DNA of 64,000 nucleotides from a virus. This document shows positions 1-64,000 of the stretch, piece after piece. The notes under the pieces were generated by a model, which worked only from the letters and a program-made list of their open reading frames with translations, searched no databases and was not told the origin of the DNA. How positions within the stretch are numbered: the first letter of the stretch is position 1; each line of letters starts with the position of its first letter. The position numbers and the translations under genes are program-made. The stretch covers positions 32,001 through 96,000 of the IMG/VR virus record IMGVR_UViG_3300032246_001368; one strand, given 5' to 3'.

Positions 1-180
1 GTATTTTCAAAGAATAATGAACTTCCTTTCTGGTTTGGTAATGCAAAAGTGCATTACTCACATCAGTGTGTTTTACTTAAAAAGGCTCCAGAGCATTACA
101 GTAAGCATTTTCCTTTTGCTGATCCTAATCTAGGATATGTATGGCCAGATTGTCGTCATAACTTCTATTGGCATAAGTAA
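1..180 (+). CDS. C-terminal fragment of a pyrimidine-dimer DNA glycosylase-like protein (MSMEG_6728/Pyr_excise family)
   Basis: Frame 1 reads VFSKNNELPFWFGNAKVHYSHQCVLLKKAPEHYSKHFPFADPNLGYVWP...*, matching the family C-terminal pattern PxWxGxxxxHxSHxxxLLxKxPEHY...YVWP. Confidence 0.65.
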   Translation, partial: VFSKNNELPFWFGNAKVHYSHQCVLLKKAPEHYSKHFPFADPNLGYVWPDCRHNFYWHK

Positions 181-190
181 ATAATATATA

Positions 191-637
191 ATGAACTTTA
201 AAGACTTCTATACCGTGAATGAAAATGTAAACAAATTTGATATTGGGTGGCAAGTAGTACGTACTGACGCAAGAGACATTAAAGATGTGCCTAAGAAAAT
301 TTCTTTTGTTCTACATTTTTTAAACTCTCATCCTACTAAGGAAAATTATGGCAGAGTACATAATTGGCTTAGAATGGCTAAACTCGGCTATAAATCAGAA
401 CCTGAAAAAGCACAAGATTTTGAACATGCTTTAGATCAAATAGAAAATCACAAAGAGAAATACTCTTCAGAAGAAACCTCTGAAGGAGATTTATCATCTA
501 TTAGTAATGATAAATTACAAAAGGTTTATAAAGACCTTAAGAAAAGAAAATACGGATTCCAAATCAAAACAGTACCTAAAGCACATACTGAATTCTTACA
601 CAAATTAGAAAAAGAATTGAGTAAGAGAAAAATTTAA
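191..637 (+). CDS. Hypothetical protein, possible internal head protein
   Basis: 148-aa ORF preceded by TAAGTA/TAAATA late-type motifs; N-terminus MNFKDFYTVNE resembles a capsid-targeting peptide. Confidence 0.6.
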   Translation: MNFKDFYTVNENVNKFDIGWQVVRTDARDIKDVPKKISFVLHFLNSHPTKENYGRVHNWLRMAKLGYKSEPEKAQDFEHALDQIENHKEKYSSEETSEGDLSSISNDKLQKVYKDLKKRKYGFQIKTVPKAHTEFLHKLEKELSKRKI

Positions 638-639
638 TA

Positions 640-1116
640 TTATTCCTGTTCAATATCAGGAAGTAATTCTACTCTTTCTCTCTTTGGTTTGTCATAAATC
701 TTTGACATAATCTCATCTCTTGTTGCGATTAACACATTAGTAGTTGGTGGCTTAATACTCTTGACAGCCGACACTTCCATCTCTTTGAGCTGAATACTAT
801 TCTTAATATTTTTATTCTGCATATTAAGTTTATTGAGACTATCAATTGCTTTTGTGGTCGCATTAATTAAAGAAGCAAGTGCACCTATCTCCATAGGATT
901 CTGACCAGTTATAATAATATCTTTTAAAGAATTAACTGCATCTAAACTTGCTTCAATATTCTCCGTTGTTTTTCGAATAACATATTCATTGATATTCTCA
1001 TCATTGACATCTGGTATGATTATTGCCTCATTATCTGTCGCAGTTAGTTTACTTGAAGATACAGAATCTGCCTTGAGCTGTTCTACTATAGCATCTATTT
1101 CGTTATTTGATTCCAT
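640..1116 (-). CDS. Probable terminase small subunit (T4 gp16-like)
   Basis: Size and pattern (helical NPMEIGALASLINATTKAIDSLNKL, then TNVLIATRDEIMSKI) resemble T4-like gp16 proteins. Confidence 0.45.
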   Translation of the reverse strand: MESNNEIDAIVEQLKADSVSSSKLTATDNEAIIIPDVNDENINEYVIRKTTENIEASLDAVNSLKDIIITGQNPMEIGALASLINATTKAIDSLNKLNMQNKNIKNSIQLKEMEVSAVKSIKPPTTNVLIATRDEIMSKIYDKPKRERVELLPDIEQE

Positions 1117-1337
1117 GTTGAATTTTTATATAAATCATTTATTATATATGTATGACTACTAGAATACTTATAGAAAATGTCGGAGAATTCCACCTTCAGC
1201 CAGAACTCGTACCTTCCTTGATAGGTTGGCTTAACTCTAATCAAGCAGTTAAGGGCCAGAAACCAGATGATAATATCAAAGAAATTATCAATATACAATT
1301 TCCTGGAAAAGAGTTAATTAACGGTTAATATAAAAAT

Positions 1338-1775
1338 ATGATAGAGCCAATTAAAATCCATTTTGTTAAGACACATCCAGATGCAATTCTTCCTTCTAAG
1401 AAGAATATCAGTGATACTGGATACGATCTCACAGCAGTTGAGAATGTAAAGATTCCAGCTAAAGACAGTGCAATAATTCCTACTGGGTTGCAAGTAGCTA
1501 AGACAGAAAAGGGTCTTTGGTATTTAATTCTCCCACGTTCTGGAATGGGTTTCAAGCATGGAATACAACCACATTTAGGAGTTATAGATAATTCCTACAG
1601 AGGTGATTTAGCAGTCAAGCTTTACAACTTTTCAGACGTTGAATATAATGTCCTTAAAGGTGATAGAATAGCTCAAATAGCATACTTTCCTCTTCTGTGT
1701 GTTGAACCTACTTGGACAGAAGAAATAGAAGAAACAAATAGAGGTTCTAATGGATTTGGTAGCTCTGGAAACTAA
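1338..1775 (+). CDS. dut: Trimeric dUTPase
   Basis: Motifs GYDL, PRSG, GVIDNSYRG, GDRIAQ, RGSNGFGSSG. Confidence 0.95.
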   Translation: MIEPIKIHFVKTHPDAILPSKKNISDTGYDLTAVENVKIPAKDSAIIPTGLQVAKTEKGLWYLILPRSGMGFKHGIQPHLGVIDNSYRGDLAVKLYNFSDVEYNVLKGDRIAQIAYFPLLCVEPTWTEEIEETNRGSNGFGSSGN

Positions 1776-2710
1776 TGGACAATCATTACGAGAGATTATG
1801 GTGTGAAAAGTACCGCCCAAAGACTCTGAAAGATATTCTTCTTTCAGAAGATAATCGAGCACACTTTTCTACATTAAATGAAGATACACCCAATATTCTT
1901 TTCTATGGATCTCCAGGCACAGGTAAAAGTACCTTGGCTAAGATCATAGTTAATGATATTCTCAAGTGCCAGTATCTGTATATCAATGCTTCTGATGAAA
2001 GCGGCATTGATACTATCAGAAATAAAGTCATTAGCTTTGCTCAAACTAGATCAATTGATAGTAAGAAGAAAGTAGTCATCTTGGAAGAGGCTGATGGTCT
2101 TACTGGTGATGCATTGCGCATCCTTCGTAATGTAATGGAGGAATACGTTGACACCACTCGGTTTATTCTTACAGCCAATTACCTGAATAAGATAATTGAA
2201 CCTATCAGATCTCGTTGTATGCTTTTTAGATTACAGCCGGATATACTTGGATGTATTAGTAGAATTGTAGAAATTCTCAAAGCAGAAAACATTAAGATTG
2301 ATGCTTCTACAAAAGATAAACTCAGTGAATGGATTGCAGACAGGTATCCGGATCTTAGACGCATCATTAATGACCTTCAGAGATATTCAGTTACAGGTAC
2401 ATTAATATTTCCAGAAGAAAATTTAGTAACTGATCTAGTAGGCTATATAATCAAGGGATTAACTGTAGCAAAAATATCTGCTTTAGATATTAGAAAAAAG
2501 GTTATTGAATCTGAAAAGACATTCAATAATGATTATCAACAACTCCTTAAAGAGATGTTTGATTTTGTTTACGACTCTGATCTTCCAGAGAAGGTGAAGA
2601 AAGTTCTTCTAGTAGATATAGGAGAGCACATGTACCGAGACGTCTTTGTGCTTGACCACGAGATTAATTTTTTCTGTGCTCTCCTATCTATTGAATCTTC
2701 TTTAAATTAA
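1775..2710 (+). CDS. Sliding-clamp loader AAA+ subunit (T4 gp44/RFC-small-like)
   Basis: LWCEKYRPKTL, Walker A GSPGTGKST, INASDESGIDTIR, ILEEADGLT, SRC, PDLRRIIN motifs. Confidence 0.93.
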   Translation: MDNHYERLWCEKYRPKTLKDILLSEDNRAHFSTLNEDTPNILFYGSPGTGKSTLAKIIVNDILKCQYLYINASDESGIDTIRNKVISFAQTRSIDSKKKVVILEEADGLTGDALRILRNVMEEYVDTTRFILTANYLNKIIEPIRSRCMLFRLQPDILGCISRIVEILKAENIKIDASTKDKLSEWIADRYPDLRRIINDLQRYSVTGTLIFPEENLVTDLVGYIIKGLTVAKISALDIRKKVIESEKTFNNDYQQLLKEMFDFVYDSDLPEKVKKVLLVDIGEHMYRDVFVLDHEINFFCALLSIESSLN

Positions 2711-3246
2711 GACTTAGAGATCTTTACGTTCTTAGTTGGTAAAGAATCGTCCTTTGGTCTATTATTTAAAATATCAAACTCATTCTTCAGTTCAGTTGGT
2801 TTAGTGCCAACGGGGCGTTCGTATTTGTTAGGAACACCCTGAACTGGAGGAAGGTTATTACCGAAGTTTAACACTTCGACATATTCATAATTTCCAGGAA
2901 CATTGAATTCATTGAATTCTGTAGGCCATTGAACTGTTCTTGGATCTGTCTTGAGAGTAAGCATGATGCTTGAACCACCGGCTAAGTCAACAGCGTCTTT
3001 AGAACTGCCATTTACAGAATTACTTGCGACATCATGAATAAAGAAGAACGTATCAGGATTTGCATCTAAGATACTTTTAATCCAAGCATCAAAGACACCA
3101 TCTTTTTGATATCTCTCTTTATAGAAAGATGACTTAAAAAAAGCTGGCAAAAGCTTTACGGGAGAATTAGTGCGAAACCCACCATTTGAAAAATGGGTAA
3201 ATGCCTTCTCGCACAAGGTTTCAAATTTGTTGTATTTTTGACTCAT
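2707..3246 (-). CDS. Hypothetical protein (late, possibly virion)
   Basis: 179-aa ORF divergent from gp25, sharing the palindromic TAAATATTTA late motif. Confidence 0.6.
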   Translation of the reverse strand: MSQKYNKFETLCEKAFTHFSNGGFRTNSPVKLLPAFFKSSFYKERYQKDGVFDAWIKSILDANPDTFFFIHDVASNSVNGSSKDAVDLAGGSSIMLTLKTDPRTVQWPTEFNEFNVPGNYEYVEVLNFGNNLPPVQGVPNKYERPVGTKPTELKNEFDILNNRPKDDSLPTKNVKISKS

Positions 3247-3264
3247 ATATATAGTAGTTGGACC

Positions 3265-3274
3265 TAAATATTTA
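3265..3274. promoter_or_regulatory. Palindromic late-promoter core TAAATATTTA serving two divergent genes
   Basis: TAAATA reads on both strands between ATG 3246(-) and ATG 3282(+); resembles the T4 late consensus TATAAATA. Confidence 0.5.
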
Positions 3275-3281
3275 CCTCCAC

Positions 3282-3788
3282 ATGGCTACAATTTACCTGG
3301 ATAATTTAATAAACCCGCGCCAAACCAATTCTTCTGCCACTACCGTGTCCAAAGAAACCCCCTCTACTGGACCAATTTATACAGATTTACACCTTGATTT
3401 AGTAATAGCAAAAAACGCTGGGGTGGGATTGAATGCTCATGATTCTGATGATATTGAGATAGATGAAGATACTGCAGCCATTAAAAATTCTTTATATAAC
3501 ATATTTTCCACTATACCAGGACAGAAGTTATTAACACCTTCCTTTGGAGCCTCTTTAGATCAATATGTATTTGAGTCTGTAGATACAATGAGAGGCAAAA
3601 TCATCGGTGAAGACATCTTAAGAGCAATAACAACCTTTGAACCTAGGATCCAAGTCCTAAATATAGAAGTATATCCTAAACCAGACGAATTAATGTACTA
3701 CATTATTTTAGTATATCAATTAGTAGGTCTTAATAAGGTATACAGAAATCAAATACAAGTAGAATCTAATAATATCAAAGTAATATGA
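3282..3788 (+). CDS. Baseplate wedge subunit, T4 gp25-like (GPW/gp25 family)
   Basis: AIKNSLYNIFSTIPGQKLLTPSFGASLDQYVFE...AITTFEPRIQV signature; ATG 3282 preferred over TTG 3258. Confidence 0.88.
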   Translation: MATIYLDNLINPRQTNSSATTVSKETPSTGPIYTDLHLDLVIAKNAGVGLNAHDSDDIEIDEDTAAIKNSLYNIFSTIPGQKLLTPSFGASLDQYVFESVDTMRGKIIGEDILRAITTFEPRIQVLNIEVYPKPDELMYYIILVYQLVGLNKVYRNQIQVESNNIKVI

Positions 3789-5584
3789 GCGATAATTTCT
3801 TTAATTCCAATACATATGTAACTTTTGACGGAACAAGTCTGAGAGATTTAATAATCAATCGACTTAATCAAGGTCAAGTGTTCACTGATCAAAACTATCA
3901 AGGGTCTAATTTCTCTGCATTAATAGATGTTATTAGTTATTCTTTTAGTACTCTTTTATTTTATTTAAATAAAACGTCTTCTGAAAGCACATTTTCAGAT
4001 GCACAGGTTTATGAAAACATGAACCGCATTGTTAAGCTTTTAAATTATAAGCCAGTTGGAAGATTAACCCAAAATGTTCCCTTTGATCTATCTATTAACA
4101 GTAGTCTGTCACAAGGAAATTATTTTATCCCTAGATATAGTTATGTTAATGTAGGTGGAACAACATTTTCATTCAATCAAGATGTTAATTTTTCTAAATT
4201 AACAAACGGACAAGAATCAATAGCCGATATTTCAAATAACTATTTGCTCTATCAAGGAACATTCCAAGAATATCCATTATATTCTGCAGCTGGAATAGAT
4301 AACGAAGTATTGTTCCTGTCTCTTTCAGATAATACATATATTGATCACTTCAATATCCATGTTTATGTAAAACCTCAAAACACTACATCATGGAAGCGCT
4401 GGAGTAATGTAACAGAATTATTTTTACACGGATCAGTTGATGAGGTTTATGAAACTAGATTTAACGAAAACAAAAAATATGAAATTAAATTTGGTGACAA
4501 CATCAACGGTAAGAAATTAAATCAAGGTGATCAAATAGCTGTTTATTATTTAAAGATAGACCCCACAGCCACGGGCATAGGAGCCAATTCATTAAATGGT
4601 AATCCTATAGTAAAATTTAATTCTGTTCAATATAATACTATATTAACTGACACAAACTCAACTTATGAAAATGCTCTTTCTCCTGCTCAGTTAAAGGATC
4701 TTACATTATCTAATGTTTTCCCTTCTACTTCTTACTCTTCAGAAGAAACCGTAGACGATATAAGACAAAATGCCCCTAAGAATTTCAGATCCCAGTATCG
4801 TCTTGTTACAATACCTGATTATGAAACCTTTGTTAAAACCAATTATGCTAATTTATTAGCAGACGTGAAAGTTGTGCCTAATGACGACTATCTCAAAGGA
4901 CATATAAGATACCTCTACGATATAGGGTTAAACAACCCACAGCTCCAAAATCAAATATTGTTTAATCAGATAAAATTTGCTAACAGCTGTAACTTTAACA
5001 ACTTATATGTTTACTGTGTACCTAAAAATGTTTATCAGGAATATTTGTCAGCTCCTCAAAAAGAAATAATTTTAAACGGATTACAAGATTCCAAAACCAT
5101 TACGACACAAATAGTTCCTATTGACCCGGTTTATGTTTATATGGATTTTTATGTTGCAGCTCCTAATGTTCCATTGGCTCTCTCTGACATAAACAATAGT
5201 AAACTTCGCATAATCAAAACTGCAAATACCCGCAGAGCAGATTCTTCTATTTTGAATGATGTAAAAAATGTATTTTCTTCAACCTTTAATAGAACAACAT
5301 CTAAACTAGGACAATTAATCAATATGTATCAATTATCTATTGACCTTTTAAATATAGATGGAATACAAGCAGTTCAAACATACAGAGCGGATGTAGGAGC
5401 TTACGTCAACGGTGTATCTTTAGTGTTGTGGAATAATTTATATCCTACTCAAGACATTTCATTACACACTCAAAATGTAATATTAGAAAATTTCAAATAT
5501 CCTATATTTAATAATATTTCAGATTTATCTTCTCGCATAGAAGTAGTGGATAACTTCTCATCTGTCAAGGCTGTAGAATTTTAA
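3785..5584 (+). CDS. Baseplate wedge subunit, T4 gp6-like
   Basis: DQNYQGSNFSALIDVISY, EIKFGDNINGKKL, ETVDDIRQNAPKNFRSQYRLVTIPDYE motifs; follows gp25. Confidence 0.88.
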   Translation: MSDNFFNSNTYVTFDGTSLRDLIINRLNQGQVFTDQNYQGSNFSALIDVISYSFSTLLFYLNKTSSESTFSDAQVYENMNRIVKLLNYKPVGRLTQNVPFDLSINSSLSQGNYFIPRYSYVNVGGTTFSFNQDVNFSKLTNGQESIADISNNYLLYQGTFQEYPLYSAAGIDNEVLFLSLSDNTYIDHFNIHVYVKPQNTTSWKRWSNVTELFLHGSVDEVYETRFNENKKYEIKFGDNINGKKLNQGDQIAVYYLKIDPTATGIGANSLNGNPIVKFNSVQYNTILTDTNSTYENALSPAQLKDLTLSNVFPSTSYSSEETVDDIRQNAPKNFRSQYRLVTIPDYETFVKTNYANLLADVKVVPNDDYLKGHIRYLYDIGLNNPQLQNQILFNQIKFANSCNFNNLYVYCVPKNVYQEYLSAPQKEIILNGLQDSKTITTQIVPIDPVYVYMDFYVAAPNVPLALSDINNSKLRIIKTANTRRADSSILNDVKNVFSSTFNRTTSKLGQLINMYQLSIDLLNIDGIQAVQTYRADVGAYVNGVSLVLWNNLYPTQDISLHTQNVILENFKYPIFNNISDLSSRIEVVDNFSSVKAVEF

Positions 5585-5590
5585 CGCATC

Positions 5591-8500
5591 ATGCAATCAT
5601 CCTTAGTCAATAATCTTTTAGCATATTGGAAATTAAACGAAACTAGTGGAACGAGATTAGATTCTACTGGTAATAATCATTCCATATCAGAGGCAAACGG
5701 AACCGTTAATAGTGCTAGTGGTCTTTTATCCAAAGCTGCTTACATTTCTAACGGAAATACAAATTCTTGGTTAAAATTACCCCCCGGAATTTGTGATGTA
5801 GGAAACGGGCAAAAAACATTTTCTATATGGTTTAAAATAAATCAGACAAATATAGGATATCAATGGATATGGATGAATGGGTATACTGGAGGTTCTAATG
5901 ATATAGGTATTTGTTATATTGAAAATGGCAGTTATTTAAATTCTTTATTCGTAACAAATACAGAAAGTCATTGGGATGCATACAATCTTGGAGGAAATAT
6001 AGTTCCTACAGCAAATGTTTGGCATCATTTTGTTTGCACATTTAGTGGAGATACATACACTGCCTATTATGACGGGGAACAGATAGCTCAATTTGGTTAT
6101 AGTGGTACAGTTATATCCAGCGGCACGGAATATACATTAGGCCATTATAATCAAGCTCCTACCCTTGGTGCTTTCAAGGGAGCACTGGATGAAGTAGGTA
6201 TATGGAATAGAGTTTTATCACCAGCCGAAATAACCAATTTATACAACAATAGATTAGGAGATTCTTATCCCTTTTATGGTCCATCAAATTTTGTCGTAGA
6301 CTTAAATAGAGGATATGCAGGAGTTACAGAATTCAATTTTAATTCCTATATAAATCCTGCATATGAAGTAACCGCTGTATTATGGGGATTTGGTGATGGA
6401 TCAACCAGCAGAGAGTTAAATCCTAAACACACATACTACGTTCCAGGCAATTATACGGTTTATTTTAATATATACACATCTTCAACAGAAGTTATTAGTT
6501 TAACTAGTAATGTAAACATAGATGTATATTTAAATGAATCAATATATTTTGATTTTGTTCCTCCTCCTACTTTTGCCGGTCATTACAACAGATACCCATT
6601 TAAAATTAATATTACATCAAGTAATACTGGTCCTCATTATATTGATCTTGGAGCCCAATTCTCAAGATCTTATCAATCACAAAATCCATCTAATAAATGG
6701 TCTTTCCTCAGACCACAATGGAGATTTTTAGATTTAGACGGTAATGTCATAACATCAGTTAAAACAAAAGATACAATTATTAAGATTAATAATAGCAATG
6801 CTATAGATCCCACAGGTTTTGTGGCTGGTGTAACAGGAACTGCAGAATTTTATTTCGTTGATGATATATACAATTCAGATTTAGTTGTATCCAGACAACC
6901 TTATACAACACTCATAGCAACTCTTCAAACAAGTGCTATAAGATCTTTTAAAGATGGTATAAACACAGATAAAGAATTGCCTAGTTTTAGTAATAGTTTA
7001 GCAATAGCCACCAGTCCTTATATGGTATTGTGGAGAACACCAGAGAATATCAAAATAACCGAGAACGGCATTAGACAGCACAGTAATCCAAGATGGAATG
7101 GCGTTAATAATAGTCTCATAGTAAACACAGATTTTAGAGAATATGCATACCCTGATGAATGGGTAGATGGTAAGGGAGTGGAGATAGCATCCCCTGAAGA
7201 TTTTTTCATACACAATTTTCCGTTATCCAATTCTGAAGAAATAAAATTAAATGTAGGTGTTGTGGGATTAAGTGCTAATTTTACACCCCAACCCACAGAA
7301 ATGGTTTGGATAGACGAAACCGGTTATAAGGTTCCAGGATATTATAAAGGAAGATTTGAAACGTCTCATGTAGATACTTTAGGTGCTACAATTACTGCTA
7401 ATACCACCATTACGATGCCTCCAATGTCTAGTAATTTCTTCAATCCTGTGTTATGGGTGTCTAATCCAGAAGCTGGAATGTTGGCTACTGTACAATACAA
7501 ATACCAACCCAATTTATCTGACGCAACGACCTCTAATTTAGATGTTGCACAAATCTTTACTTTTGACGTTCCTATATTAAATGACGATGTTGATTTTGTA
7601 AAAGATCCCATGGCGTTATCAGGGTTCCACGGCATTAATAGTTTTGCAGCTTTGCCATCACCCAATTATCATGCATGGGCATCTGATTCAGAATTAAATT
7701 ATCTTTATAGATTTTCTTCCAACGGTCAAATTCTTTGTGCTGTAGATATTAATAAAATTATTACAGATAATAAATTAGGATTTTCAGTTCCTAAACAATG
7801 CTCACCAGTGTCTATTGCTCTTGATGGCAATCGCAATATATGGATGACTCTTTACGATACTGTATCTACATTAAAATTTGATAGTATGGGTAATTTCTTA
7901 TTTGCAGTTAGCCCATTATCAGCTACTGGTTATCCTTTACCTCCTAACATTTCTCCAGATTGGTTCGGAGAGTCTTCATATTATGATGCTAATGATTATC
8001 CTCCTTCTGGAAACGGTGATAATAATTTCGTAGAACCTACTGGTCTGGATACTGACACCAAAGACAATGTTTGGGTATCATATTCTAATTATGCTAGTGG
8101 ATATCTTGTAAAATATAGCTCCTCTGGCGGTTTATTAAATTCTCTAACATTTCCTCTTTGTTCTTGTCCTCAAGAAATTGTAGTAGATAAAAATGACGAT
8201 GTATGGTTAGCATTATCCAACCATATTTGGAATGGTCCTAGTTATATTGTAAAATTAAATTCTAATGGTCAAACATTAAGTTCTTTTGGTCCTTATAATG
8301 GTGTTAATCATTTAACAATAGACGTAAATCAGAATCTCTGGTTTACCTATAGTTATCAATGGATTGGTAATATAAACAACCTAACAGCGGATGTAACTAC
8401 ATTAGAAGTATCAGGAAATAATGTAACATCCAATATTCCAAATTGGTGGGACCCTAATTTAAATACAGATGAAACTGCTCTCGAAGGCATTGCAACCGAT

Positions 8501-9577
8501 TTAAGAGGATTTGTTTATGTTATTAATTCCGTAGAGAACCAGATATATGTTATAGATAGTTATAATAACGTTTTACAAAACAGATTCTACATTAATCCGC
8601 AAGGGTTTAATCATGTGATGGACGATCAAGAATCTCCTACAAAATTAATATACAATGTTTGGAATAAATCTGCTCAGGCAAGTGGAGACTGGTCTGGGTG
8701 GAAGTGGATTAACAAATTCAGAGATAGATTACCTTATTATACAGAAAAAACTACTACCAAATATCTTACAGGTGCAACAAACCCCTTGGATTTTTACAAT
8801 AATGATCCTTACGAAATTTTTAAAATAAATGAAGATCATGATTTAGCTGAGCAGATGAAATCGGTATCGTTTCAACCCATCTTAGCAAATAGTAATACAT
8901 TATTTGATGAATTCCTCGGCCCTATATTCGGACAATATCCTTTTGAAGCAGATGACCTCGGTGTTTCTTCATATGAAAAAATAGCAAACTTTGTTTCAAA
9001 TATATCAGATGCTGATTATTGTAACATAGATGAATTGTATAATATTTCGGATATGGTCGACTTGGATTTTGATAACTTCAAATTAACATATCCTACTTTA
9101 ATAAAGAGGCTTTTAAATTTTGCCAGTGTTAATCAATCAAGATTATGGGGTTCTAGATTATTAAATCAAGATAATTTCAAAAAACCCAGTGGAATGGGAA
9201 CTCTTAACAGAGGAGATTTGATAACATCGACATATTATACAATCACAGCAGGTGAACCAGTTGTATTAAAAACCAAATCACTTAACTCTTATCAGTTAAT
9301 ACCAACCGGTGAAATTAATGGTAATAATATCTATTCTCTCAATGATTTAGCAACATCTATAGGATTAGAAAATTATAATTGGCCTCAGTTCTATGAATTC
9401 TATGAATTTATACCTTCTTATGACAATACACAAATAGAAGGTTTAATTGATTGGAGTAATCCTCAAACGACTTTAAATGAGACACTATCAACATCTAATG
9501 ATTGGATGGGAAATGAAGGTATATTAGAAACTTTATTTTCTCACAAGTTGTATAAGGGTTTAGGATTAATAGATTAA
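5591..9577 (+). CDS. Large virion/baseplate protein with N-terminal LamG domain, PKD domain and beta-propeller-like repeats
   Basis: LLAYWKLNE...WHHFVCT...FKGALDEVGIWNRVLS (LamG); WGFGDGSTSRELNPKHTYYVPGNYTV (PKD); repeated D-x-x-x-N-(I/V)-W motifs. Confidence 0.75.
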   Translation: MQSSLVNNLLAYWKLNETSGTRLDSTGNNHSISEANGTVNSASGLLSKAAYISNGNTNSWLKLPPGICDVGNGQKTFSIWFKINQTNIGYQWIWMNGYTGGSNDIGICYIENGSYLNSLFVTNTESHWDAYNLGGNIVPTANVWHHFVCTFSGDTYTAYYDGEQIAQFGYSGTVISSGTEYTLGHYNQAPTLGAFKGALDEVGIWNRVLSPAEITNLYNNRLGDSYPFYGPSNFVVDLNRGYAGVTEFNFNSYINPAYEVTAVLWGFGDGSTSRELNPKHTYYVPGNYTVYFNIYTSSTEVISLTSNVNIDVYLNESIYFDFVPPPTFAGHYNRYPFKINITSSNTGPHYIDLGAQFSRSYQSQNPSNKWSFLRPQWRFLDLDGNVITSVKTKDTIIKINNSNAIDPTGFVAGVTGTAEFYFVDDIYNSDLVVSRQPYTTLIATLQTSAIRSFKDGINTDKELPSFSNSLAIATSPYMVLWRTPENIKITENGIRQHSNPRWNGVNNSLIVNTDFREYAYPDEWVDGKGVEIASPEDFFIHNFPLSNSEEIKLNVGVVGLSANFTPQPTEMVWIDETGYKVPGYYKGRFETSHVDTLGATITANTTITMPPMSSNFFNPVLWVSNPEAGMLATVQYKYQPNLSDATTSNLDVAQIFTFDVPILNDDVDFVKDPMALSGFHGINSFAALPSPNYHAWASDSELNYLYRFSSNGQILCAVDINKIITDNKLGFSVPKQCSPVSIALDGNRNIWMTLYDTVSTLKFDSMGNFLFAVSPLSATGYPLPPNISPDWFGESSYYDANDYPPSGNGDNNFVEPTGLDTDTKDNVWVSYSNYASGYLVKYSSSGGLLNSLTFPLCSCPQEIVVDKNDDVWLALSNHIWNGPSYIVKLNSNGQTLSSFGPYNGVNHLTIDVNQNLWFTYSYQWIGNINNLTADVTTLEVSGNNVTSNIPNWWDPNLNTDETALEGIATDLRGFVYVINSVENQIYVIDSYNNVLQNRFYINPQGFNHVMDDQESPTKLIYNVWNKSAQASGDWSGWKWINKFRDRLPYYTEKTTTKYLTGATNPLDFYNNDPYEIFKINEDHDLAEQMKSVSFQPILANSNTLFDEFLGPIFGQYPFEADDLGVSSYEKIANFVSNISDADYCNIDELYNISDMVDLDFDNFKLTYPTLIKRLLNFASVNQSRLWGSRLLNQDNFKKPSGMGTLNRGDLITSTYYTITAGEPVVLKTKSLNSYQLIPTGEINGNNIYSLNDLATSIGLENYNWPQFYEFYEFIPSYDNTQIEGLIDWSNPQTTLNETLSTSNDWMGNEGILETLFSHKLYKGLGLID

Positions 9578-9633
9578 TCTTAAACGTAATAAATCCATTG
9601 CACAAAAGGATTTTGTTCTAAATATTAGAAGAC

Positions 9634-12600
9634 ATGGCGATCACGGATCCAGCATTTTTTATTAAAACGGTAGGCTCCTGGCCTAATGAAGTCTATCAGA
9701 TAGCTCCATCAGCTCAACTTATTAATCCTAGCTTAGGATTTTTACCTGCTGAAAATCTTTTAAGGTATCAAAATAATCCAATCAATGAAACAGATAATTT
9801 AGCAGATTTTCAATATTCAAATACCAATTATTATCTCAACGCAGACACAGGACAATATAATATAGATACAAATAATAATGCTACCATTCAATGGAATGTA
9901 TCTAGCATGAGATACAAATATAATATTGGTCCCCAACTTAATTATTTTTATATAAACATCGATCAAAGTAGTTCTGTCAGAAACTACTACGCATATTTAT
10001 TATATCCCTATAAGCTTTCATTAAAGCCTACAGGCAAACCAACTAAAGTAGGTAATAACTGGAGTCTTACAACAACAACAGTTCTTGTAAATCCTTCAAG
10101 CTTTTTCTTTTATACTTCCTCTCCAGGAGCTGTTGGTTATGATCAGCATACAAAGTATCTCATAGATAATCCAGTAACAGGGCCATTAGGAATATCATCA
10201 AGCAATTATTCAATAGTATATAATCTTTGTGCTTGTCGAACACGAGTAGACGTGCCGATTGTTAAATTTACTAATACATATAATCCTTATTTTATAAACA
10301 CAGTCTTAGAGCCTAATGGTGCTAGCATAAGACCAGATTCTACATTTGTATCTTTCAACGTAAAATATCTCAGCACAAGTAAAACAGTTACTACACTTGG
10401 GCAAGATTTACCTGACGAGACACCAGGTCAACATCATGGATTTAAATCTAGTTATATATTGAAATATGATCCTACCGTATCTAACACACAAATATTCCAG
10501 TTAATTCAAAACAAACCAAAGAATGATACAAGAGATTTATTAGACCCCAATCTTTGTGTATTGAGTGCAACTATTAATTTAGATACTACCAACTTTAGAT
10601 ATTTTAGTAATTACTACTTTGTAAACAATACTACTATCATAAACAATATAACCGGAACTCCAGGTTCTTATATTGGTTTTAGATATATAGCGGACTGCCC
10701 CACTCTACAATATACCGGAGAAACATGGCAAAGTACTGTAGTAAGTTTTAACAATACGGGCGGCGCACAATTAGGAAAGCCTATTAATACTAATGTATCA
10801 GGATATGATTCCACAACATGGACAACCAAATACCCACCGCATTATTATTCTTTCAAAGCTTCATTATCTTCATCAACACAACTGCCGTTACTAGACACTG
10901 CTAGCTTAACCTTTTATCTATATTCTTCTGCGATTAATACATCTTTAACAACTGCTACTTTATCTACATATATAAAGTCGGATTTTAATTTTATTAAATA
11001 TGATCTTTGGACTTATAGTCAAAATGACTATATCAAATTCTCTCCGATCAATACAGATTCTTTATTACTGTCTTCTATATATTGCTATTATGGAAACAAT
11101 CAGGATATACCGTATTCATTGTTAACATCTCCTTGGATACCCGCATCTTCTGCAAACACATTTTTAGTTACCTATCCTGGTATTCCTTACGGTGAAATAG
11201 ACTTGACCCTTAGGCCAACACTTTGTTCTGTTGCTGGTTATTTAGATGCATATGAAGCCATAAACTTAAAAATGGCTCAAGGTTATAAACAACCAAATCC
11301 AGGCAATCCCATATTTTTAAATTTACTAGAAGAAGGCCAAGATTATATAAGTGTAAATTCATCATTCATGATCTCTGAAAGTGCTTGGCCTACTAGAGAT
11401 TTAAGAGATTCTTATATATCTTGGTCTGTATACCCTTCAGGAAATACTGTATCCATTAATGCTATCGACACCACAGGGGCATATATAACCAATATACAAC
11501 CAAATTCAGCAGTATTGTTTAATACTAATACTTGGTCAGTTATGGTATCTGGTTATGGACCACAAACAACCTTTATATATCTTTCTTCTCAAAAATATAA
11601 TGAGACAACTTCTCTCACGAGTAATTCAGCTCTATTTGATTATTTTGCAGAAAATCAATTCATAGTAGGACCTTCAATAGGGCTTAATAACCTTAACCAA
11701 ACTCGAACCATTCAATTGACAGCGGTAGTTCCTTATAAGGGTAGAATTTACAGTGTACCAAGCAGCACACCTATTTACTGGTATTGGACCTACGATGATA
11801 TCGATGATGCTTCTCTTCAGCCTATAGAAGCGTCTTATAAAGATTACACAAATTACGATTATGGCATAACAGATAATGCTTCCACTCTTAGTGCTCTTAA
11901 TTTAAGAATAACCCCCCCCTCTGTTATACAATCACCCAACGTACACAGTATTAAAGTATTTGTAGTATCGTATACAAAGATGCCTCCAATATCTGGTTCT
12001 TATCAATTCTATGTTGATGATTTTCCATCTTCAAGTGTATTCAACACCAATTTTACAACTTCATATACTTCATATCCTCTAACAACTATATCCGATAATA
12101 GCTCTGGAAGAACCGTTGTAACTCGTCCAGATAATGGTACCAATTTATTCACATTATCAGCTAATACAAACTCAGTACCTTTCTTAGATCCTACAAGTAT
12201 TGTTTGGGTATTAAGTTCAACAAATGGCAGTTCCCAAACACTATCAAATAGTGCTAATCCTTTTAGTATAAATCTTTCATCACCAGCAACCACAAATGTT
12301 TCTCTTTGTGCTTTAAATTGCATAGTGCCGGGATGGATAAGTGCTCATAATACACAAGCATCCGCTGTGTTTTATATAATGTCACAAAATGACTTTTTTA
12401 ACCCTTTAAAAATAATAACATTCCCTTCAGAATCCTGGTTGCAGCGCACTCAATACCTCACATTTTTAGATCAGAATAATTACACTTTATTCGGAGCATC
12501 GACTGCATATGCTAATAAAAAGACATCATCCCAAATTTTCTATCTATCTGCTAATAAATCAGATTTTAATGAATACATATATACAGTAGGATCTAAAAAT

Positions 12601-15294
12601 CTAGTAACTCCTTTAATAGACTCAAACAACTATTTTGATAGTGCAGACATACCTTATAGAAGTGAATTATTTTCTGCGACAGGATTAAAAATTAGTCTCA
12701 CAGCTTTCAATGAAAAATTTACAAAAGAAAATGGATTGAATTATATAGCTCCTGTAGGCAGCACTCTTCGTACATTATATTTCAATATAACATCATCAAC
12801 CATACCTTCACAAAGTGCAGGATTAACTGGTTTTAATGTAAATCCTAAACTTGTACCTTATAATGATGTATCCTTTAGTTTTAATGTTAATAACAGTTCT
12901 TTAAATTTAGATTTTAATAGACTTATATCAGTCACTCAAACAATATCTACTTCACCTTACTTTGGGCCAGCATTTCCCACTACAAATGGAACTATAACAT
13001 ATACCCTATATACTGATTCATGGTCAAAGAATATAATTGTACCAGCTGTAAACGGCACAATTAATTTACCTTCTCTCAAAATAGGAGATCCTTTTGAAAC
13101 TGGATTTGTCGGTAATGACTCAACGGTTTTACATGTAAAAGCATCTGCCAGTCTCGTAAAACAAATACCTCAAACTACATTTGATAACTATACATTATTT
13201 GATTATAATGGTAATAGGGATTTATGGACTCCAGTTACTCAAAACATATCCTCATATGGTAGCCCAGTAACCATTGTAGCGTATATCACTGCTATTAATC
13301 CTGAAATATATATTTCTTCCTTTTATAATCTTTCTGGATATGATTTATCGCTTCAATATAAAACCCCTACAAATTCTAGTGGTTATTATATAACTCAATA
13401 TGTAACAGATTTCAAAGAACCTAACGGAGTAAAATATTCGTTACCAGAAGACACTATAAATTATGCATATAGTTCGGTAGGAACATTCTATATTTCTTAT
13501 AGTGCAATATATAATGACGGATCAATTAAAACATTTGATGTGTCTAACCCTATCATAGTTAAGTCTTCCTGGGTTTCTTATGATCAAGAAGACATAAGAA
13601 TGTTAAACGAAACTGAATTATTATTTCCTTATAACTTAAATGACATATTGATTCAACCTAATGAGTGGGGCGATGCTGATATCTTTAATACAGCCATTAC
13701 GCGTATCCAAGATAACCTAGATTATCTTAAATCCAATTCTCAGACCATTAACACGGATTCACCTACTGTATATTTCGGATGGCTTGGATGTAACAGAAGT
13801 AACAAATATGACGGTATTCGTTGGTATAGCAGAGAGTATGGATCTGATTATTTCGAAAATGCTAATTTTGCAATTTCATCAGGCAATTCATATTTTACAA
13901 ATCTTAAGAGCATTGCTCAAAGTGATTCTCATATATTTGTTTTAGATGGTACCTCCATAAGAGTATTCACTAATGATAAAAATCCTCAAGAGTTACTCTT
14001 CCCTAATATAGATGAACTCAATAAGATGTTGGATAATCCAGTTGACATATCAATAGACAGTACAGGAACTATATTGTTTGTTCTCGATTCTTCAAAAAAT
14101 AGAATATACAGATTTGATTTAGATTTATCCTCTCAACCTTACATCAATATTACGTTAAGTGTAGGAGGGTTTGGTAAGATAACTGATCCTAATAAATTCA
14201 ATACTCCGACTCAAATGTCTTTCGGAGGAGATAACCTATTTGTATTGGATTATAACAATAGATGTGTTAAAGAATACAATAGCTATTTAAATTGGATACA
14301 TACATATAACATAGATTCCTTCGACATTGACAGACCGGTAGACGTAGCAGCACATGATTCTTCTATAGTTTACGTATTAACAGAAAAACGTGATGTTTAT
14401 GTATTTGACAATGCCAATAATGTACCATTGAAAATGTTTTCTGTTACAGAGACATTTGGTGGTGGTAACGTGGTTGAAATGTTTTTTGACGAACCGGGAG
14501 AATTCTTATATATAGTTACAGAGAAATTTATATACAAATATTCAGCCATTGGTTATTATATATCCATTTTAACTATCCCTAATAATGGGTTGCTTTCATA
14601 TACGGCAGCTAACAAATCACCTGCTAGAAGTTTAATATTCTCAACTGCAAGAGGCATAATCAAAGTTCAAGATCTTGTTGATATCTTTAGAATAGGAGAT
14701 GGTAATGCTAAGCAATATTGGTCTACTGATCAATTAAAAATCCAAAGAAAAGAATTAGCACATGATTTTAATTATAATAAATCATTAACTAGAATGGCTC
14801 AGAATTTAAAGACCTTTAGAAATTCTATTAATGCTATATTCACTTTAGTAACAGAACAAACTAATACAGGCACCGTCACCTATTTCTCACTACAACCTTT
14901 ACTCAAAGAAAGCAGACCAGTATTTGATCCGTATGTTGAAGCTGAAAAATTATACATAGGTGTTAATGAATTGCATATACCGCAAGTTATCAATAGAGAA
15001 TTAGAAAGATTATACAATGCAGTAGAATCTTTGAGAATTACTCTTAATATGTCTGACTTGAATATAGTAAACAATAGTTCAAGTGGAACAAACACTTGCC
15101 AGGGTGTGTTTTGTTGGTCTTGGTCTTCTATGGGTTCCTATAATTTAACATTACCTCTTATAAGAATATGTAATGTTAATCCTATAACATACGATGAGCT
15201 CAAAACTCAATTCCCAGTGAATTATGCACCTTCTAAAATTTGGGCTAATGCTACTTCTGAATGTTGTAATCAATATGAAAATCCTTTACCCTAA
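9634..15294 (+). CDS. Very large virion structural protein with C-terminal NHL-type repeats
   Basis: 1886 aa, S/T/N/Y-rich; PVDISIDSTG...VLDSSKNRIY and FNTPTQM...VLDYNNRCVK repeats; TAAATA at 9619. Confidence 0.65.
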   Translation: MAITDPAFFIKTVGSWPNEVYQIAPSAQLINPSLGFLPAENLLRYQNNPINETDNLADFQYSNTNYYLNADTGQYNIDTNNNATIQWNVSSMRYKYNIGPQLNYFYINIDQSSSVRNYYAYLLYPYKLSLKPTGKPTKVGNNWSLTTTTVLVNPSSFFFYTSSPGAVGYDQHTKYLIDNPVTGPLGISSSNYSIVYNLCACRTRVDVPIVKFTNTYNPYFINTVLEPNGASIRPDSTFVSFNVKYLSTSKTVTTLGQDLPDETPGQHHGFKSSYILKYDPTVSNTQIFQLIQNKPKNDTRDLLDPNLCVLSATINLDTTNFRYFSNYYFVNNTTIINNITGTPGSYIGFRYIADCPTLQYTGETWQSTVVSFNNTGGAQLGKPINTNVSGYDSTTWTTKYPPHYYSFKASLSSSTQLPLLDTASLTFYLYSSAINTSLTTATLSTYIKSDFNFIKYDLWTYSQNDYIKFSPINTDSLLLSSIYCYYGNNQDIPYSLLTSPWIPASSANTFLVTYPGIPYGEIDLTLRPTLCSVAGYLDAYEAINLKMAQGYKQPNPGNPIFLNLLEEGQDYISVNSSFMISESAWPTRDLRDSYISWSVYPSGNTVSINAIDTTGAYITNIQPNSAVLFNTNTWSVMVSGYGPQTTFIYLSSQKYNETTSLTSNSALFDYFAENQFIVGPSIGLNNLNQTRTIQLTAVVPYKGRIYSVPSSTPIYWYWTYDDIDDASLQPIEASYKDYTNYDYGITDNASTLSALNLRITPPSVIQSPNVHSIKVFVVSYTKMPPISGSYQFYVDDFPSSSVFNTNFTTSYTSYPLTTISDNSSGRTVVTRPDNGTNLFTLSANTNSVPFLDPTSIVWVLSSTNGSSQTLSNSANPFSINLSSPATTNVSLCALNCIVPGWISAHNTQASAVFYIMSQNDFFNPLKIITFPSESWLQRTQYLTFLDQNNYTLFGASTAYANKKTSSQIFYLSANKSDFNEYIYTVGSKNLVTPLIDSNNYFDSADIPYRSELFSATGLKISLTAFNEKFTKENGLNYIAPVGSTLRTLYFNITSSTIPSQSAGLTGFNVNPKLVPYNDVSFSFNVNNSSLNLDFNRLISVTQTISTSPYFGPAFPTTNGTITYTLYTDSWSKNIIVPAVNGTINLPSLKIGDPFETGFVGNDSTVLHVKASASLVKQIPQTTFDNYTLFDYNGNRDLWTPVTQNISSYGSPVTIVAYITAINPEIYISSFYNLSGYDLSLQYKTPTNSSGYYITQYVTDFKEPNGVKYSLPEDTINYAYSSVGTFYISYSAIYNDGSIKTFDVSNPIIVKSSWVSYDQEDIRMLNETELLFPYNLNDILIQPNEWGDADIFNTAITRIQDNLDYLKSNSQTINTDSPTVYFGWLGCNRSNKYDGIRWYSREYGSDYFENANFAISSGNSYFTNLKSIAQSDSHIFVLDGTSIRVFTNDKNPQELLFPNIDELNKMLDNPVDISIDSTGTILFVLDSSKNRIYRFDLDLSSQPYINITLSVGGFGKITDPNKFNTPTQMSFGGDNLFVLDYNNRCVKEYNSYLNWIHTYNIDSFDIDRPVDVAAHDSSIVYVLTEKRDVYVFDNANNVPLKMFSVTETFGGGNVVEMFFDEPGEFLYIVTEKFIYKYSAIGYYISILTIPNNGLLSYTAANKSPARSLIFSTARGIIKVQDLVDIFRIGDGNAKQYWSTDQLKIQRKELAHDFNYNKSLTRMAQNLKTFRNSINAIFTLVTEQTNTGTVTYFSLQPLLKESRPVFDPYVEAEKLYIGVNELHIPQVINRELERLYNAVESLRITLNMSDLNIVNNSSSGTNTCQGVFCWSWSSMGSYNLTLPLIRICNVNPITYDELKTQFPVNYAPSKIWANATSECCNQYENPLP

Positions 15295-15374
15295 GGGATA
15301 AGTAATATTACATTCAAGAATAGTAACCCTTAGTAATAAGCGGTTCCTGATAAAATCAGAGACTTGAGAATAAT

Positions 15375-18300
15375 ATGAGCAATAGATTTCACCCCAAATG
15401 GCATAGAAAAAACCACCACACATACGGCAACGACAATAACCCAGACGCAAGTCATGATCCTATTGCTAGTCGTGAACAGCCCTTTAGAGGAGACTTCATC
15501 TTAAAAGGTTCATTAAGTGCTGTTGCATCCTTAAGTGCATTTGCAGCTTTCTTTTATAGCAGCAATACAGCTATCAGCGCCATAGCAGGTAAAAGAGGAG
15601 CTTACATTTATAGCACAGGGGATTTGGGAATTGAAGTACAAAGCACAGCTCGTACAGCTATTAGTGCTTATGGAGATTATATAGGCGTAGAAGCTACAAG
15701 TGAGACTATAGCTATTTCTGCCAATGCTCCTTCTTTTGGTATTATAGTTAGTTCTGCATCAAGAGCAATTTCGGCTTATGGTGGATTAATTGGTTTAGAA
15801 GTAGGATCTCGTAATATAGCCCTTAGTGCTGCCGCTAACAATATTGGTGCTGTAGTATTTTCTCGTAATATAGGGTTAAGTGCTCTTGCCGATTCTGTGG
15901 GTATTTCTACTGCCTCGCCAAATATTGCATTAAGTGCATTTGGAACCAGAATTGGTATAGCCGCGACATCACCAACCGTTGCATTAAGTGCTTTCGGTAA
16001 TGGTTTAGGAATTACAACTTCTTCCCCTAATGTTGCATTAAGTGCTTTTGGTAATAATATTGCTATAGCATCTACATCACCAAATATTTCATTAAGTGCA
16101 TTCGGTAATAATTTAGGAGGCACTATATCATCTCCTAATATTGCGTTGAGTGCATTTGGTAATAATATTGGTATATCTACAACATCTCCCAATATCTCTC
16201 TAAGTGCCTTTGGTAATAATATAGGTATCTCTACCTCATCTCCCAATATTGCATTAAGTGCATTTGGTAATAATATAGCGTCAGTATTAAATTCTCCCAA
16301 TATAGCATTAAGTGCATTCGGTAATAATATCGCCGGTGTGTTCCTTAGTAATACAGTATGTCTATCAACTAATGGCGGAATTACAGATGCTTACCCGGTT
16401 AAAAATAATCCTTACTACGGACCAAATTATATATCAAAAAATGTTTTAAATAACAGAACTGGTATCTTTACAGAAAATCCGTTATCAGCATTCCATGTTA
16501 CTGGTGGATCTCTTTTTGATGGTCATATGACTATTACCGGCAACCTTTCAGTTGCCGGTGATCTTACACGTTTTGATACATATGTTTATATAACTAGTAG
16601 TGTTGAAATCAATGTACAAAATAATTCAAATACCACACCAGCATTGTATGTAATAAATAGAGGTAACAATAAAGTTATAGCTGCTTATGATGGTGATGTC
16701 AATAATCCAGGTCTTATAGTAGATGGCGATTCATCGCGTCCGGGATATGTTGGTATGGGTGTAACAAACCCTGAAGTACGATTAGATATTTATAATAATG
16801 CTACAGGCACACCACAATCAGCATCGGCTGCTACTGGTACAGTGGTGCATGTATCTCAAGCTGATGCGTCTCCAAGTAGAATATTAGTAGATTCTTTCGG
16901 TGTAGCATCAGCAGCCAGACCTTCATTTACCGGAAGACATAGTAATGGTACAGCTGCAGCACCTACCGCTGTACAGGGTAATGATGTTCTTTGTGAATTT
17001 ACAGGACAAGGCTATGGAACATCTGCATATAGTACCACTTCAAGAGGTAGAATGAAAATCAATGCTGATGAAGCATGGACTAATTCAGCACAAGGAACTT
17101 ATCTATCTTTTGAAACTACTCAGCGTGGTGGTCTTATCACGTCAGAGGTAATGAAAATTTCTAGCAACGGTTTCGTTGGTATTAATACAACAGTACCTAA
17201 TGAAAGATTAACTGTTGCAGGTAGTATCAGTGCTCAGAATAATCTTTCAGCGGTTTACATTCACGTAGCCCCTGGCATGAATGTAAATTATCCTTCATAT
17301 CCCAATGTGAGAGCATCCTTTGTTTCCTTTATAGACGGATATGCTCAGGTAAATGCTCAGAATTTAAATTCTGGCAATGCAGCATCTACAGATATCATTC
17401 TCACAAGTGATAACGGATCAGATACAGCCAATTATCTTGATCTTGGTATTAACAGCAGTACATATAACCAAGCCGCATTTAATATAACTGGAGTAGGTGA
17501 CGGTTATTTATATGTACAGAATAATGATTTAACAATCGGTACCGCTGGTGCCGCAGACACAACCAATGATCTTATCTTCCATACTGGAGGAACGACAACT
17601 TCACAAGAAAGAATCCGTATTACCAAAACTGGTGTTACTACAATTAACAATGTTACAAATGCTAATGTATCTATTAATAACGCTTCTTCAGGAACAGGTA
17701 CCACCAGCATACATAACAATACTACCAACACTGCAGCATTAGCAATAGGAAATACAGCCGCTCCTGCCACTGTAGGTGCTAGCACATTAGGTATAACCAC
17801 AACCGGTCAAGTAGACTTAAATTCAAGTACAGCAAAAACTTCTAACATTAATACTGGTAGCGGTGCTGTTACAACAACTATTGGTAATGCAGGTACAGTA
17901 GCTATTAACGGAACAACAAACGTTACAGGTACCACAACAATTGCTGGTAATTCTACAATCGCCAACACAGCCGGTAACACTTTAACAATAGGTAATAGTA
18001 CAGGAGCAGTAACAGCCAATGCTAGTACATATGGATTAACTGCTGCCAGCACCTTAGATTTAACAAGTGGTGGTACTTTAACCATTAATGCCACAACTGG
18101 AAGAACATCGAACATTAACACCGGTAGTGGTGCGGTAACAACTACAATAGGTAATAATACAGCTTCTAATGTAACAGTAGTAAACAGTCAAAGTGTAACT
18201 GCTCCTAATCAAACATATGTAGATGGTACATCTGTTATAACAGGGTCATTAGGTGATGCCAGATATGGTCAACAACTTAAATATTTCCGTACTTCAGATT

Positions 18301-18722
18301 TAAGTCGCTTATCTACAACAACTCTTGCTAATGATGATGTATTAATCATTCCTGCGGCTTCTCTATTAGCTAATAAAACATATTCAATAGAATGTGTTCT
18401 TAATTTCTCAAGTGCTGTCATAACTAATGGTGCTAGAATAGCCTTTAGTGATGCTAGTGGTAGTGTTACCAATGTTTCTATAACAGATATATATGGTGCT
18501 AATGGTACAGCAAGTGTTGCTGGTTATACCTCTTTTGTTGCTGCAAATAATACCACTATTGTAGTCACAGGAACAACTCCTATAACATTTACAAGAAAAG
18601 GAACTTTCAGAACAGGAGCTTCACCCGGCAATATAACTCTTCAATGGGCTCAAGGTACAAGTATAGCCACAAATACCACTCTTAAGGCTGGTAGTTATTT
18701 AGCCGCAACACTTTTAGGATAA
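15375..18722 (+). CDS. Tail fibre/spike protein
   Basis: 18-aa tandem repeats, GFVGINTTVPNERLTVAG fibre motifs, T/G/A-rich beta region and a C-terminal WAQ-containing domain. Confidence 0.75.
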   Translation: MSNRFHPKWHRKNHHTYGNDNNPDASHDPIASREQPFRGDFILKGSLSAVASLSAFAAFFYSSNTAISAIAGKRGAYIYSTGDLGIEVQSTARTAISAYGDYIGVEATSETIAISANAPSFGIIVSSASRAISAYGGLIGLEVGSRNIALSAAANNIGAVVFSRNIGLSALADSVGISTASPNIALSAFGTRIGIAATSPTVALSAFGNGLGITTSSPNVALSAFGNNIAIASTSPNISLSAFGNNLGGTISSPNIALSAFGNNIGISTTSPNISLSAFGNNIGISTSSPNIALSAFGNNIASVLNSPNIALSAFGNNIAGVFLSNTVCLSTNGGITDAYPVKNNPYYGPNYISKNVLNNRTGIFTENPLSAFHVTGGSLFDGHMTITGNLSVAGDLTRFDTYVYITSSVEINVQNNSNTTPALYVINRGNNKVIAAYDGDVNNPGLIVDGDSSRPGYVGMGVTNPEVRLDIYNNATGTPQSASAATGTVVHVSQADASPSRILVDSFGVASAARPSFTGRHSNGTAAAPTAVQGNDVLCEFTGQGYGTSAYSTTSRGRMKINADEAWTNSAQGTYLSFETTQRGGLITSEVMKISSNGFVGINTTVPNERLTVAGSISAQNNLSAVYIHVAPGMNVNYPSYPNVRASFVSFIDGYAQVNAQNLNSGNAASTDIILTSDNGSDTANYLDLGINSSTYNQAAFNITGVGDGYLYVQNNDLTIGTAGAADTTNDLIFHTGGTTTSQERIRITKTGVTTINNVTNANVSINNASSGTGTTSIHNNTTNTAALAIGNTAAPATVGASTLGITTTGQVDLNSSTAKTSNINTGSGAVTTTIGNAGTVAINGTTNVTGTTTIAGNSTIANTAGNTLTIGNSTGAVTANASTYGLTAASTLDLTSGGTLTINATTGRTSNINTGSGAVTTTIGNNTASNVTVVNSQSVTAPNQTYVDGTSVITGSLGDARYGQQLKYFRTSDLSRLSTTTLANDDVLIIPAASLLANKTYSIECVLNFSSAVITNGARIAFSDASGSVTNVSITDIYGANGTASVAGYTSFVAANNTTIVVTGTTPITFTRKGTFRTGASPGNITLQWAQGTSIATNTTLKAGSYLAATLLG
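15810..16340 (+). repeat. 54-bp coding tandem repeat (ALSAFGNNIGISTTSPNI) in the fibre gene
   Basis: (G/T)CATTAAGTGC recurs with a 54-nt period (e.g. 15981, 16035, 16089). Confidence 0.9.
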
Positions 18723-18762
18723 TATAGTCTTTAAAATTGAAACTTTACATTAAATATTATTA

Positions 18763-19416
18763 ATGGCATACTCAGCTACTGTATCATTAACCTCTACAAA
18801 TTTTATATCCTTAAGTGGGGTATCACCTTTTGAGTTGACCATAGACCCAAAAAATATTGATGTGCCTAATAAAATAAGACGCATTGAATATGATTTTGAT
18901 GACGGCACAATCATTACACAATCCTTGTTTGGCCCAGAAGTTGTAGGCTCCACGGAAACCAATGATCCTAGAAATTTTTCCAAAACAAATTTTTATAATC
19001 TTGTTGATGAATACAGAAAAACATTTACAGTAAAAACAAAGGTATATCAATTGGGTTTCGAATCTCCTACAATTTTTACAATATCTCTCAACCTTACAGT
19101 ACCTACACTAGAGGGATTAGATGGAGGATATTTTGAAAAATTACATTTAATATCCACACGTATGTTTGGACCTAATAATGATATGGTCTATGTTTTCGAA
19201 AGTGAAAACCCTTATTATATTTTACCGGTTTTAGTTAATTGGAAATCCAGACCTATAGAACCTATTATACCAATTATAAATACTCCATACAGACCTTACA
19301 AATTATTAGCACCTTTTGAGGATGAAAGAAGTACCTCTATAGGAACTAGTGGACAAATAGATACAGTAACGGATACACCCGCACCTCCGGGAGTAACAGA
19401 CACAGGAGTATATTAA
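18763..19416 (+). CDS. Virion structural protein (PKD-like YDFDDG motif)
   Basis: In the tail module; TAAATA at 18751. Confidence 0.55.
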   Translation: MAYSATVSLTSTNFISLSGVSPFELTIDPKNIDVPNKIRRIEYDFDDGTIITQSLFGPEVVGSTETNDPRNFSKTNFYNLVDEYRKTFTVKTKVYQLGFESPTIFTISLNLTVPTLEGLDGGYFEKLHLISTRMFGPNNDMVYVFESENPYYILPVLVNWKSRPIEPIIPIINTPYRPYKLLAPFEDERSTSIGTSGQIDTVTDTPAPPGVTDTGVY

Positions 19417-19417
19417 T

Positions 19418-20167
19418 ATGAGTAACTATAACACTGTATTATCACCAGGCGAACTCTGGTTAAGAAACGCGGCAGGGGTTTTAGACTCTGCTAATAATTC
19501 ATTATCGACTGTCTTCATAAAATATAAAGATGCCAATGCTAATTTTTATTCAGAATTATCATCTAATAATATAACTAGATTTGATGTTTTTTATGATTGT
19601 ATTTTCGTTGAAACACGTTCTGGTTATATCTTTGAAAAAATATACATAGAAGATTCTACCATTAAACCTTTCAATTATAGAAATAATTTCACACAAAGAG
19701 CTCGTGCAGCAGTAGATTATTGGTTTGATGAAAGAAAAAATAGAATTCATTTTACTCAAATACAAACATTAACTCAAACCCAAAGCGCTTTTGATTTTTA
19801 TCTAGATATTAAAACATTTGATTGTTATGAGAGTTCTATAACAACTTCTAGTATTAACCAAGTACATCTAGCCTTTTTAAAATCTTTCAATTGGTCTGTA
19901 TCTTGTTATCAATTAGAAACTCCTAAAATAACATATAACCCTGATAACAAATATTATAATGTGTCTTTTGTCTTTAGAAACTCTTCTGAAGAAATGTCTT
20001 TAGCCAGTATTAATTTATTCGAAGAATCTAATTTAAAAATCAAAGAAATAAACACCTATATACCATTTGCAGAATTGGATAATAACAATTCATTCAATAT
20101 AGAAATAACCTCCGGTCCTTTGTATGATATATTAGTATCAACAAATTACAATATCATATTAAGCTAA
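19418..20167 (+). CDS. Hypothetical virion protein
   Basis: 249-aa ORF translationally coupled within the tail module. Confidence 0.55.
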   Translation: MSNYNTVLSPGELWLRNAAGVLDSANNSLSTVFIKYKDANANFYSELSSNNITRFDVFYDCIFVETRSGYIFEKIYIEDSTIKPFNYRNNFTQRARAAVDYWFDERKNRIHFTQIQTLTQTQSAFDFYLDIKTFDCYESSITTSSINQVHLAFLKSFNWSVSCYQLETPKITYNPDNKYYNVSFVFRNSSEEMSLASINLFEESNLKIKEINTYIPFAELDNNNSFNIEITSGPLYDILVSTNYNIILS

Positions 20168-20210
20168 AAATAGTAGAGGTATATTTGTACTTTCTTTCTA
20201 AATATTATAA

Positions 20211-23200
20211 ATGTCCTCACCTATTTATTCCCAGCCACTTTCTTCGATTTACTGGCTACCGATAGAATTTAATATAGTAGGAGAGGAATTTTCTACAGTT
20301 AATACACCATTACTATTCAGTAATGGAATGTCGTTTAATCTCCATGACTGTTTAAAGGATTATAATGACGTTTCCTTTAATAGAAGAACTGGAATGTTCT
20401 TAACAAACATATATAACTATAATTCTATATTAAAAAATAACACATCACCGAATTACAAAGAAGACCTCACAGAAATAAAAAGTCCTTTAGCTACATTAGA
20501 TTCCTTAATAATATCATTATCCACAGGTTCTAATGGGTTATTCAAATCTGATAGATACGAAGTAAGTTCTGAAGATAATTTAACCTTCACATTTAATTCT
20601 GATGATAAAGTATTAATAGAAGCCCCTGATAAAACAGTATTGACTGGAACATCCACTGGTCAAGGAGGTCTTTCTTTCCAATTAAAAATATCGCCTCCAG
20701 ACAGCAGTCAATTATTCGATTACTTGTTAGGCCCTGACACGATAGTACTATTTAAATCTGGTACATCATTTTCTCAGATAGTAGAAAGAAATGGAAATGC
20801 CTATCAACTTTCAACCATTAATTATGGAATAAATACGAATCTCCCAGAGACAGTAATTTTTAAACTTGCATCTTATACAGGTCAAGGTGAATTGTTACCT
20901 GACATAAAAAATAGTACACTCATAAGATATTTAACCAATCCACTATCAGACCAAAAATCACTAAAAGTAGATTCTGATATATTATCAACCGGATATGCAC
21001 AAAATTATCTTGGAGTATTCCCTTATGAATACCCACAGATAAACGACAAAACCGCTAGTTATGCATTACAAATGCATGGTCTTAAAAATTATCAAACACC
21101 TGAATACAATTATAGTTTCGGACAGGAATATGTAGCAGGTCAAAAGGGTATAAGGAGAATCTATGATAGAATATTCACCGGTACCAATCAAGAAAAGGGT
21201 TTGAATAATGTATATCTAGGATTCCAGGCAAATACATCTCAAATAATATTTAAAAGAGATCTAGATACTCCTTTCTATTTTCCTCCTTCAACTAAAAGAA
21301 CTGCTTTGAGTTCTGCTGGTATAATTGAAGATGGGGGAATTGCTAGTGGTTCACCTTATACCTCTGATAGAATTTATATAAAACAAATAGATTATACAGA
21401 AAAAACGCCTGGAGTGCCTCAACCACCTTCAGTTACTCGTTATAGCAATGTCTGGCTTTGTTCTTGGTTATCAGGAGACAATAACGGAAATGCCGCTTGG
21501 ATGGATCGTTTTTACAATTCTGCTTATTATACAATAGATCAAGCTCTTTCAGCCAAGTCACTATTTTATCATCATAAAACAATAGCAGACCAAGAATTTA
21601 CATTTGATGTTCCTTCTACAATGGTTTTAGAACCTGGTGTACTCTATAGATATCACAGGGTAGGTCCTAATGTTAGTTCTTCATTCGTAACTCATTTAGA
21701 TGCAGACCCAGGCAATGCTTTGGGTTCTAAGGTATTACATATCAGTGCTTGGGACTCTTCGCCTTTACAAGATTTATCAAAATATAATAATGACGGATTA
21801 ATATTCTTTAACAACTCACAAAATTTAAAAGATCAATACTGGATTTTAGACGGAACTAATCATGCCGTATTCCCAGCTAAAAATTCTTTATTAGAATCAA
21901 CAAGAATGACAGTATCTTTATGGATCAACGTCGATGATTGGGCTAATATAAATGGCGGACAAATCTTTGGTAACTATTATGATAGTGGTTTTGGTTTAAT
22001 AAATGATTCCGCCTTAACAGCACCGTTATTTTCTTTAGTAAATAATATATCATCAGCATCCTACGATATAAATTATAGACTCAATGTAGTAAACTCAAAT
22101 AACATTCCTTCATTACCGTTGAGTAATAATAACATTGTAGTACGTTTACCCGATTTTAGTACATGGGTATTTGATTCTTATAATATAATAGGTAGAAAAT
22201 TCAATACATACGGACGTATAGAACATACAACATCTCCTTCAGTATCAGCTTTTATATATAACATAGATCAAGTAGAAGTAGACGGAAATGGCAATTTATT
22301 CATATTCGATATTGCTAATCACAAATTAGTAAAAACAGATTCTAACGGAAATTATATAACAAATTATTCTTTAGTGTCCAGTGCAAAACGTTTCGAATTA
22401 GATTTAGAGAATACGGTAATCCCTATTTACGGCAATGCGTCCGTAATAGACAATTCAAATAATATTTGGGAGTCTATAGGTAGCAATCTCTATAAGAATA
22501 GAGTTATATATGCAAATATAGGACCTATACAACAATTAAGTTGTGATGCAAGTAATAACATATGGATATTACACGACCAAGATAGTGTTACAAAATTAAA
22601 TGCAGATTCGGGAGTATTTGTTTTTAACTTAAGAATAGGTGAAAATTCAGACTTATCTATTAATTCTTGCAACAAACCCACTACACAGACAAGATTTTTA
22701 AATTTCTTAAGAACACCGAATCTCAATCAAACATTATGTTCTTCTTCAAAATCTTCAACAGAAGATTTGGCAGTATTAATTGACAATGATAATGACCAAG
22801 TATATATATTAGATGTAAGTGGTAATCTTTTGACAAAACTCAATTTAAATACATTAAGCAATGGTGATTCTTCAGACTTTGTAGCTAAGGGAGATTTTTC
22901 AGGATATCAGTATCTAAGAAAGTATAGTGCATTGACTAAAAACTTAAGTTGGAAATTTAAAATATCCAATCCTGATGGTTCTAATAGCCAATACCTTTCT
23001 TTAAATTATGGTGTAAGTTCATTACCCAATGGATGGCATAATTTTGCTTTCGTATTTGATTCCACAAAAGGCATAGCCGAATATTATATAGATTCGTTGA
23101 AAGTAGACCAAGTGGATTTCACAGCCAACAAATACCAACTCTATTATGACTATAGGTCTTCTTTACTCTTAGGCGCCGCTTCAATGAAGAATAGTACTTT

Positions 23201-23561
23201 AAATGATATTATTGGTATAGATGATGCTTATAAATTCATAGGTAAGGTTGCGGATCTTCGTATGTATAATAAGTCTTTATCTCCGGGTGAGATCGAGCAA
23301 ATATACTTTGCAGCTCCCTTCAATGAAGGTAGACAAGATTTAGCCTGGAATACTTCCGTAGGTAATTGCAACTTCATTGAAGAAATTCAACATTGGTTCC
23401 AAATGCAATTACCAGGTAGTAAAAGTAAATATTATAACATTAATATACACAATCTTAATGTGACAGATGAAATTAAAAAATTAATAGAAAATGCTTTGAA
23501 AAATAATATTCAAAAGATATCTCCGGCTCAAGCCTCTCTATATAAAATAAATTGGATGTAA
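20211..23561 (+). CDS. Virion protein with a split LamG domain and propeller-like insert
   Basis: MTVSLWINV... and GWHNFAFVFD...FIGKVADLRMYNKSLS LamG halves; TAAATA at 20199. Confidence 0.7.
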   Translation: MSSPIYSQPLSSIYWLPIEFNIVGEEFSTVNTPLLFSNGMSFNLHDCLKDYNDVSFNRRTGMFLTNIYNYNSILKNNTSPNYKEDLTEIKSPLATLDSLIISLSTGSNGLFKSDRYEVSSEDNLTFTFNSDDKVLIEAPDKTVLTGTSTGQGGLSFQLKISPPDSSQLFDYLLGPDTIVLFKSGTSFSQIVERNGNAYQLSTINYGINTNLPETVIFKLASYTGQGELLPDIKNSTLIRYLTNPLSDQKSLKVDSDILSTGYAQNYLGVFPYEYPQINDKTASYALQMHGLKNYQTPEYNYSFGQEYVAGQKGIRRIYDRIFTGTNQEKGLNNVYLGFQANTSQIIFKRDLDTPFYFPPSTKRTALSSAGIIEDGGIASGSPYTSDRIYIKQIDYTEKTPGVPQPPSVTRYSNVWLCSWLSGDNNGNAAWMDRFYNSAYYTIDQALSAKSLFYHHKTIADQEFTFDVPSTMVLEPGVLYRYHRVGPNVSSSFVTHLDADPGNALGSKVLHISAWDSSPLQDLSKYNNDGLIFFNNSQNLKDQYWILDGTNHAVFPAKNSLLESTRMTVSLWINVDDWANINGGQIFGNYYDSGFGLINDSALTAPLFSLVNNISSASYDINYRLNVVNSNNIPSLPLSNNNIVVRLPDFSTWVFDSYNIIGRKFNTYGRIEHTTSPSVSAFIYNIDQVEVDGNGNLFIFDIANHKLVKTDSNGNYITNYSLVSSAKRFELDLENTVIPIYGNASVIDNSNNIWESIGSNLYKNRVIYANIGPIQQLSCDASNNIWILHDQDSVTKLNADSGVFVFNLRIGENSDLSINSCNKPTTQTRFLNFLRTPNLNQTLCSSSKSSTEDLAVLIDNDNDQVYILDVSGNLLTKLNLNTLSNGDSSDFVAKGDFSGYQYLRKYSALTKNLSWKFKISNPDGSNSQYLSLNYGVSSLPNGWHNFAFVFDSTKGIAEYYIDSLKVDQVDFTANKYQLYYDYRSSLLLGAASMKNSTLNDIIGIDDAYKFIGKVADLRMYNKSLSPGEIEQIYFAAPFNEGRQDLAWNTSVGNCNFIEEIQHWFQMQLPGSKSKYYNINIHNLNVTDEIKKLIENALKNNIQKISPAQASLYKINWM

Positions 23562-23562
23562 T

Positions 23563-24348
23563 ATGGCCACAGTAACATTACCTATCAAATCAGACGAGAC
23601 TTGTTCTAATATATTTTTATTAGATGAACGTCTCTGTTTAGATGTTTCTCTGGATGTTATTAATTTTAATTTTAACCAATTACAATCCAATTTAAATGTT
23701 ATTAACAATTATGGACAACAATGGAATAATTTGTTCACAGTATTTGCTAATAATAGTTCTAGATGGTTTACTTCATCAACTAATGTTTATTCTCTCAGCT
23801 CTAAATGGGTTAATACATATCAAACAATTAATTCTTTAAGTGCTACTTGGTGTAAAGAATTTTCTTTATATTATCCCACTATCTTAGAAATCAATTCATG
23901 GTATGCTTTAAATACCAATGCCAAGAACAGTATAGCAACTAACTGGTTGAATTTAAACTTCCCAGCATCATCCTTCCCAAAAAATCAAATCATATCCTTT
24001 TATATAAATTTATATCAACAGAAGCCATTTACTTTTAGTTTCATGAGATCCCTCTATGAACCATGTACACCCAATGGTGGAGGAGCATCTGTTAGTTGTG
24101 GTCAGTGCCCAACACCTTCAAGAGGATGCAATCATCACGGAGGAAGGGCTGGTTATGGACCATGTACAAATGCTTATGATGGATGTTCTAAACAAACAAC
24201 TGGATATGGTACACAATCATTTTCTTGTAGAGCAAATGGATATAAAACATTAGTGATTGGTAAGACCCAAAATTATGTAGACACTAGCACCGCTAGAGTT
24301 ATAAGACTAAGGTTTCAAAATATCAATAATAACTGGAGCGCAATATAA
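23563..24348 (+). CDS. Tail-associated protein, paralog 1, with Cys-rich insert
   Basis: Shares the N-terminal coiled segment and W...(S/I)xxYP motif with the next two ORFs. Confidence 0.6.
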   Translation: MATVTLPIKSDETCSNIFLLDERLCLDVSLDVINFNFNQLQSNLNVINNYGQQWNNLFTVFANNSSRWFTSSTNVYSLSSKWVNTYQTINSLSATWCKEFSLYYPTILEINSWYALNTNAKNSIATNWLNLNFPASSFPKNQIISFYINLYQQKPFTFSFMRSLYEPCTPNGGGASVSCGQCPTPSRGCNHHGGRAGYGPCTNAYDGCSKQTTGYGTQSFSCRANGYKTLVIGKTQNYVDTSTARVIRLRFQNINNNWSAI

Positions 24349-25127
24349 TGCCTTATAATATTACCAATATACAATCAAATACTACTATAGGAGACTCACT
24401 CTCTTCTATGAACAGTAATTATGCAGTTCTTGAGACCTGGGTCAACAATATTCAATTAAGTGCTACGAATCTTTGGATACCACTTACAGAATTCTATAAT
24501 GCATATTCAGCATTTTTTAAATCTGCAAATACCACGAGCCAGCAATATTCAGCTTCTTGGGTAAGCATGTCTACCACCGTAGAAACCAATAGTGCCAAGT
24601 GGATAAAACCTATAACTATTTTTTATCCCCAAATATTTCCGTATCCATTTACTAACAATAATACAAACACCGTATATAATTGGCTAACAAATAATTTCCC
24701 AGTATCAGGTACTACAGTTACCAAACCAAGTTACGTAGAAAATCAACAAATCATTATTTATGCACATACATATACACAGAATGTACAACCTGACACGGTA
24801 TATAACCTCATGGATATGGCACAATGTTCAACCTACGATGGTAATATTTGTGCATATTGCACAACTAGTTATTATGGATATGTATATTGCAGTAATGGAG
24901 ATTTCTCATGCGGAGGATCTTCTTCATGCAGTCAATGTGCCACCGTCAATTGTTATTATACCGGATACCCGTATGTCAATTTAACAAATAGAGGTAGATC
25001 AGCTCAAAGTTATATATCAGCTGCCGTGACGATGGGCTTCTCCGAAAGACAAGAAGTCAAACAAATCAAAGCAATATCCTATAAAGTAAAAAATTGTAAT
25101 TGGGTATTTGATAAATTTATAAACTAA
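24348..25127 (+). CDS. Tail-associated protein, paralog 2, with Cys-rich insert
   Basis: IGDSLSSMNSNY...SAKWIKPITIFYP; CSTYDGNICAYC...CSQC. Confidence 0.6.
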   Translation: MPYNITNIQSNTTIGDSLSSMNSNYAVLETWVNNIQLSATNLWIPLTEFYNAYSAFFKSANTTSQQYSASWVSMSTTVETNSAKWIKPITIFYPQIFPYPFTNNNTNTVYNWLTNNFPVSGTTVTKPSYVENQQIIIYAHTYTQNVQPDTVYNLMDMAQCSTYDGNICAYCTTSYYGYVYCSNGDFSCGGSSSCSQCATVNCYYTGYPYVNLTNRGRSAQSYISAAVTMGFSERQEVKQIKAISYKVKNCNWVFDKFIN

Positions 25128-25128
25128 T

Positions 25129-25767
25129 ATGGCTACAAATAATTTAACATTTGAAATTTTTAATGAAGACTACGTAGGTGATTCTATAGGCAAACATAAT
25201 TATAATGCTTTATCACTTGACACGTCAATTTGTAATTTGTCGTCTATGTTATTTAATGATGCGGATAACATATATGTTACGCTTGCAGATTTAGCATATA
25301 ATATTAACAAATTTAATCAAACCGCTAGTTTGTTTGTTGATCCTTCACGATATGATACATGTTCTTCTGCTACATCATTATTAAGTTCTTACTGGAGCCA
25401 ACATGAATTTTCTGTTCATTATCCTATTAACATATCCACTATTAATAATTTAGCAATCGACGCTCCGGTGTATAATTCCCCAGAAGCAAGATTAACCTCT
25501 TTAGCACTTGCCTATCTTAATGCTAATTTCAAGGCGAATGTCTTTACACAAGGGACCAAAGCTAATGTCATATTCTTTTTGTATAATGTAGGTATTAATC
25601 CATCAGATCCAAATAATTTAATGCATGTATCATTCTCCCCAGAAATATCATTTGTTAACAGGTATATGTCAGCGTCTTATAAAAGGGATGACGCCCATTT
25701 TACAAATGGTAAAATAATAAAATTCGTGCAAACCAATGGTACCTGGGTTAAAATAAGTTCATTATAA
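25129..25767 (+). CDS. Tail-associated protein, paralog 3
   Basis: VGDSIGKHNYN...SSYWSQHEFSVHYP. Confidence 0.6.
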   Translation: MATNNLTFEIFNEDYVGDSIGKHNYNALSLDTSICNLSSMLFNDADNIYVTLADLAYNINKFNQTASLFVDPSRYDTCSSATSLLSSYWSQHEFSVHYPINISTINNLAIDAPVYNSPEARLTSLALAYLNANFKANVFTQGTKANVIFFLYNVGINPSDPNNLMHVSFSPEISFVNRYMSASYKRDDAHFTNGKIIKFVQTNGTWVKISSL

Positions 25768-26213
25768 TGTTAGTACTTTTTAACAAAGATAAGCAATTTA
25801 TAGGATTTAGTCCGGATCTTCCACAAGAAGCTCTGGAAAATTTTTATACCAAAGAAGTACCAGAGTCACAAGCCGATTTTACTAAATGGAGGTGGGATGG
25901 GGATTATGAATCTGGGAGAATGGTATCGATAGTAGAGGATGGATATCCGATAGAAGAATTAGAGTTAGAAAGACAATTATTTGAAAAGATAGATCAAAAA
26001 TATCCATTGGGAGTACAGTTGGTTAATATTATCAGACAATTGAAATTACTATCTAATGAAGGAGAAGCCGATTATAGATTTACGGATATGGCAGACACAA
26101 TATTAGATGCAGTGGAAAAACATGATAGTAGAATTAAATATTATCAGTCGCGTAACAAACTTTTAAATAAAGAAGATGCACAACAACAATTTACAAACAC
26201 TTTCGGAAAATAA
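25767..26213 (+). CDS. Hypothetical protein, possible tail-fibre assembly chaperone
   Basis: Follows the fibre-like genes; acidic; KIDQKYPLGVQL segment. Confidence 0.45.
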   Translation: MLVLFNKDKQFIGFSPDLPQEALENFYTKEVPESQADFTKWRWDGDYESGRMVSIVEDGYPIEELELERQLFEKIDQKYPLGVQLVNIIRQLKLLSNEGEADYRFTDMADTILDAVEKHDSRIKYYQSRNKLLNKEDAQQQFTNTFGK

Positions 26214-26643
26214 AAACCCAAGCCTTAAATGTAGATATGCTAAAGGACTAGGAGATTTAGTGGCATGTATTTTACACGGGCCCCTTTCTTGGTTAACATT
26301 TGCTATCACCAAGAAAAGAATACCTTGTTCTAAATGCTCTTTAAGAGCAGAAGCCCTTAATACGTTAGTACCCATTCCTTTTTGGAAATTATTTTACGAT
26401 AGTATAGATGAGTTGTTAAAGGATTTATCACAGGAAATGGTTAGTGCTGGTTATAAAGTATCTTTAACAGAAGATGGAAAGGGTATTAGTTCATCTAAAT
26501 TCTCAGAGACTCTACCTCCTTTACAATCCTCACACATGCCTAATATACCTTCAAGTGATATAGAAGATTATAATCTCATCAGTAGCGGAGATAACATAAT
26601 GGGAGATTTTATTGTTAGAGTTCAAATTTTTAAACGTAAATAG
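26176..26643 (+). CDS. Small Cys-containing protein (GLGDxVA...CxxCxxRxxxLN type)
   Basis: KGLGDLVACILH...PCSKCSLRAEALN motif. Confidence 0.55.
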   Translation: MHNNNLQTLSENKNPSLKCRYAKGLGDLVACILHGPLSWLTFAITKKRIPCSKCSLRAEALNTLVPIPFWKLFYDSIDELLKDLSQEMVSAGYKVSLTEDGKGISSSKFSETLPPLQSSHMPNIPSSDIEDYNLISSGDNIMGDFIVRVQIFKRK

Positions 26644-26647
26644 TTCC

Positions 26648-27112
26648 ATGGATATTCAAGTCATAGCAGTAACCCCTATAGAGTGTTCTTTAGACACTAC
26701 AAGAGAATTCGGAATACTTCTCTCCAAAGCCATTTCAATCATTCATATGGTTCATTGGTATGCACCTAATTATGATGCGCATGTTATTTTAGGTGATTTG
26801 TATGAGACTCTTGATGGGTTATTTGACAAGCTTCAAGAAGAGATCATAGGAACATCCAAGCTTCAAAACCAACAATTTCCTTCTCTCGGTCCAGTTGTTC
26901 TAGACCTAGACTATATTAATCAATATAGATCAGAAGGTAATAATGTCATGGGCACATACACCAAGACATATCAAACAATTGTTAATATACTGTCCTCATT
27001 AGAATTTACTTCTTATGTTGATAATGTTCAGTCAGGCCTCAATAACACTAAGGAAGATATCCTTTCCTCGTTTAATAAGGCCAATTATCTGTTGTCTTTA
27101 GTTAAGATTTAA
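26648..27112 (+). CDS. Ferritin/Dps-like four-helix protein (DUF5856-like)
   Basis: HMVHWYAPNYDAHVILGDLYETLDGLFDKLQEEIIG ferroxidase-type pattern. Confidence 0.7.
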   Translation: MDIQVIAVTPIECSLDTTREFGILLSKAISIIHMVHWYAPNYDAHVILGDLYETLDGLFDKLQEEIIGTSKLQNQQFPSLGPVVLDLDYINQYRSEGNNVMGTYTKTYQTIVNILSSLEFTSYVDNVQSGLNNTKEDILSSFNKANYLLSLVKI

Positions 27113-27118
27113 ACAGTT

Positions 27119-27215
27119 ACGAGATAGTCTCGTGCATCTACCTTAGATTGGAGAGATCTAATCTATAGATTTAAGATTTACCAACGAGCCTTCTCTAATA
27201 ATGAGAAGACTCGTT
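27119..27215. terminator. Three adjacent hairpins between convergent genes (bidirectional terminator or small structured RNA)
   Basis: ACGAGA/TCTCGT; TAGATTGGA-GAGA-TCTAATCTA; AACGAG.CTTCTC/GAGAAG.CTCGTT. Confidence 0.55.
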
Positions 27216-27218
27216 AGA

Positions 27219-30200
27219 TCAACTAAATGTGACTGTCAATTCCACACCACCACAATACCCATAGATATCATATCCGGTTATTCTAAATGTTTCTTTAGGG
27301 CCTACAGTAATTGAGTAATTAATAGGACCAGCAGCACAAGTAGCGGTTTCTCCACCTGCTCTCAACCAGATATTCCCACCAGTATATTCTAATAAGGCAT
27401 CATCATCTGCACTACCAACTATTGTTACATTAGAGGTTCTATTAAAAGGATTAATGAAAACTTTACTTGCAATGAAATTATAAGGAGGTTGACATCCAGT
27501 GCCTGGGTATATACAACCATTATTTTGAATTAAATATTGAACCGCGGCGGGAGGTTCATTATCCAATATGCAATAATACCCTAATTTATCACCATCGGTC
27601 GTAGTCACTAATGTAGAATTACATATAGCGCCTGAACCCACACATTCACACCAGGTAGGGCTTGATGCATATCCATAATATTCTACAGTACTAGGATCAC
27701 TCGAAGTAGGAGTTGCACAGCCAGCGCAACCAGTTATAGATGTATCACCTGCTCCGCCCGGGCCGTCCGGTATAGATGGTACACACCCACCGTTGATATA
27801 ATACCAAGGATTATCACCTAATCCCTGACATGCAGATACAGACACTAATGTCGAATCTGCACATGGACCTGAAAGCTTATATAAATTAGTTTTATATAAA
27901 CCATAATCATTACCGAATATATCACTACTCCAATGATCTAATACACCTTTATTGATTAATAATTTTTCTATTCTCTTGAGATAAGAAGAAGATAATAATT
28001 CATTTCTAAAAGTAAGAGGATATTTTTCTGGTGAATTCCAAACGCCTGGATCAGCTGGGTTCCAGAATTGGAAATTATCAGCTTCGCCTTGTCTAAAGAG
28101 ACCGTGTATATTTTTACCCATTATTTCATATCTAGATTGATATGGTGTAAATTTTTGATTCTCTTGAGTGCCTATTATAACTCCAGCCTTGATACCAGCA
28201 CTATAAGGCTCCATAACCCATCGATTGTCTATATCGGTAATAGTTACCGGAGTTATCTGATCCTTTTTAGTAAGGCCTCTATTACGAGGTCCATACTTTT
28301 GTGTATCAAAGAATATTCTTTCTGCACTTAGAGAATCTATACTCTCTAATGTACCGCCATCTACTTCAATAGTATAACCTCTTCCTCTGTAAGAGGAGGC
28401 GCCTAATTTCTCTGGTAACATATACTCACCTAATTGTCTTTCAGAAACAGTCAATTGGGGATATGAAACAGTAGCTACTGTAGGGTAAAATTTATTATCT
28501 AAATTCGCATAAGGTTCTGAGGGTGAAATGATAGCACCAGTATTAAAGACTACGAAAGTCGAAGGACATCTTGAAACATAATATAAATTTTGTTGATAGT
28601 TAAATGCATTACGTGCAAAGTAATTGTAACGAGAAGGTCGGAATTGTGAGAAGCTTTCTAATAAAATATCACTATCCTCATCAGATCCATAACCAATAAG
28701 ATCTAAAGTTCCAGTTCTTAATATATCTGCTAGATTGGAATAATCCTTATAGAAAACCATTTTCTTCCAACGATTGGATGAAAGAGTTACTTCTAATGAA
28801 ACTGGTTGATTCCAATCAAGAGTCTTATAATCCTTTCTTGAATATTGAATAAAGTCACCATTTGTTAATACTAACGGTGAAATCTCTGGTTGATGGACCG
28901 GTACATAATCATCAAAGAATCTTACTTGTCCACCGAAAGATGAAGTCTCTTTATTGAATTCATTGTTAGTGTCAGGAGAATTATAAACTTTGCCCCAGAA
29001 AGGTTTAGCACCAAAGGAAGAACCTTCTGCAGAGGTTATAAAGGTATTGCTAGTATAATCCCAACCATCTAATTTAAAATTAGCCGTGAATGAAATTGCT
29101 GGTTGTGTGAAGCTAGAACTATTATTTGGTGATATATAACTAATACCGTCCCTGTGAACATATATCAAATAGTCTCCAGGATATATATTCATATCAGATA
29201 TATCATCAGTTGATACCCAATCACCATTAACACCTCTTACAGCTTTATACCAGGTTGCTGCAAAGTTACCACAACCTGCGATTCTTCGAGATATAAGTTG
29301 TGAGAATGTAGGTTCATCACCATCCCCAGAAGTAAGATATCTTTGAAGATTAAAATAGGTAGATGGAGATGAAGCCATCTCTTCCATCAAGGTATTGTTG
29401 ACAGACAATAAACCAATATCAACAGTATTAATTTCTACACCCTTATTGGTTAATATTTTAGCACGAGGAAGTGCTGCACCTATATTTTCATTTTCAGCTC
29501 CGTCACTGAATATAACAATTTTTTTATTACACCCTTCTTGTGGATTGTTTAAAATCTTAACTGCTTTGGACTGAGATATAATAGTAGTATTTAAATTTTT
29601 ACAAAGATCAAAGAAATTAAAATTGTTAACAGTAGCACTAGTAGGGATCTGATTGTAAAGAATAGAATCAGCTAATATTAAAGCGTTTTCTATATTCGTT
29701 CTAAAATTAGGATAACCACTATCGATTTGTATTTGACTTATATATAAATCAATAGTAGCCGGATCATTAGACAGATATGTTATAGTAGATGCTTCATTGT
29801 CAAAAGTAATAATAGATATCTGAGCAGACACACCGCCGGTGCTTAAAATAGCATCAGTAATATTCTTTAAAGAATTTTTAACACTTTGTAGATCTAAACT
29901 TTGTGATTTACTGATATCAATGATTAATACTACATCCATACACCCCGAGGCATTACAATTACCCTTTATTCTTTTATATGGATAATTGACAACAATATAA
30001 GGAGAAGCAATTTCTGTAGTCTTAGCCACATCTTTTCTTAAAGAAGAACGATAATAGGTATAACGTCTTCCAGTTTTAAAAACCATGCGTGAACCGTCTC
30101 CGGTTTTCCATTTACCCGGGCCCCATCCTATTTCCTTATCTCCGTCTCCTCCCGTCTGTAATTGATAGAAAGCAAACTGAGGACTATTGAATGGAGTATA

Positions 30201-32387
30201 TCCTCTAGTATCAGTCCAGCTGTTTATCGCAAAGTCAGCTCCTAAACCATCCGGATCAGCAAAAAGATAATCAGCAACTCCATTATAATCTAAAAGATTC
30301 TCTCCAGCATGCCCTATAGGAGAATACTTTAAAGAACGGCATGTACATGTCTTCCAAGCATCTAAAGAATTAATGGGTGTAGGATTTAAATAATCTTGAT
30401 TACTGTAATAATCATGAGGAAGGTTTTTACCATATGCACAATCAGCACTATGCTCATAGTATTTTATAACTTCATCTGCATAGGTATCTTCGTCCATCCA
30501 TATAAAGGATATCTTATCAGACGGATCAACCTTTATAGATAAAGCACCTTGTATAGGTCCATCAATAAACTGAGCACATTTAATAGCCGGTGTGGAGTAG
30601 ACCGGAATACTATTCGTAAATAAATCTAAATTGGTAATTGAACCTGAACCAAGCCAAGCCGCTTCTACCGGTTCTGACGTACGATTATTAAGTCTGTATA
30701 TAACATCTGAGGAATTGAAGTCAGTTCCTGCTATGGCACCTGGTACGGTATTGGAAGGATTAGTATAAGATAAACCTAACGGCAAACATTGATCCTTTTT
30801 GATAGTAATGGGTATATTATTAACTTCATCAAATACTTCTATAGGCCAATATATTTGATTAGATCCTTGAGCCAAAGGCAAATCAGTTCTATCAAATTTG
30901 AAAGCATATGCTTGTTCGGTTTCACCTAAGAGCGAATCACTGTATATAGATAATACACTATTACTACTCAGTCTCTTAGTAAGAACATCAGCTTCATCAG
31001 AAAATTTAGCAGCGAATGCTCCAGAGTCTATTAAATTAGTTTGGTTAATATATAAAGGCTTACTAGCAGAAATGGGCAATGATTGTGTATAATACTGTTC
31101 TAGGATGAGTCTTTGTATGCTTCCATCCAACGTATTGAATAGAGGAATATAACTTTGATCAAAAGTATAACCACCCCAACTTAAATTTTTTGAATTTAAA
31201 TTAAAACCCACATAAGGAAAGATAAACTCTTTTATTAAACCAGGCTTGAATGATATAGAAACATTAGCACTTGTATTTAAAAGATAAGTTCCTTTTAACC
31301 AGGCTCCCTCTATCGTACCATTTTTCTCTGTAAAGATTAAATCCGAATTAGAATACTCAGTCCCTGCCGTAGCACTACATGCTACAAAATTAGAATCGTT
31401 TATATAAATTGGAGAGAATATATCATTGAATAAAGTAGTATCAAATACTCTATCTCCGCTCGGCCACAAGAACCAATTATTACCAGGTTCCATTCCTATG
31501 TTTAATACTTGATCTGGTACATTATATTCACTTAAACGTACAGCAGTTAATCCATAAACAGTCTCCCCAAGATATTTTTGGGCAGCGGCTGTTTTATTAT
31601 AAACATCTTGAAAAGCCGTTGAAGATAATGAAGCAGTTGAAAGGGTGGGTATAGATGTCAAATATTGTTTAAATATTTGTGATAAAGGAGTCTCTGCTAC
31701 CTTAGGTAAAAATCTAGTAGCAAGTATTGCATTGATTTCCTCTTCTGTTAAAGGGTCTCCCTCATCCACAAAAGGTATTTCATTTTCTACATCTGATAGA
31801 CTAACATATTCATTTATATTAACTGAAGGATCGGAATCGTGATAAGAAGAAGGATCATATAATTCCTCAACCTCTATGAAGAAATTATCCTTTACTGATG
31901 TCAAATCAGGGAATACACTTTGAACCACCAATGCAGGTACCTGTACCGTAGAATCTTCTTTCTTCGTAAATCCCTTTAATACATATTCATAAAGGAGTCT
32001 CTCAAGACCTTGACTCGAACCTACTAAATTATATTTAAGCTTGGCTCTCTTTACGGATTCTCTTTTGTTTGAAAGTGTCTTAGCTATTTCTTTTAATTTC
32101 TTAGCAAAGAAAGGTATTGCAAATACCAATTCTTCATCATTATTATAATCTATTTCATTAAGAAAACGATCCTTTTCGTTTTTACCAAATAGAAAGCTTA
32201 AATCTTTAACTAGTTGTATATAATCCTCTTTGGAAGATTTGACTTGTTGTTTAGCCTGTTTCTGATTATACCAAGAAGTTAAATATTCGGTATAAACTCT
32301 CTGAGCGGTACCAGGAATTAAGGTATCTTGATAACTTAACCACTCATTATAGGTTAAAGGTGAGACTGTAGACAGAGGAACTGACAT
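27219..32387 (-). CDS. Very large virion protein with a vWA (MIDAS) domain and Cys-rich C-terminus
   Basis: DVVLIIDISKSQ (DxSxS) and IVIFSDG motifs; CTAAATATTATTA late motif before the ATG. Confidence 0.7.
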   Translation of the reverse strand: MSVPLSTVSPLTYNEWLSYQDTLIPGTAQRVYTEYLTSWYNQKQAKQQVKSSKEDYIQLVKDLSFLFGKNEKDRFLNEIDYNNDEELVFAIPFFAKKLKEIAKTLSNKRESVKRAKLKYNLVGSSQGLERLLYEYVLKGFTKKEDSTVQVPALVVQSVFPDLTSVKDNFFIEVEELYDPSSYHDSDPSVNINEYVSLSDVENEIPFVDEGDPLTEEEINAILATRFLPKVAETPLSQIFKQYLTSIPTLSTASLSSTAFQDVYNKTAAAQKYLGETVYGLTAVRLSEYNVPDQVLNIGMEPGNNWFLWPSGDRVFDTTLFNDIFSPIYINDSNFVACSATAGTEYSNSDLIFTEKNGTIEGAWLKGTYLLNTSANVSISFKPGLIKEFIFPYVGFNLNSKNLSWGGYTFDQSYIPLFNTLDGSIQRLILEQYYTQSLPISASKPLYINQTNLIDSGAFAAKFSDEADVLTKRLSSNSVLSIYSDSLLGETEQAYAFKFDRTDLPLAQGSNQIYWPIEVFDEVNNIPITIKKDQCLPLGLSYTNPSNTVPGAIAGTDFNSSDVIYRLNNRTSEPVEAAWLGSGSITNLDLFTNSIPVYSTPAIKCAQFIDGPIQGALSIKVDPSDKISFIWMDEDTYADEVIKYYEHSADCAYGKNLPHDYYSNQDYLNPTPINSLDAWKTCTCRSLKYSPIGHAGENLLDYNGVADYLFADPDGLGADFAINSWTDTRGYTPFNSPQFAFYQLQTGGDGDKEIGWGPGKWKTGDGSRMVFKTGRRYTYYRSSLRKDVAKTTEIASPYIVVNYPYKRIKGNCNASGCMDVVLIIDISKSQSLDLQSVKNSLKNITDAILSTGGVSAQISIITFDNEASTITYLSNDPATIDLYISQIQIDSGYPNFRTNIENALILADSILYNQIPTSATVNNFNFFDLCKNLNTTIISQSKAVKILNNPQEGCNKKIVIFSDGAENENIGAALPRAKILTNKGVEINTVDIGLLSVNNTLMEEMASSPSTYFNLQRYLTSGDGDEPTFSQLISRRIAGCGNFAATWYKAVRGVNGDWVSTDDISDMNIYPGDYLIYVHRDGISYISPNNSSSFTQPAISFTANFKLDGWDYTSNTFITSAEGSSFGAKPFWGKVYNSPDTNNEFNKETSSFGGQVRFFDDYVPVHQPEISPLVLTNGDFIQYSRKDYKTLDWNQPVSLEVTLSSNRWKKMVFYKDYSNLADILRTGTLDLIGYGSDEDSDILLESFSQFRPSRYNYFARNAFNYQQNLYYVSRCPSTFVVFNTGAIISPSEPYANLDNKFYPTVATVSYPQLTVSERQLGEYMLPEKLGASSYRGRGYTIEVDGGTLESIDSLSAERIFFDTQKYGPRNRGLTKKDQITPVTITDIDNRWVMEPYSAGIKAGVIIGTQENQKFTPYQSRYEIMGKNIHGLFRQGEADNFQFWNPADPGVWNSPEKYPLTFRNELLSSSYLKRIEKLLINKGVLDHWSSDIFGNDYGLYKTNLYKLSGPCADSTLVSVSACQGLGDNPWYYINGGCVPSIPDGPGGAGDTSITGCAGCATPTSSDPSTVEYYGYASSPTWCECVGSGAICNSTLVTTTDGDKLGYYCILDNEPPAAVQYLIQNNGCIYPGTGCQPPYNFIASKVFINPFNRTSNVTIVGSADDDALLEYTGGNIWLRAGGETATCAAGPINYSITVGPKETFRITGYDIYGYCGGVELTVTFS

Positions 32388-32480
32388 TAATAATATTTAG
32401 AAACAAAGGTTCAATTATCGAGTATTAAATTGTAAACTATATTTTTACCCAAACCAGCGTTTGATTTTAATAGTATCTGA

Positions 32481-33002
32481 TTAGGATAAGGGCACTATAA
32501 AGGTATTTGTGGCGGGACAACCGTTATAAATTATATTGCCTTCACCGTTTGTAACTGTAACCCAAGGAACATTTGAATGACAAAGGTCATAAGCACACTC
32601 TAATTGTAAATTCAATACCCCGGTACTGTTGACTGTATCATAAAATTCTGAATTCTTGTCAATATTTAAAGATAACACTGTATTTCTGTCTCCACCATCA
32701 CTGTAATTATTCAAATCTACAAGGCCTATATTAATACCCTCCACCATTAGATAAAATTGAGCTTGATCACATTGGTGTCCGCCCGGACACGGGCCAACGG
32801 TATTACTATACTGTACATTTATTTCCATACCCCATAAATGATAAGGATCTGCTTTGCCGGTTTCTGAAAGAAAGGAATAATCAGTAGTTGATGTTGATAC
32901 ATTACACCCTATGGAACCTGTTACGGTTATAGGAAATACTCCGTTTATAGTACTAGTACCTGCTAGATAGGTGTTTAATTTGACGATATCAGATGAAGCC
33001 AT
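32481..33002 (-). CDS. Cys-containing hypothetical virion protein
   Basis: CPGGHQCDQA, CAYDLCH; co-oriented with the vWA gene. Confidence 0.55.
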   Translation of the reverse strand: MASSDIVKLNTYLAGTSTINGVFPITVTGSIGCNVSTSTTDYSFLSETGKADPYHLWGMEINVQYSNTVGPCPGGHQCDQAQFYLMVEGINIGLVDLNNYSDGGDRNTVLSLNIDKNSEFYDTVNSTGVLNLQLECAYDLCHSNVPWVTVTNGEGNIIYNGCPATNTFIVPLS

Positions 33003-33037
33003 TGTATTAAATAATTATGGTATAAGTATAAATAAGC

Positions 33038-33229
33038 ATGGATACATTTACAAGCAATCCTATATCTTCCTTTCAAACTGGATTTGAATCTAACGTAGTC
33101 AAGAGCATTGCCGGCAACGTAGCATTAAAAATACCTTTGCCTCATATACCAATGCATAAAAGAAAAATAAGAGACATAACAGATTCAATAGAAAGAATAG
33201 TAGATCTTTTAACTAAAATTAAAGATTGA
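33038..33229 (+). CDS. Small hypothetical protein
   Basis: 63 aa, preceded by TATAAATA. Confidence 0.4.
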   Translation: MDTFTSNPISSFQTGFESNVVKSIAGNVALKIPLPHIPMHKRKIRDITDSIERIVDLLTKIKD

Positions 33230-33259
33230 TTTTTTCCTACATCCCATTATTATTAAAGG

Positions 33260-34030
33260 ATGTCTAATAATAAGGTCAAGATAGAGTTCATAGCCAGTAA
33301 CCAAGAATTATTGGCTATAGCACCTAAACCTTACCCATCAGCTAATAAATTACCTTCATGGTATAAGAACACCTCTTCTTACGTAGGTGGTATACAATCC
33401 GTAGATCAATTCAATGATCCTTCATCAACTATAAAGAAGTGCATGCCGGTTTTTGATATCATGACAGCAGGGTATCATATTCCATTGCATTCAGATGTAT
33501 GGGTTGAGAATGCAGGGGACATGAACATTAGTTTTAGATGGTCTTGGGATACTATCGAAATTGTTAGTGTGCATCCCTCAGAACAACATTCAACCTATCC
33601 TATACCTCCAGGATATCACGACACGGCATTCAAATGGATCAGTCCTTGGATTATAAAGACTCCACCAGGTTGGTCTTGTATCTTTACACATCCTTATCAT
33701 TATGATGATCTTCCGTTCAGATCGTTTTCAGCTCTAGTAGATACTGACAAGCATCCAGCACCTACCCATTTTCCATTCCTCTTGAAGAAAGGTTTTAACG
33801 GTCTTATTCCTTTAGATACTCCTATGATTCAGGTCATTCCATTTAAGAGAGAGACATTTGCAGCAGAATATTCTTTCGATGATGGGTCTCATAATACTCT
33901 CTGGCAAAAAGCTCATACAGTATTTTTTGATAGATATAAGAAATTTTTTAGATCACCTAAGACATACGAAAACGTAAAACCAAAAGAATCTAAATGTCCT
34001 TTTGCTTTTATGCATAACCCTAATAAATAA
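33260..34030 (+). CDS. Conserved T4-like phage protein (dUTPase-like fold, function unknown)
   Basis: LPSWYK...TIKKCMPVFD...PWIIKTPPGWSCIF...TPMIQVIPFKRE pattern common in aquatic T4-like phages. Confidence 0.6.
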   Translation: MSNNKVKIEFIASNQELLAIAPKPYPSANKLPSWYKNTSSYVGGIQSVDQFNDPSSTIKKCMPVFDIMTAGYHIPLHSDVWVENAGDMNISFRWSWDTIEIVSVHPSEQHSTYPIPPGYHDTAFKWISPWIIKTPPGWSCIFTHPYHYDDLPFRSFSALVDTDKHPAPTHFPFLLKKGFNGLIPLDTPMIQVIPFKRETFAAEYSFDDGSHNTLWQKAHTVFFDRYKKFFRSPKTYENVKPKESKCPFAFMHNPNK

Positions 34031-34036
34031 ACTCAC

Positions 34037-34219
34037 ATGACACATCAAACCATAATAAACATTCCTTTAGGAATTTCATTCGCTCAAAGAGAAACCCATA
34101 TCAATAGAGAAATTGATAAGATCCAAAGAGAATTCGTAAGCAAAGGTTTGCGCGTATCTTCTTTTGAGGTGACTAATAAGTCTGATCAAAAGGCCACCGT
34201 ATTATTTCATTACAATTAA
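34037..34219 (+). CDS. Small hypothetical protein
   Basis: 60-aa ORF in the operon. Confidence 0.45.
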   Translation: MTHQTIINIPLGISFAQRETHINREIDKIQREFVSKGLRVSSFEVTNKSDQKATVLFHYN

Positions 34220-34259
34220 AAGGTTGACAAAACCTAAAAATTCATTATTATTGAAATTT

Positions 34260-34697
34260 ATGAATAAAATTAACATATCATCTATACTTGCAATTGCGGT
34301 CCTCTATATTTGCAAATATACACTTAGAGTATTTCCAGGATCATCTAGTCTTGTTAAACTCTCAGCATGGGCAAGACTTCATTATCATTTGAGTCAAGAT
34401 GAAGAAGCAGCAATCCAAGCTGATTATTATAATGATTCCGAAAGTGATGTTATTAATCTTTTCAGAGAGCTTAAATATCTAGCAGACGAAGGTCATTGCT
34501 TTCATGGTGATTATCTTCTCAAGAGAATAAATTTCTTGGCCAATGAAGGTTTAAATATCACAGACTCTGCAAGCTTTCAAGAATATCGTAAGCTTAACTT
34601 AGATGAGATTAATAAGATTATTCAGGCTTCTAAGCCAAAGATCAAGAGAGATAAGAAAGGTAAGTTCGTTCCTAAGAAGAAGAACCTAAAGAAGTAA
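34260..34697 (+). CDS. Hypothetical protein with basic C-terminal RDKKGKF motif
   Basis: TTGACA..TATTAT promoter at 34224 places the start at ATG 34260. Confidence 0.5.
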   Translation: MNKINISSILAIAVLYICKYTLRVFPGSSSLVKLSAWARLHYHLSQDEEAAIQADYYNDSESDVINLFRELKYLADEGHCFHGDYLLKRINFLANEGLNITDSASFQEYRKLNLDEINKIIQASKPKIKRDKKGKFVPKKKNLKK

Positions 34698-34712
34698 TTA
34701 ACTTAAGGATAG

Positions 34713-34982
34713 ATGGACCTTCTTTCATTATTCCTAGCAGATAACCAAGATAGCCACACTCTTAATGTTTATGAAGAGTGTGGCAAGTATCTGAGAACAA
34801 TAGATAAAGATCTCCTTTCAGATAGAATGCAAGCCTTATCTAAGGACAGGCAAGATTTATTAGATCTTACAGTCTTAATAAGAGATAGTAATAAAGAAGA
34901 AGCTTTGATCAGCTACAATAACCTAAGTGATGCTGCTAAGGGAAAGTTATTACCTTCTGTGACAGAATATATATTGGGTTAA
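34713..34982 (+). CDS. Hypothetical protein
   Basis: 89-aa ORF. Confidence 0.5.
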   Translation: MDLLSLFLADNQDSHTLNVYEECGKYLRTIDKDLLSDRMQALSKDRQDLLDLTVLIRDSNKEEALISYNNLSDAAKGKLLPSVTEYILG

Positions 34983-35062
34983 TATTTTCCTTGAGTTTTC
35001 CCAATAATGGGGATAATATTAAAAGTGAAAGATAACAACAACACAAACACCTAATAAATAAT

Positions 35063-35872
35063 ATGGACACATACACACTTAATCAAGCAATCCAGATGGC
35101 ACCAGCAATTGCCGCAACGGAACCCTCACCGATCGTTTCTGATCGATATAGCTTCATCAACACCGGAGAGTTCCTCGAGAAGGCAATTGATTCGGGTTGG
35201 ACCATCCGCGATGTTCGTCAGGGCAGGAACCGTTATGGAATGCATAAGGTTGACCTTATCCAGACTCAGTATGCAGATAGCAGCACGGTTGGAGAGGGTA
35301 TGCCTCAGATCAGTATTATCAATAGCCATGACCGTTCCAAACGGTTTCAGGTTATGATGGGCTTCTTCCGCTTGGTCTGTTCCAACGGTCTTGTGGTTGC
35401 CACAGGAGCTAATCTTAATATCCGAGCCATGCACCGCTTTGGTGATGATAAGCTCTCCACGCTCATGAGTACCATGGAGCAAGGTATTAAGCAGTTCAGC
35501 GTCATTGGTCAGAAGGTTGATCAATTCCGTGATCGTGTTCTTTCACAGGAAGAGAAGAATGCATTGGCTCGCTTTGCCCATTACATCCGCTTCCGTTATC
35601 GCCAGAACCTCCCATCATCCATTAAGCCAGACGCTCTTCTCGGAGTCCGCAGAGATGCAGATCAGGGAGACGATCTTTGGAAGGTCTACAACACCATCCA
35701 AGAGAACATGACCCATGGTGGTCATAACCTCGGAAAGGGTCTCACTCGTCTCGAAGATGACACGAGGTTCAATAGCGAGTTTTGGGTTGGAGCAGAGACC
35801 GCTCTCACCACTCGAGGAGCAGACTTTGAGAGGACCCTCAAGACTCTTTTCCCTAAGAAGGAGAGGGCATAA
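35063..35872 (+). CDS. DUF932/DUF945-family protein
   Basis: VSDRYSFINT, INSHDRS, GFFRLVCSNGLVV, DLWKVYNTIQEN motifs; GC-richer codons; promoter at 34991. Confidence 0.85.
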   Translation: MDTYTLNQAIQMAPAIAATEPSPIVSDRYSFINTGEFLEKAIDSGWTIRDVRQGRNRYGMHKVDLIQTQYADSSTVGEGMPQISIINSHDRSKRFQVMMGFFRLVCSNGLVVATGANLNIRAMHRFGDDKLSTLMSTMEQGIKQFSVIGQKVDQFRDRVLSQEEKNALARFAHYIRFRYRQNLPSSIKPDALLGVRRDADQGDDLWKVYNTIQENMTHGGHNLGKGLTRLEDDTRFNSEFWVGAETALTTRGADFERTLKTLFPKKERA

Positions 35873-35876
35873 TCAT

Positions 35877-36008
35877 ATGGCAGGCAAAGGACCAAGGCAA
35901 AGACCTACAGACATGAAAAAGTACAAAGAGAATTATCCTCTACCTTCAAATAAGAAGGTAGAGGGGTTTGTACGAGTAAAAGGAAAACAAACCAAAGTTT
36001 ACAAATGA
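35877..36008 (+). CDS. Small basic protein (MAGKGPRQRPTD...)
   Basis: ATG right after the DUF932 stop; GKG..RP.D..KY..NY pattern. Confidence 0.45.
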   Translation: MAGKGPRQRPTDMKKYKENYPLPSNKKVEGFVRVKGKQTKVYK

Positions 36009-36179
36009 GCGAAGATAAATGTGCAAGAGAAGCTAAAACAATTGCTAATCAGAGAGCAGTCATTCAAGGACAGAGAGAACGTATAGATGAATTGGAACAT
36101 GAGCTTAAAGAACTTAAAGAGCAAATTGTGAATAATGAAGGTTGAACTTTCCCATTAAACTCTCTATCATATATACATA

Positions 36180-36728
36180 ATGAAGAACACAATCAAATTA
36201 ATTGCAGTCGCCGCAGCAATGTCTTTCACCGGATGTGCCTATTACGGCCCACCTCCCATTGGTGGAGGTTGCGATAACCCCGGAGCATACGGTACAGGTG
36301 GTGTATATGGTGGAGGATATTATCCAGTATACGGGGGTTATGGTGGAGGATATGGTTGGGGGCAATGGGGTGGTTGGGGTGGCTGGGGATTAGGATATGG
36401 AGGTTACGGAGGTGGTGGCTATGCCAATAATAGTGGTAATACCACAGTTAACCGTACGGTTAATGTAAGCAATAGTGGTAACACAACAGCCACCTATACA
36501 GGAGGTAACCGCACTTATACCGGTGGTACCTATAACCGCAGCACTACAGGAGGTTCTTATAACCGTAGCTATAGTGGCGGTACCTATAACCGTAGCTACA
36601 GTGGTGGTTCTTATAATCGCAGCTACGGCGGCGGTTCATATAATAGAAGCTATAGCGGCGGAGGAGGAGGAGGTTATCGCGGTGGTGGTGGTTATCGCGG
36701 AGGCGGTGGTGGTGGATATCATCATTAA
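36180..36728 (+). CDS. Gly/Tyr-rich low-complexity lipoprotein
   Basis: Signal peptide with lipobox FTG-C; YNRSYSGG repeats; own promoter TTGAAC-N17-TATCAT. Confidence 0.7.
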   Translation: MKNTIKLIAVAAAMSFTGCAYYGPPPIGGGCDNPGAYGTGGVYGGGYYPVYGGYGGGYGWGQWGGWGGWGLGYGGYGGGGYANNSGNTTVNRTVNVSNSGNTTATYTGGNRTYTGGTYNRSTTGGSYNRSYSGGTYNRSYSGGSYNRSYGGGSYNRSYSGGGGGGYRGGGGYRGGGGGGYHH

Positions 36729-36963
36729 TATATGTTTCAAAAATTTAAACATATCTTTTGGATTACGTTATATTTTTTAAAACACTCACCAGAGATTATA
36801 TATCTTTTAATATATAGAGAATTGTTAATAATCCGTTTGTTTATATATAATATATTTAATTTATGAATGACTCTAAAGCTTTATTAATATTATTGATAGT
36901 TGTTTCAGCTGCTATTCTATATAAATTTTGTGAGTTGTTTTTACAATATCGATAAGTATTTTT

Positions 36964-37941
36964 GTGACTCGTAATTTCAATTTAAAAACACAAAGAATTC
37001 TTCTTGAGGTCAGCGCATTGCAATTGACGCCAGAAGAAAATGATCTAGTTAAAAATGCTCTAGAAGAATATAAAGAATTAAAAACTCTAATGGACGAAGT
37101 TGGAGTTACAGATCCTAATAAAATTACAAGAACCCAAGCACAAGAATTATCAGCTTATAAGATAGCAGGTAGATCAGTTGTCTTTAAAAGATTTTCAGTA
37201 GGTGGAGATACATTTTACGGTATCCAATTGAGTAGTATAAAACATCTTGATCGTAGTAAAAAGGAAGGTAGACAAAATACCAGCGCCCTTGTATACGTTA
37301 ATTTTGCACAACCTCTAGAAGATCTGTCAGCGGTGTTTTATGAGGTAGATAAACAATTCGGTGTAACACAACCTACTATAGTTATCAATGACATTTATGT
37401 TGGTGGTAAGTTAAAAGATCTTTATGCTTTAGTATCTCATGAGCTACTTCACGGAGTCCAAACATACAAGAAACATTCCCCGGGTTATGAACAAGCTATA
37501 GATGATATACGCAATAATTTAGAATGGGACAGAGTTGATTACTATACAGACCCAGGCGAGCTAGAAGTTCAAATAGGTGAAGTGGCTGGTAATATTAATC
37601 ATTATGTAGAAAATGAATATAGAAAGTATCAACAATTGAACAAGACAGAAGGATACCCAGAAAAGGGTTGGAAAGCAAAAAGAGATCTTATTCTTTTAGA
37701 ACTTAAGAATTTTCTTTCTTCGCCTCCAGAAAATTATTTTGAATATAAAGAATTAAAGATACCTCCTTATCTTAAAAGAAGTGATGAGTTCTTAGAGACC
37801 ATTGCCGGTCTTTATGGTGCTTCTAAAGAAACAGAGAAGGGATTCGAGAAAAAGAAATGGTCAGCGCCTTGGAAAAGATTACAAGCGGTTCTTTTTAATA
37901 CCTATAAAAATTTAGAAAAAAAGTACCCAGTTAGAGATTAG
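36964..37941 (+). CDS. Putative zincin-like metalloprotein (HExxH), possible internal head protein
   Basis: VSHELLHGVQ and downstream DPGELEV; TAAGTA late motif at 36953. Confidence 0.55.
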   Translation: MTRNFNLKTQRILLEVSALQLTPEENDLVKNALEEYKELKTLMDEVGVTDPNKITRTQAQELSAYKIAGRSVVFKRFSVGGDTFYGIQLSSIKHLDRSKKEGRQNTSALVYVNFAQPLEDLSAVFYEVDKQFGVTQPTIVINDIYVGGKLKDLYALVSHELLHGVQTYKKHSPGYEQAIDDIRNNLEWDRVDYYTDPGELEVQIGEVAGNINHYVENEYRKYQQLNKTEGYPEKGWKAKRDLILLELKNFLSSPPENYFEYKELKIPPYLKRSDEFLETIAGLYGASKETEKGFEKKKWSAPWKRLQAVLFNTYKNLEKKYPVRD

Positions 37942-37977
37942 ATTAATTAATAGCCTTAATATTTCCTAAGTATTTAG

Positions 37978-38385
37978 GTGAATAAACAACCCTCCGCGGA
38001 GTTCATCCAAGAAAAGGTATTAGCAAATTTCCAAGCTGAGGCCAAAAGATTTTATAGTAATTTAGAAGAAGAGTATCTTGAAGATCTACGTACCAAAATG
38101 AGAGATGGTACTATAGAGGTTGATGAAGATACCATTAAAGAGGTGGCCATAGAACAGGCTGCAAAGTATGAAGACTATATAAAGAAAAGTAAAAAGGTAG
38201 AAAACTTTGTTAAAAAATATGTCAATGATACCTTTGACCTGGTCTGTGATAGTTTAAGCGAAGGCATGATAGAACAAGAAGAAGCTGAAGTAGTATTCTC
38301 CACTCTCAAATATATACTAACAGCCGGGAAGATCTGCACTGATGAAAGTTCTCAATTAAAAAATAAAAAGTTGAATAAAAAATAA
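37978..38385 (+). CDS. Hypothetical acidic protein
   Basis: 135 aa; TAAGTA at 37967. Confidence 0.55.
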   Translation: MNKQPSAEFIQEKVLANFQAEAKRFYSNLEEEYLEDLRTKMRDGTIEVDEDTIKEVAIEQAAKYEDYIKKSKKVENFVKKYVNDTFDLVCDSLSEGMIEQEEAEVVFSTLKYILTAGKICTDESSQLKNKKLNKK

Positions 38386-38404
38386 ACCTCTTTATATTAT
38401 ATTA

Positions 38405-38602
38405 ATGAAGTATATCACTTACATAATATATTGTGTGTTAATGTATTCACTAACTTTCCTACCGTTCTTTTATGTAATTTTTTGGAAGGATGCAAGTCCT
38501 TGGTGGTTCATTCTTGCTGCTACAATGGCAAATTGTGTTATATCTCCTACTGGATGGGGATTAACAGAACAAACCAAATCTACGACAAATGGCTCAGAAT
38601 AG
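38405..38602 (+). CDS. Small membrane protein
   Basis: Two hydrophobic segments; own early promoter at 38371. Confidence 0.5.
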   Translation: MKYITYIIYCVLMYSLTFLPFFYVIFWKDASPWWFILAATMANCVISPTGWGLTEQTKSTTNGSE

Positions 38603-38771
38603 TTTTGGACCGTTTGGACAAGAGTCTACGTTCAGTAAAGAGGATCCTATAGAGCTTAATAGATGGTATCAAATGTATAGAAAAATGGTTTTGAAACTAC
38701 CAGAAGAACGTAAAATCAAACGTAAAAAAAGATCGGGCAATTCCAAATATTAAGCTTTAATATATTTGGAT

Positions 38772-39023
38772 ATGAATTGCAAATCCTGTTATAATCCAAT
38801 TGAAACGGAGCGTCTTATGATTCTCTCTAACACAGTACTTTGTTCGTCTTGTGCACGATTACATAATGTAAAGCCTCGTAAAGGTATTATGTGTTATGAT
38901 CATAAGACAGGAGCGGATATCCAAATCGTATCACATGATTATTTTGAAGCTAATAAGAATTACTTTATACCAATCGGAGCTAGGTCGGCTGTAAAGAATT
39001 TTAGTAAAAACGTTTGTGCTTAA
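38772..39023 (+). CDS. TraR/DksA-type C4 zinc-finger protein
   Basis: CKSCYNPIETERLMILSNTVLCSSCA matches CxxC...IxxxRL...CxxC. Confidence 0.7.
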   Translation: MNCKSCYNPIETERLMILSNTVLCSSCARLHNVKPRKGIMCYDHKTGADIQIVSHDYFEANKNYFIPIGARSAVKNFSKNVCA

Positions 39024-39374
39024 ATGAAACATCTAATAGCCATAATATTAATCGTACTAGTACCGTTTGTAATATTTCGATCTTTACAAAATAACAGTAT
39101 CAAATTTAGATACAATCCTACTTTATCTGAAGGGCATATTATTTCTCAAGAGAAGAATCTTATTAATAAGATTTTAAAACAAACCAAATAATGAAAATAG
39201 TTCTGCAACGCTGGTCTGGAAGTAATTGGTACGAAGTAATGCTTTCTCCTTTTAACAACCATTCAGAGGTTGAAAATTATTTAAAAAAATATTGGTGGCA
39301 TTTTAGCGCAGAATTTCCGTATAGAATCAAGTAAAAATACTTTTTAAGTACCCCAAGTGGTCCTAAGTATTAAT

Positions 39375-39614
39375 ATGGTTTCTATTGATCATCTGACTGA
39401 AAAATGGGTAGAATTCCACAAGAGCCCTGAAGAAGCACAGTCTGCCTTAGATAAACAGGTATCAAAACATAATAAACAATTTCGTATTGTAAAGGCATCA
39501 AAAGAGATCATGGAAAAAAGATCTTTTGATTCTAAAAAATTAGTTAATAAAGATACTAATGAATTAATTTTTCCTTATAAATTCACTATAGTTAAGGCGT
39601 TAAAGGATAAGTAA
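39375..39614 (+). CDS. Hypothetical protein
   Basis: TAAGTA at 39364 favours ATG 39375. Confidence 0.5.
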   Translation: MVSIDHLTEKWVEFHKSPEEAQSALDKQVSKHNKQFRIVKASKEIMEKRSFDSKKLVNKDTNELIFPYKFTIVKALKDK

Positions 39615-39619
39615 TAGAA

Positions 39620-40000
39620 ATGAACAAGAAAGACATTGATTTAATCTCCGAGGCTTACAACAAGGTAGGCAATATTAAAGAATCCTTTAACTATATGGAT
39701 TTAGCAAAAGAAATTCTCCACGCAGCTGAAGAACATATCAATGAAGGTGTAAGACATACCTTCTCAGAAATTTGGTCTGGAAGTAAAGATTATGATATGG
39801 TCTTAGAGCGTTATGTTGATGGCCTTCGTGATTTAGTAAACATTGCCGAAAACTTAAAGAGTGGTAAAATTGAAAAGGTAAAATCTCTTTATAAGGGTTT
39901 AGACCAGGTCATTAAAGATGAACTTCCTAAATCATTCTTGGTTCTTGTATCCCAAGCAGAAGACACATCAACTGAGGAAGAAGTAACACCAGCTGAATAA
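39620..40000 (+). CDS. Hypothetical protein, possible internal head protein
   Basis: MNKKDIDLISEAY N-terminus; TAAGTA at 39608. Confidence 0.55.
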   Translation: MNKKDIDLISEAYNKVGNIKESFNYMDLAKEILHAAEEHINEGVRHTFSEIWSGSKDYDMVLERYVDGLRDLVNIAENLKSGKIEKVKSLYKGLDQVIKDELPKSFLVLVSQAEDTSTEEEVTPAE

Positions 40001-40008
40001 TAATTTCT

Positions 40009-40257
40009 ATGAATCACAGGAATCTTTCTGAGGCTTATAGTTCAATTGTTAAGAGTCAGCATTCTAATGTTTTAGAAAATGGTGATGCCTCTGAAGTAAT
40101 GTTTAAAGATTATTTCAGCGTACCGGGAAGAGCTGAGGCTGCTCTTCAACAGATTAAATGGGGATTTGATTATTATAAAAAGAATTCCAATGCAACTAGC
40201 TTACAAATATTTTTAGATAATCTTGATACATATCTAGCACCTAAAAAAGATCTGTAA
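40009..40257 (+). CDS. Hypothetical protein, possible internal head protein
   Basis: MNHRNLSEAY N-terminus. Confidence 0.5.
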   Translation: MNHRNLSEAYSSIVKSQHSNVLENGDASEVMFKDYFSVPGRAEAALQQIKWGFDYYKKNSNATSLQIFLDNLDTYLAPKKDL

Positions 40258-40258
40258 T

Positions 40259-40507
40259 ATGGCATACATTAAACATTTTGGTGGTCAGGATTATAAAGTC
40301 ATCGACGGATCCAAATCCTATGGACCGTTTGATAAAGTCGAAGCGGAGAACTTTTTAAAAGATCTTGAATTGGAAAATAAACCAGTCTCTCATGAAGACG
40401 GGTTAGAATTTTTTAAAAATCTAAGAAATCAAATTAAAAACCTTCCCCCAAGAGAGGAAGGTTTTAATTTTAAGAATCATTTCTTAGACTCTCAACGTCT
40501 TTCCTAA
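40259..40507 (+). CDS. Hypothetical protein
   Basis: 82-aa coupled ORF. Confidence 0.45.
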   Translation: MAYIKHFGGQDYKVIDGSKSYGPFDKVEAENFLKDLELENKPVSHEDGLEFFKNLRNQIKNLPPREEGFNFKNHFLDSQRLS

Positions 40508-41569
40508 GCTACATACTGTAGCCTTGGTTCCGTGAACCACTATAGGTTCCACGCCTATAACTTCTTCTGTGTAGTTAATTAAGGAGAATCCGTTCTGCCA
40601 ATTGCAACATGGAGCATAGTCCGGATCCATTTTACAAGCACAAGCATTTTCATAGTTAGTATTAAAAATATCTTCTCTATGTCCTGCTGCAGGTATTCTC
40701 TGACAGGTCATGCCCATACGATGTGTATGGTTGGTCATAGTTGAAGTCATCTTCTTTTCCCACTCTCCTCGTGCAGACATAGCACCAATCTTTCTCACAA
40801 CTGTTCCGTGATATACAAGGAAGTTAGTAGGAAGAACTACTTCGTCCACAAGCTTGATTCGGCTCCAGCTTTCCTTAGGAAAGAAAAGATTCTCATAAGA
40901 AAGTTCATCCTTAGCAATCTCTGCTAATTCGCCAAGTTGAGCACTGAGATATCTCCAGAGTCTACCCTCTACAGAATTACCTGAATGGTTCGCATTGGTT
41001 TCATAAATCTCTGATTGGAATGGTTCTGTAACATCATGGAGCATTTTTAAGAACTTGTGATAGGCTTCTCTCTCCTTAATCAAACTCTGCTTATATCTAG
41101 CATCCTTTGGATATTTGCTGACTGCAAACAGGTCCATAGTATCGCCATTAAGAATAACCTGACGAGGCTTAGTCTCTTGTACAGTTTGAAGGAATAGCTC
41201 TAATGTGTTCCAATCCTCTAATCCAAAGTGTATATCACCAATGACAGCTGCTATGTTATTAGGTTCTTGATATACCTTAGACCTGATAGGTGCTGGATAT
41301 ATAATAGGAGCCAATTCTTCAATAGAGAGTTTAGGATTAGAAGCAATAGGATCTAGGGGAACATATACATCTTCATTATCAGATTCTTCTGTAAAGTATT
41401 CGTCAACTGTAGTAGTAACTATACGATGATTTCGACTGGTAACCCAATCAAATATAGTTGACCTAGGAACACCTAACATATTAGATATTTCAGACTTAGA
41501 TTTGCCTTGTTGGAAAAGCTCCTGTGCTAAGGATTTTTTCTGATCGCGTGTGAGAATGTTATTAGACAT
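40484..41569 (-). CDS. Calcineurin-like metallophosphoesterase with N-terminal HTH
   Basis: GDIHFG, LNGDTMD, ANH, YHG, NHTHR motifs; SKSEISNMLGVPRSTIFDWV helix-turn-helix. Confidence 0.85.
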   Translation of the reverse strand: MSNNILTRDQKKSLAQELFQQGKSKSEISNMLGVPRSTIFDWVTSRNHRIVTTTVDEYFTEESDNEDVYVPLDPIASNPKLSIEELAPIIYPAPIRSKVYQEPNNIAAVIGDIHFGLEDWNTLELFLQTVQETKPRQVILNGDTMDLFAVSKYPKDARYKQSLIKEREAYHKFLKMLHDVTEPFQSEIYETNANHSGNSVEGRLWRYLSAQLGELAEIAKDELSYENLFFPKESWSRIKLVDEVVLPTNFLVYHGTVVRKIGAMSARGEWEKKMTSTMTNHTHRMGMTCQRIPAAGHREDIFNTNYENACACKMDPDYAPCCNWQNGFSLINYTEEVIGVEPIVVHGTKATVCSLGKTLRV

Positions 41570-41666
41570 TGTTTTTATATTAACCAAACTTTTCCATATA
41601 TCAAGTATTATTTTTAAAAGCCTCTTTTAGGTTGATCTTTCCCTAATTATTAGATAATATATTCAT

Positions 41667-42296
41667 ATGAAGAATAACTCATCCACACTTACAGAAGCCT
41701 ACTCCTCTATCTATAAAGAGGATATCACCACCGAGACAGGTGCAGAACACACCCAAGAGCTCATCACCCAGCTTCTTGATTATCTCAGCAAGGGTCAGAC
41801 CATTGCATCTTTTCTTTATAAGTCTAAGGGTCTTGGTGAGACCGCTCTTTACAATGTTCATTTGAATGTTGATTATAAGAAGGCCAAGGAAGAAGATTAT
41901 AAGAGGCTTGAAGACTATCAGCCAGAGACAGAGTTGGAGACTCAGGCTAAGGAACATCTTCTTAACCTTTATCGCAATCCTAAGACTCGTACTCAGAAGC
42001 AGATGGATACCTATACCAATTATGGTAAGGGTATTCGTGTTAACAACAATAACGGATTGTTGCATCTCTTCGGTTATAAGATCAACAAGAACACAGTTGC
42101 AGACGGAGTAGAGAAGAAGGATACACGTAAAGTGCTTACCAAGGCTTGTGATGACCTTAAAGCCAAACTCAACTTCATGCATCAGAAGATTCGCGATTTC
42201 ATTCTCGATCCTCAACACATTTCCGGTCTAAAGGCCCAGGGTAATATGATTGAGTTCCAGCAGGATGATGACGGTGCCAGCACCGGAGGAGCTTAA
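41667..42296 (+). CDS. Hypothetical phage protein
   Basis: 209 aa, GC-richer codons; promoter TTGATC-N17-TAATAT. Confidence 0.65.
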   Translation: MKNNSSTLTEAYSSIYKEDITTETGAEHTQELITQLLDYLSKGQTIASFLYKSKGLGETALYNVHLNVDYKKAKEEDYKRLEDYQPETELETQAKEHLLNLYRNPKTRTQKQMDTYTNYGKGIRVNNNNGLLHLFGYKINKNTVADGVEKKDTRKVLTKACDDLKAKLNFMHQKIRDFILDPQHISGLKAQGNMIEFQQDDDGASTGGA

Positions 42297-42304
42297 ATCA
42301 TTTA

Positions 42305-43276
42305 GTGAATTTTAAAGAATTCTTTAAAGAAGCCAAATACCTTCCTTCCAGGGCAGCAGGACGCATATACAAGGCGCCTAAAACCTGGAAGGATGTATTT
42401 TATATTGAAAAGGATACTGCAGAAGAACCTGTAGAGAATTATAAATTTACAGAGAATAAAACAGATAATACTATAGCACGTCTTTTTGGTTATATAAAGA
42501 AAGGTAATGTGCACGCGGCTAGCGTCTTTGATCCTCTCACAAAGACTACATCTGATTTAAAATTATTCCTCTTCCATTTATCTAAATCGAGAAGAGACTT
42601 AGAAAGAAAATCGAATGATCCTATCACATTAAGACTGAGAAGGGAATATTATGATTCGGTTGTAAACAATACATCTTCTATAGTAAACAATTTATTGATA
42701 GATGATCCCGATGCAACTGTTTTATATATACATTCTAAATCACCCTTCAATCAAGAAGTCAAAGACAAAGTAGGTACAACTAATAAACATTTAATATCTA
42801 AAAACACTTTAGGAGATCTTGTAGAAAGATATAAGAAAGATCCTTATTGCGTTGATAAATTAGTTTCTTCTAAGAATACATCAGTCGCTAGAAAGAATAT
42901 AGCCAAAGATGCTTTAATAAAGCTTTTAGATCTGGTTAAGGATAATGAACAATTAAAAGAAGAACCCCTTTCTGTAGAAAGATTATCAAAGCTCATTACG
43001 AATAATCATCTTATAGATTTAAATAAAGTATCTCCAGGAGACAAACAATTCGCCTCTCATTCAAATTATCTTCAAGTAGCATTTGTTCCTGAAGGGTTTT
43101 TTAATTTTAATGATATAACAATAGAAAATAAATCTGTTATAGTTGTAGATGATAATATTAATACCAAAGCAACCTACGATGAAATTAATCAAAAGATTTT
43201 AGAAAAATACGGACATAAAAACATTGCATGGGTCGTTGGAGTTATTCCGAATGAAGTATTACAAAGTATAAAATAA
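42305..43276 (+). CDS. Phosphoribosyltransferase-fold protein, possible internal head protein
   Basis: C-terminal VIVVDDNINTKAT resembles the type I PRTase PRPP loop; N-terminus MNFKEFFKEA. Confidence 0.5.
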   Translation: MNFKEFFKEAKYLPSRAAGRIYKAPKTWKDVFYIEKDTAEEPVENYKFTENKTDNTIARLFGYIKKGNVHAASVFDPLTKTTSDLKLFLFHLSKSRRDLERKSNDPITLRLRREYYDSVVNNTSSIVNNLLIDDPDATVLYIHSKSPFNQEVKDKVGTTNKHLISKNTLGDLVERYKKDPYCVDKLVSSKNTSVARKNIAKDALIKLLDLVKDNEQLKEEPLSVERLSKLITNNHLIDLNKVSPGDKQFASHSNYLQVAFVPEGFFNFNDITIENKSVIVVDDNINTKATYDEINQKILEKYGHKNIAWVVGVIPNEVLQSIK

Positions 43277-43277
43277 T

Positions 43278-43877
43278 ATGAAATTTAAAGAATTCTTAAA
43301 AGAAGCCAGAGCAGTCACTCCGGACATCAGAGATCATAATTTAGTTATTCTCTATGGATTACCTGCATCTGGTAAGTCAGCCGTACTTAAATTTGGTTTA
43401 ATTAATCTCCCCAACATTCAGGTATTAACATCTGATAAATGGACAGAGTTATTAGGTCGCAAGGAAAGAAAAGACCTGTCAAACCCAGAACACACGAGTG
43501 AGTTACATCATAAAGTATCTCCTAAGTTTGATGCACATAGATACAATGCTACTCATGTACGTAACAGATCTAATATAGTAATAGAAAGCATTGGAAGGAA
43601 TTATCAAAAGCTTTTAAATCTTATAACGAAATCTCAAGCTGATGGATTTAGAATTGTTTTGGTCTGGGTTAAAGTAGATTTAGAAACATCCATCAAAGCC
43701 AACAAAGTTCGCAACAGAATGGTACCTGCGGAGGCTATAGAAGTTTCTTATAAGAATACAAAACAACACTTTAAACAATTGGTTGATAAAGTAGAAGAAG
43801 CCTGGATTATAGATAATACAACACACCCCGACTTTAATGATTTTAGAAGTTCAAATTACATTTCACGAATAAAATGA
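43278..43877 (+). CDS. P-loop kinase (zeta-toxin/AAA_33-like), possible internal head protein
   Basis: Walker A GLPASGKS; NIVIES; LVWVKVDLETSIKANKVRNRMVP; N-terminus MKFKEFLKEA. Confidence 0.75.
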   Translation: MKFKEFLKEARAVTPDIRDHNLVILYGLPASGKSAVLKFGLINLPNIQVLTSDKWTELLGRKERKDLSNPEHTSELHHKVSPKFDAHRYNATHVRNRSNIVIESIGRNYQKLLNLITKSQADGFRIVLVWVKVDLETSIKANKVRNRMVPAEAIEVSYKNTKQHFKQLVDKVEEAWIIDNTTHPDFNDFRSSNYISRIK

Positions 43878-44062
43878 GAGACCAAGAAGTAACTAAAGAA
43901 GAATTGATTTTAATATTAAATGAATTAAAAGCATTTGAAGGCAGCTTACAAGAATTAATATCTCATAAAGATACTAGCAATCTTATGAGAGAATGGATTG
44001 TAGCATGGGGACCATTCTGTGAATACTCTAATGATATAACAGAATATTACCCCACCTTGTAA
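43874..44062 (+). CDS. Small hypothetical protein
   Basis: Overlapping ATGA coupling. Confidence 0.4.
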   Translation: MRDQEVTKEELILILNELKAFEGSLQELISHKDTSNLMREWIVAWGPFCEYSNDITEYYPTL

Positions 44063-44140
44063 AAATCTAAAGGAAAGATAGTGGTTATTAAGTAATTACT
44101 AATAAGTAATGATAAGGTTATTAGTTTAACCTTGCAAGGT

Positions 44141-44962
44141 ATGGCATATACGACTACTCAACTCACCACTATAGAAGCAGAATTAAGGGCTAACTCTAAA
44201 GTATCTCCATATGTTTTGTTAACTCCTACTGGTGGAGTGAGTGTTCTAACACAAGGTTGGTTAAATTCTCTCAGTGCCAATATAACTCCTACTAGTGTAA
44301 CCTCACAATTTTACCCTTCAGTTATTCTAGGATCGTCGTTTACGTATATAGCCCCTACAACTACGACTACTACTACTACTTCCACCACACCGACTACTAC
44401 TACCTCCACATCTACATCTACAGATACAACAACCACAGCAGTCACTACCACTTCATCGATAGATGGAGGATCGCCTATTGATGGTCAGCTTTTACCATCT
44501 GGTTCAGGTTTATTTGGTTGGTTATCTTATATTTACGAAAAACTTACAGGGACCATTAATGTAAGTGTTGAGAATAATCCGATAGTAGAAGTAGATTCCG
44601 GTTCTCCAGTTACCACAGAATCATTACCCTCAGGGTCAGGAGTAATCGGTTGGTTGTCATATCTTTATTCAAAAACAGCTACTGAAGCAAAAGCCACCAC
44701 AGCAGTCATATCCAGGTTCAATGCAGTGGTAAGCACACAGATTTGTGCACAAAGTGATACAAGGGTTTCTTTAGTAGTATATAATATAGGACCAGCCAAT
44801 CTTTATATATCCCAAGGTGATACTGCTTGTAGCTTAACAAATTTTACATATTGTTTATTGGCAGGAGGTACCTTTTCTGCAGAGCCTCGTGAAGTGGGAT
44901 TAGAATATAGAGCGTTCTTCCCTACAGGCGGAAGCTACGCTCAAATTACAATAGGAACTTAA
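44141..44962 (+). CDS. Putative virion decoration protein with poly-Thr linker and internal duplication
   Basis: Thr run; LPSGSGLFGWLSYIYEK and LPSGSGVIGWLSYLYSK duplicates. Confidence 0.6.
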   Translation: MAYTTTQLTTIEAELRANSKVSPYVLLTPTGGVSVLTQGWLNSLSANITPTSVTSQFYPSVILGSSFTYIAPTTTTTTTTSTTPTTTTSTSTSTDTTTTAVTTTSSIDGGSPIDGQLLPSGSGLFGWLSYIYEKLTGTINVSVENNPIVEVDSGSPVTTESLPSGSGVIGWLSYLYSKTATEAKATTAVISRFNAVVSTQICAQSDTRVSLVVYNIGPANLYISQGDTACSLTNFTYCLLAGGTFSAEPREVGLEYRAFFPTGGSYAQITIGT

Positions 44963-44964
44963 TC

Positions 44965-45204
44965 ATGATATCCCAACCAGCAGCAACTTATAGTACAGTA
45001 GTAACATCTAATTTTGTTACAGTTAATAATGCCTACAACGGTTTTAGCATACCGGCATTTGATGCCAAGATATTAGGTCTTAGTTTAACCAACAACATTA
45101 CAAGTGTAACATTTAAAACTGGAGGTCTTACAGGAACTACAGTAGCTCAATTAGTTTATACTTTCGATGCGAATAGTAATATAACATCTGTAGTAAGGTA
45201 CTAA
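44965..45204 (+). CDS. Small virion-type protein
   Basis: ITSVTFKTGGLTGTTVAQLVYTFDANSNITSV pattern of phage fibre-associated peptides. Confidence 0.5.
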   Translation: MISQPAATYSTVVTSNFVTVNNAYNGFSIPAFDAKILGLSLTNNITSVTFKTGGLTGTTVAQLVYTFDANSNITSVVRY

Positions 45205-45213
45205 ATAATATAT

Positions 45214-46917
45214 ATGGCAAACATCAAAGCAATAGCAAATGGCAATTGGTCAGCCACATCTACATGGTCAAATTCAACTATACCTGGAGCAGGTGATGTG
45301 GTTTATTCCAACAACTTTGCCATAGTAATCGATGTCGATGCAACTGCAGATACTATTAGAAACGATGCAGCAAGTGTAACATTTAACAACGGAGATACGT
45401 CTTGTGTTGGTGGGGGTGTTTATACTTTAAACACTGGTAAAAATTTAACCGCTAATTTATACTGTGCTAATATAGGAACCGGTGTAGGGCTCAATAAAGG
45501 AATGGTTCTGACATCTGGCACAGGCAATTCTATCATCACTGGTAATTTATCAACAGCTAATGCCAATCTAAATCTAAGATGTCTGTATATTGAAACTAAT
45601 TGCACTATACGAGTTATTGGAAATGTAACATCCAATCCAAACACCAGCTCAGGCAATACATATTCCTGTATTTTTCTTTCTGGCGGAGGCAATTTATATA
45701 TAGGAGTTTCTGGAACACCAACAACAATTACAGCTGGTGGATATTCCACTTGTTATGGTATACAAATGACCAATGCGATGGGAACACTTAACATCGTTGG
45801 AAATATATATGCAAATTCAGCAGGAGCCGCGGGTATATATGATCCAAGTTACGCTGTAAATTTTGTTCTTACTGGCAATATATATGCAGTAGGTAGTGCA
45901 TACGGGGCGCAACTAAATAGTGCAGCCACAGCTGTTATAACCGGTAATATATATAATTCCGGTAATCTGTATGGTTTTTATGGATGTTCTTATATAAAAT
46001 TAACGGGTGATATAGTATTAACCGGTACAGGTGTTGGAGTGTATATAAATGGTAGTAATACAATCCCCAACGAGATAACTGGTAATATTAGTATAGCGGT
46101 CGGAGGGCAATCCGGTTTTTGGAATAATGGTTCTACGCCCACAATTTTTACCGGAACCATAACCAATTATGGTACGGTATATGGGTTATTTAATAATACG
46201 GGAGCTCTTACGGTCAATATACCCGGTTCCAGTCCGACCACCTATGACGGAACCGCACAATCATTTGGCACTGCAACCAATGCAAGTGTGTTGGGATTGG
46301 GCCCTGGTACATTGACATTTAATGGCAATATTGCAGGTGGTGGAGTTGCAAATAATTCATATGGAATACATACATTATCTAATACTCCTATGACCATTAA
46401 CGGGAATGTATCTGCGGCTGGTTCCGCTGGAATATATTGCAATGCTAATCCAGCATACATTACAGTAACTGGTAATGTATGGGGCGGAACTGCAACAAAT
46501 GCTCACGGATTGCGTATGGACGGCACTCCCACAGCAATTACCATTAATGGAAGCGTGTCAGGCGGAAATGTTAATGGAGCATTGGCTCATGGAGTTTATG
46601 TTGCTGGCACTACTACGAATATTGTAGTATATGGAAATATATCTGGTGGCCTTGGTGGTAATGGTATTAATAATCCTACAAGTACAGCTACCCATGAATT
46701 CAGAGGAAGCTACTTCTCATCTGGTCCTACAGGCTTTGCAGCCTTCTGTGTTCCTAAATTTATAACATCGTCAACCCCTCCCTTGGCTAATAATCGATTT
46801 GCTGTAAACGGAAACTTCTCAGCACCTACCTACGTAGATTACTATACAACAGATAATCCAAATGTGGGTGCAACATCAATTACTCAGGTAACCCCGAAAT
46901 ATGTAATATCTATTTGA
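45214..46917 (+). CDS. Beta-helix adhesin/tail-spike-like protein
   Basis: ANGNWSATSTW N-terminus and repeated ITGNI/GNV turns; TAAATA at 45202. Confidence 0.65.
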   Translation: MANIKAIANGNWSATSTWSNSTIPGAGDVVYSNNFAIVIDVDATADTIRNDAASVTFNNGDTSCVGGGVYTLNTGKNLTANLYCANIGTGVGLNKGMVLTSGTGNSIITGNLSTANANLNLRCLYIETNCTIRVIGNVTSNPNTSSGNTYSCIFLSGGGNLYIGVSGTPTTITAGGYSTCYGIQMTNAMGTLNIVGNIYANSAGAAGIYDPSYAVNFVLTGNIYAVGSAYGAQLNSAATAVITGNIYNSGNLYGFYGCSYIKLTGDIVLTGTGVGVYINGSNTIPNEITGNISIAVGGQSGFWNNGSTPTIFTGTITNYGTVYGLFNNTGALTVNIPGSSPTTYDGTAQSFGTATNASVLGLGPGTLTFNGNIAGGGVANNSYGIHTLSNTPMTINGNVSAAGSAGIYCNANPAYITVTGNVWGGTATNAHGLRMDGTPTAITINGSVSGGNVNGALAHGVYVAGTTTNIVVYGNISGGLGGNGINNPTSTATHEFRGSYFSSGPTGFAAFCVPKFITSSTPPLANNRFAVNGNFSAPTYVDYYTTDNPNVGATSITQVTPKYVISI

Positions 46918-46947
46918 TTTATCATACTGGTATATTATTATATATTA

Positions 46948-47205
46948 ATGACAATAGAAGAAGAGAATCAATATTACAAAACATTAATACAAGAAGTATC
47001 AGACGCTATGGACCGGAATGCTTTGATCTTGTATAAGTGGGAAAAGGTTGCGGAGAAATTAGTTAACCACTTAGAACCTTATCTTAAGTGGCCTGAGGAT
47101 AAAGAAATGCTTGAAGTATATTCTACGCTTAAAGATTACCACTCTTTAAAGAATGAGATAAGAACAAATAAATCTAAAAGCTCGTTGACATATCCCGAAA
47201 AATAA
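46948..47205 (+). CDS. Hypothetical protein
   Basis: 85 aa, own early promoter. Confidence 0.5.
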   Translation: MTIEEENQYYKTLIQEVSDAMDRNALILYKWEKVAEKLVNHLEPYLKWPEDKEMLEVYSTLKDYHSLKNEIRTNKSKSSLTYPEK

Positions 47206-47218
47206 TATACTATAAATA
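47185..47218 (+). promoter_or_regulatory. Sigma70-type promoter overlapped by a T4-type late promoter, driving a non-coding transcript
   Basis: TTGACA-17 nt-TACTAT (47185-47213) and TATAAATA (47211-47218); no start codon follows. Confidence 0.75.
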
Positions 47219-47255
47219 AATAAGAATTGATCTTTGATAGTACATTTTAAAAATT

Positions 47256-47870
47256 TGACCGTTCGCAGGCTCGATCGAAAGAGCTACCGTACGTGTGCGT
47301 GACTAGGTTGCTCTGAAAGGCCTTCATCAACCGGTGCACAAGGATGGATTAACCACCCCGGTCATAATAATTTGATTACTGCGTACAGTCCTCGGTAGTA
47401 GCAATACTAGTCCGAAGCCGCGGGTAAGGGCGAAAGCCTTAGACTTCCTAGCTCCGATAGGCCAGTAATCATTAAATTAATACTCTCTAGTTTTAGGAAT
47501 TATTCTAGAGAGGGGTAAGGACGAGTTGCTTGTTGGTATGTTAGTAGTCCTTATTCAAGTTAGGGGAGCCAAAAACCTATGGTAAGCTTTGATCCTAGCA
47601 TATTGATTAAACACAAGCTGGACGGTTAGTATAGGCTCCACGCCCGAACGTCGTTAAGGAAAGAACAAAATCCGGAATAAAATCTTTCAATACCAATAAT
47701 TTCTTTAGTAATGCTACCATCGCACGTCTCAAGTCGTGTATAAGTCGGGTCGGACCGTAAAAATGCAGAGAGAATAAAGAGAAAAAGCAGCGCCCTGTGT
47801 AGGTTGCAAACTACCGAATGAGTTGGAGTAACCCCTCCCACCATGTAGTCCTCGACGGAGGAGCAGGGAC
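47256..47870 (+). ncRNA. Candidate large structured ncRNA (or cluster of 2-3 ncRNAs)
   Basis: No credible ORF, GC-richer than flanks; closing helices TGACCG/CGGTCA, TGATTACTG/CAGTAATCA, CCCTG/CAGGG; GCAA/GAAA tetraloops; crossing long-range pairings. Confidence 0.75.
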
Positions 47871-47914
47871 ATTTTCTTATTGAATTTCCAACAACAACAT
47901 AATATAATATATAC

Positions 47915-48313
47915 ATGATTAGCACCACAATACCTTACGAATACAATGACGGCGGATTTAAAGACTCAGGCATTCAGGATACTAACAATTGTACTATCGT
48001 AGCGTTTGCTATTGTTACGGGTATGGAATATAGTACAGCAGACCAAATTGGCGTTAAGACCAAGAGAGTTCGTCGTCGAGGCCATTGGCCAGAGAAGATG
48101 GTGAACTATTCTAAAAGGGTATATGGTCTTAGATTTAGGAAGTTTAAATTTGCTTCTATAACCTTACAGAAGTTCCTTAAGAAGTATCCCACCGGAAGGT
48201 ATTATGTTGCTAATAAGGATCATTGCTTTGCTATCATTGATGGTGTGGTTCAAGACCATGCTATGCTGGTCAGACCCTTCCAGATTATCAAGAACGCCTG
48301 GCAGATAATTTAA
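47915..48313 (+). CDS. Papain-like (C39-related) Cys-His-Asp phage protein
   Basis: NNCTIVAFAIVTGMEY ... DHCFAIIDGVVQD. Confidence 0.5.
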   Translation: MISTTIPYEYNDGGFKDSGIQDTNNCTIVAFAIVTGMEYSTADQIGVKTKRVRRRGHWPEKMVNYSKRVYGLRFRKFKFASITLQKFLKKYPTGRYYVANKDHCFAIIDGVVQDHAMLVRPFQIIKNAWQII

Positions 48314-48314
48314 T

Positions 48315-48674
48315 ATGAGCCAGAATCTTAAATTATATTTTGTTAGGTTTATACCTAAGAAGGGTGGAGTAGGAGAATTCTATAAATTTGGATACACACA
48401 TCATTTTGACTTTATGAAGAGATTCCAAGAGGACAAATATAAAGATTGGTATATTAGTCCTATGACATCTGCATATGGTCCTGAGGATGAAGTATTAAAA
48501 GCTGAAAAAGAACTACTTAAAAAATATCCTAAGAACATTTACATTCAAGAAAAGATTAGCGGTGTGACAGAAATCTTTGTACCCAAAGACCAAAGAGAGA
48601 TTCAAAACATATTTGCATATTTCAGTGCAAAAAGAAATGAGTGGTATGAAAAAAGAAAAGCAGATATTACTTGA
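48315..48674 (+). CDS. GIY-YIG/T5orf172-like protein
   Basis: LYFVRF...FYKFGYT...KRF...AEKEL...GVTEIF pattern. Confidence 0.45.
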   Translation: MSQNLKLYFVRFIPKKGGVGEFYKFGYTHHFDFMKRFQEDKYKDWYISPMTSAYGPEDEVLKAEKELLKKYPKNIYIQEKISGVTEIFVPKDQREIQNIFAYFSAKRNEWYEKRKADIT

Positions 48675-48705
48675 TTTCCTATAACAATTTACATATTATA
48701 TATAC

Positions 48706-49182
48706 ATGAAAAAAATTGTAATCAATAAACAATTCGGCGGATTCGGATTATCCCCAGCGGGTCTTAAACGTTGGTGCGAACTCCAAGACAAAGAGTGTTA
48801 CTTCTTTAAGAGGACAGATTTGAGTCCAGAAGGTTCGTATGAGCCCATTACAGAAGAAGAAGCTAGAGAACAAAAACTATTTTGGAGTGCCTTTAATGTT
48901 CCTAATCCAAATGAAGTACTGCCAGATCAATCCAATTTCTATGAAATGTCTTTAGAAGAAAGAGCATCTTCCAATGCAGAATATGAGAAATACAGAGTAA
49001 GCGACAGAGACATACCTCGTGATGACAAGTATCTCATTCAAGTAGTTAATGAACTTAAAAAGAATGCTAATGGTTTTGCTGCAGATCTTAAAGTGGTTTC
49101 TATTCCAGATGATGTTGATTGGGTTATAGAAGATTATGACGGATCAGAACACATTGCCGAAGTCCATAGAACCTGGTGTTAA
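48706..49182 (+). CDS. Conserved phage protein (KIVINxxxGGFxLS family), copy 1
   Basis: MKKIVINKQFGGFGLS...RDDKYLIQVV...IPDDVDWVIEDYDGSEHI. Confidence 0.75.
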   Translation: MKKIVINKQFGGFGLSPAGLKRWCELQDKECYFFKRTDLSPEGSYEPITEEEAREQKLFWSAFNVPNPNEVLPDQSNFYEMSLEERASSNAEYEKYRVSDRDIPRDDKYLIQVVNELKKNANGFAADLKVVSIPDDVDWVIEDYDGSEHIAEVHRTWC

Positions 49183-49185
49183 AAA

Positions 49186-49431
49186 ATGAAAATCCTATTA
49201 TCACTCTTGTTATTACCTTTTGTAGGTTGTACGACAGTATATAAAGTAGATGAGAAAGGTGTATGTAGAGCACCAAGTGGCCAGGTAGTTAATATTGAAG
49301 ATATTGAGCCATGTTGCTTTGATAGGTCTTCAGAGTCTGTAGGAGACCCATCAACTTATACCAAGTCAACAATGACTGATATGAAGTATTGGTTGAGGAC
49401 ACAGGGTGGTTCAACAGCGTATGGTTGGTAA
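49186..49431 (+). CDS. Small lipoprotein
   Basis: MKILLSLLLLPFVG-C lipobox. Confidence 0.6.
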   Translation: MKILLSLLLLPFVGCTTVYKVDEKGVCRAPSGQVVNIEDIEPCCFDRSSESVGDPSTYTKSTMTDMKYWLRTQGGSTAYGW

Positions 49432-49432
49432 T

Positions 49433-49669
49433 ATGAGCATTTTTATACCAAACACAGCTATACCAGCAAAAAAATACTTCTGCTTTAACTTGCTGAACAA
49501 TAAGCTTGTTATTGGCTTTTGGGGTATTCCTGATGCTTTGTCTTTTAAATTTCCAAAGTTGACTACTTTTAATTGTACAGCCTATTCAAAGTTTGGAATT
49601 AGATGGAAGAAGCTTTTATTTGAGATTGTTTGGAATAAAAGACATAATTCTCTTGACACCTCCTCCTAA
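49433..49669 (+). CDS. Hypothetical protein
   Basis: Start MSIFIP; inside the CG-free island. Confidence 0.45.
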   Translation: MSIFIPNTAIPAKKYFCFNLLNNKLVIGFWGIPDALSFKFPKLTTFNCTAYSKFGIRWKKLLFEIVWNKRHNSLDTSS

Positions 49670-49687
49670 AGCATATAGAATAAGATT

Positions 49688-50074
49688 ATGAAAACAAATA
49701 AGTTTGAGTTACTTAAGTCTCCTTTATTGCACTTTAAGTGGATAGGGTTTAAAGACATTATTACTACTAAAGTAGTGTTCAATTGTTACTATATTAGGTA
49801 TTCTAATTTTTTAACAATAGCACTTGGGCCTATAGAATTTGGTTTTAGAATGCCTTGGTTAAAATACAATATCTGGATAAAAGGATATGAAGCTGGATAT
49901 AAAGATGGATGGGATTCTGGTGTAAAGGCTGAGTGGATAATTGTTAAAGATCTAGAGGAAGTAGAAAAACAAAAAGTTAAAGGTGCAGATAGAGAGCTGG
50001 AAATGAGACTTGAAATTAAAAAGCAATTAGCTAATGCACAATGCACTATTGTTGATACTAGAGAGTTTAAATAA
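49688..50074 (+). CDS. Hypothetical protein
   Basis: Directly behind the repeat promoter. Confidence 0.55.
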   Translation: MKTNKFELLKSPLLHFKWIGFKDIITTKVVFNCYYIRYSNFLTIALGPIEFGFRMPWLKYNIWIKGYEAGYKDGWDSGVKAEWIIVKDLEEVEKQKVKGADRELEMRLEIKKQLANAQCTIVDTREFK

Positions 50075-50118
50075 GCTTGACACCTCCTCCTAAAGCATAT
50101 AGAATAAGGTTATAAATA

Positions 50119-50583
50119 ATGAAAATTGTAATTAATAAATGTCATGGTGGATTTGAACTGTCACCTGTTGGTCTTAAAAGATATACAGAACTGAAAGGTA
50201 TTAAATGCTTCTTCTTTGGTATGAACATTAAAGATAATGAATACATTCCTTTAACTATTGAGGAAGCATCAGAAACATCATTTTGGACAGCTTTTAGTGT
50301 TCCTAATCCAGAAAAAGTTTTACCAGACCAATCTAAGTTTTTTCAGTTGTCACTGGAAGAGAGAAAGGCATCTAATAGGCTGTATGACAAATACAGTATT
50401 AGTAAAGGAAATATTAAAAGGAATGATCTTTATCTCATTATGGTTGTTGAAGAGTTGGGTGAAAAGGCCAATGGGAGGCATTGTGAACTGAAAATTGTTG
50501 AAATACCAGATGATGTTGATTGGGAGATTACTGAATATGATGGTTTAGAACAAATCTCTGAGAAACACAGAATATGGAAATAA
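50119..50583 (+). CDS. Conserved phage protein (KIVINxxxGGFxLS family), copy 2
   Basis: Aligns end to end with 48706..49182. Confidence 0.75.
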   Translation: MKIVINKCHGGFELSPVGLKRYTELKGIKCFFFGMNIKDNEYIPLTIEEASETSFWTAFSVPNPEKVLPDQSKFFQLSLEERKASNRLYDKYSISKGNIKRNDLYLIMVVEELGEKANGRHCELKIVEIPDDVDWEITEYDGLEQISEKHRIWK

Positions 50584-50587
50584 GATT

Positions 50588-51046
50588 ATGAACACAGAAG
50601 AATTTAACAAAGCAATTAAACCATTATCAGATAAATGGACAGATGATTTAGTCAAAGATGGATTAATCTATAAAAGCAAAACTCCTAGAACAGATGAAGC
50701 TGAACCTAAAATACAATTTATTAAAGGTGGTTGGGTTAGATCAGATTTTGCAAGAGAACTGGAACTTGAATTAAATGCTCTTAAAAAAGAACTAGATAAC
50801 TCAAAGTTTGGTTCTCAATGTAGTGTTCATGAACTTGAATATGATAGAAAGACTCTTATAAAGGAAAATGAAGTACTTTGGTCTAGACTTGATAAAGAGA
50901 TGGAAGCAGAGCAATTACTCGGAGCAGTAATTCAGATTGCAGAAGATCTGATTGAAGCATGTGGAACAGTTGAACCCTATAAATTCGCACAAAAAAAGAA
51001 ATCACAACTCGACCAGATAAAAGCAACCCTAAAAAATGTAGAATAA
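50588..51046 (+). CDS. Hypothetical protein (TPRTD...FARELE motif)
   Basis: KTPRTDEA...VRSDFARELELELN, a common small-phage-protein pattern. Confidence 0.55.
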   Translation: MNTEEFNKAIKPLSDKWTDDLVKDGLIYKSKTPRTDEAEPKIQFIKGGWVRSDFARELELELNALKKELDNSKFGSQCSVHELEYDRKTLIKENEVLWSRLDKEMEAEQLLGAVIQIAEDLIEACGTVEPYKFAQKKKSQLDQIKATLKNVE

Positions 51047-51228
51047 GATTATGAATGATAAAGAATCAGTCTATGTGACAATTAAATTTACTGAAAGTAA
51101 ACCACTCAAAATTATGAAATTTCTTTTAAAGGGAATATTTGAAGTCTTTAAAGGAATTGGGTTAATTTTTACATATAATTCAAAATAATTTTCTTGCATT
51201 GTCCTAAAATTTCTAATATACTGATAGT

Positions 51229-51633
51229 ATGAAAATTAAAGCTGTAATCAACTACCCACTTATCACCGAAGATTCAAAGGGAAATGTAGTCTATCGCAAG
51301 GACTCAAATGGGTTTGAAATTTGGCAGGAATATGATGAGAATAATAATAGAATTCATCGCAAGGACTCAAATGGGTTTGAAATTTGGTATGAATATGATG
51401 AGAATCATAATATAATTTATCGCAAGGACTCAAATGGGTTTGAAATTTGGCAGGAATATGATGAGAATCATAATATAATTTATCGCAAGGACTCTGAAGG
51501 ATTTGAAGATTGGACTTGGTATGATTCAGAAGGATATAAAATTCCTAATCCGAACCTAGTAACAGAAGTCACTTTTGATGACATTGCTAAGAAGTTTGGT
51601 GTTGATGTAAAAAATTTGAAGATTAAGAAGTAG
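51229..51633 (+). CDS. Repeat protein with 21-aa units RKDSNGFEIWxEYDENxNxIx
   Basis: 63-bp period (CGCAAGGACTC at 51295, 51358, 51421, 51484). Confidence 0.75.
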   Translation: MKIKAVINYPLITEDSKGNVVYRKDSNGFEIWQEYDENNNRIHRKDSNGFEIWYEYDENHNIIYRKDSNGFEIWQEYDENHNIIYRKDSEGFEDWTWYDSEGYKIPNPNLVTEVTFDDIAKKFGVDVKNLKIKK

Positions 51634-51672
51634 CTTGACACCTCCTCCTAAAGCATATAGAATACATAAATC

Positions 51673-51942
51673 ATGAAAAGAAAAATAGTATATAGAATTG
51701 CAGAACTTGGTGGGTATTATTATCCACAACAAAAACTTAACCAAGGATTATTTAATAAATGGGAATGTATGTTCAGAAGCATACCAGAATTTTATTTGCC
51801 TAGTGGTGATAATGTATTACCAGTTATAAAATTTAAGACTGAAAAAGAAGCTATGGACTTTATTATAATTCTTAAAGATGGTGAAGATGAAATTCTAAAT
51901 GTTGTTTGGACTGATTGTACTTGTGATTCTTGTAAAGAATAG
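51673..51942 (+). CDS. Hypothetical protein
   Basis: Sits exactly between two copies of the 26-bp repeat. Confidence 0.55.
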   Translation: MKRKIVYRIAELGGYYYPQQKLNQGLFNKWECMFRSIPEFYLPSGDNVLPVIKFKTEKEAMDFIIILKDGEDEILNVVWTDCTCDSCKE

Positions 51943-51978
51943 CTTGACACCTCCTCCTAAAGCATATATAATAGACTT

Positions 51979-52191
51979 ATGAATAAAAAAGCTATCGCCG
52001 AACATTTTCTCAACCCCAACCAACCCAACCCCATACCTATGCCTCCTACATCCTTTCCTATTGCTAAAGCCACAGCCTTGAATCTTTTCAAAGTATTTGG
52101 TTATACATACACAATCTTCTGTGTAATCTATGTCACTCTTTCTATATTATTCTCTACTGCCTATCAGATCGGTAAATTCTTTAGCCATTAA
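51979..52191 (+). CDS. Small membrane protein
   Basis: C-terminal hydrophobic helix. Confidence 0.5.
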   Translation: MNKKAIAEHFLNPNQPNPIPMPPTSFPIAKATALNLFKVFGYTYTIFCVIYVTLSILFSTAYQIGKFFSH

Positions 52192-52381
52192 TTGTGACCC
52201 GACGAGAATTTAAAAAGAAACATAATGCTCTGACCAAAGAGCTACAAAAGATGCTTGATGGTATTATAAAAGCCAACGAGCATATTAACAATCTCAGGCA
52301 TCACGAGAATCTTATCCTAAATAAGATAAGAGAATTAGAGGATACCTATTATAAATAATTTTATAACTCCTTACAAATCAT

Positions 52382-52627
52382 ATGAATACAAATCACAAAC
52401 TATTTAAACGACCCGCTGTTGGCATTAGTAAAAAGTGTTACAAGATCCTAGACGAAGGTATGGTGGCTCTACAAGGCAACTGCCCGTTGACCCTGTTACA
52501 TCGTAAGTTCCTACTGCATAACCTGATTAATAAATCTTATCAACTTGGTTATGAAAGAGCACTCAAGAAGTATAAGATCAAACAAGAGACCGTCTGGAGT
52601 CGTATCCTCAGGTACTTTTCTTTCTAA
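52382..52627 (+). CDS. Hypothetical protein
   Basis: 81-aa ORF. Confidence 0.45.
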   Translation: MNTNHKLFKRPAVGISKKCYKILDEGMVALQGNCPLTLLHRKFLLHNLINKSYQLGYERALKKYKIKQETVWSRILRYFSF

Positions 52628-52676
52628 TATCCCTTATTAGAGGGAGGTTCCCTTCCAAAGCCTTTATAATAAGAAC

Positions 52677-53096
52677 ATGAACAATGAATTAGAAATGATT
52701 ATTGCGGCTCGGGACCTAGCATTTGAGTCGCATAAGGGACAGTTTAGAAGGGACGGTAAGACTCCTTATTTCAATCATGTGGCGGCGGTATCTCTTATGG
52801 TTGATCCTAACAACCCAGATAATGTTACCACGGCCTTCCTCCATGACATCTTGGAAGATACCCCTTTGTCCTCTAAGACCCTGAGCGACATGGGATTCCC
52901 AGACCGTATTGTAGAGGCCGTATTGCTTCTCACCCGGTTCGATCATGATCCTTATATGGACTATCTTAAGGGTATTAAGGCCAATCCTATTGCCCGTGCC
53001 GTTAAGATTGCCGACATGAAACACAATCTCAGCTGTGATCCTACCGTCAAACAAAAGGAAAAGTATGCCAAAGGCCTCGAATATCTCCAGTCCTAA
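52677..53096 (+). CDS. HD-domain (p)ppGpp hydrolase-like protein (small alarmone hydrolase/Mesh1-like)
   Basis: AFESHKGQFRRDGKTPYFNH, FLHDILEDT, VKIADMKHN motifs of the RelA/SpoT hydrolase domain. Confidence 0.85.
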   Translation: MNNELEMIIAARDLAFESHKGQFRRDGKTPYFNHVAAVSLMVDPNNPDNVTTAFLHDILEDTPLSSKTLSDMGFPDRIVEAVLLLTRFDHDPYMDYLKGIKANPIARAVKIADMKHNLSCDPTVKQKEKYAKGLEYLQS

Positions 53097-53619
53097 GAAG
53101 ACCCTAAGAGACTACGAAGAGCTCTTTCAACCCGATTATACCCCAAAGGACCTAGAGTCTCTTGGGGTATTTGATGAGCTCTACTATAGGACCAAACCTA
53201 GACTGGCCAGCTGGGGACACTGGAAACCTGAATGGCTCCATCCTGAAGACAAGTATGGATTCCTCGAATGGTATACCAAGTACTACTATGGTAGGCGAAT
53301 GGCAGACGATGAAAGACAGCTAAAGCGTTGGTACGGATATAAGGTAAGAGCCAGCGGACTCCTGAGATATAAGCCTACTCCCCGAAGCGCCTTTGCTCTA
53401 AGAAACTGGGCCATCAATCCCCTGCTCCAATTACCTAATATCCAAGATCGCGATATATTACATGCCAAGATGGAAGCCTATAAGGCAGAGATCTATAGTA
53501 CCATAAAGCCCGACAGAGACTATCAGTACGACTTTAAACTCCATGGCTTCAATGTAGACAGAATAAGAATGCAGTATGAGAAGCCCTTCGATTCCTATAT
53601 GAACAAGGTATCTTCCTAA
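53065..53619 (+). CDS. Conserved hypothetical protein (F-x-P-x-x-T-P ... WY-x-x-YY-x-GRR-x-x-DD-x-RQ-x-x-RW family)
   Basis: FQPDYTPKDL...DKYGFLEWYTKYYYGRRMADDERQLKRW. Confidence 0.6.
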   Translation: MPKASNISSPKKTLRDYEELFQPDYTPKDLESLGVFDELYYRTKPRLASWGHWKPEWLHPEDKYGFLEWYTKYYYGRRMADDERQLKRWYGYKVRASGLLRYKPTPRSAFALRNWAINPLLQLPNIQDRDILHAKMEAYKAEIYSTIKPDRDYQYDFKLHGFNVDRIRMQYEKPFDSYMNKVSS

Positions 53620-53921
53620 GTATTTTTATATCATGGAAACCCCCGACCTCTATAAGCTAGTAGAAACATTAAGAAAGAACAACAAGACCGATCAATATAT
53701 AATAGAAGTATTGGTTAGTATCATCAAACAGTATATGACGGCCGGGGGATCTTTATCAGATATTATCAACTACCAATTCTATATGGCTAATAAAGAATCA
53801 AGGTAATATAAAGATAGTTAATAGTAATAATTTAATAGCACACCCCGATTTAATACAACATGATGTTCTATTAACGCGTTTTTATTATCAAACCTCAGTA
53901 GAAATACCCCCTTTTATTAAC

Positions 53922-53976
53922 AAAAAGTTATTAAAAATAAAGAAAAAGTTATTAAAAATAAAGAAAAAGTTATTAA
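53922..53976 (+). repeat. 21-bp AT-rich tandem repeat (AAAAAGTTATTAAAAATAAAG), about 3 copies
   Basis: AAAAAGTTATTAA at 53922, 53943, 53964. Confidence 0.85.
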
Positions 53977-54386
53977 TTCCCGGGAACTAATATTAGTAAC
54001 AATATAGTATATATAAGAAGAAAACATATATAGAACTACTGTATTGTAGAATACAATATAGTTAATAACATACTTTATATAGAGAGAATAAAGAAAATAC
54101 ATAGATAATCTCTATAGAACAACTCTTTAATAGGCCTTTATAATACCTTAGGGAGAACAAAGGAATCAGAAACAAGGGAAAGTAATAAGAAGACTATATA
54201 AAGGATCTAATAAGGTCTAAAGGGGTATAATAAGAATCCTAAGGAATAAAGGGTTAATAAAGTGTATAAACCTTCCGCCCCCCAATTTTTCCCACAGACC
54301 AAATTAATTTTATAGGAATTTTTGGGAAAGGGCAAGCAAAAAAGCAGGATATTAGGGAACACCCACCCAGCACAGGGGGTATTCAG

Positions 54387-54470
54387 TAACGACCGGTTGT
54401 TAACTTTTTAACGACCGGTCCATATCTTTTTTAACGACCGGTTGTTAACTTTTTTAATGACCGGTCGGTA
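54387..54470 (+). repeat. Four phased TAA(C/T)GACCGGT motifs, iteron-like
   Basis: Starts at 54387, 54409, 54432, 54455 (22-23 bp spacing). Confidence 0.85.
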
Positions 54471-54692
54471 TAGAACGCGCATACCTATATACTAATATAC
54501 CCCCTGAGGAAACTCACGCCAAAAATTGAGGCTTGACCTTTCCAGAGAATTCCTATATACTTCCCTGGGTGCAGCCGGCATTTGGGGTCCAGTTCAATTA
54601 TATAGGATAATAGGGGAAAGGTCCCGCCTCAAAGGCGCTAGGAATCAGAGCAGCCTCGGTGGCTTGCGTATCAGTCATACGCTCCATTTTTA

Positions 54693-55280
54693 TTATACTT
54701 TTAGTATAGAGGAATTAGAGGGAAAGGTCCCGCCCTTTTTACAATTATCTTCGCCCCAAAGAGGTTGTAGGTTAGTATAATGGAAACACTCTTTCTTTTG
54801 GGACTCTTCAAATAGATTAAACATACAACAAGGCTTGATATGATCTACATGCCACACCCCATAGTTATCCCAAGACATACCCTCTGTGAATTGTGACTCT
54901 AGGTGTTTCTTTAAAAAGGATAGGGAACAACCCACTAGGTCCTCGGTTCTAAGGGTGTTTGATTTCTGTTTAATAACCTGTCTCAGACGATGTCTAAGGC
55001 CCTTTCTAAGTCTATAGGTTATATTGGTTTTATTTAATTCCCTTTCTTTCTCTTTAACATAGGGTCTATTGCGGTAAGCTTTTCTATATCCCTTACGGTT
55101 AGGGGATCGTTCTCTTTGGTATTCTCTTAGTTTCTCCTTATTATTCTTTTCATAGAGGGAATGATAGGATTTCTTACACACCTTACACTTACTCATATAG
55201 CCGGTTACATTTCTTCTGTCTTTAAAAAATTCTTCCACCGGCTTTTCTGTCTGGCAATTACCACAAAATTTTGTTATCAT
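54693..55280 (-). CDS. Free-standing HNH homing endonuclease with N-terminal Zn ribbon
   Basis: CGNC...CKVC; HLESQFTEGMSWDNYGVWHVDHIKPC...HYTNLQPLW...N; TAAGTA late motif before ATG 55280. Confidence 0.85.
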   Translation of the reverse strand: MITKFCGNCQTEKPVEEFFKDRRNVTGYMSKCKVCKKSYHSLYEKNNKEKLREYQRERSPNRKGYRKAYRNRPYVKEKERELNKTNITYRLRKGLRHRLRQVIKQKSNTLRTEDLVGCSLSFLKKHLESQFTEGMSWDNYGVWHVDHIKPCCMFNLFEESQKKECFHYTNLQPLWGEDNCKKGGTFPSNSSILKV

Positions 55281-55489
55281 AATAGTACTTATCCCCAACC
55301 CTCATTTAATCAAGACAAGTGCCAGTCCCCTACCCTCGGGGTTCTATCCCCTGTTAGCCCTGAGTCACGATCGAGGCTCTCGTTGTTTTGATTATGTATA
55401 TAGTATATCTGATTATGGGGGAAACCTCCAGCCTATAGCTTTCCCAGAATCTTCTTTTCTTTTCCCACAATCGCTATTATAATAAGGGC

Positions 55490-55699
55490 ATGAAAAACAA
55501 AAACACACCTATTGAAGGTTCTATCATGGAAGGCGTCTCTGTTCGTACTGGTGTTCACAAGTATGATGATAAGAATAGGACGGTAGTAGAATTGACCTTT
55601 AATAGTTACAATTGTTCCTATGTTCAAGTTATTGACCTAGTAACCGCGGCGAGTCTTATTAAACAGCTTAGGGAACAAGGTATTAGCCAGGCTGATTAG
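55490..55699 (+). CDS. Early hypothetical protein
   Basis: Behind a TTTCCC...TATAAT promoter. Confidence 0.55.
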   Translation: MKNKNTPIEGSIMEGVSVRTGVHKYDDKNRTVVELTFNSYNCSYVQVIDLVTAASLIKQLREQGISQAD

Positions 55700-55736
55700 T
55701 CTTGAGATTACCCCCAATAACCTATATACTAATAGT

Positions 55737-55910
55737 ATGAACAATAAGAACACCGTAAAGGATATCGTCGATCATCTGGAGTCCAAGGATATGTCCAAGG
55801 ACTTCATCATTGGAACCCTGATGGCCATGCTCGATGGTCTCACCTATGAGTATAGTGGGACCGCGCAGCAGACCATCGATAGTTACATCAACCGCTACGT
55901 CAACAACTAA
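55737..55910 (+). CDS. Small early protein (MNNKNTVKDIVDHLES...), below the ORF-track cutoff
   Basis: ATG 6 nt after TATACT. Confidence 0.55.
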   Translation: MNNKNTVKDIVDHLESKDMSKDFIIGTLMAMLDGLTYEYSGTAQQTIDSYINRYVNN

Positions 55911-55952
55911 TAGGGATTGACCTTTCCCCCTAAACCCTAGATAATAATAACA

Positions 55953-56378
55953 ATGAAAAACACCACCTCGTTTGATCTCGACACCATCTCCTCTTACGAT
56001 AGCCTCCAGAAGGCTGCTAGGGCTCGTTGTAAACATACTAGCAGGGAGGGCAATGTAGGCCTTACCTTCTCTATCTTTGAAAGCGCTTATGGTTGTCCTA
56101 TTAAGGGAGACTGGGTAGTTCGCCATCCTGATATCTTTGATGAGGGAGCGGTATTCGAAGGCAAGTGTGTCTTTGTTACCGATTACTGGAGGGTATCTGA
56201 GAATGAGGTATTCAGCGAGCCTATGGAGAATCCTACCTGGAGCGATATCATTAGCGAATGTAATCGCCAGCTCATTGATCCAGAGGACGGTAGTACCGCT
56301 TGCCTCTTCCTTGAAGGCTTCTATGAGCTCGAGCCTAAAGACGGATGCCGAGTATTTGATATCTGTTGGGGCTCTTAA
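55953..56378 (+). CDS. Early hypothetical protein
   Basis: Own promoter; NPTWSDI...FLEGF. Confidence 0.6.
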   Translation: MKNTTSFDLDTISSYDSLQKAARARCKHTSREGNVGLTFSIFESAYGCPIKGDWVVRHPDIFDEGAVFEGKCVFVTDYWRVSENEVFSEPMENPTWSDIISECNRQLIDPEDGSTACLFLEGFYELEPKDGCRVFDICWGS

Positions 56379-56416
56379 GAGTTGATCTTTCCCCCATAAT
56401 CCATTATACTAATAGT

Positions 56417-56668
56417 ATGAAAAATAAAGCATACCAATTCACCGAGATGTCCGAAGAAGAGCGTTCCATGCATCTCTTCTATACGATCGAAGGAATGATC
56501 GAAAGCCTCCAGGAGATTAGCAATGAGATGGATCCTGAGTCTCCTACCGGATGCAGTCGCCTAGCCCTCATATCTGATATGGAAGAGAAGATAGAGGCTC
56601 TTTACAATCGAGTTCATAAGGACTTTATCTCTAACAAAACCAAGAACGCAATCGCCTACTCTATCTAA
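56417..56668 (+). CDS. Early hypothetical protein
   Basis: ATG 6 nt after TATACT. Confidence 0.6.
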   Translation: MKNKAYQFTEMSEEERSMHLFYTIEGMIESLQEISNEMDPESPTGCSRLALISDMEEKIEALYNRVHKDFISNKTKNAIAYSI

Positions 56669-56670
56669 AC

Positions 56671-56862
56671 ATGACCTATCGCCAATTCATTAAGCAGATG
56701 CAAGACCAGTACGAAGAGCATCTGGACGATCAAATGAAGCTGCAATCGACGCACGACAATGCGCTATACAGCGTTTTCTGCGGCCGAGTGGCACAGAGTG
56801 ACGCCCCTTACGATGACATCAAAGCTGATGATCTCATCATGATGATCGACAATTACAATTGA
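56671..56862 (+). CDS. Early hypothetical protein
   Basis: 63-aa coupled ORF. Confidence 0.5.
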   Translation: MTYRQFIKQMQDQYEEHLDDQMKLQSTHDNALYSVFCGRVAQSDAPYDDIKADDLIMMIDNYN

Positions 56863-56984
56863 TTGGGGGTTGACCTTTCCCCGGTAATCCCTTATTATAT
56901 ATACATGCTTAAGAAACACCACGGAGGTATAACCCTACGGTTTACCCGGAAATCCATTCGAGCAACCCTAACCCTTTCCTAGTA

Positions 56985-57653
56985 ATGAAGAAGAAGAAAC
57001 CTAAGAAGCTTTCCCGGAAACAAGCCATTGCCGATTCCCGGGTACCTGTAAAGATTTCCCGGAAACGTATCCCTAAGAGCGAGCGTATCAATAAGGCTAA
57101 CCAGTTCGAATACCTAGGAATCAATACCTGGGTAAAGACTTTCCAGGGAACTAACAAGTTTCCCCACAATAAGATTACCTGTGCTGAGTGTAGGCATAAT
57201 ACGGTTTCCATGTTTGGTAACCAGTTAGCCAATTACCTGGTAAAGTATAATGGAGATGTCTATAAGCTCCTCACAGAGTTTAAGTGCCGGCTATGTCGTT
57301 CCCTGGATAAGGAGAACATCAAGATCAAGGAGCCTAAGGTAGAGAAGGAAAAGAAAACCCAGGAAAAGGTATTCCTTTCCCCGGAAGAATGGGAGGCTCG
57401 TAAGGAGGAGGTCCGTAAGACCCTTCCTAAGATGAACCCTAACTACGAGACCGTTCAGATCGATCTTACTAAGGATAAGAAGATGTGTTCCCAGGTAACC
57501 GCTATGGCATGCTACCGTCCAGACATCTTCCTTGATCGTGGATGTGCCGAGTGTGTCCTGGCTAAGAACTGTGCCTGTCCTATTAAGGATCTCAATCGTA
57601 TTCCAGATAACCGTCCAAGGAAATTCAAGCGAGCAGTGACGAAAGCCGCTTGA
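56985..57653 (+). CDS. Basic Cys-rich (zinc-binding) protein
   Basis: CAEC, CRLC, CAEC...CAC clusters; Lys/Arg-rich termini. Confidence 0.6.
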   Translation: MKKKKPKKLSRKQAIADSRVPVKISRKRIPKSERINKANQFEYLGINTWVKTFQGTNKFPHNKITCAECRHNTVSMFGNQLANYLVKYNGDVYKLLTEFKCRLCRSLDKENIKIKEPKVEKEKKTQEKVFLSPEEWEARKEEVRKTLPKMNPNYETVQIDLTKDKKMCSQVTAMACYRPDIFLDRGCAECVLAKNCACPIKDLNRIPDNRPRKFKRAVTKAA

Positions 57654-57684
57654 CATTTCCCAGGAACTATACTATTATTCTTAT

Positions 57685-57912
57685 ATGCACGTATGGCAAT
57701 CTAAACAAGTCTTGAAAACAGCTAGCACCTATCAGGTACCTAGTCACGTCAAGAACAGGACCAAGTCTATCTCCAATGAAGATTGGGAGAGGCAGGTTAA
57801 GGAATTCAAGTACAACAAGTTAGTCGTACTCGATAAGGTACCCAAGGCAGTCAGAAAGCCAAGGGAGGACGGTAAACAAACAAACAACACAGAAAGGAAA
57901 AACAGACAATGA
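57685..57912 (+). CDS. Early hypothetical protein
   Basis: ATG 6 nt after TATTAT. Confidence 0.5.
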   Translation: MHVWQSKQVLKTASTYQVPSHVKNRTKSISNEDWERQVKEFKYNKLVVLDKVPKAVRKPREDGKQTNNTERKNRQ

Positions 57913-58148
57913 CGACAATGACATCTAATAACACGATCGTTCGTAGCATCAGTGACCTCACCGGCACCGCAGTCTCCAGCCGCATTGGCAAGACCGCAAA
58001 GCTTGAGTTGGTCTCCGAGAGCATCAACGAGAGCCGTTACGAGATTCTTGGCATCGTTGGCCGTAGTAACAATGTCATGTTGCGCCCACGTTTCTATAAC
58101 GTTCGCAATAAGGCAGGTCAGTTCACTACTCGCCGCCGTAGCCGATAA
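57909..58148 (+). CDS. Small basic protein (RNKAGQF motif)
   Basis: GC-richer codons; followed by a terminator. Confidence 0.55.
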   Translation: MTTMTSNNTIVRSISDLTGTAVSSRIGKTAKLELVSESINESRYEILGIVGRSNNVMLRPRFYNVRNKAGQFTTRRRSR

Positions 58149-58160
58149 TCCCAATCGTTA

Positions 58161-58198
58161 AAAGGGATCTAGTAAAATAAAACCTAGATCCCTTTTTT
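58161..58198 (+). terminator. Rho-independent terminator
   Basis: AAAGGGATCTAG...CTAGATCCCTTTTTT. Confidence 0.75.
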
Positions 58199-58234
58199 CT
58201 TGAACTTTCCCACTCAATCCCTTATTATATATAC

Positions 58235-58486
58235 ATGATTGATTCAAACCTGTATCGTAAGATTGAAATGGCTGGTGAGGCTCTCTTGAATGATTTCGAG
58301 TTGACTCATCCGGATATGAGTGGTGATCAGATCCGTACAGATCTTCTTCTTGATCATGCAACTAAGATCATGCATATGAGTGTAGATAATGATCTCCTCG
58401 AAGGGATTATCGATAAGGATCGCGAAGACGATCCTGAGCACAAAGCTCTTCTCCTAACCTCTGGAGCATATTTCGTAACCCTCTAA
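58235..58486 (+). CDS. Early hypothetical protein
   Basis: ATG 6 nt after TATTAT. Confidence 0.55.
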   Translation: MIDSNLYRKIEMAGEALLNDFELTHPDMSGDQIRTDLLLDHATKIMHMSVDNDLLEGIIDKDREDDPEHKALLLTSGAYFVTL

Positions 58487-58494
58487 CCCTTTAT

Positions 58495-58572
58495 GCCTCG
58501 GTAGTCCAATTGGCAGCAGACAAGCGACTTAAAATCGCTCCAGTGCGGGTTCGAATCCCGCCCGAGGTACCA
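58495..58572 (+). tRNA. tRNA-Leu(UAA), short variable loop, CCA encoded
   Basis: Acceptor GCCTCGG/CCGAGGT, anticodon arm AGCGA-CTTAAAA-TCGCT, T arm GCGGG-TTCGAAT-CCCGC. Confidence 0.9.
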
Positions 58573-58952
58573 CTTTCAGATTGACCTTTCCCACCAATTG
58601 CTTTAATATATAAACAATGAAACACCTCCTACACCTCCTTGGTTACACTCAACGTAAGCCTTCACTCCTCCTCATGCACATGTGTGACGTTACTCACAGC
58701 TCCTGGATACAGGATCTCTATCGTACCAACCGCATTAACGATTATCTTATTAAGTAAGAGTTGAACTATCCCACTAAACGGAGTATAATAATATTATGAT
58801 CATTGAATTCACCCCTGGCAAGATGCCAAAGAGTAAAGAAGCTTTAAAGGATATTATCCTCGAGGCAGTCAAGAAGTCTTCAACGAACCCTGAGACCGTT
58901 AATGCCGGCCGACAGTCCCAGGATAACAATACAAAGGCCGGCGTTCCTCATC

Positions 58953-59171
58953 ATGCAAACTAAAGTCACACTCACGGATCTAATTCGTAACATCTTAAAT
59001 ACAGAACAGGAACTATCCGTAAAAGATATCCTTACTAAAGTACAAGAGACTATTGCAGGAGAGCAACTAACCATACAGGCCGACTACCGTAAGGTATATC
59101 GTCACCTGCGTACGTGTGCGACTAAGACGGCACGAGGTCAGTTCTCCCTCACCGAGACCTCTGCCTCCTAA
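58953..59171 (+). CDS. Small winged-helix-like protein
   Basis: LTDLIRNIL...LSVKDILTKV...YRKVYRHL. Confidence 0.45.
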   Translation: MQTKVTLTDLIRNILNTEQELSVKDILTKVQETIAGEQLTIQADYRKVYRHLRTCATKTARGQFSLTETSAS

Positions 59172-59194
59172 AGGTAAGTCTCGGCAACAATACT

Positions 59195-59288
59195 ACTGGG
59201 TTAATGTAATTGGAAGCATCGACAGACTTATAATCTGTGTTCGCCAGATTAGCGACGAGCGAGGGTTCGATTCCCTCACCCAGTACCA
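59195..59288 (+). tRNA. tRNA with UAU anticodon (Ile) and long variable arm, CCA encoded
   Basis: Acceptor ACTGGGT/ACCCAGT, anticodon arm ACAGA-CTTATAA-TCTGT, V-arm TCGC-CAGATTA-GCGA, T arm GAGGG-TTCGATT-CCCTC. Confidence 0.88.
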
Positions 59289-59309
59289 ATTTCAAAACAA
59301 ACAAATTAT

Positions 59310-59483
59310 ATGGAAGATACAAACACATCAAAAGAAGCAAAGGTATTCCAACTCTGCCAAGACCTGGAAGACATGAGAGACCGTAAGAAGGCATCTGGTA
59401 AAGCCTTTAACGATGAGATCAAGCGTATTCAAGCTGAGATCAAGGATCTAATTGATCCAACGGAACCTGAAGAGGCTCCTTAG
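59310..59483 (+). CDS. Small coiled-coil protein between tRNAs
   Basis: MEDTNTSKEAKVFQLCQDLEDMRDRKKASGKAFNDEIKRIQAEIKDL... Confidence 0.55.
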   Translation: MEDTNTSKEAKVFQLCQDLEDMRDRKKASGKAFNDEIKRIQAEIKDLIDPTEPEEAP

Positions 59484-59490
59484 TAATTTC

Positions 59491-59563
59491 GCCCTTGTAG
59501 CTCAATGGTCAGAGCAGATCCCTCATAAGGATTAGGTTGGGGGTTCGAATCCCTCCGGGGGCA
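59491..59563 (+). tRNA. tRNA with CAU anticodon (Met or lysidine-modified Ile2)
   Basis: Acceptor GCCCTTG/CGGGGGC, anticodon arm GATCC-CTCATAA-GGATT; no encoded CCA. Confidence 0.85.
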
Positions 59564-59610
59564 CACTTTAGCATCTATCGTTCAACGGATAGGACAGGGC
59601 AAGACTTTAC

Positions 59611-59684
59611 GTGCCAGTAGCTCAATCGGATAGAGCAACGGTTTTCTAAACCGTAGGTTGCAGGATCGTACCCTGCCTGGCACA
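59611..59684 (+). tRNA. tRNA-Arg(UCU), nested inside the split tRNA
   Basis: Acceptor GTGCCAG/CTGGCAC, anticodon arm ACGGT-TTTCTAA-ACCGT, T arm GCAGG-ATCGTAC-CCTGC. Confidence 0.85.
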
Positions 59685-60173
59685 GTCTTTCAATAATCCA
59701 TTATCAAACTCCCAATGGCAATTAGGACATAAAGGAATAACATTCTCTATAGAATTAATATCCCTCAATAAAGCATCGTCATTGAAAGAAGATATAGGTT
59801 TGATATGACAAAGTTCTATGTGCTTATCATACCCACAATTCAAACATTTATTACCTAAAAGAGGTTTTAACCAAGACCTAGCCATTCCTCTTATATGTAC
59901 ATATATAGATGATTGATGCAAACCTTTTAAACATTCTCTAGATTTATAGTATCCCAATGTTCTGTCTTTATAAGATTCTTTCAAAGAACTTTTATATTCT
60001 TCCCAATGTTCTTTACATAAACTAGAATTCCATTTATGAGTAATGTTATCACATCTAGTACATTTCCTTTTACGAATTCGTTTGGGTGATGTCTTATTGG
60101 TATAAGTAGCCGCACAAGACCTTGAACAGAATTTTGGATTTGAAGTTTCTTCTTGACAATTAACACATTTCAT
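59646..60173 (-). CDS. HNH endonuclease with N-terminal Zn-ribbon motifs, antisense within the tRNA array
   Basis: CVNC...FCSRSC; CLNCGY...ELCHIKP...NSIENVIPLCPNCHWEFD; TAAGTA late motif just before ATG 60173. Confidence 0.88.
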   Translation of the reverse strand: MKCVNCQEETSNPKFCSRSCAATYTNKTSPKRIRKRKCTRCDNITHKWNSSLCKEHWEEYKSSLKESYKDRTLGYYKSRECLKGLHQSSIYVHIRGMARSWLKPLLGNKCLNCGYDKHIELCHIKPISSFNDDALLRDINSIENVIPLCPNCHWEFDNGLLKDCARQGTILQPTV

Positions 60174-60256
60174 ATAATAATACTTACCGTAATAGAACAT
60201 ATTATTTAAAACAAAAGCCTCAATGTTGGTTCGATTCCAACTAGATGCACCATTTT

Positions 60257-60328
60257 GGAATCGTAGCTCAACGGTAGAGCAGTAGACTTTTAATCTATTG
60301 GCTATGGGTTCGAGTCCCATCGATTCCA
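60257..60328 (+). tRNA. tRNA-Lys(UUU)
   Basis: Acceptor GGAATCG/CGATTCC, anticodon arm GTAGA-CTTTTAA-TCTAT, T arm ATGGG-TTCGAGT-CCCAT. Confidence 0.9.
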
Positions 60329-60409
60329 CTTTAATACAGAGGCATAAAATAATAACGCCGGCCTCTCTATTAACGTGAATTTTCCCACGTAAAGATTTAT
60401 ACTTATAGT

Positions 60410-60610
60410 ATGAAAAATGAAATGAACCGACACGAGAAGCTTGAATGGCTCTATGAAACCTGTGCCACCAGCTTCCTTCAAAACAACCTCATTCAGGAAA
60501 TGGTTACCTGGATGGGAGAGGATGAGTTCGATAAGTTCTACGAACACCTTTGCCGCAATTGGGAGATTGCTCGAAGCCCAGAAGAGCTAGCAGAGAAGAT
60601 GTTTTCTTAA
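60410..60610 (+). CDS. Early hypothetical protein
   Basis: ATG 6 nt after TATACT. Confidence 0.6.
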   Translation: MKNEMNRHEKLEWLYETCATSFLQNNLIQEMVTWMGEDEFDKFYEHLCRNWEIARSPEELAEKMFS

Positions 60611-60670
60611 CGGGGCAAGGGGGGAGAGGTTGTGGTGGCCTTTCCCCCCTAAATCCTAGATAATAAATGT

Positions 60671-60895
60671 ATGAAAAATAAGAAAACGTTCGAAGAAATC
60701 ATGACAGAGTACAGGGCCCTGGGCGACATGATGCGCACCATGGTTCGTAACACAGCCGTAATGGAGCTGAGAGAGTGGGGCTTCGAGGAGATCGGTTCCT
60801 CAGATGTTAACTGCCAGATCGTCGACCTCTACAACAGCTACGGAGGATTCGACGAGATCGTACGCCACGGCCTCGAACTCGTAAGGACCCACTAA
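60671..60895 (+). CDS. Early hypothetical protein
   Basis: ATG 6 nt after GATAAT. Confidence 0.55.
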   Translation: MKNKKTFEEIMTEYRALGDMMRTMVRNTAVMELREWGFEEIGSSDVNCQIVDLYNSYGGFDEIVRHGLELVRTH

Positions 60896-60896
60896 T

Positions 60897-61052
60897 ATGA
60901 TCACCATCAAAGTAACCTTATCAAACGGCAACCGTTGGACCACAGGCTTCAACGGGACCCTCCAAGACGCAGAGACCTACTATGTCGGTAGGTACTTCGA
61001 GACCGCAGACGAGCTTCATTCCCATGAATGCGTCAGAGTCGAATTGATTTGA
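60897..61052 (+). CDS. Small early protein (TGFNGTLQDAETYYVG motif)
   Basis: 51-aa ORF coupled to the previous gene. Confidence 0.5.
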   Translation: MITIKVTLSNGNRWTTGFNGTLQDAETYYVGRYFETADELHSHECVRVELI

Positions 61053-61083
61053 ATTTCCCCCATAAACCAAATATAATAATAGT

Positions 61084-61407
61084 ATGAAAATTAAGAACGC
61101 CCGAATGCAGTGGAGTCAATCAATGCGCTCCAAGAAGTCCGTCATGTACTTCTTTCCTACCGGAGAGACGATCCTCGATAATCTCGCTCAGCGTCGTAAG
61201 CGTCCTGTAAAGGAGTTTCGAGCGCTTATACCTCAAGTATGCGCAGCTGTTGGTATTACCAATATGCAAGACCTGAAGTTTAGCTGGAGCCAGAAGGCTG
61301 GATGCTCTTGCGGTTGCTCTCCAGGATTCGTAGTTAAAGGTCTCTATTGCAAGGACATCTTCGTCGATGTTACCATGGAGAACGACTTCGAAGGTCTTGG
61401 ACTCTAA
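61084..61407 (+). CDS. Conserved phage protein (WSQKAGCSCGCSPGF motif)
   Basis: CxCxC motif; own promoter. Confidence 0.65.
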   Translation: MKIKNARMQWSQSMRSKKSVMYFFPTGETILDNLAQRRKRPVKEFRALIPQVCAAVGITNMQDLKFSWSQKAGCSCGCSPGFVVKGLYCKDIFVDVTMENDFEGLGL

Positions 61408-61459
61408 GATTGTTTTTCCCACCTAAACCCATTATACTATAGGAACAATCAAACACCAC

Positions 61460-61726
61460 ATGAAGAACACTGACCCCACACAAAACTGCACAGACGCCCT
61501 TATCCTTTTGGTCAACAATGACGAATGGCTTCACCAGAGCTGGAGGAAGACTCTCCGCGCAGGCAATATGGTCCACGTTAAAGATGCCTTGGAAGAGGCT
61601 GGATTCACCTACACTCCTTTCCAGTGGCAGGCTCTAGAGTTCGAGTTCGAGGACGAGCTTCAGGCTGAAGAGGATGCACAAGAGGCTAATGAGTTCTTCG
61701 TTGAGCTGTCCACATCAAACAACTAG
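61460..61726 (+). CDS. Early acidic protein
   Basis: Own promoter; acidic C-terminus. Confidence 0.55.
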   Translation: MKNTDPTQNCTDALILLVNNDEWLHQSWRKTLRAGNMVHVKDALEEAGFTYTPFQWQALEFEFEDELQAEEDAQEANEFFVELSTSNN

Positions 61727-61735
61727 AATAGACTC

Positions 61736-61960
61736 ATGATTAAGAAAGAACACAGAGACAGAACAGTAGACGAACTCGTAGACCTCTATCAGAAAGAGCT
61801 TGAGGCTCAAGGACTTACAGGAGCTGATAAGTGGGCTCGCTTAGCAGGAATGATCCAGGGACATTTCTCCTTCAGCATGACTTGGATGGGGACCAAGAAG
61901 GACATACAACAATCTCTCAACAATGTGGTAAATGATCTCGAAAAGAAGCTCACAGCCTAA
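61736..61960 (+). CDS. Early hypothetical protein
   Basis: 74-aa ORF. Confidence 0.5.
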   Translation: MIKKEHRDRTVDELVDLYQKELEAQGLTGADKWARLAGMIQGHFSFSMTWMGTKKDIQQSLNNVVNDLEKKLTA

Positions 61961-62084
61961 ACCTTTAACATAGAACATTTTATGAAGAACACCAAAACAG
62001 TAATAGCAGCAATCGCAACACTCCTCCTCTGTGCCGCAGCCATTAAGGATTGAATTTCCCCCATAAACCTAATATACTAATAGT

Positions 62085-62345
62085 ATGAACAATAAGAACA
62101 CCACATACAAAGGAGAAGCAGCAGTCCTCAAGTACCAAGAGATGGTAGAAGAGATCGCAGCCCTAGGCGAGAGCTACATCCTCACCGAGATCGAGATCAA
62201 GAACAATACATTCAAGCAAGAGCCTAACCTCTACAAGCGCATGGCCCTCCTAGGAGAGATCACGATGCTTGAGAAAGCTCTCAAGGCCATCAAAGACATA
62301 GAGGCTGCAGACAAGTATCTTCTAAGTCAGACAGATAAGAGCTAA
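62085..62345 (+). CDS. Early hypothetical protein
   Basis: ATG 6 nt after TATACT. Confidence 0.55.
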   Translation: MNNKNTTYKGEAAVLKYQEMVEEIAALGESYILTEIEIKNNTFKQEPNLYKRMALLGEITMLEKALKAIKDIEAADKYLLSQTDKS

Positions 62346-62443
62346 TAACATTTCATAGCGGGTGGGTCGAGGGAGGAGACTTGTGGTGGGTCTCCTCCCT
62401 CTTTGCTGTTGAGATTCCCCCATAAAGGTCTTATAATAATAGT

Positions 62444-62818
62444 ATGAAAATTGAGAACACCACACCTACTGAAGCTCAAATCGAACTCGCCGGCTACCTC
62501 CTCACGCGCGAGACCATCTTCATCGAAGAGTGTGAGGCCGATATCAAAGCCGGCAAGACCGTCTGGTATGGAGTCGCCAGCACGAGCCTAGAGGACATCA
62601 TGGGTCTTACCCCCTACCGTAGCGGCTATAAGGACATCGCCGAGTATGAGTACCAAGAGGACCTCATTGAAGCTAAGGAGGCTCGTAAGAACTGGTACTG
62701 CGATCAACAGGATGCCTGGGAAGAGGAACAAAAGAAAGAAGAGGAAGCTCACCAGAAGGCCCTCAGAGAGTATGTAAAGACTGAATACCAACCACTAGGA
62801 GTCCCAGTCCTAGTGTGA
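62444..62818 (+). CDS. Early acidic protein
   Basis: ATG 6 nt after TATAAT. Confidence 0.55.
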   Translation: MKIENTTPTEAQIELAGYLLTRETIFIEECEADIKAGKTVWYGVASTSLEDIMGLTPYRSGYKDIAEYEYQEDLIEAKEARKNWYCDQQDAWEEEQKKEEEAHQKALREYVKTEYQPLGVPVLV

Positions 62819-62861
62819 TTGGGGTATTGCCTTTCCCCCTTACAGCTTATATAATAATAGT

Positions 62862-63098
62862 ATGAACAATAAGAAATACGATGAACGTCACGGAGGCCCT
62901 TACGATCGCGGACACGCCGACAGCTACTACCGTCGCTCCAGGGAGCCTCACTACTACATGGCTGGCACTGGAGGCTCCCCACGCATCGAGGAGGCCAATA
63001 TGACGCCAGAGGAGATCGAAGCCTACCATGCCGGCTATGATGCCAATGAGGCCGAGGGAGACTTCAAGGACTATGGATGGGGAGGAGGCCGCTACTAA
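62862..63098 (+). CDS. Conserved small phage protein (RHGGPYDRGxADSYY family)
   Basis: RHGGPYDRGHADSYYRR...EIEAYHAGYD. Confidence 0.65.
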   Translation: MNNKKYDERHGGPYDRGHADSYYRRSREPHYYMAGTGGSPRIEEANMTPEEIEAYHAGYDANEAEGDFKDYGWGGGRY

Positions 63099-63107
63099 GG
63101 GTCTTAG

Positions 63108-63234
63108 CGACCGGTTGTTACCAAGCTCAAGATAACAACCGGTCGTAATAGCAACCAGGGGTAATACGATACCGACCGGTATTAAAGGACCCCGGACGTT
63201 CAAATTTGGTATATAGGGTAACGACCGGTCGGTA
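63108..63234. repeat. Second CGACCGGT motif cluster including a perfect 13-bp inverted repeat
   Basis: CGACCGGTTGTTA (63108-63120) / TAACAACCGGTCG (63133-63145); further copies at ~63173 and ~63222. Confidence 0.85.
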
Positions 63235-63328
63235 ACCCGGGGGGGCGATCTCGGGTACCCGGGGTATAGGTATATGAGGTTATATAAGGTTATATAAGGA
63301 TATACAAAGATCCGCGCTAAATAGTATC

Positions 63329-63457
63329 ATGACCAATAAATTTGATACTGTATACGAAAAACAGATGCATTGCTGGAAGGGGTATAAGAAGAAAGGTACT
63401 AAGAAGCTTTCCTCTGGGAAGACCGTTAATAACTGCGTAAAGAAAGATTCTAAGTAA
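63329..63457 (+). CDS. 42-aa late peptide with CWKGYKKxG...NCV motif (T4-like head-protein motif)
   Basis: MTNKFDTVYEKQMHCWKGYKKKGTKKLSSGKTVNNCVKKDSK; TAAATA at 63318. Confidence 0.6.
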   Translation: MTNKFDTVYEKQMHCWKGYKKKGTKKLSSGKTVNNCVKKDSK

Positions 63458-63500
63458 ATTGTTCTTGTCTTTCCTTTATAGATTCCTTATAATAGAGGCT

Positions 63501-63686
63501 ATGAAGAAAACAACTATTAAGTTCCGCGACAACAAGTATCCATTCATGACTACTCTTATTGGTGGTACCTTTAAGATGAATGCTCTTATGGGTGTTAATA
63601 CCTTTAGGAAGCTGAAGGCCTTGGGTATGCGTTATAGTCAGCATAAGATGGCCAATGGAAAGATCCTGGCTGTCCGTACTGCCTAA
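63501..63686 (+). CDS. Small basic early protein
   Basis: ATG 7 nt after TATAAT; followed by hairpin GGGGCAGTTTAATA/TATTAAACTGCCCC. Confidence 0.55.
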   Translation: MKKTTIKFRDNKYPFMTTLIGGTFKMNALMGVNTFRKLKALGMRYSQHKMANGKILAVRTA

Positions 63687-63743
63687 TATTAATAGGGGCA
63701 GTTTAATATCATGTTGTATTAAACTGCCCCTCTATTAACTCAC

Positions 63744-63950
63744 ATGATTGATTCTAAACGTATAGCTGTTAAATTAGGTCACTTCTCTTGTGGAAGGGGT
63801 ATCTTTGATAGAGAGGGTAAGAAGTATGTAAATCCTCATACCTCTGGAGATGATGTGTATCTTGAAGATCCTACTAACTACAAGTATATAAAGTATGAGA
63901 ATGGTAAATTTGTAGATAGTGATGGATTTGTTATCTATATAACCTTTTAG
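63744..63950 (+). CDS. Hypothetical protein
   Basis: 68-aa ORF. Confidence 0.45.
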   Translation: MIDSKRIAVKLGHFSCGRGIFDREGKKYVNPHTSGDDVYLEDPTNYKYIKYENGKFVDSDGFVIYITF

Positions 63951-64000
63951 TTATTGCCCTTTCCCTTATAATTTAATATTATATATACATGCTTAAAAGA

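Follow-up and report, generated by a model that had tools for sequence, protein, structure and literature searches.

A conserved, modular non-coding RNA locus with a divergent twister fold in a distant T4-like lake phage

Described phage RNAs and the setting of the new locus

By analogy, the nearest precedents for the RNA locus analyzed here are the theta ribozymes located beside phage tRNAs and the tRNA cluster of T4, which includes two stable RNAs. The T4 RNAs rnaC and rnaD (species 1 and 2) are stable, ~120–140 nt long, of unassigned function, and co-transcribed with tRNAs, with short A/U linkers in between. The new locus likewise belongs to a T4-type phage, and short linkers (AAUUUGA or AAAUUAA type) connect its three folded modules (M1, M2, and M3). 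Kinship with rnaC and rnaD was nonetheless rejected: there is no sequence likeness, and the T4 RNAs carry a T-arm (GGTTCGAATCC) and ACCA ends, whereas M1, M2, and M3 lack both. The T4 cluster also differs in having no ribozyme. Theta ribozymes are self-cleaving, have their cut site next to phage tRNAs, and are proposed to mature 3′ ends (PMC10879173). A further comparison is with GOLLD and ROOL, which, like the present locus, are phage-encoded, lake-derived, often beside tRNAs, pseudoknotted over several hundred nucleotides, and without an assigned function. GOLLD and ROOL (studied by cryo-EM), and also OLE, form homo-oligomers that are stabilized partly by kissing loops (PMC12286853). Covarying self-complementary loops are suggestive of pairing between copies in the new locus as well. 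However, it has no sequence or structure match to GOLLD or ROOL, its modules assort independently, it ends in a ribozyme, and its multimers are predicted ones, such that the likeness is one of kind only.

The locus lies within a 64,000-nt stretch of viral DNA (the window, from the first letter of which all positions are counted) that is part of a 111.6-kb IMG/VR virus record, about half complete. The record encodes a T4-type clamp loader and a baseplate wedge protein, with nearest cultured relatives 37% identical. An 85-aa gene ends at 47205 and the next gene starts at 47915. Between 47206 and 47914, the + strand contains no open reading frame (ORF) of at least 30 aa, in agreement with a sequence-only reading of the window that had noted no credible ORF and had proposed one ~620-nt structured RNA. 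The − strand contains a 100-aa ORF (47626–47928) and two shorter ones, which had no Pfam or PHROG match. That reading had also described the stretch as richer in GC than its flanks, which is true of the immediate flanks (0.40–0.455 inside vs 0.30–0.37), although coding DNA at 46100–46900 is equally GC-rich. The tRNA cluster of this phage, which includes a tRNA-Met(CAU), is 10.7–12.6 kb downstream, and the RNA operon stands alone here. The folding energy of the stretch was not unusual relative to shuffled sequence (z = −0.5 for the + strand, −0.8 for the − strand); hence, the case for an RNA rests on comparison with relatives. This comparison indicates that the gene-free stretch contains a conserved non-coding RNA locus, a genuine one, encoded on the + strand of a freshwater (lake) phage distantly resembling T4. 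The explanation that we consider likely, taken as a whole, is a stable-RNA operon with a boxA-like leader, a chain of three separately folded RNAs (not one giant RNA), of which M1 and M3 would form kissing dimers, then a divergent twister that trims the 3′ end, and a folded terminator.

The lack of functional RNA of any kind was weighed against these observations. The stretch could instead be a decayed gene, − strand coding sequence (ORF 47626–47928), or a collection of DNA signals, such as palindromic protein-binding sites, and the 100-aa ORF, an enrichment of GC-rich palindromes, and the non-significant folding z-score would all agree with this. It is, however, very unlikely, and we give it almost no weight, as compensatory changes affect more than 30 pairs, no family matches the ORF, and the promoter, leader, and terminator are conserved. 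Many of the G-U pairs are valid on the + strand only, as the sequence-only reading had argued.

At gathering scores, nothing in the stretch matched Rfam. The GOLLD and ROOL models were without a match at that score and also at E ≤10 with lax filters (47100–48000), under which the sole notable match was a weak one to the type-P1 twister (47705–47777). Rfam 15 has no match for M1, M2, or M3, and literature searches yielded no description of this RNA family, though one may exist. The earlier suggestion of a large structured phage RNA, possibly of a new class, therefore holds in that the locus looks transcribed and its RNA is structured, pseudoknotted, on the + strand, and in its main parts outside Rfam 15, whereas ~85 nt of it belong to a known class, twister-P1. 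Echoes of RNase P RNA that had been seen by eye were dropped (no Rfam match at E ≤10, modules dispensable).

Relatives of the locus and the assortment of its modules

A blastn search with the stretch gave no match among GenBank phages (50,697 records), and no loci related via the upstream 567-aa gene were found. The downstream gene led to the closest relative, L002, which holds only ~280 nt between the same flanking genes, consisting of the leader, a short module of another kind, and the twister. Identity between the window and L002 peaks (94–95%) at two short blocks: one is the leader, and the other directly precedes the twister. These blocks form the two borders of swapped cargo. Two genes upstream of the locus in the window (44132–46917; 276 and 567 aa, no family match) are missing from the otherwise syntenic L002. 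The family was collected with two DNA patterns, one for the twister-like core and one for the middle of the stretch. Each matched 18 loci in viral contigs, and 31 loci were matched in metagenomes, 28 of them real and three (L035, L040, and L047) by chance, with no other likeness. Among 185,579 prokaryote genomes searched for the M3 pattern, there were two matches, both due to chance and also devoid of other likeness. Collected members were all from lake and other freshwater samples, and the loci include 23 distinct full copies of M3 (at least 23 distinct relatives). As the homologues form about three subfamilies, independent compensatory events are few.

Relatives share a common plan: promoter, nearly invariant leader, cargo, twister, and a 3′ hairpin or domain with a U-run. 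In the window, the order on the + strand is promoter, boxA-like leader, M1a, M2, M3, twister-P1, and a 3′ domain with a four-way junction. The stretch had previously been credited with its own promoter, and a sigma-70-type promoter is indeed present at 47185–47213 (+ strand; TTGACA-17-TACTAT, 10/12 consensus match), with a −35/−10 pair equally distant from the leader in all relatives. The leader (47216–47254, + strand) contains a boxA-like core, TGATCTTTGATAG, at 47228–47240. Its nearly invariant sequence in relatives is AAUAAGAAUUGAUCUUUGAUAGUACAUUUUAA, and it is 94–96% identical to them, compared with 72–80% for their other DNA.

The boxA of E. coli rrn operons reads UGCUCUUUAACAA. Against this consensus, from which the boxA of the host may differ, the window motif (GAUCUUUGAUAG) matches at 8 of 12 positions, and the form found in L006, L018, and L038 (GAUCUUUAACAG), which is close to the E. 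coli one, matches at 10 of 12. Shared with rrn-type boxA are a U-rich CUUU core that closely follows the promoter and precedes any stable RNA, and the use of one motif by two kinds of stable-RNA unit, here the RNA operon and tmRNA. What differs is that the window motif departs at 4 of 12 positions. The motif occurs once in the window and precedes the RNA operon in all relatives, and in nine related contigs the same motif (UUGAUCUUUGAUAA) sits 8–9 nt ahead of the point where the phage tmRNA gene begins. These placements indicate that the leader motif marks stable-RNA transcription units in these phages. Its resemblance and position fit antitermination, although it may be a processing signal instead. 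The tmRNA genes of related phages are themselves recognizable (L012:9154–9600 and L013:5230–5662; Rfam, 107–111 bits), with TTGATCTTTGATAA located 8–9 nt upstream.

The first module, M1a (47255–47364, + strand; ~110 nt), is closed by UGACCG/CGGUCA and has three inner hairpins. Its fold has 33 predicted pairs, four of which show compensatory changes among 10 distinct homologues. Other relatives have a second version, M1b, in the same slot (13 sequences), also with a closing stem and three inner hairpins, and with compensatory changes in four pairs. M2 (47372–47471, + strand; ~100 nt; six distinct homologues) is closed by GAUUACUG/CAGUAAUC and comprises GCAA- and GAAA-capped hairpins and one expandable hairpin. 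It is almost invariant outside the expandable hairpin, which ranges in length from 16 to ~56 nt and to which covariation is confined. The modeled M2 fold is therefore best described as plausible.

M3 (47475–47694, + strand; ~220 nt) has six helices and two pseudoknots, assessed across 23 distinct homologues. The helices are H1 (47483–90/47505–12), H2 (47513–22/47547–56), H3 (47562–65/47593–96), H4 (47621–25/47651–55), H4b (47632–36/47642–46), and H5 (47659–64/47683–88), all on the + strand. PK1 pairs the H2 loop with 47613–18 (47528–33/47613–18), and PK3 pairs the H1 loop with 47576–80 (47493–97/47576–80). In the model, 93.6% of alignment cells are paired, and 19 of 49 pairs are changed on both sides. 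None of 500 shuffles did as well, and slid controls reached 38–55%. Approximately 90 positions are invariant, many of them in loops and joints.

Several elements of M3 had been proposed in the sequence-only reading, and comparison separates those that are conserved from those that are not. The hairpin at H1 is 100% paired in the 23 homologues (three pairs changed on both sides), and the stem at H2 is kept with compensatory changes, its 88% pairing being a lower bound due to a misplaced MAFFT gap. The GCTTGT/ACAAGC pseudoknot, equivalent to PK1, is 99% paired, with three of six pairs changed on both sides. A second pairing of that loop, TTGGTATGTTAG/CTAGCATATTGA, did no better than shuffled partners, and neither did GGAG..CCTAT/ATAGGCTCC. 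The latter helix is replaced by the covarying local hairpin H4b (GGC-UCCAY-GCC, with variable extensions) and by the pairing of the H1 loop in PK3. Two other proposed helices, ACGGTT/GACCGT and GCCCGA/TCGGGT, would join M3 to an insertion in the twister (47745–47758) that is found only in the window, L045, and L049, and the partner segments on the M3 side show uncompensated differences in L049. Pairing of UGGUA in the H2 loop with the AUACC tail gave a poor result in a test weakened by an alignment that is ragged at its 3′ end. Complementarity is 96% for GGAGCC/GGCUCC, but this pairing is invariant, has three uncompensated mismatches, and competes with the covarying local hairpin; it is possibly a tertiary or alternative pairing. 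Among the pairings tested in homologues, none between modules was supported.

The constant parts among relatives are the leader and twister only, and modules are gained and lost independently, as is directly visible in the collected loci. The M1 slot holds M1a (as in the window), M1b, or no module (L028). M2 is present in only six distinct sequences and is missing from most relatives. A tRNA-Met(CAU) comes directly after the leader in L018, L023, L028, L038, L039, and L057. For example, L006 and L019 consist of leader, tRNA, M1b, and twister, without M3; L028 consists of leader, tRNA, M3, and twister, without M1; and in L049 a tRNA-like insert separates M3 from the twister. The twister follows M3 in every relative with enough sequence, and tRNAs adjoin the RNA locus in most relatives. 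Because of this independent assortment, we take the locus to be a stable-RNA operon whose 3′ end a ribozyme would trim, and not a single GOLLD/ROOL-like RNA.

The earlier idea of one ~620-nt RNA is thus not borne out, as relatives combine M1 (in two versions), M2, M3, and tRNA or other cargo in various ways. In its strongest form, M1a, M2, and M3 would together make a single large ornate RNA (~490 nt after the twister cut, ~650 nt uncut) that forms RNA-only multimers through self-complementary loops, as in GOLLD and ROOL. This would fit the co-transcription of all parts from one promoter to one terminator, and with two covarying palindromic loops per molecule, rings or chains could form. The lake-phage origin, the tRNA neighbors in most relatives, and the homo-oligomers described for GOLLD, ROOL, and OLE (partly via kissing loops; PMC12286853) are also in its favor. 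We regard it as unlikely nonetheless, because every module is found in some relatives that lack the others and keeps its own palindromic loop, pairing between modules is unsupported, and the Rfam GOLLD and ROOL models are unmatched.

Genes neighboring the RNA operon vary among relatives, and most have no family. Two genes downstream of the locus in the window, a 119-aa ORF (48315–48674, + strand) shows a weak match to an endonuclease PHROG and a DpnI-type HTH. Homing endonucleases occur in the T4 tRNA cluster (segB) and could drive cargo exchange. The tRNA-like gene of L049 has a recognizable acceptor, D-arm, and T-arm and a long insertion mid-gene; ARAGORN made no call.

The twister and the 3′ domain

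Between M3 and the 3′ domain is a divergent type-P1 twister (47699–47782, + strand), which the sequence-only reading had not listed and which is the only one in the window. Its elements, all on the + strand, are P1 (47700–07/47775–82), P2 (47712–14/47765–67), P4 (47723–26/47735–38), and the pseudoknots T1 (47728–30/47770–72) and T2 (47716–17/47733–34). Matches to the Rfam model (twister-P1, RF03160) were low-scoring in the window (21.9 bits, E 0.063) and at the same site in relatives (25.8–32.4 bits), all below the gathering cut-off of 67.2. Evidence for the fold comes from an alignment of 30 distinct copies, including eight from unrelated contexts (one each in L003, L004, and L017, two in L011, and three in L009). 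Across these copies, 83.8% of cells are paired and 15 of 22 pairs change on both sides; none of 500 shuffles was as good, and slid controls reached 33–51%. All nine pairs of P1 and three of the four in P4 change on both sides, and the G-C/C-G core of P2 is invariant. T1 is 100% paired, with a middle pair that is U-A in 26 copies, C-G in two, and U-G in two, and T2 is 98% paired (A-U and C-G). L009 holds both T1 forms, and L023 and L058 represent the U-G intermediate. The core nucleotides (the cut-site UAA, the CAAG of the P4 loop, the AAA preceding the P2 3′ strand, and GAG) are invariant or nearly so and match the upper-case Rfam consensus.

The order of elements is that of RF03160 (P1, UAA, P2, P4 with a CAAG loop, AAA, P2 3′ strand, GAG.G, P1 3′ strand), the fold is open at P1, both pseudoknots can form, and P1 and P4 covary. 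Differences from RF03160 include T1 (C-U-C:G-A-G instead of CCC:GGG), T2 (A-C:G-U instead of G-C:G-C), the absence of P3, 20 nt inserted before AAA, and the position of the window copy at the end of a stable-RNA operon. The lowered Rfam score goes with the two changed pseudoknots and the missing P3. Since every departure from the consensus is compensated, the score is explained without arguing against the fold. In addition, a covariance model built from the eight unrelated-context copies only had the window copy as its top match (34.8 bits, E ~1e-8). A second match of this model in the window (806–875, − strand; 19 bits, E 0.003) was attributed to chance, being inside ORF 640–1116 and without the CAAGUC and GAGAG cores. 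By its fold, 47699–47782 is thus a type-P1 twister, with self-cleavage as a prediction. The giant-virus MAG-labeled L009 carries three twisters (188–272, 6431–6523, and 11831–11912), two with the canonical T1 CCC:GGG and one with CUC:GAG. L011 has, besides two P1-type twisters, a Twister-P5 above the Rfam cut-off (L011:3097–3152).

Twisters cut in the U-A step after the P1 5′ strand, leaving a 2′,3′-cyclic phosphate on the upstream RNA and a 5′-OH on the twister. From this chemistry, the predicted cut in the window is U47709|A47710 (+ strand). To our knowledge, the biological roles of twisters are still largely unclear, and the arrangement modeled here would give one of them a defined, testable role in the 3′ trimming of a stable-RNA operon. 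In the theta system, too, a small ribozyme is placed so that its cut sets the 3′ end of an upstream stable RNA (PMC10879173), and in L049 the upstream gene is tRNA-like. The present case differs in the class of ribozyme (twister, not HDV-like), in a cargo that is mostly non-tRNA, and in the 9-nt tail contributed by the P1 strand.

The 3′ domain (47790–47879, + strand) has a closing stem, CCCUG/CAGGG, around three hairpins (47799–802/47811–14, 47825–28/47835–38, and 47850–53/47858–61) and is followed by a U-run. A terminal multibranch domain with this closing stem (CCCTG/CAGGG, 47793–97/47864–68) had been anticipated, and six distinct homologues bear it out, as double changes preserve both its closing stem (CCCUG/CAGGG or CCCAG/CUGGG) and its last hairpin. 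The domain is probably a structured terminator. In relatives, two other 3′ ends are found after the twister: a simple hairpin with terminator, or a third kind of module. As structured domains also follow the cut, the 3′ fragment could be a functional product.

A rival reading is that the twister mainly serves what lies downstream, either by insulating or tuning neighbor genes or by freeing the four-way-junction domain as the active RNA, with the upstream part as a processed leader. The three kinds of conserved folded domain that come after the twister would be accommodated by such a role. It is quite improbable, however: a U-run closes the 3′ domain, the next gene is served by a separate promoter (TTGAAT-17-TATAAT, 47880–47908), the genes downstream differ among relatives, and conservation of the upstream modules goes far beyond what a disposable leader needs. 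Trimming of upstream stable RNAs is the role that we retain for the twister.

Self-complementary loops and a proposed mechanism

The apical loop of M1a includes a self-complementary sequence, AAGGCCUU (47317–47324, + strand), in which the central pair shows compensatory change: it is G-C in seven sequences and C-G in three (AAACGCGUUU), with the palindrome kept. The matching site in M1b reads UCGGCCGA or A-GUGCAC-A. In M3, UCCGGA is located in the 18-nt apical loop of H5 (47671–47676, + strand) and undergoes double changes in relatives, where the loop reads UUCCGGAA, AUUCCGGAAU, AUACUAGUAU, or UUCUAGAA. The innermost pair switches from C-G to U-A and the third pair from U-A to A-U. M1 and M3 each keep a self-complementary loop even where the module occurs alone. 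The innermost pairs of these loops cannot form within one hairpin; hence, the simplest reading is pairing between two copies, and the compensatory changes suggest that the apical loops of M1 and M3 do so. GC-rich palindromes are enriched across the region; therefore, only the three covarying apical ones carry weight, and some of the others could be incidental. The HIV-1 dimerization initiation site (DIS) is a kissing loop with a 6-nt palindrome in an apical loop. This same arrangement is seen here, and the M1b of relatives even has A-GUGCAC-A, although the HIV-1 RNA is unrelated, and it is covariation that points to inter-copy pairing in the phage modules.

In the mechanism that we envisage, host RNA polymerase would start at the sigma-70 promoter, and the boxA-like leader probably recruits Nus factors, allowing the polymerase to read through heavily folded RNA. 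Transcription would then yield independently folding M1a, M2, M3, twister, and four-way-junction terminator. The twister would cut at U47709|A47710, freeing the upstream RNA (or RNAs) with a 2′,3′-cyclic phosphate and a 9-nt tail and leaving behind the twister and terminator domain with a 5′-OH. Finally, the self-complementary apical loops of M1a and M3 probably pair with those of a second copy as kissing dimers. Our best guess at function, the most likely of several weak options, is that M1a, M2, and M3 accumulate to abundance as stable, self-pairing RNAs and, in early infection, bind or sequester a factor of the host.

A bolder version of this proposal, which we put forward tentatively and with low confidence, is that M1, M2, and M3 are new self-assembling phage RNAs, each with a DIS-like kissing loop. 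Transcripts with two such modules, like that of the window, could link into RNA-only chains or rings, the cyclic-phosphate end left by the twister would protect them or mark them for ligation, and the assembly would act as a decoy or scaffold for a host factor early on. If true, GOLLD and ROOL would be joined by a third kind of multimeric phage RNA, one of modular build. Independent of that, three strongly conserved folds without a catalog entry are added to the few complex phage RNAs that have no assigned job. The constant leader and twister around swappable cargo resemble a natural cassette for expressing folded RNAs. From the covarying self-complementary loops, RNA-RNA dimers or multimers are predicted, which would connect this family with the recent discovery that large RNAs of phages function as assemblies made of RNA only.

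Other features near the operon were observed. Genes just downstream of it in several relatives (L028:9747–10163; L008:2589–3005, − strand; and L005:2530–3384, − strand) include one for a 139-aa protein with a DxDxT-like start (VDFDDTLF) and one for a calcineurin-like phosphoesterase weakly resembling a PHROG named RNA ligase. RNA-end-healing enzymes would be of interest beside a ribozyme leaving cyclic-phosphate and 5′-OH ends, a link that is speculative, with genes that are not adjacent in the window. Group I introns occur within a few kilobases of the RNA operon in three relatives (L005:5756–5988, L010:3301–3525, and L008:3907–4013, all − strand; Rfam, 78–86 bits), the L008 copy being cut off by the end of the locus. 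Lastly, blastn against L002 revealed a ~50-nt sequence repeated at least seven times in the early-gene/tRNA region of the window (55700–56434 and 60376–62879), probably representing promoter repeats.
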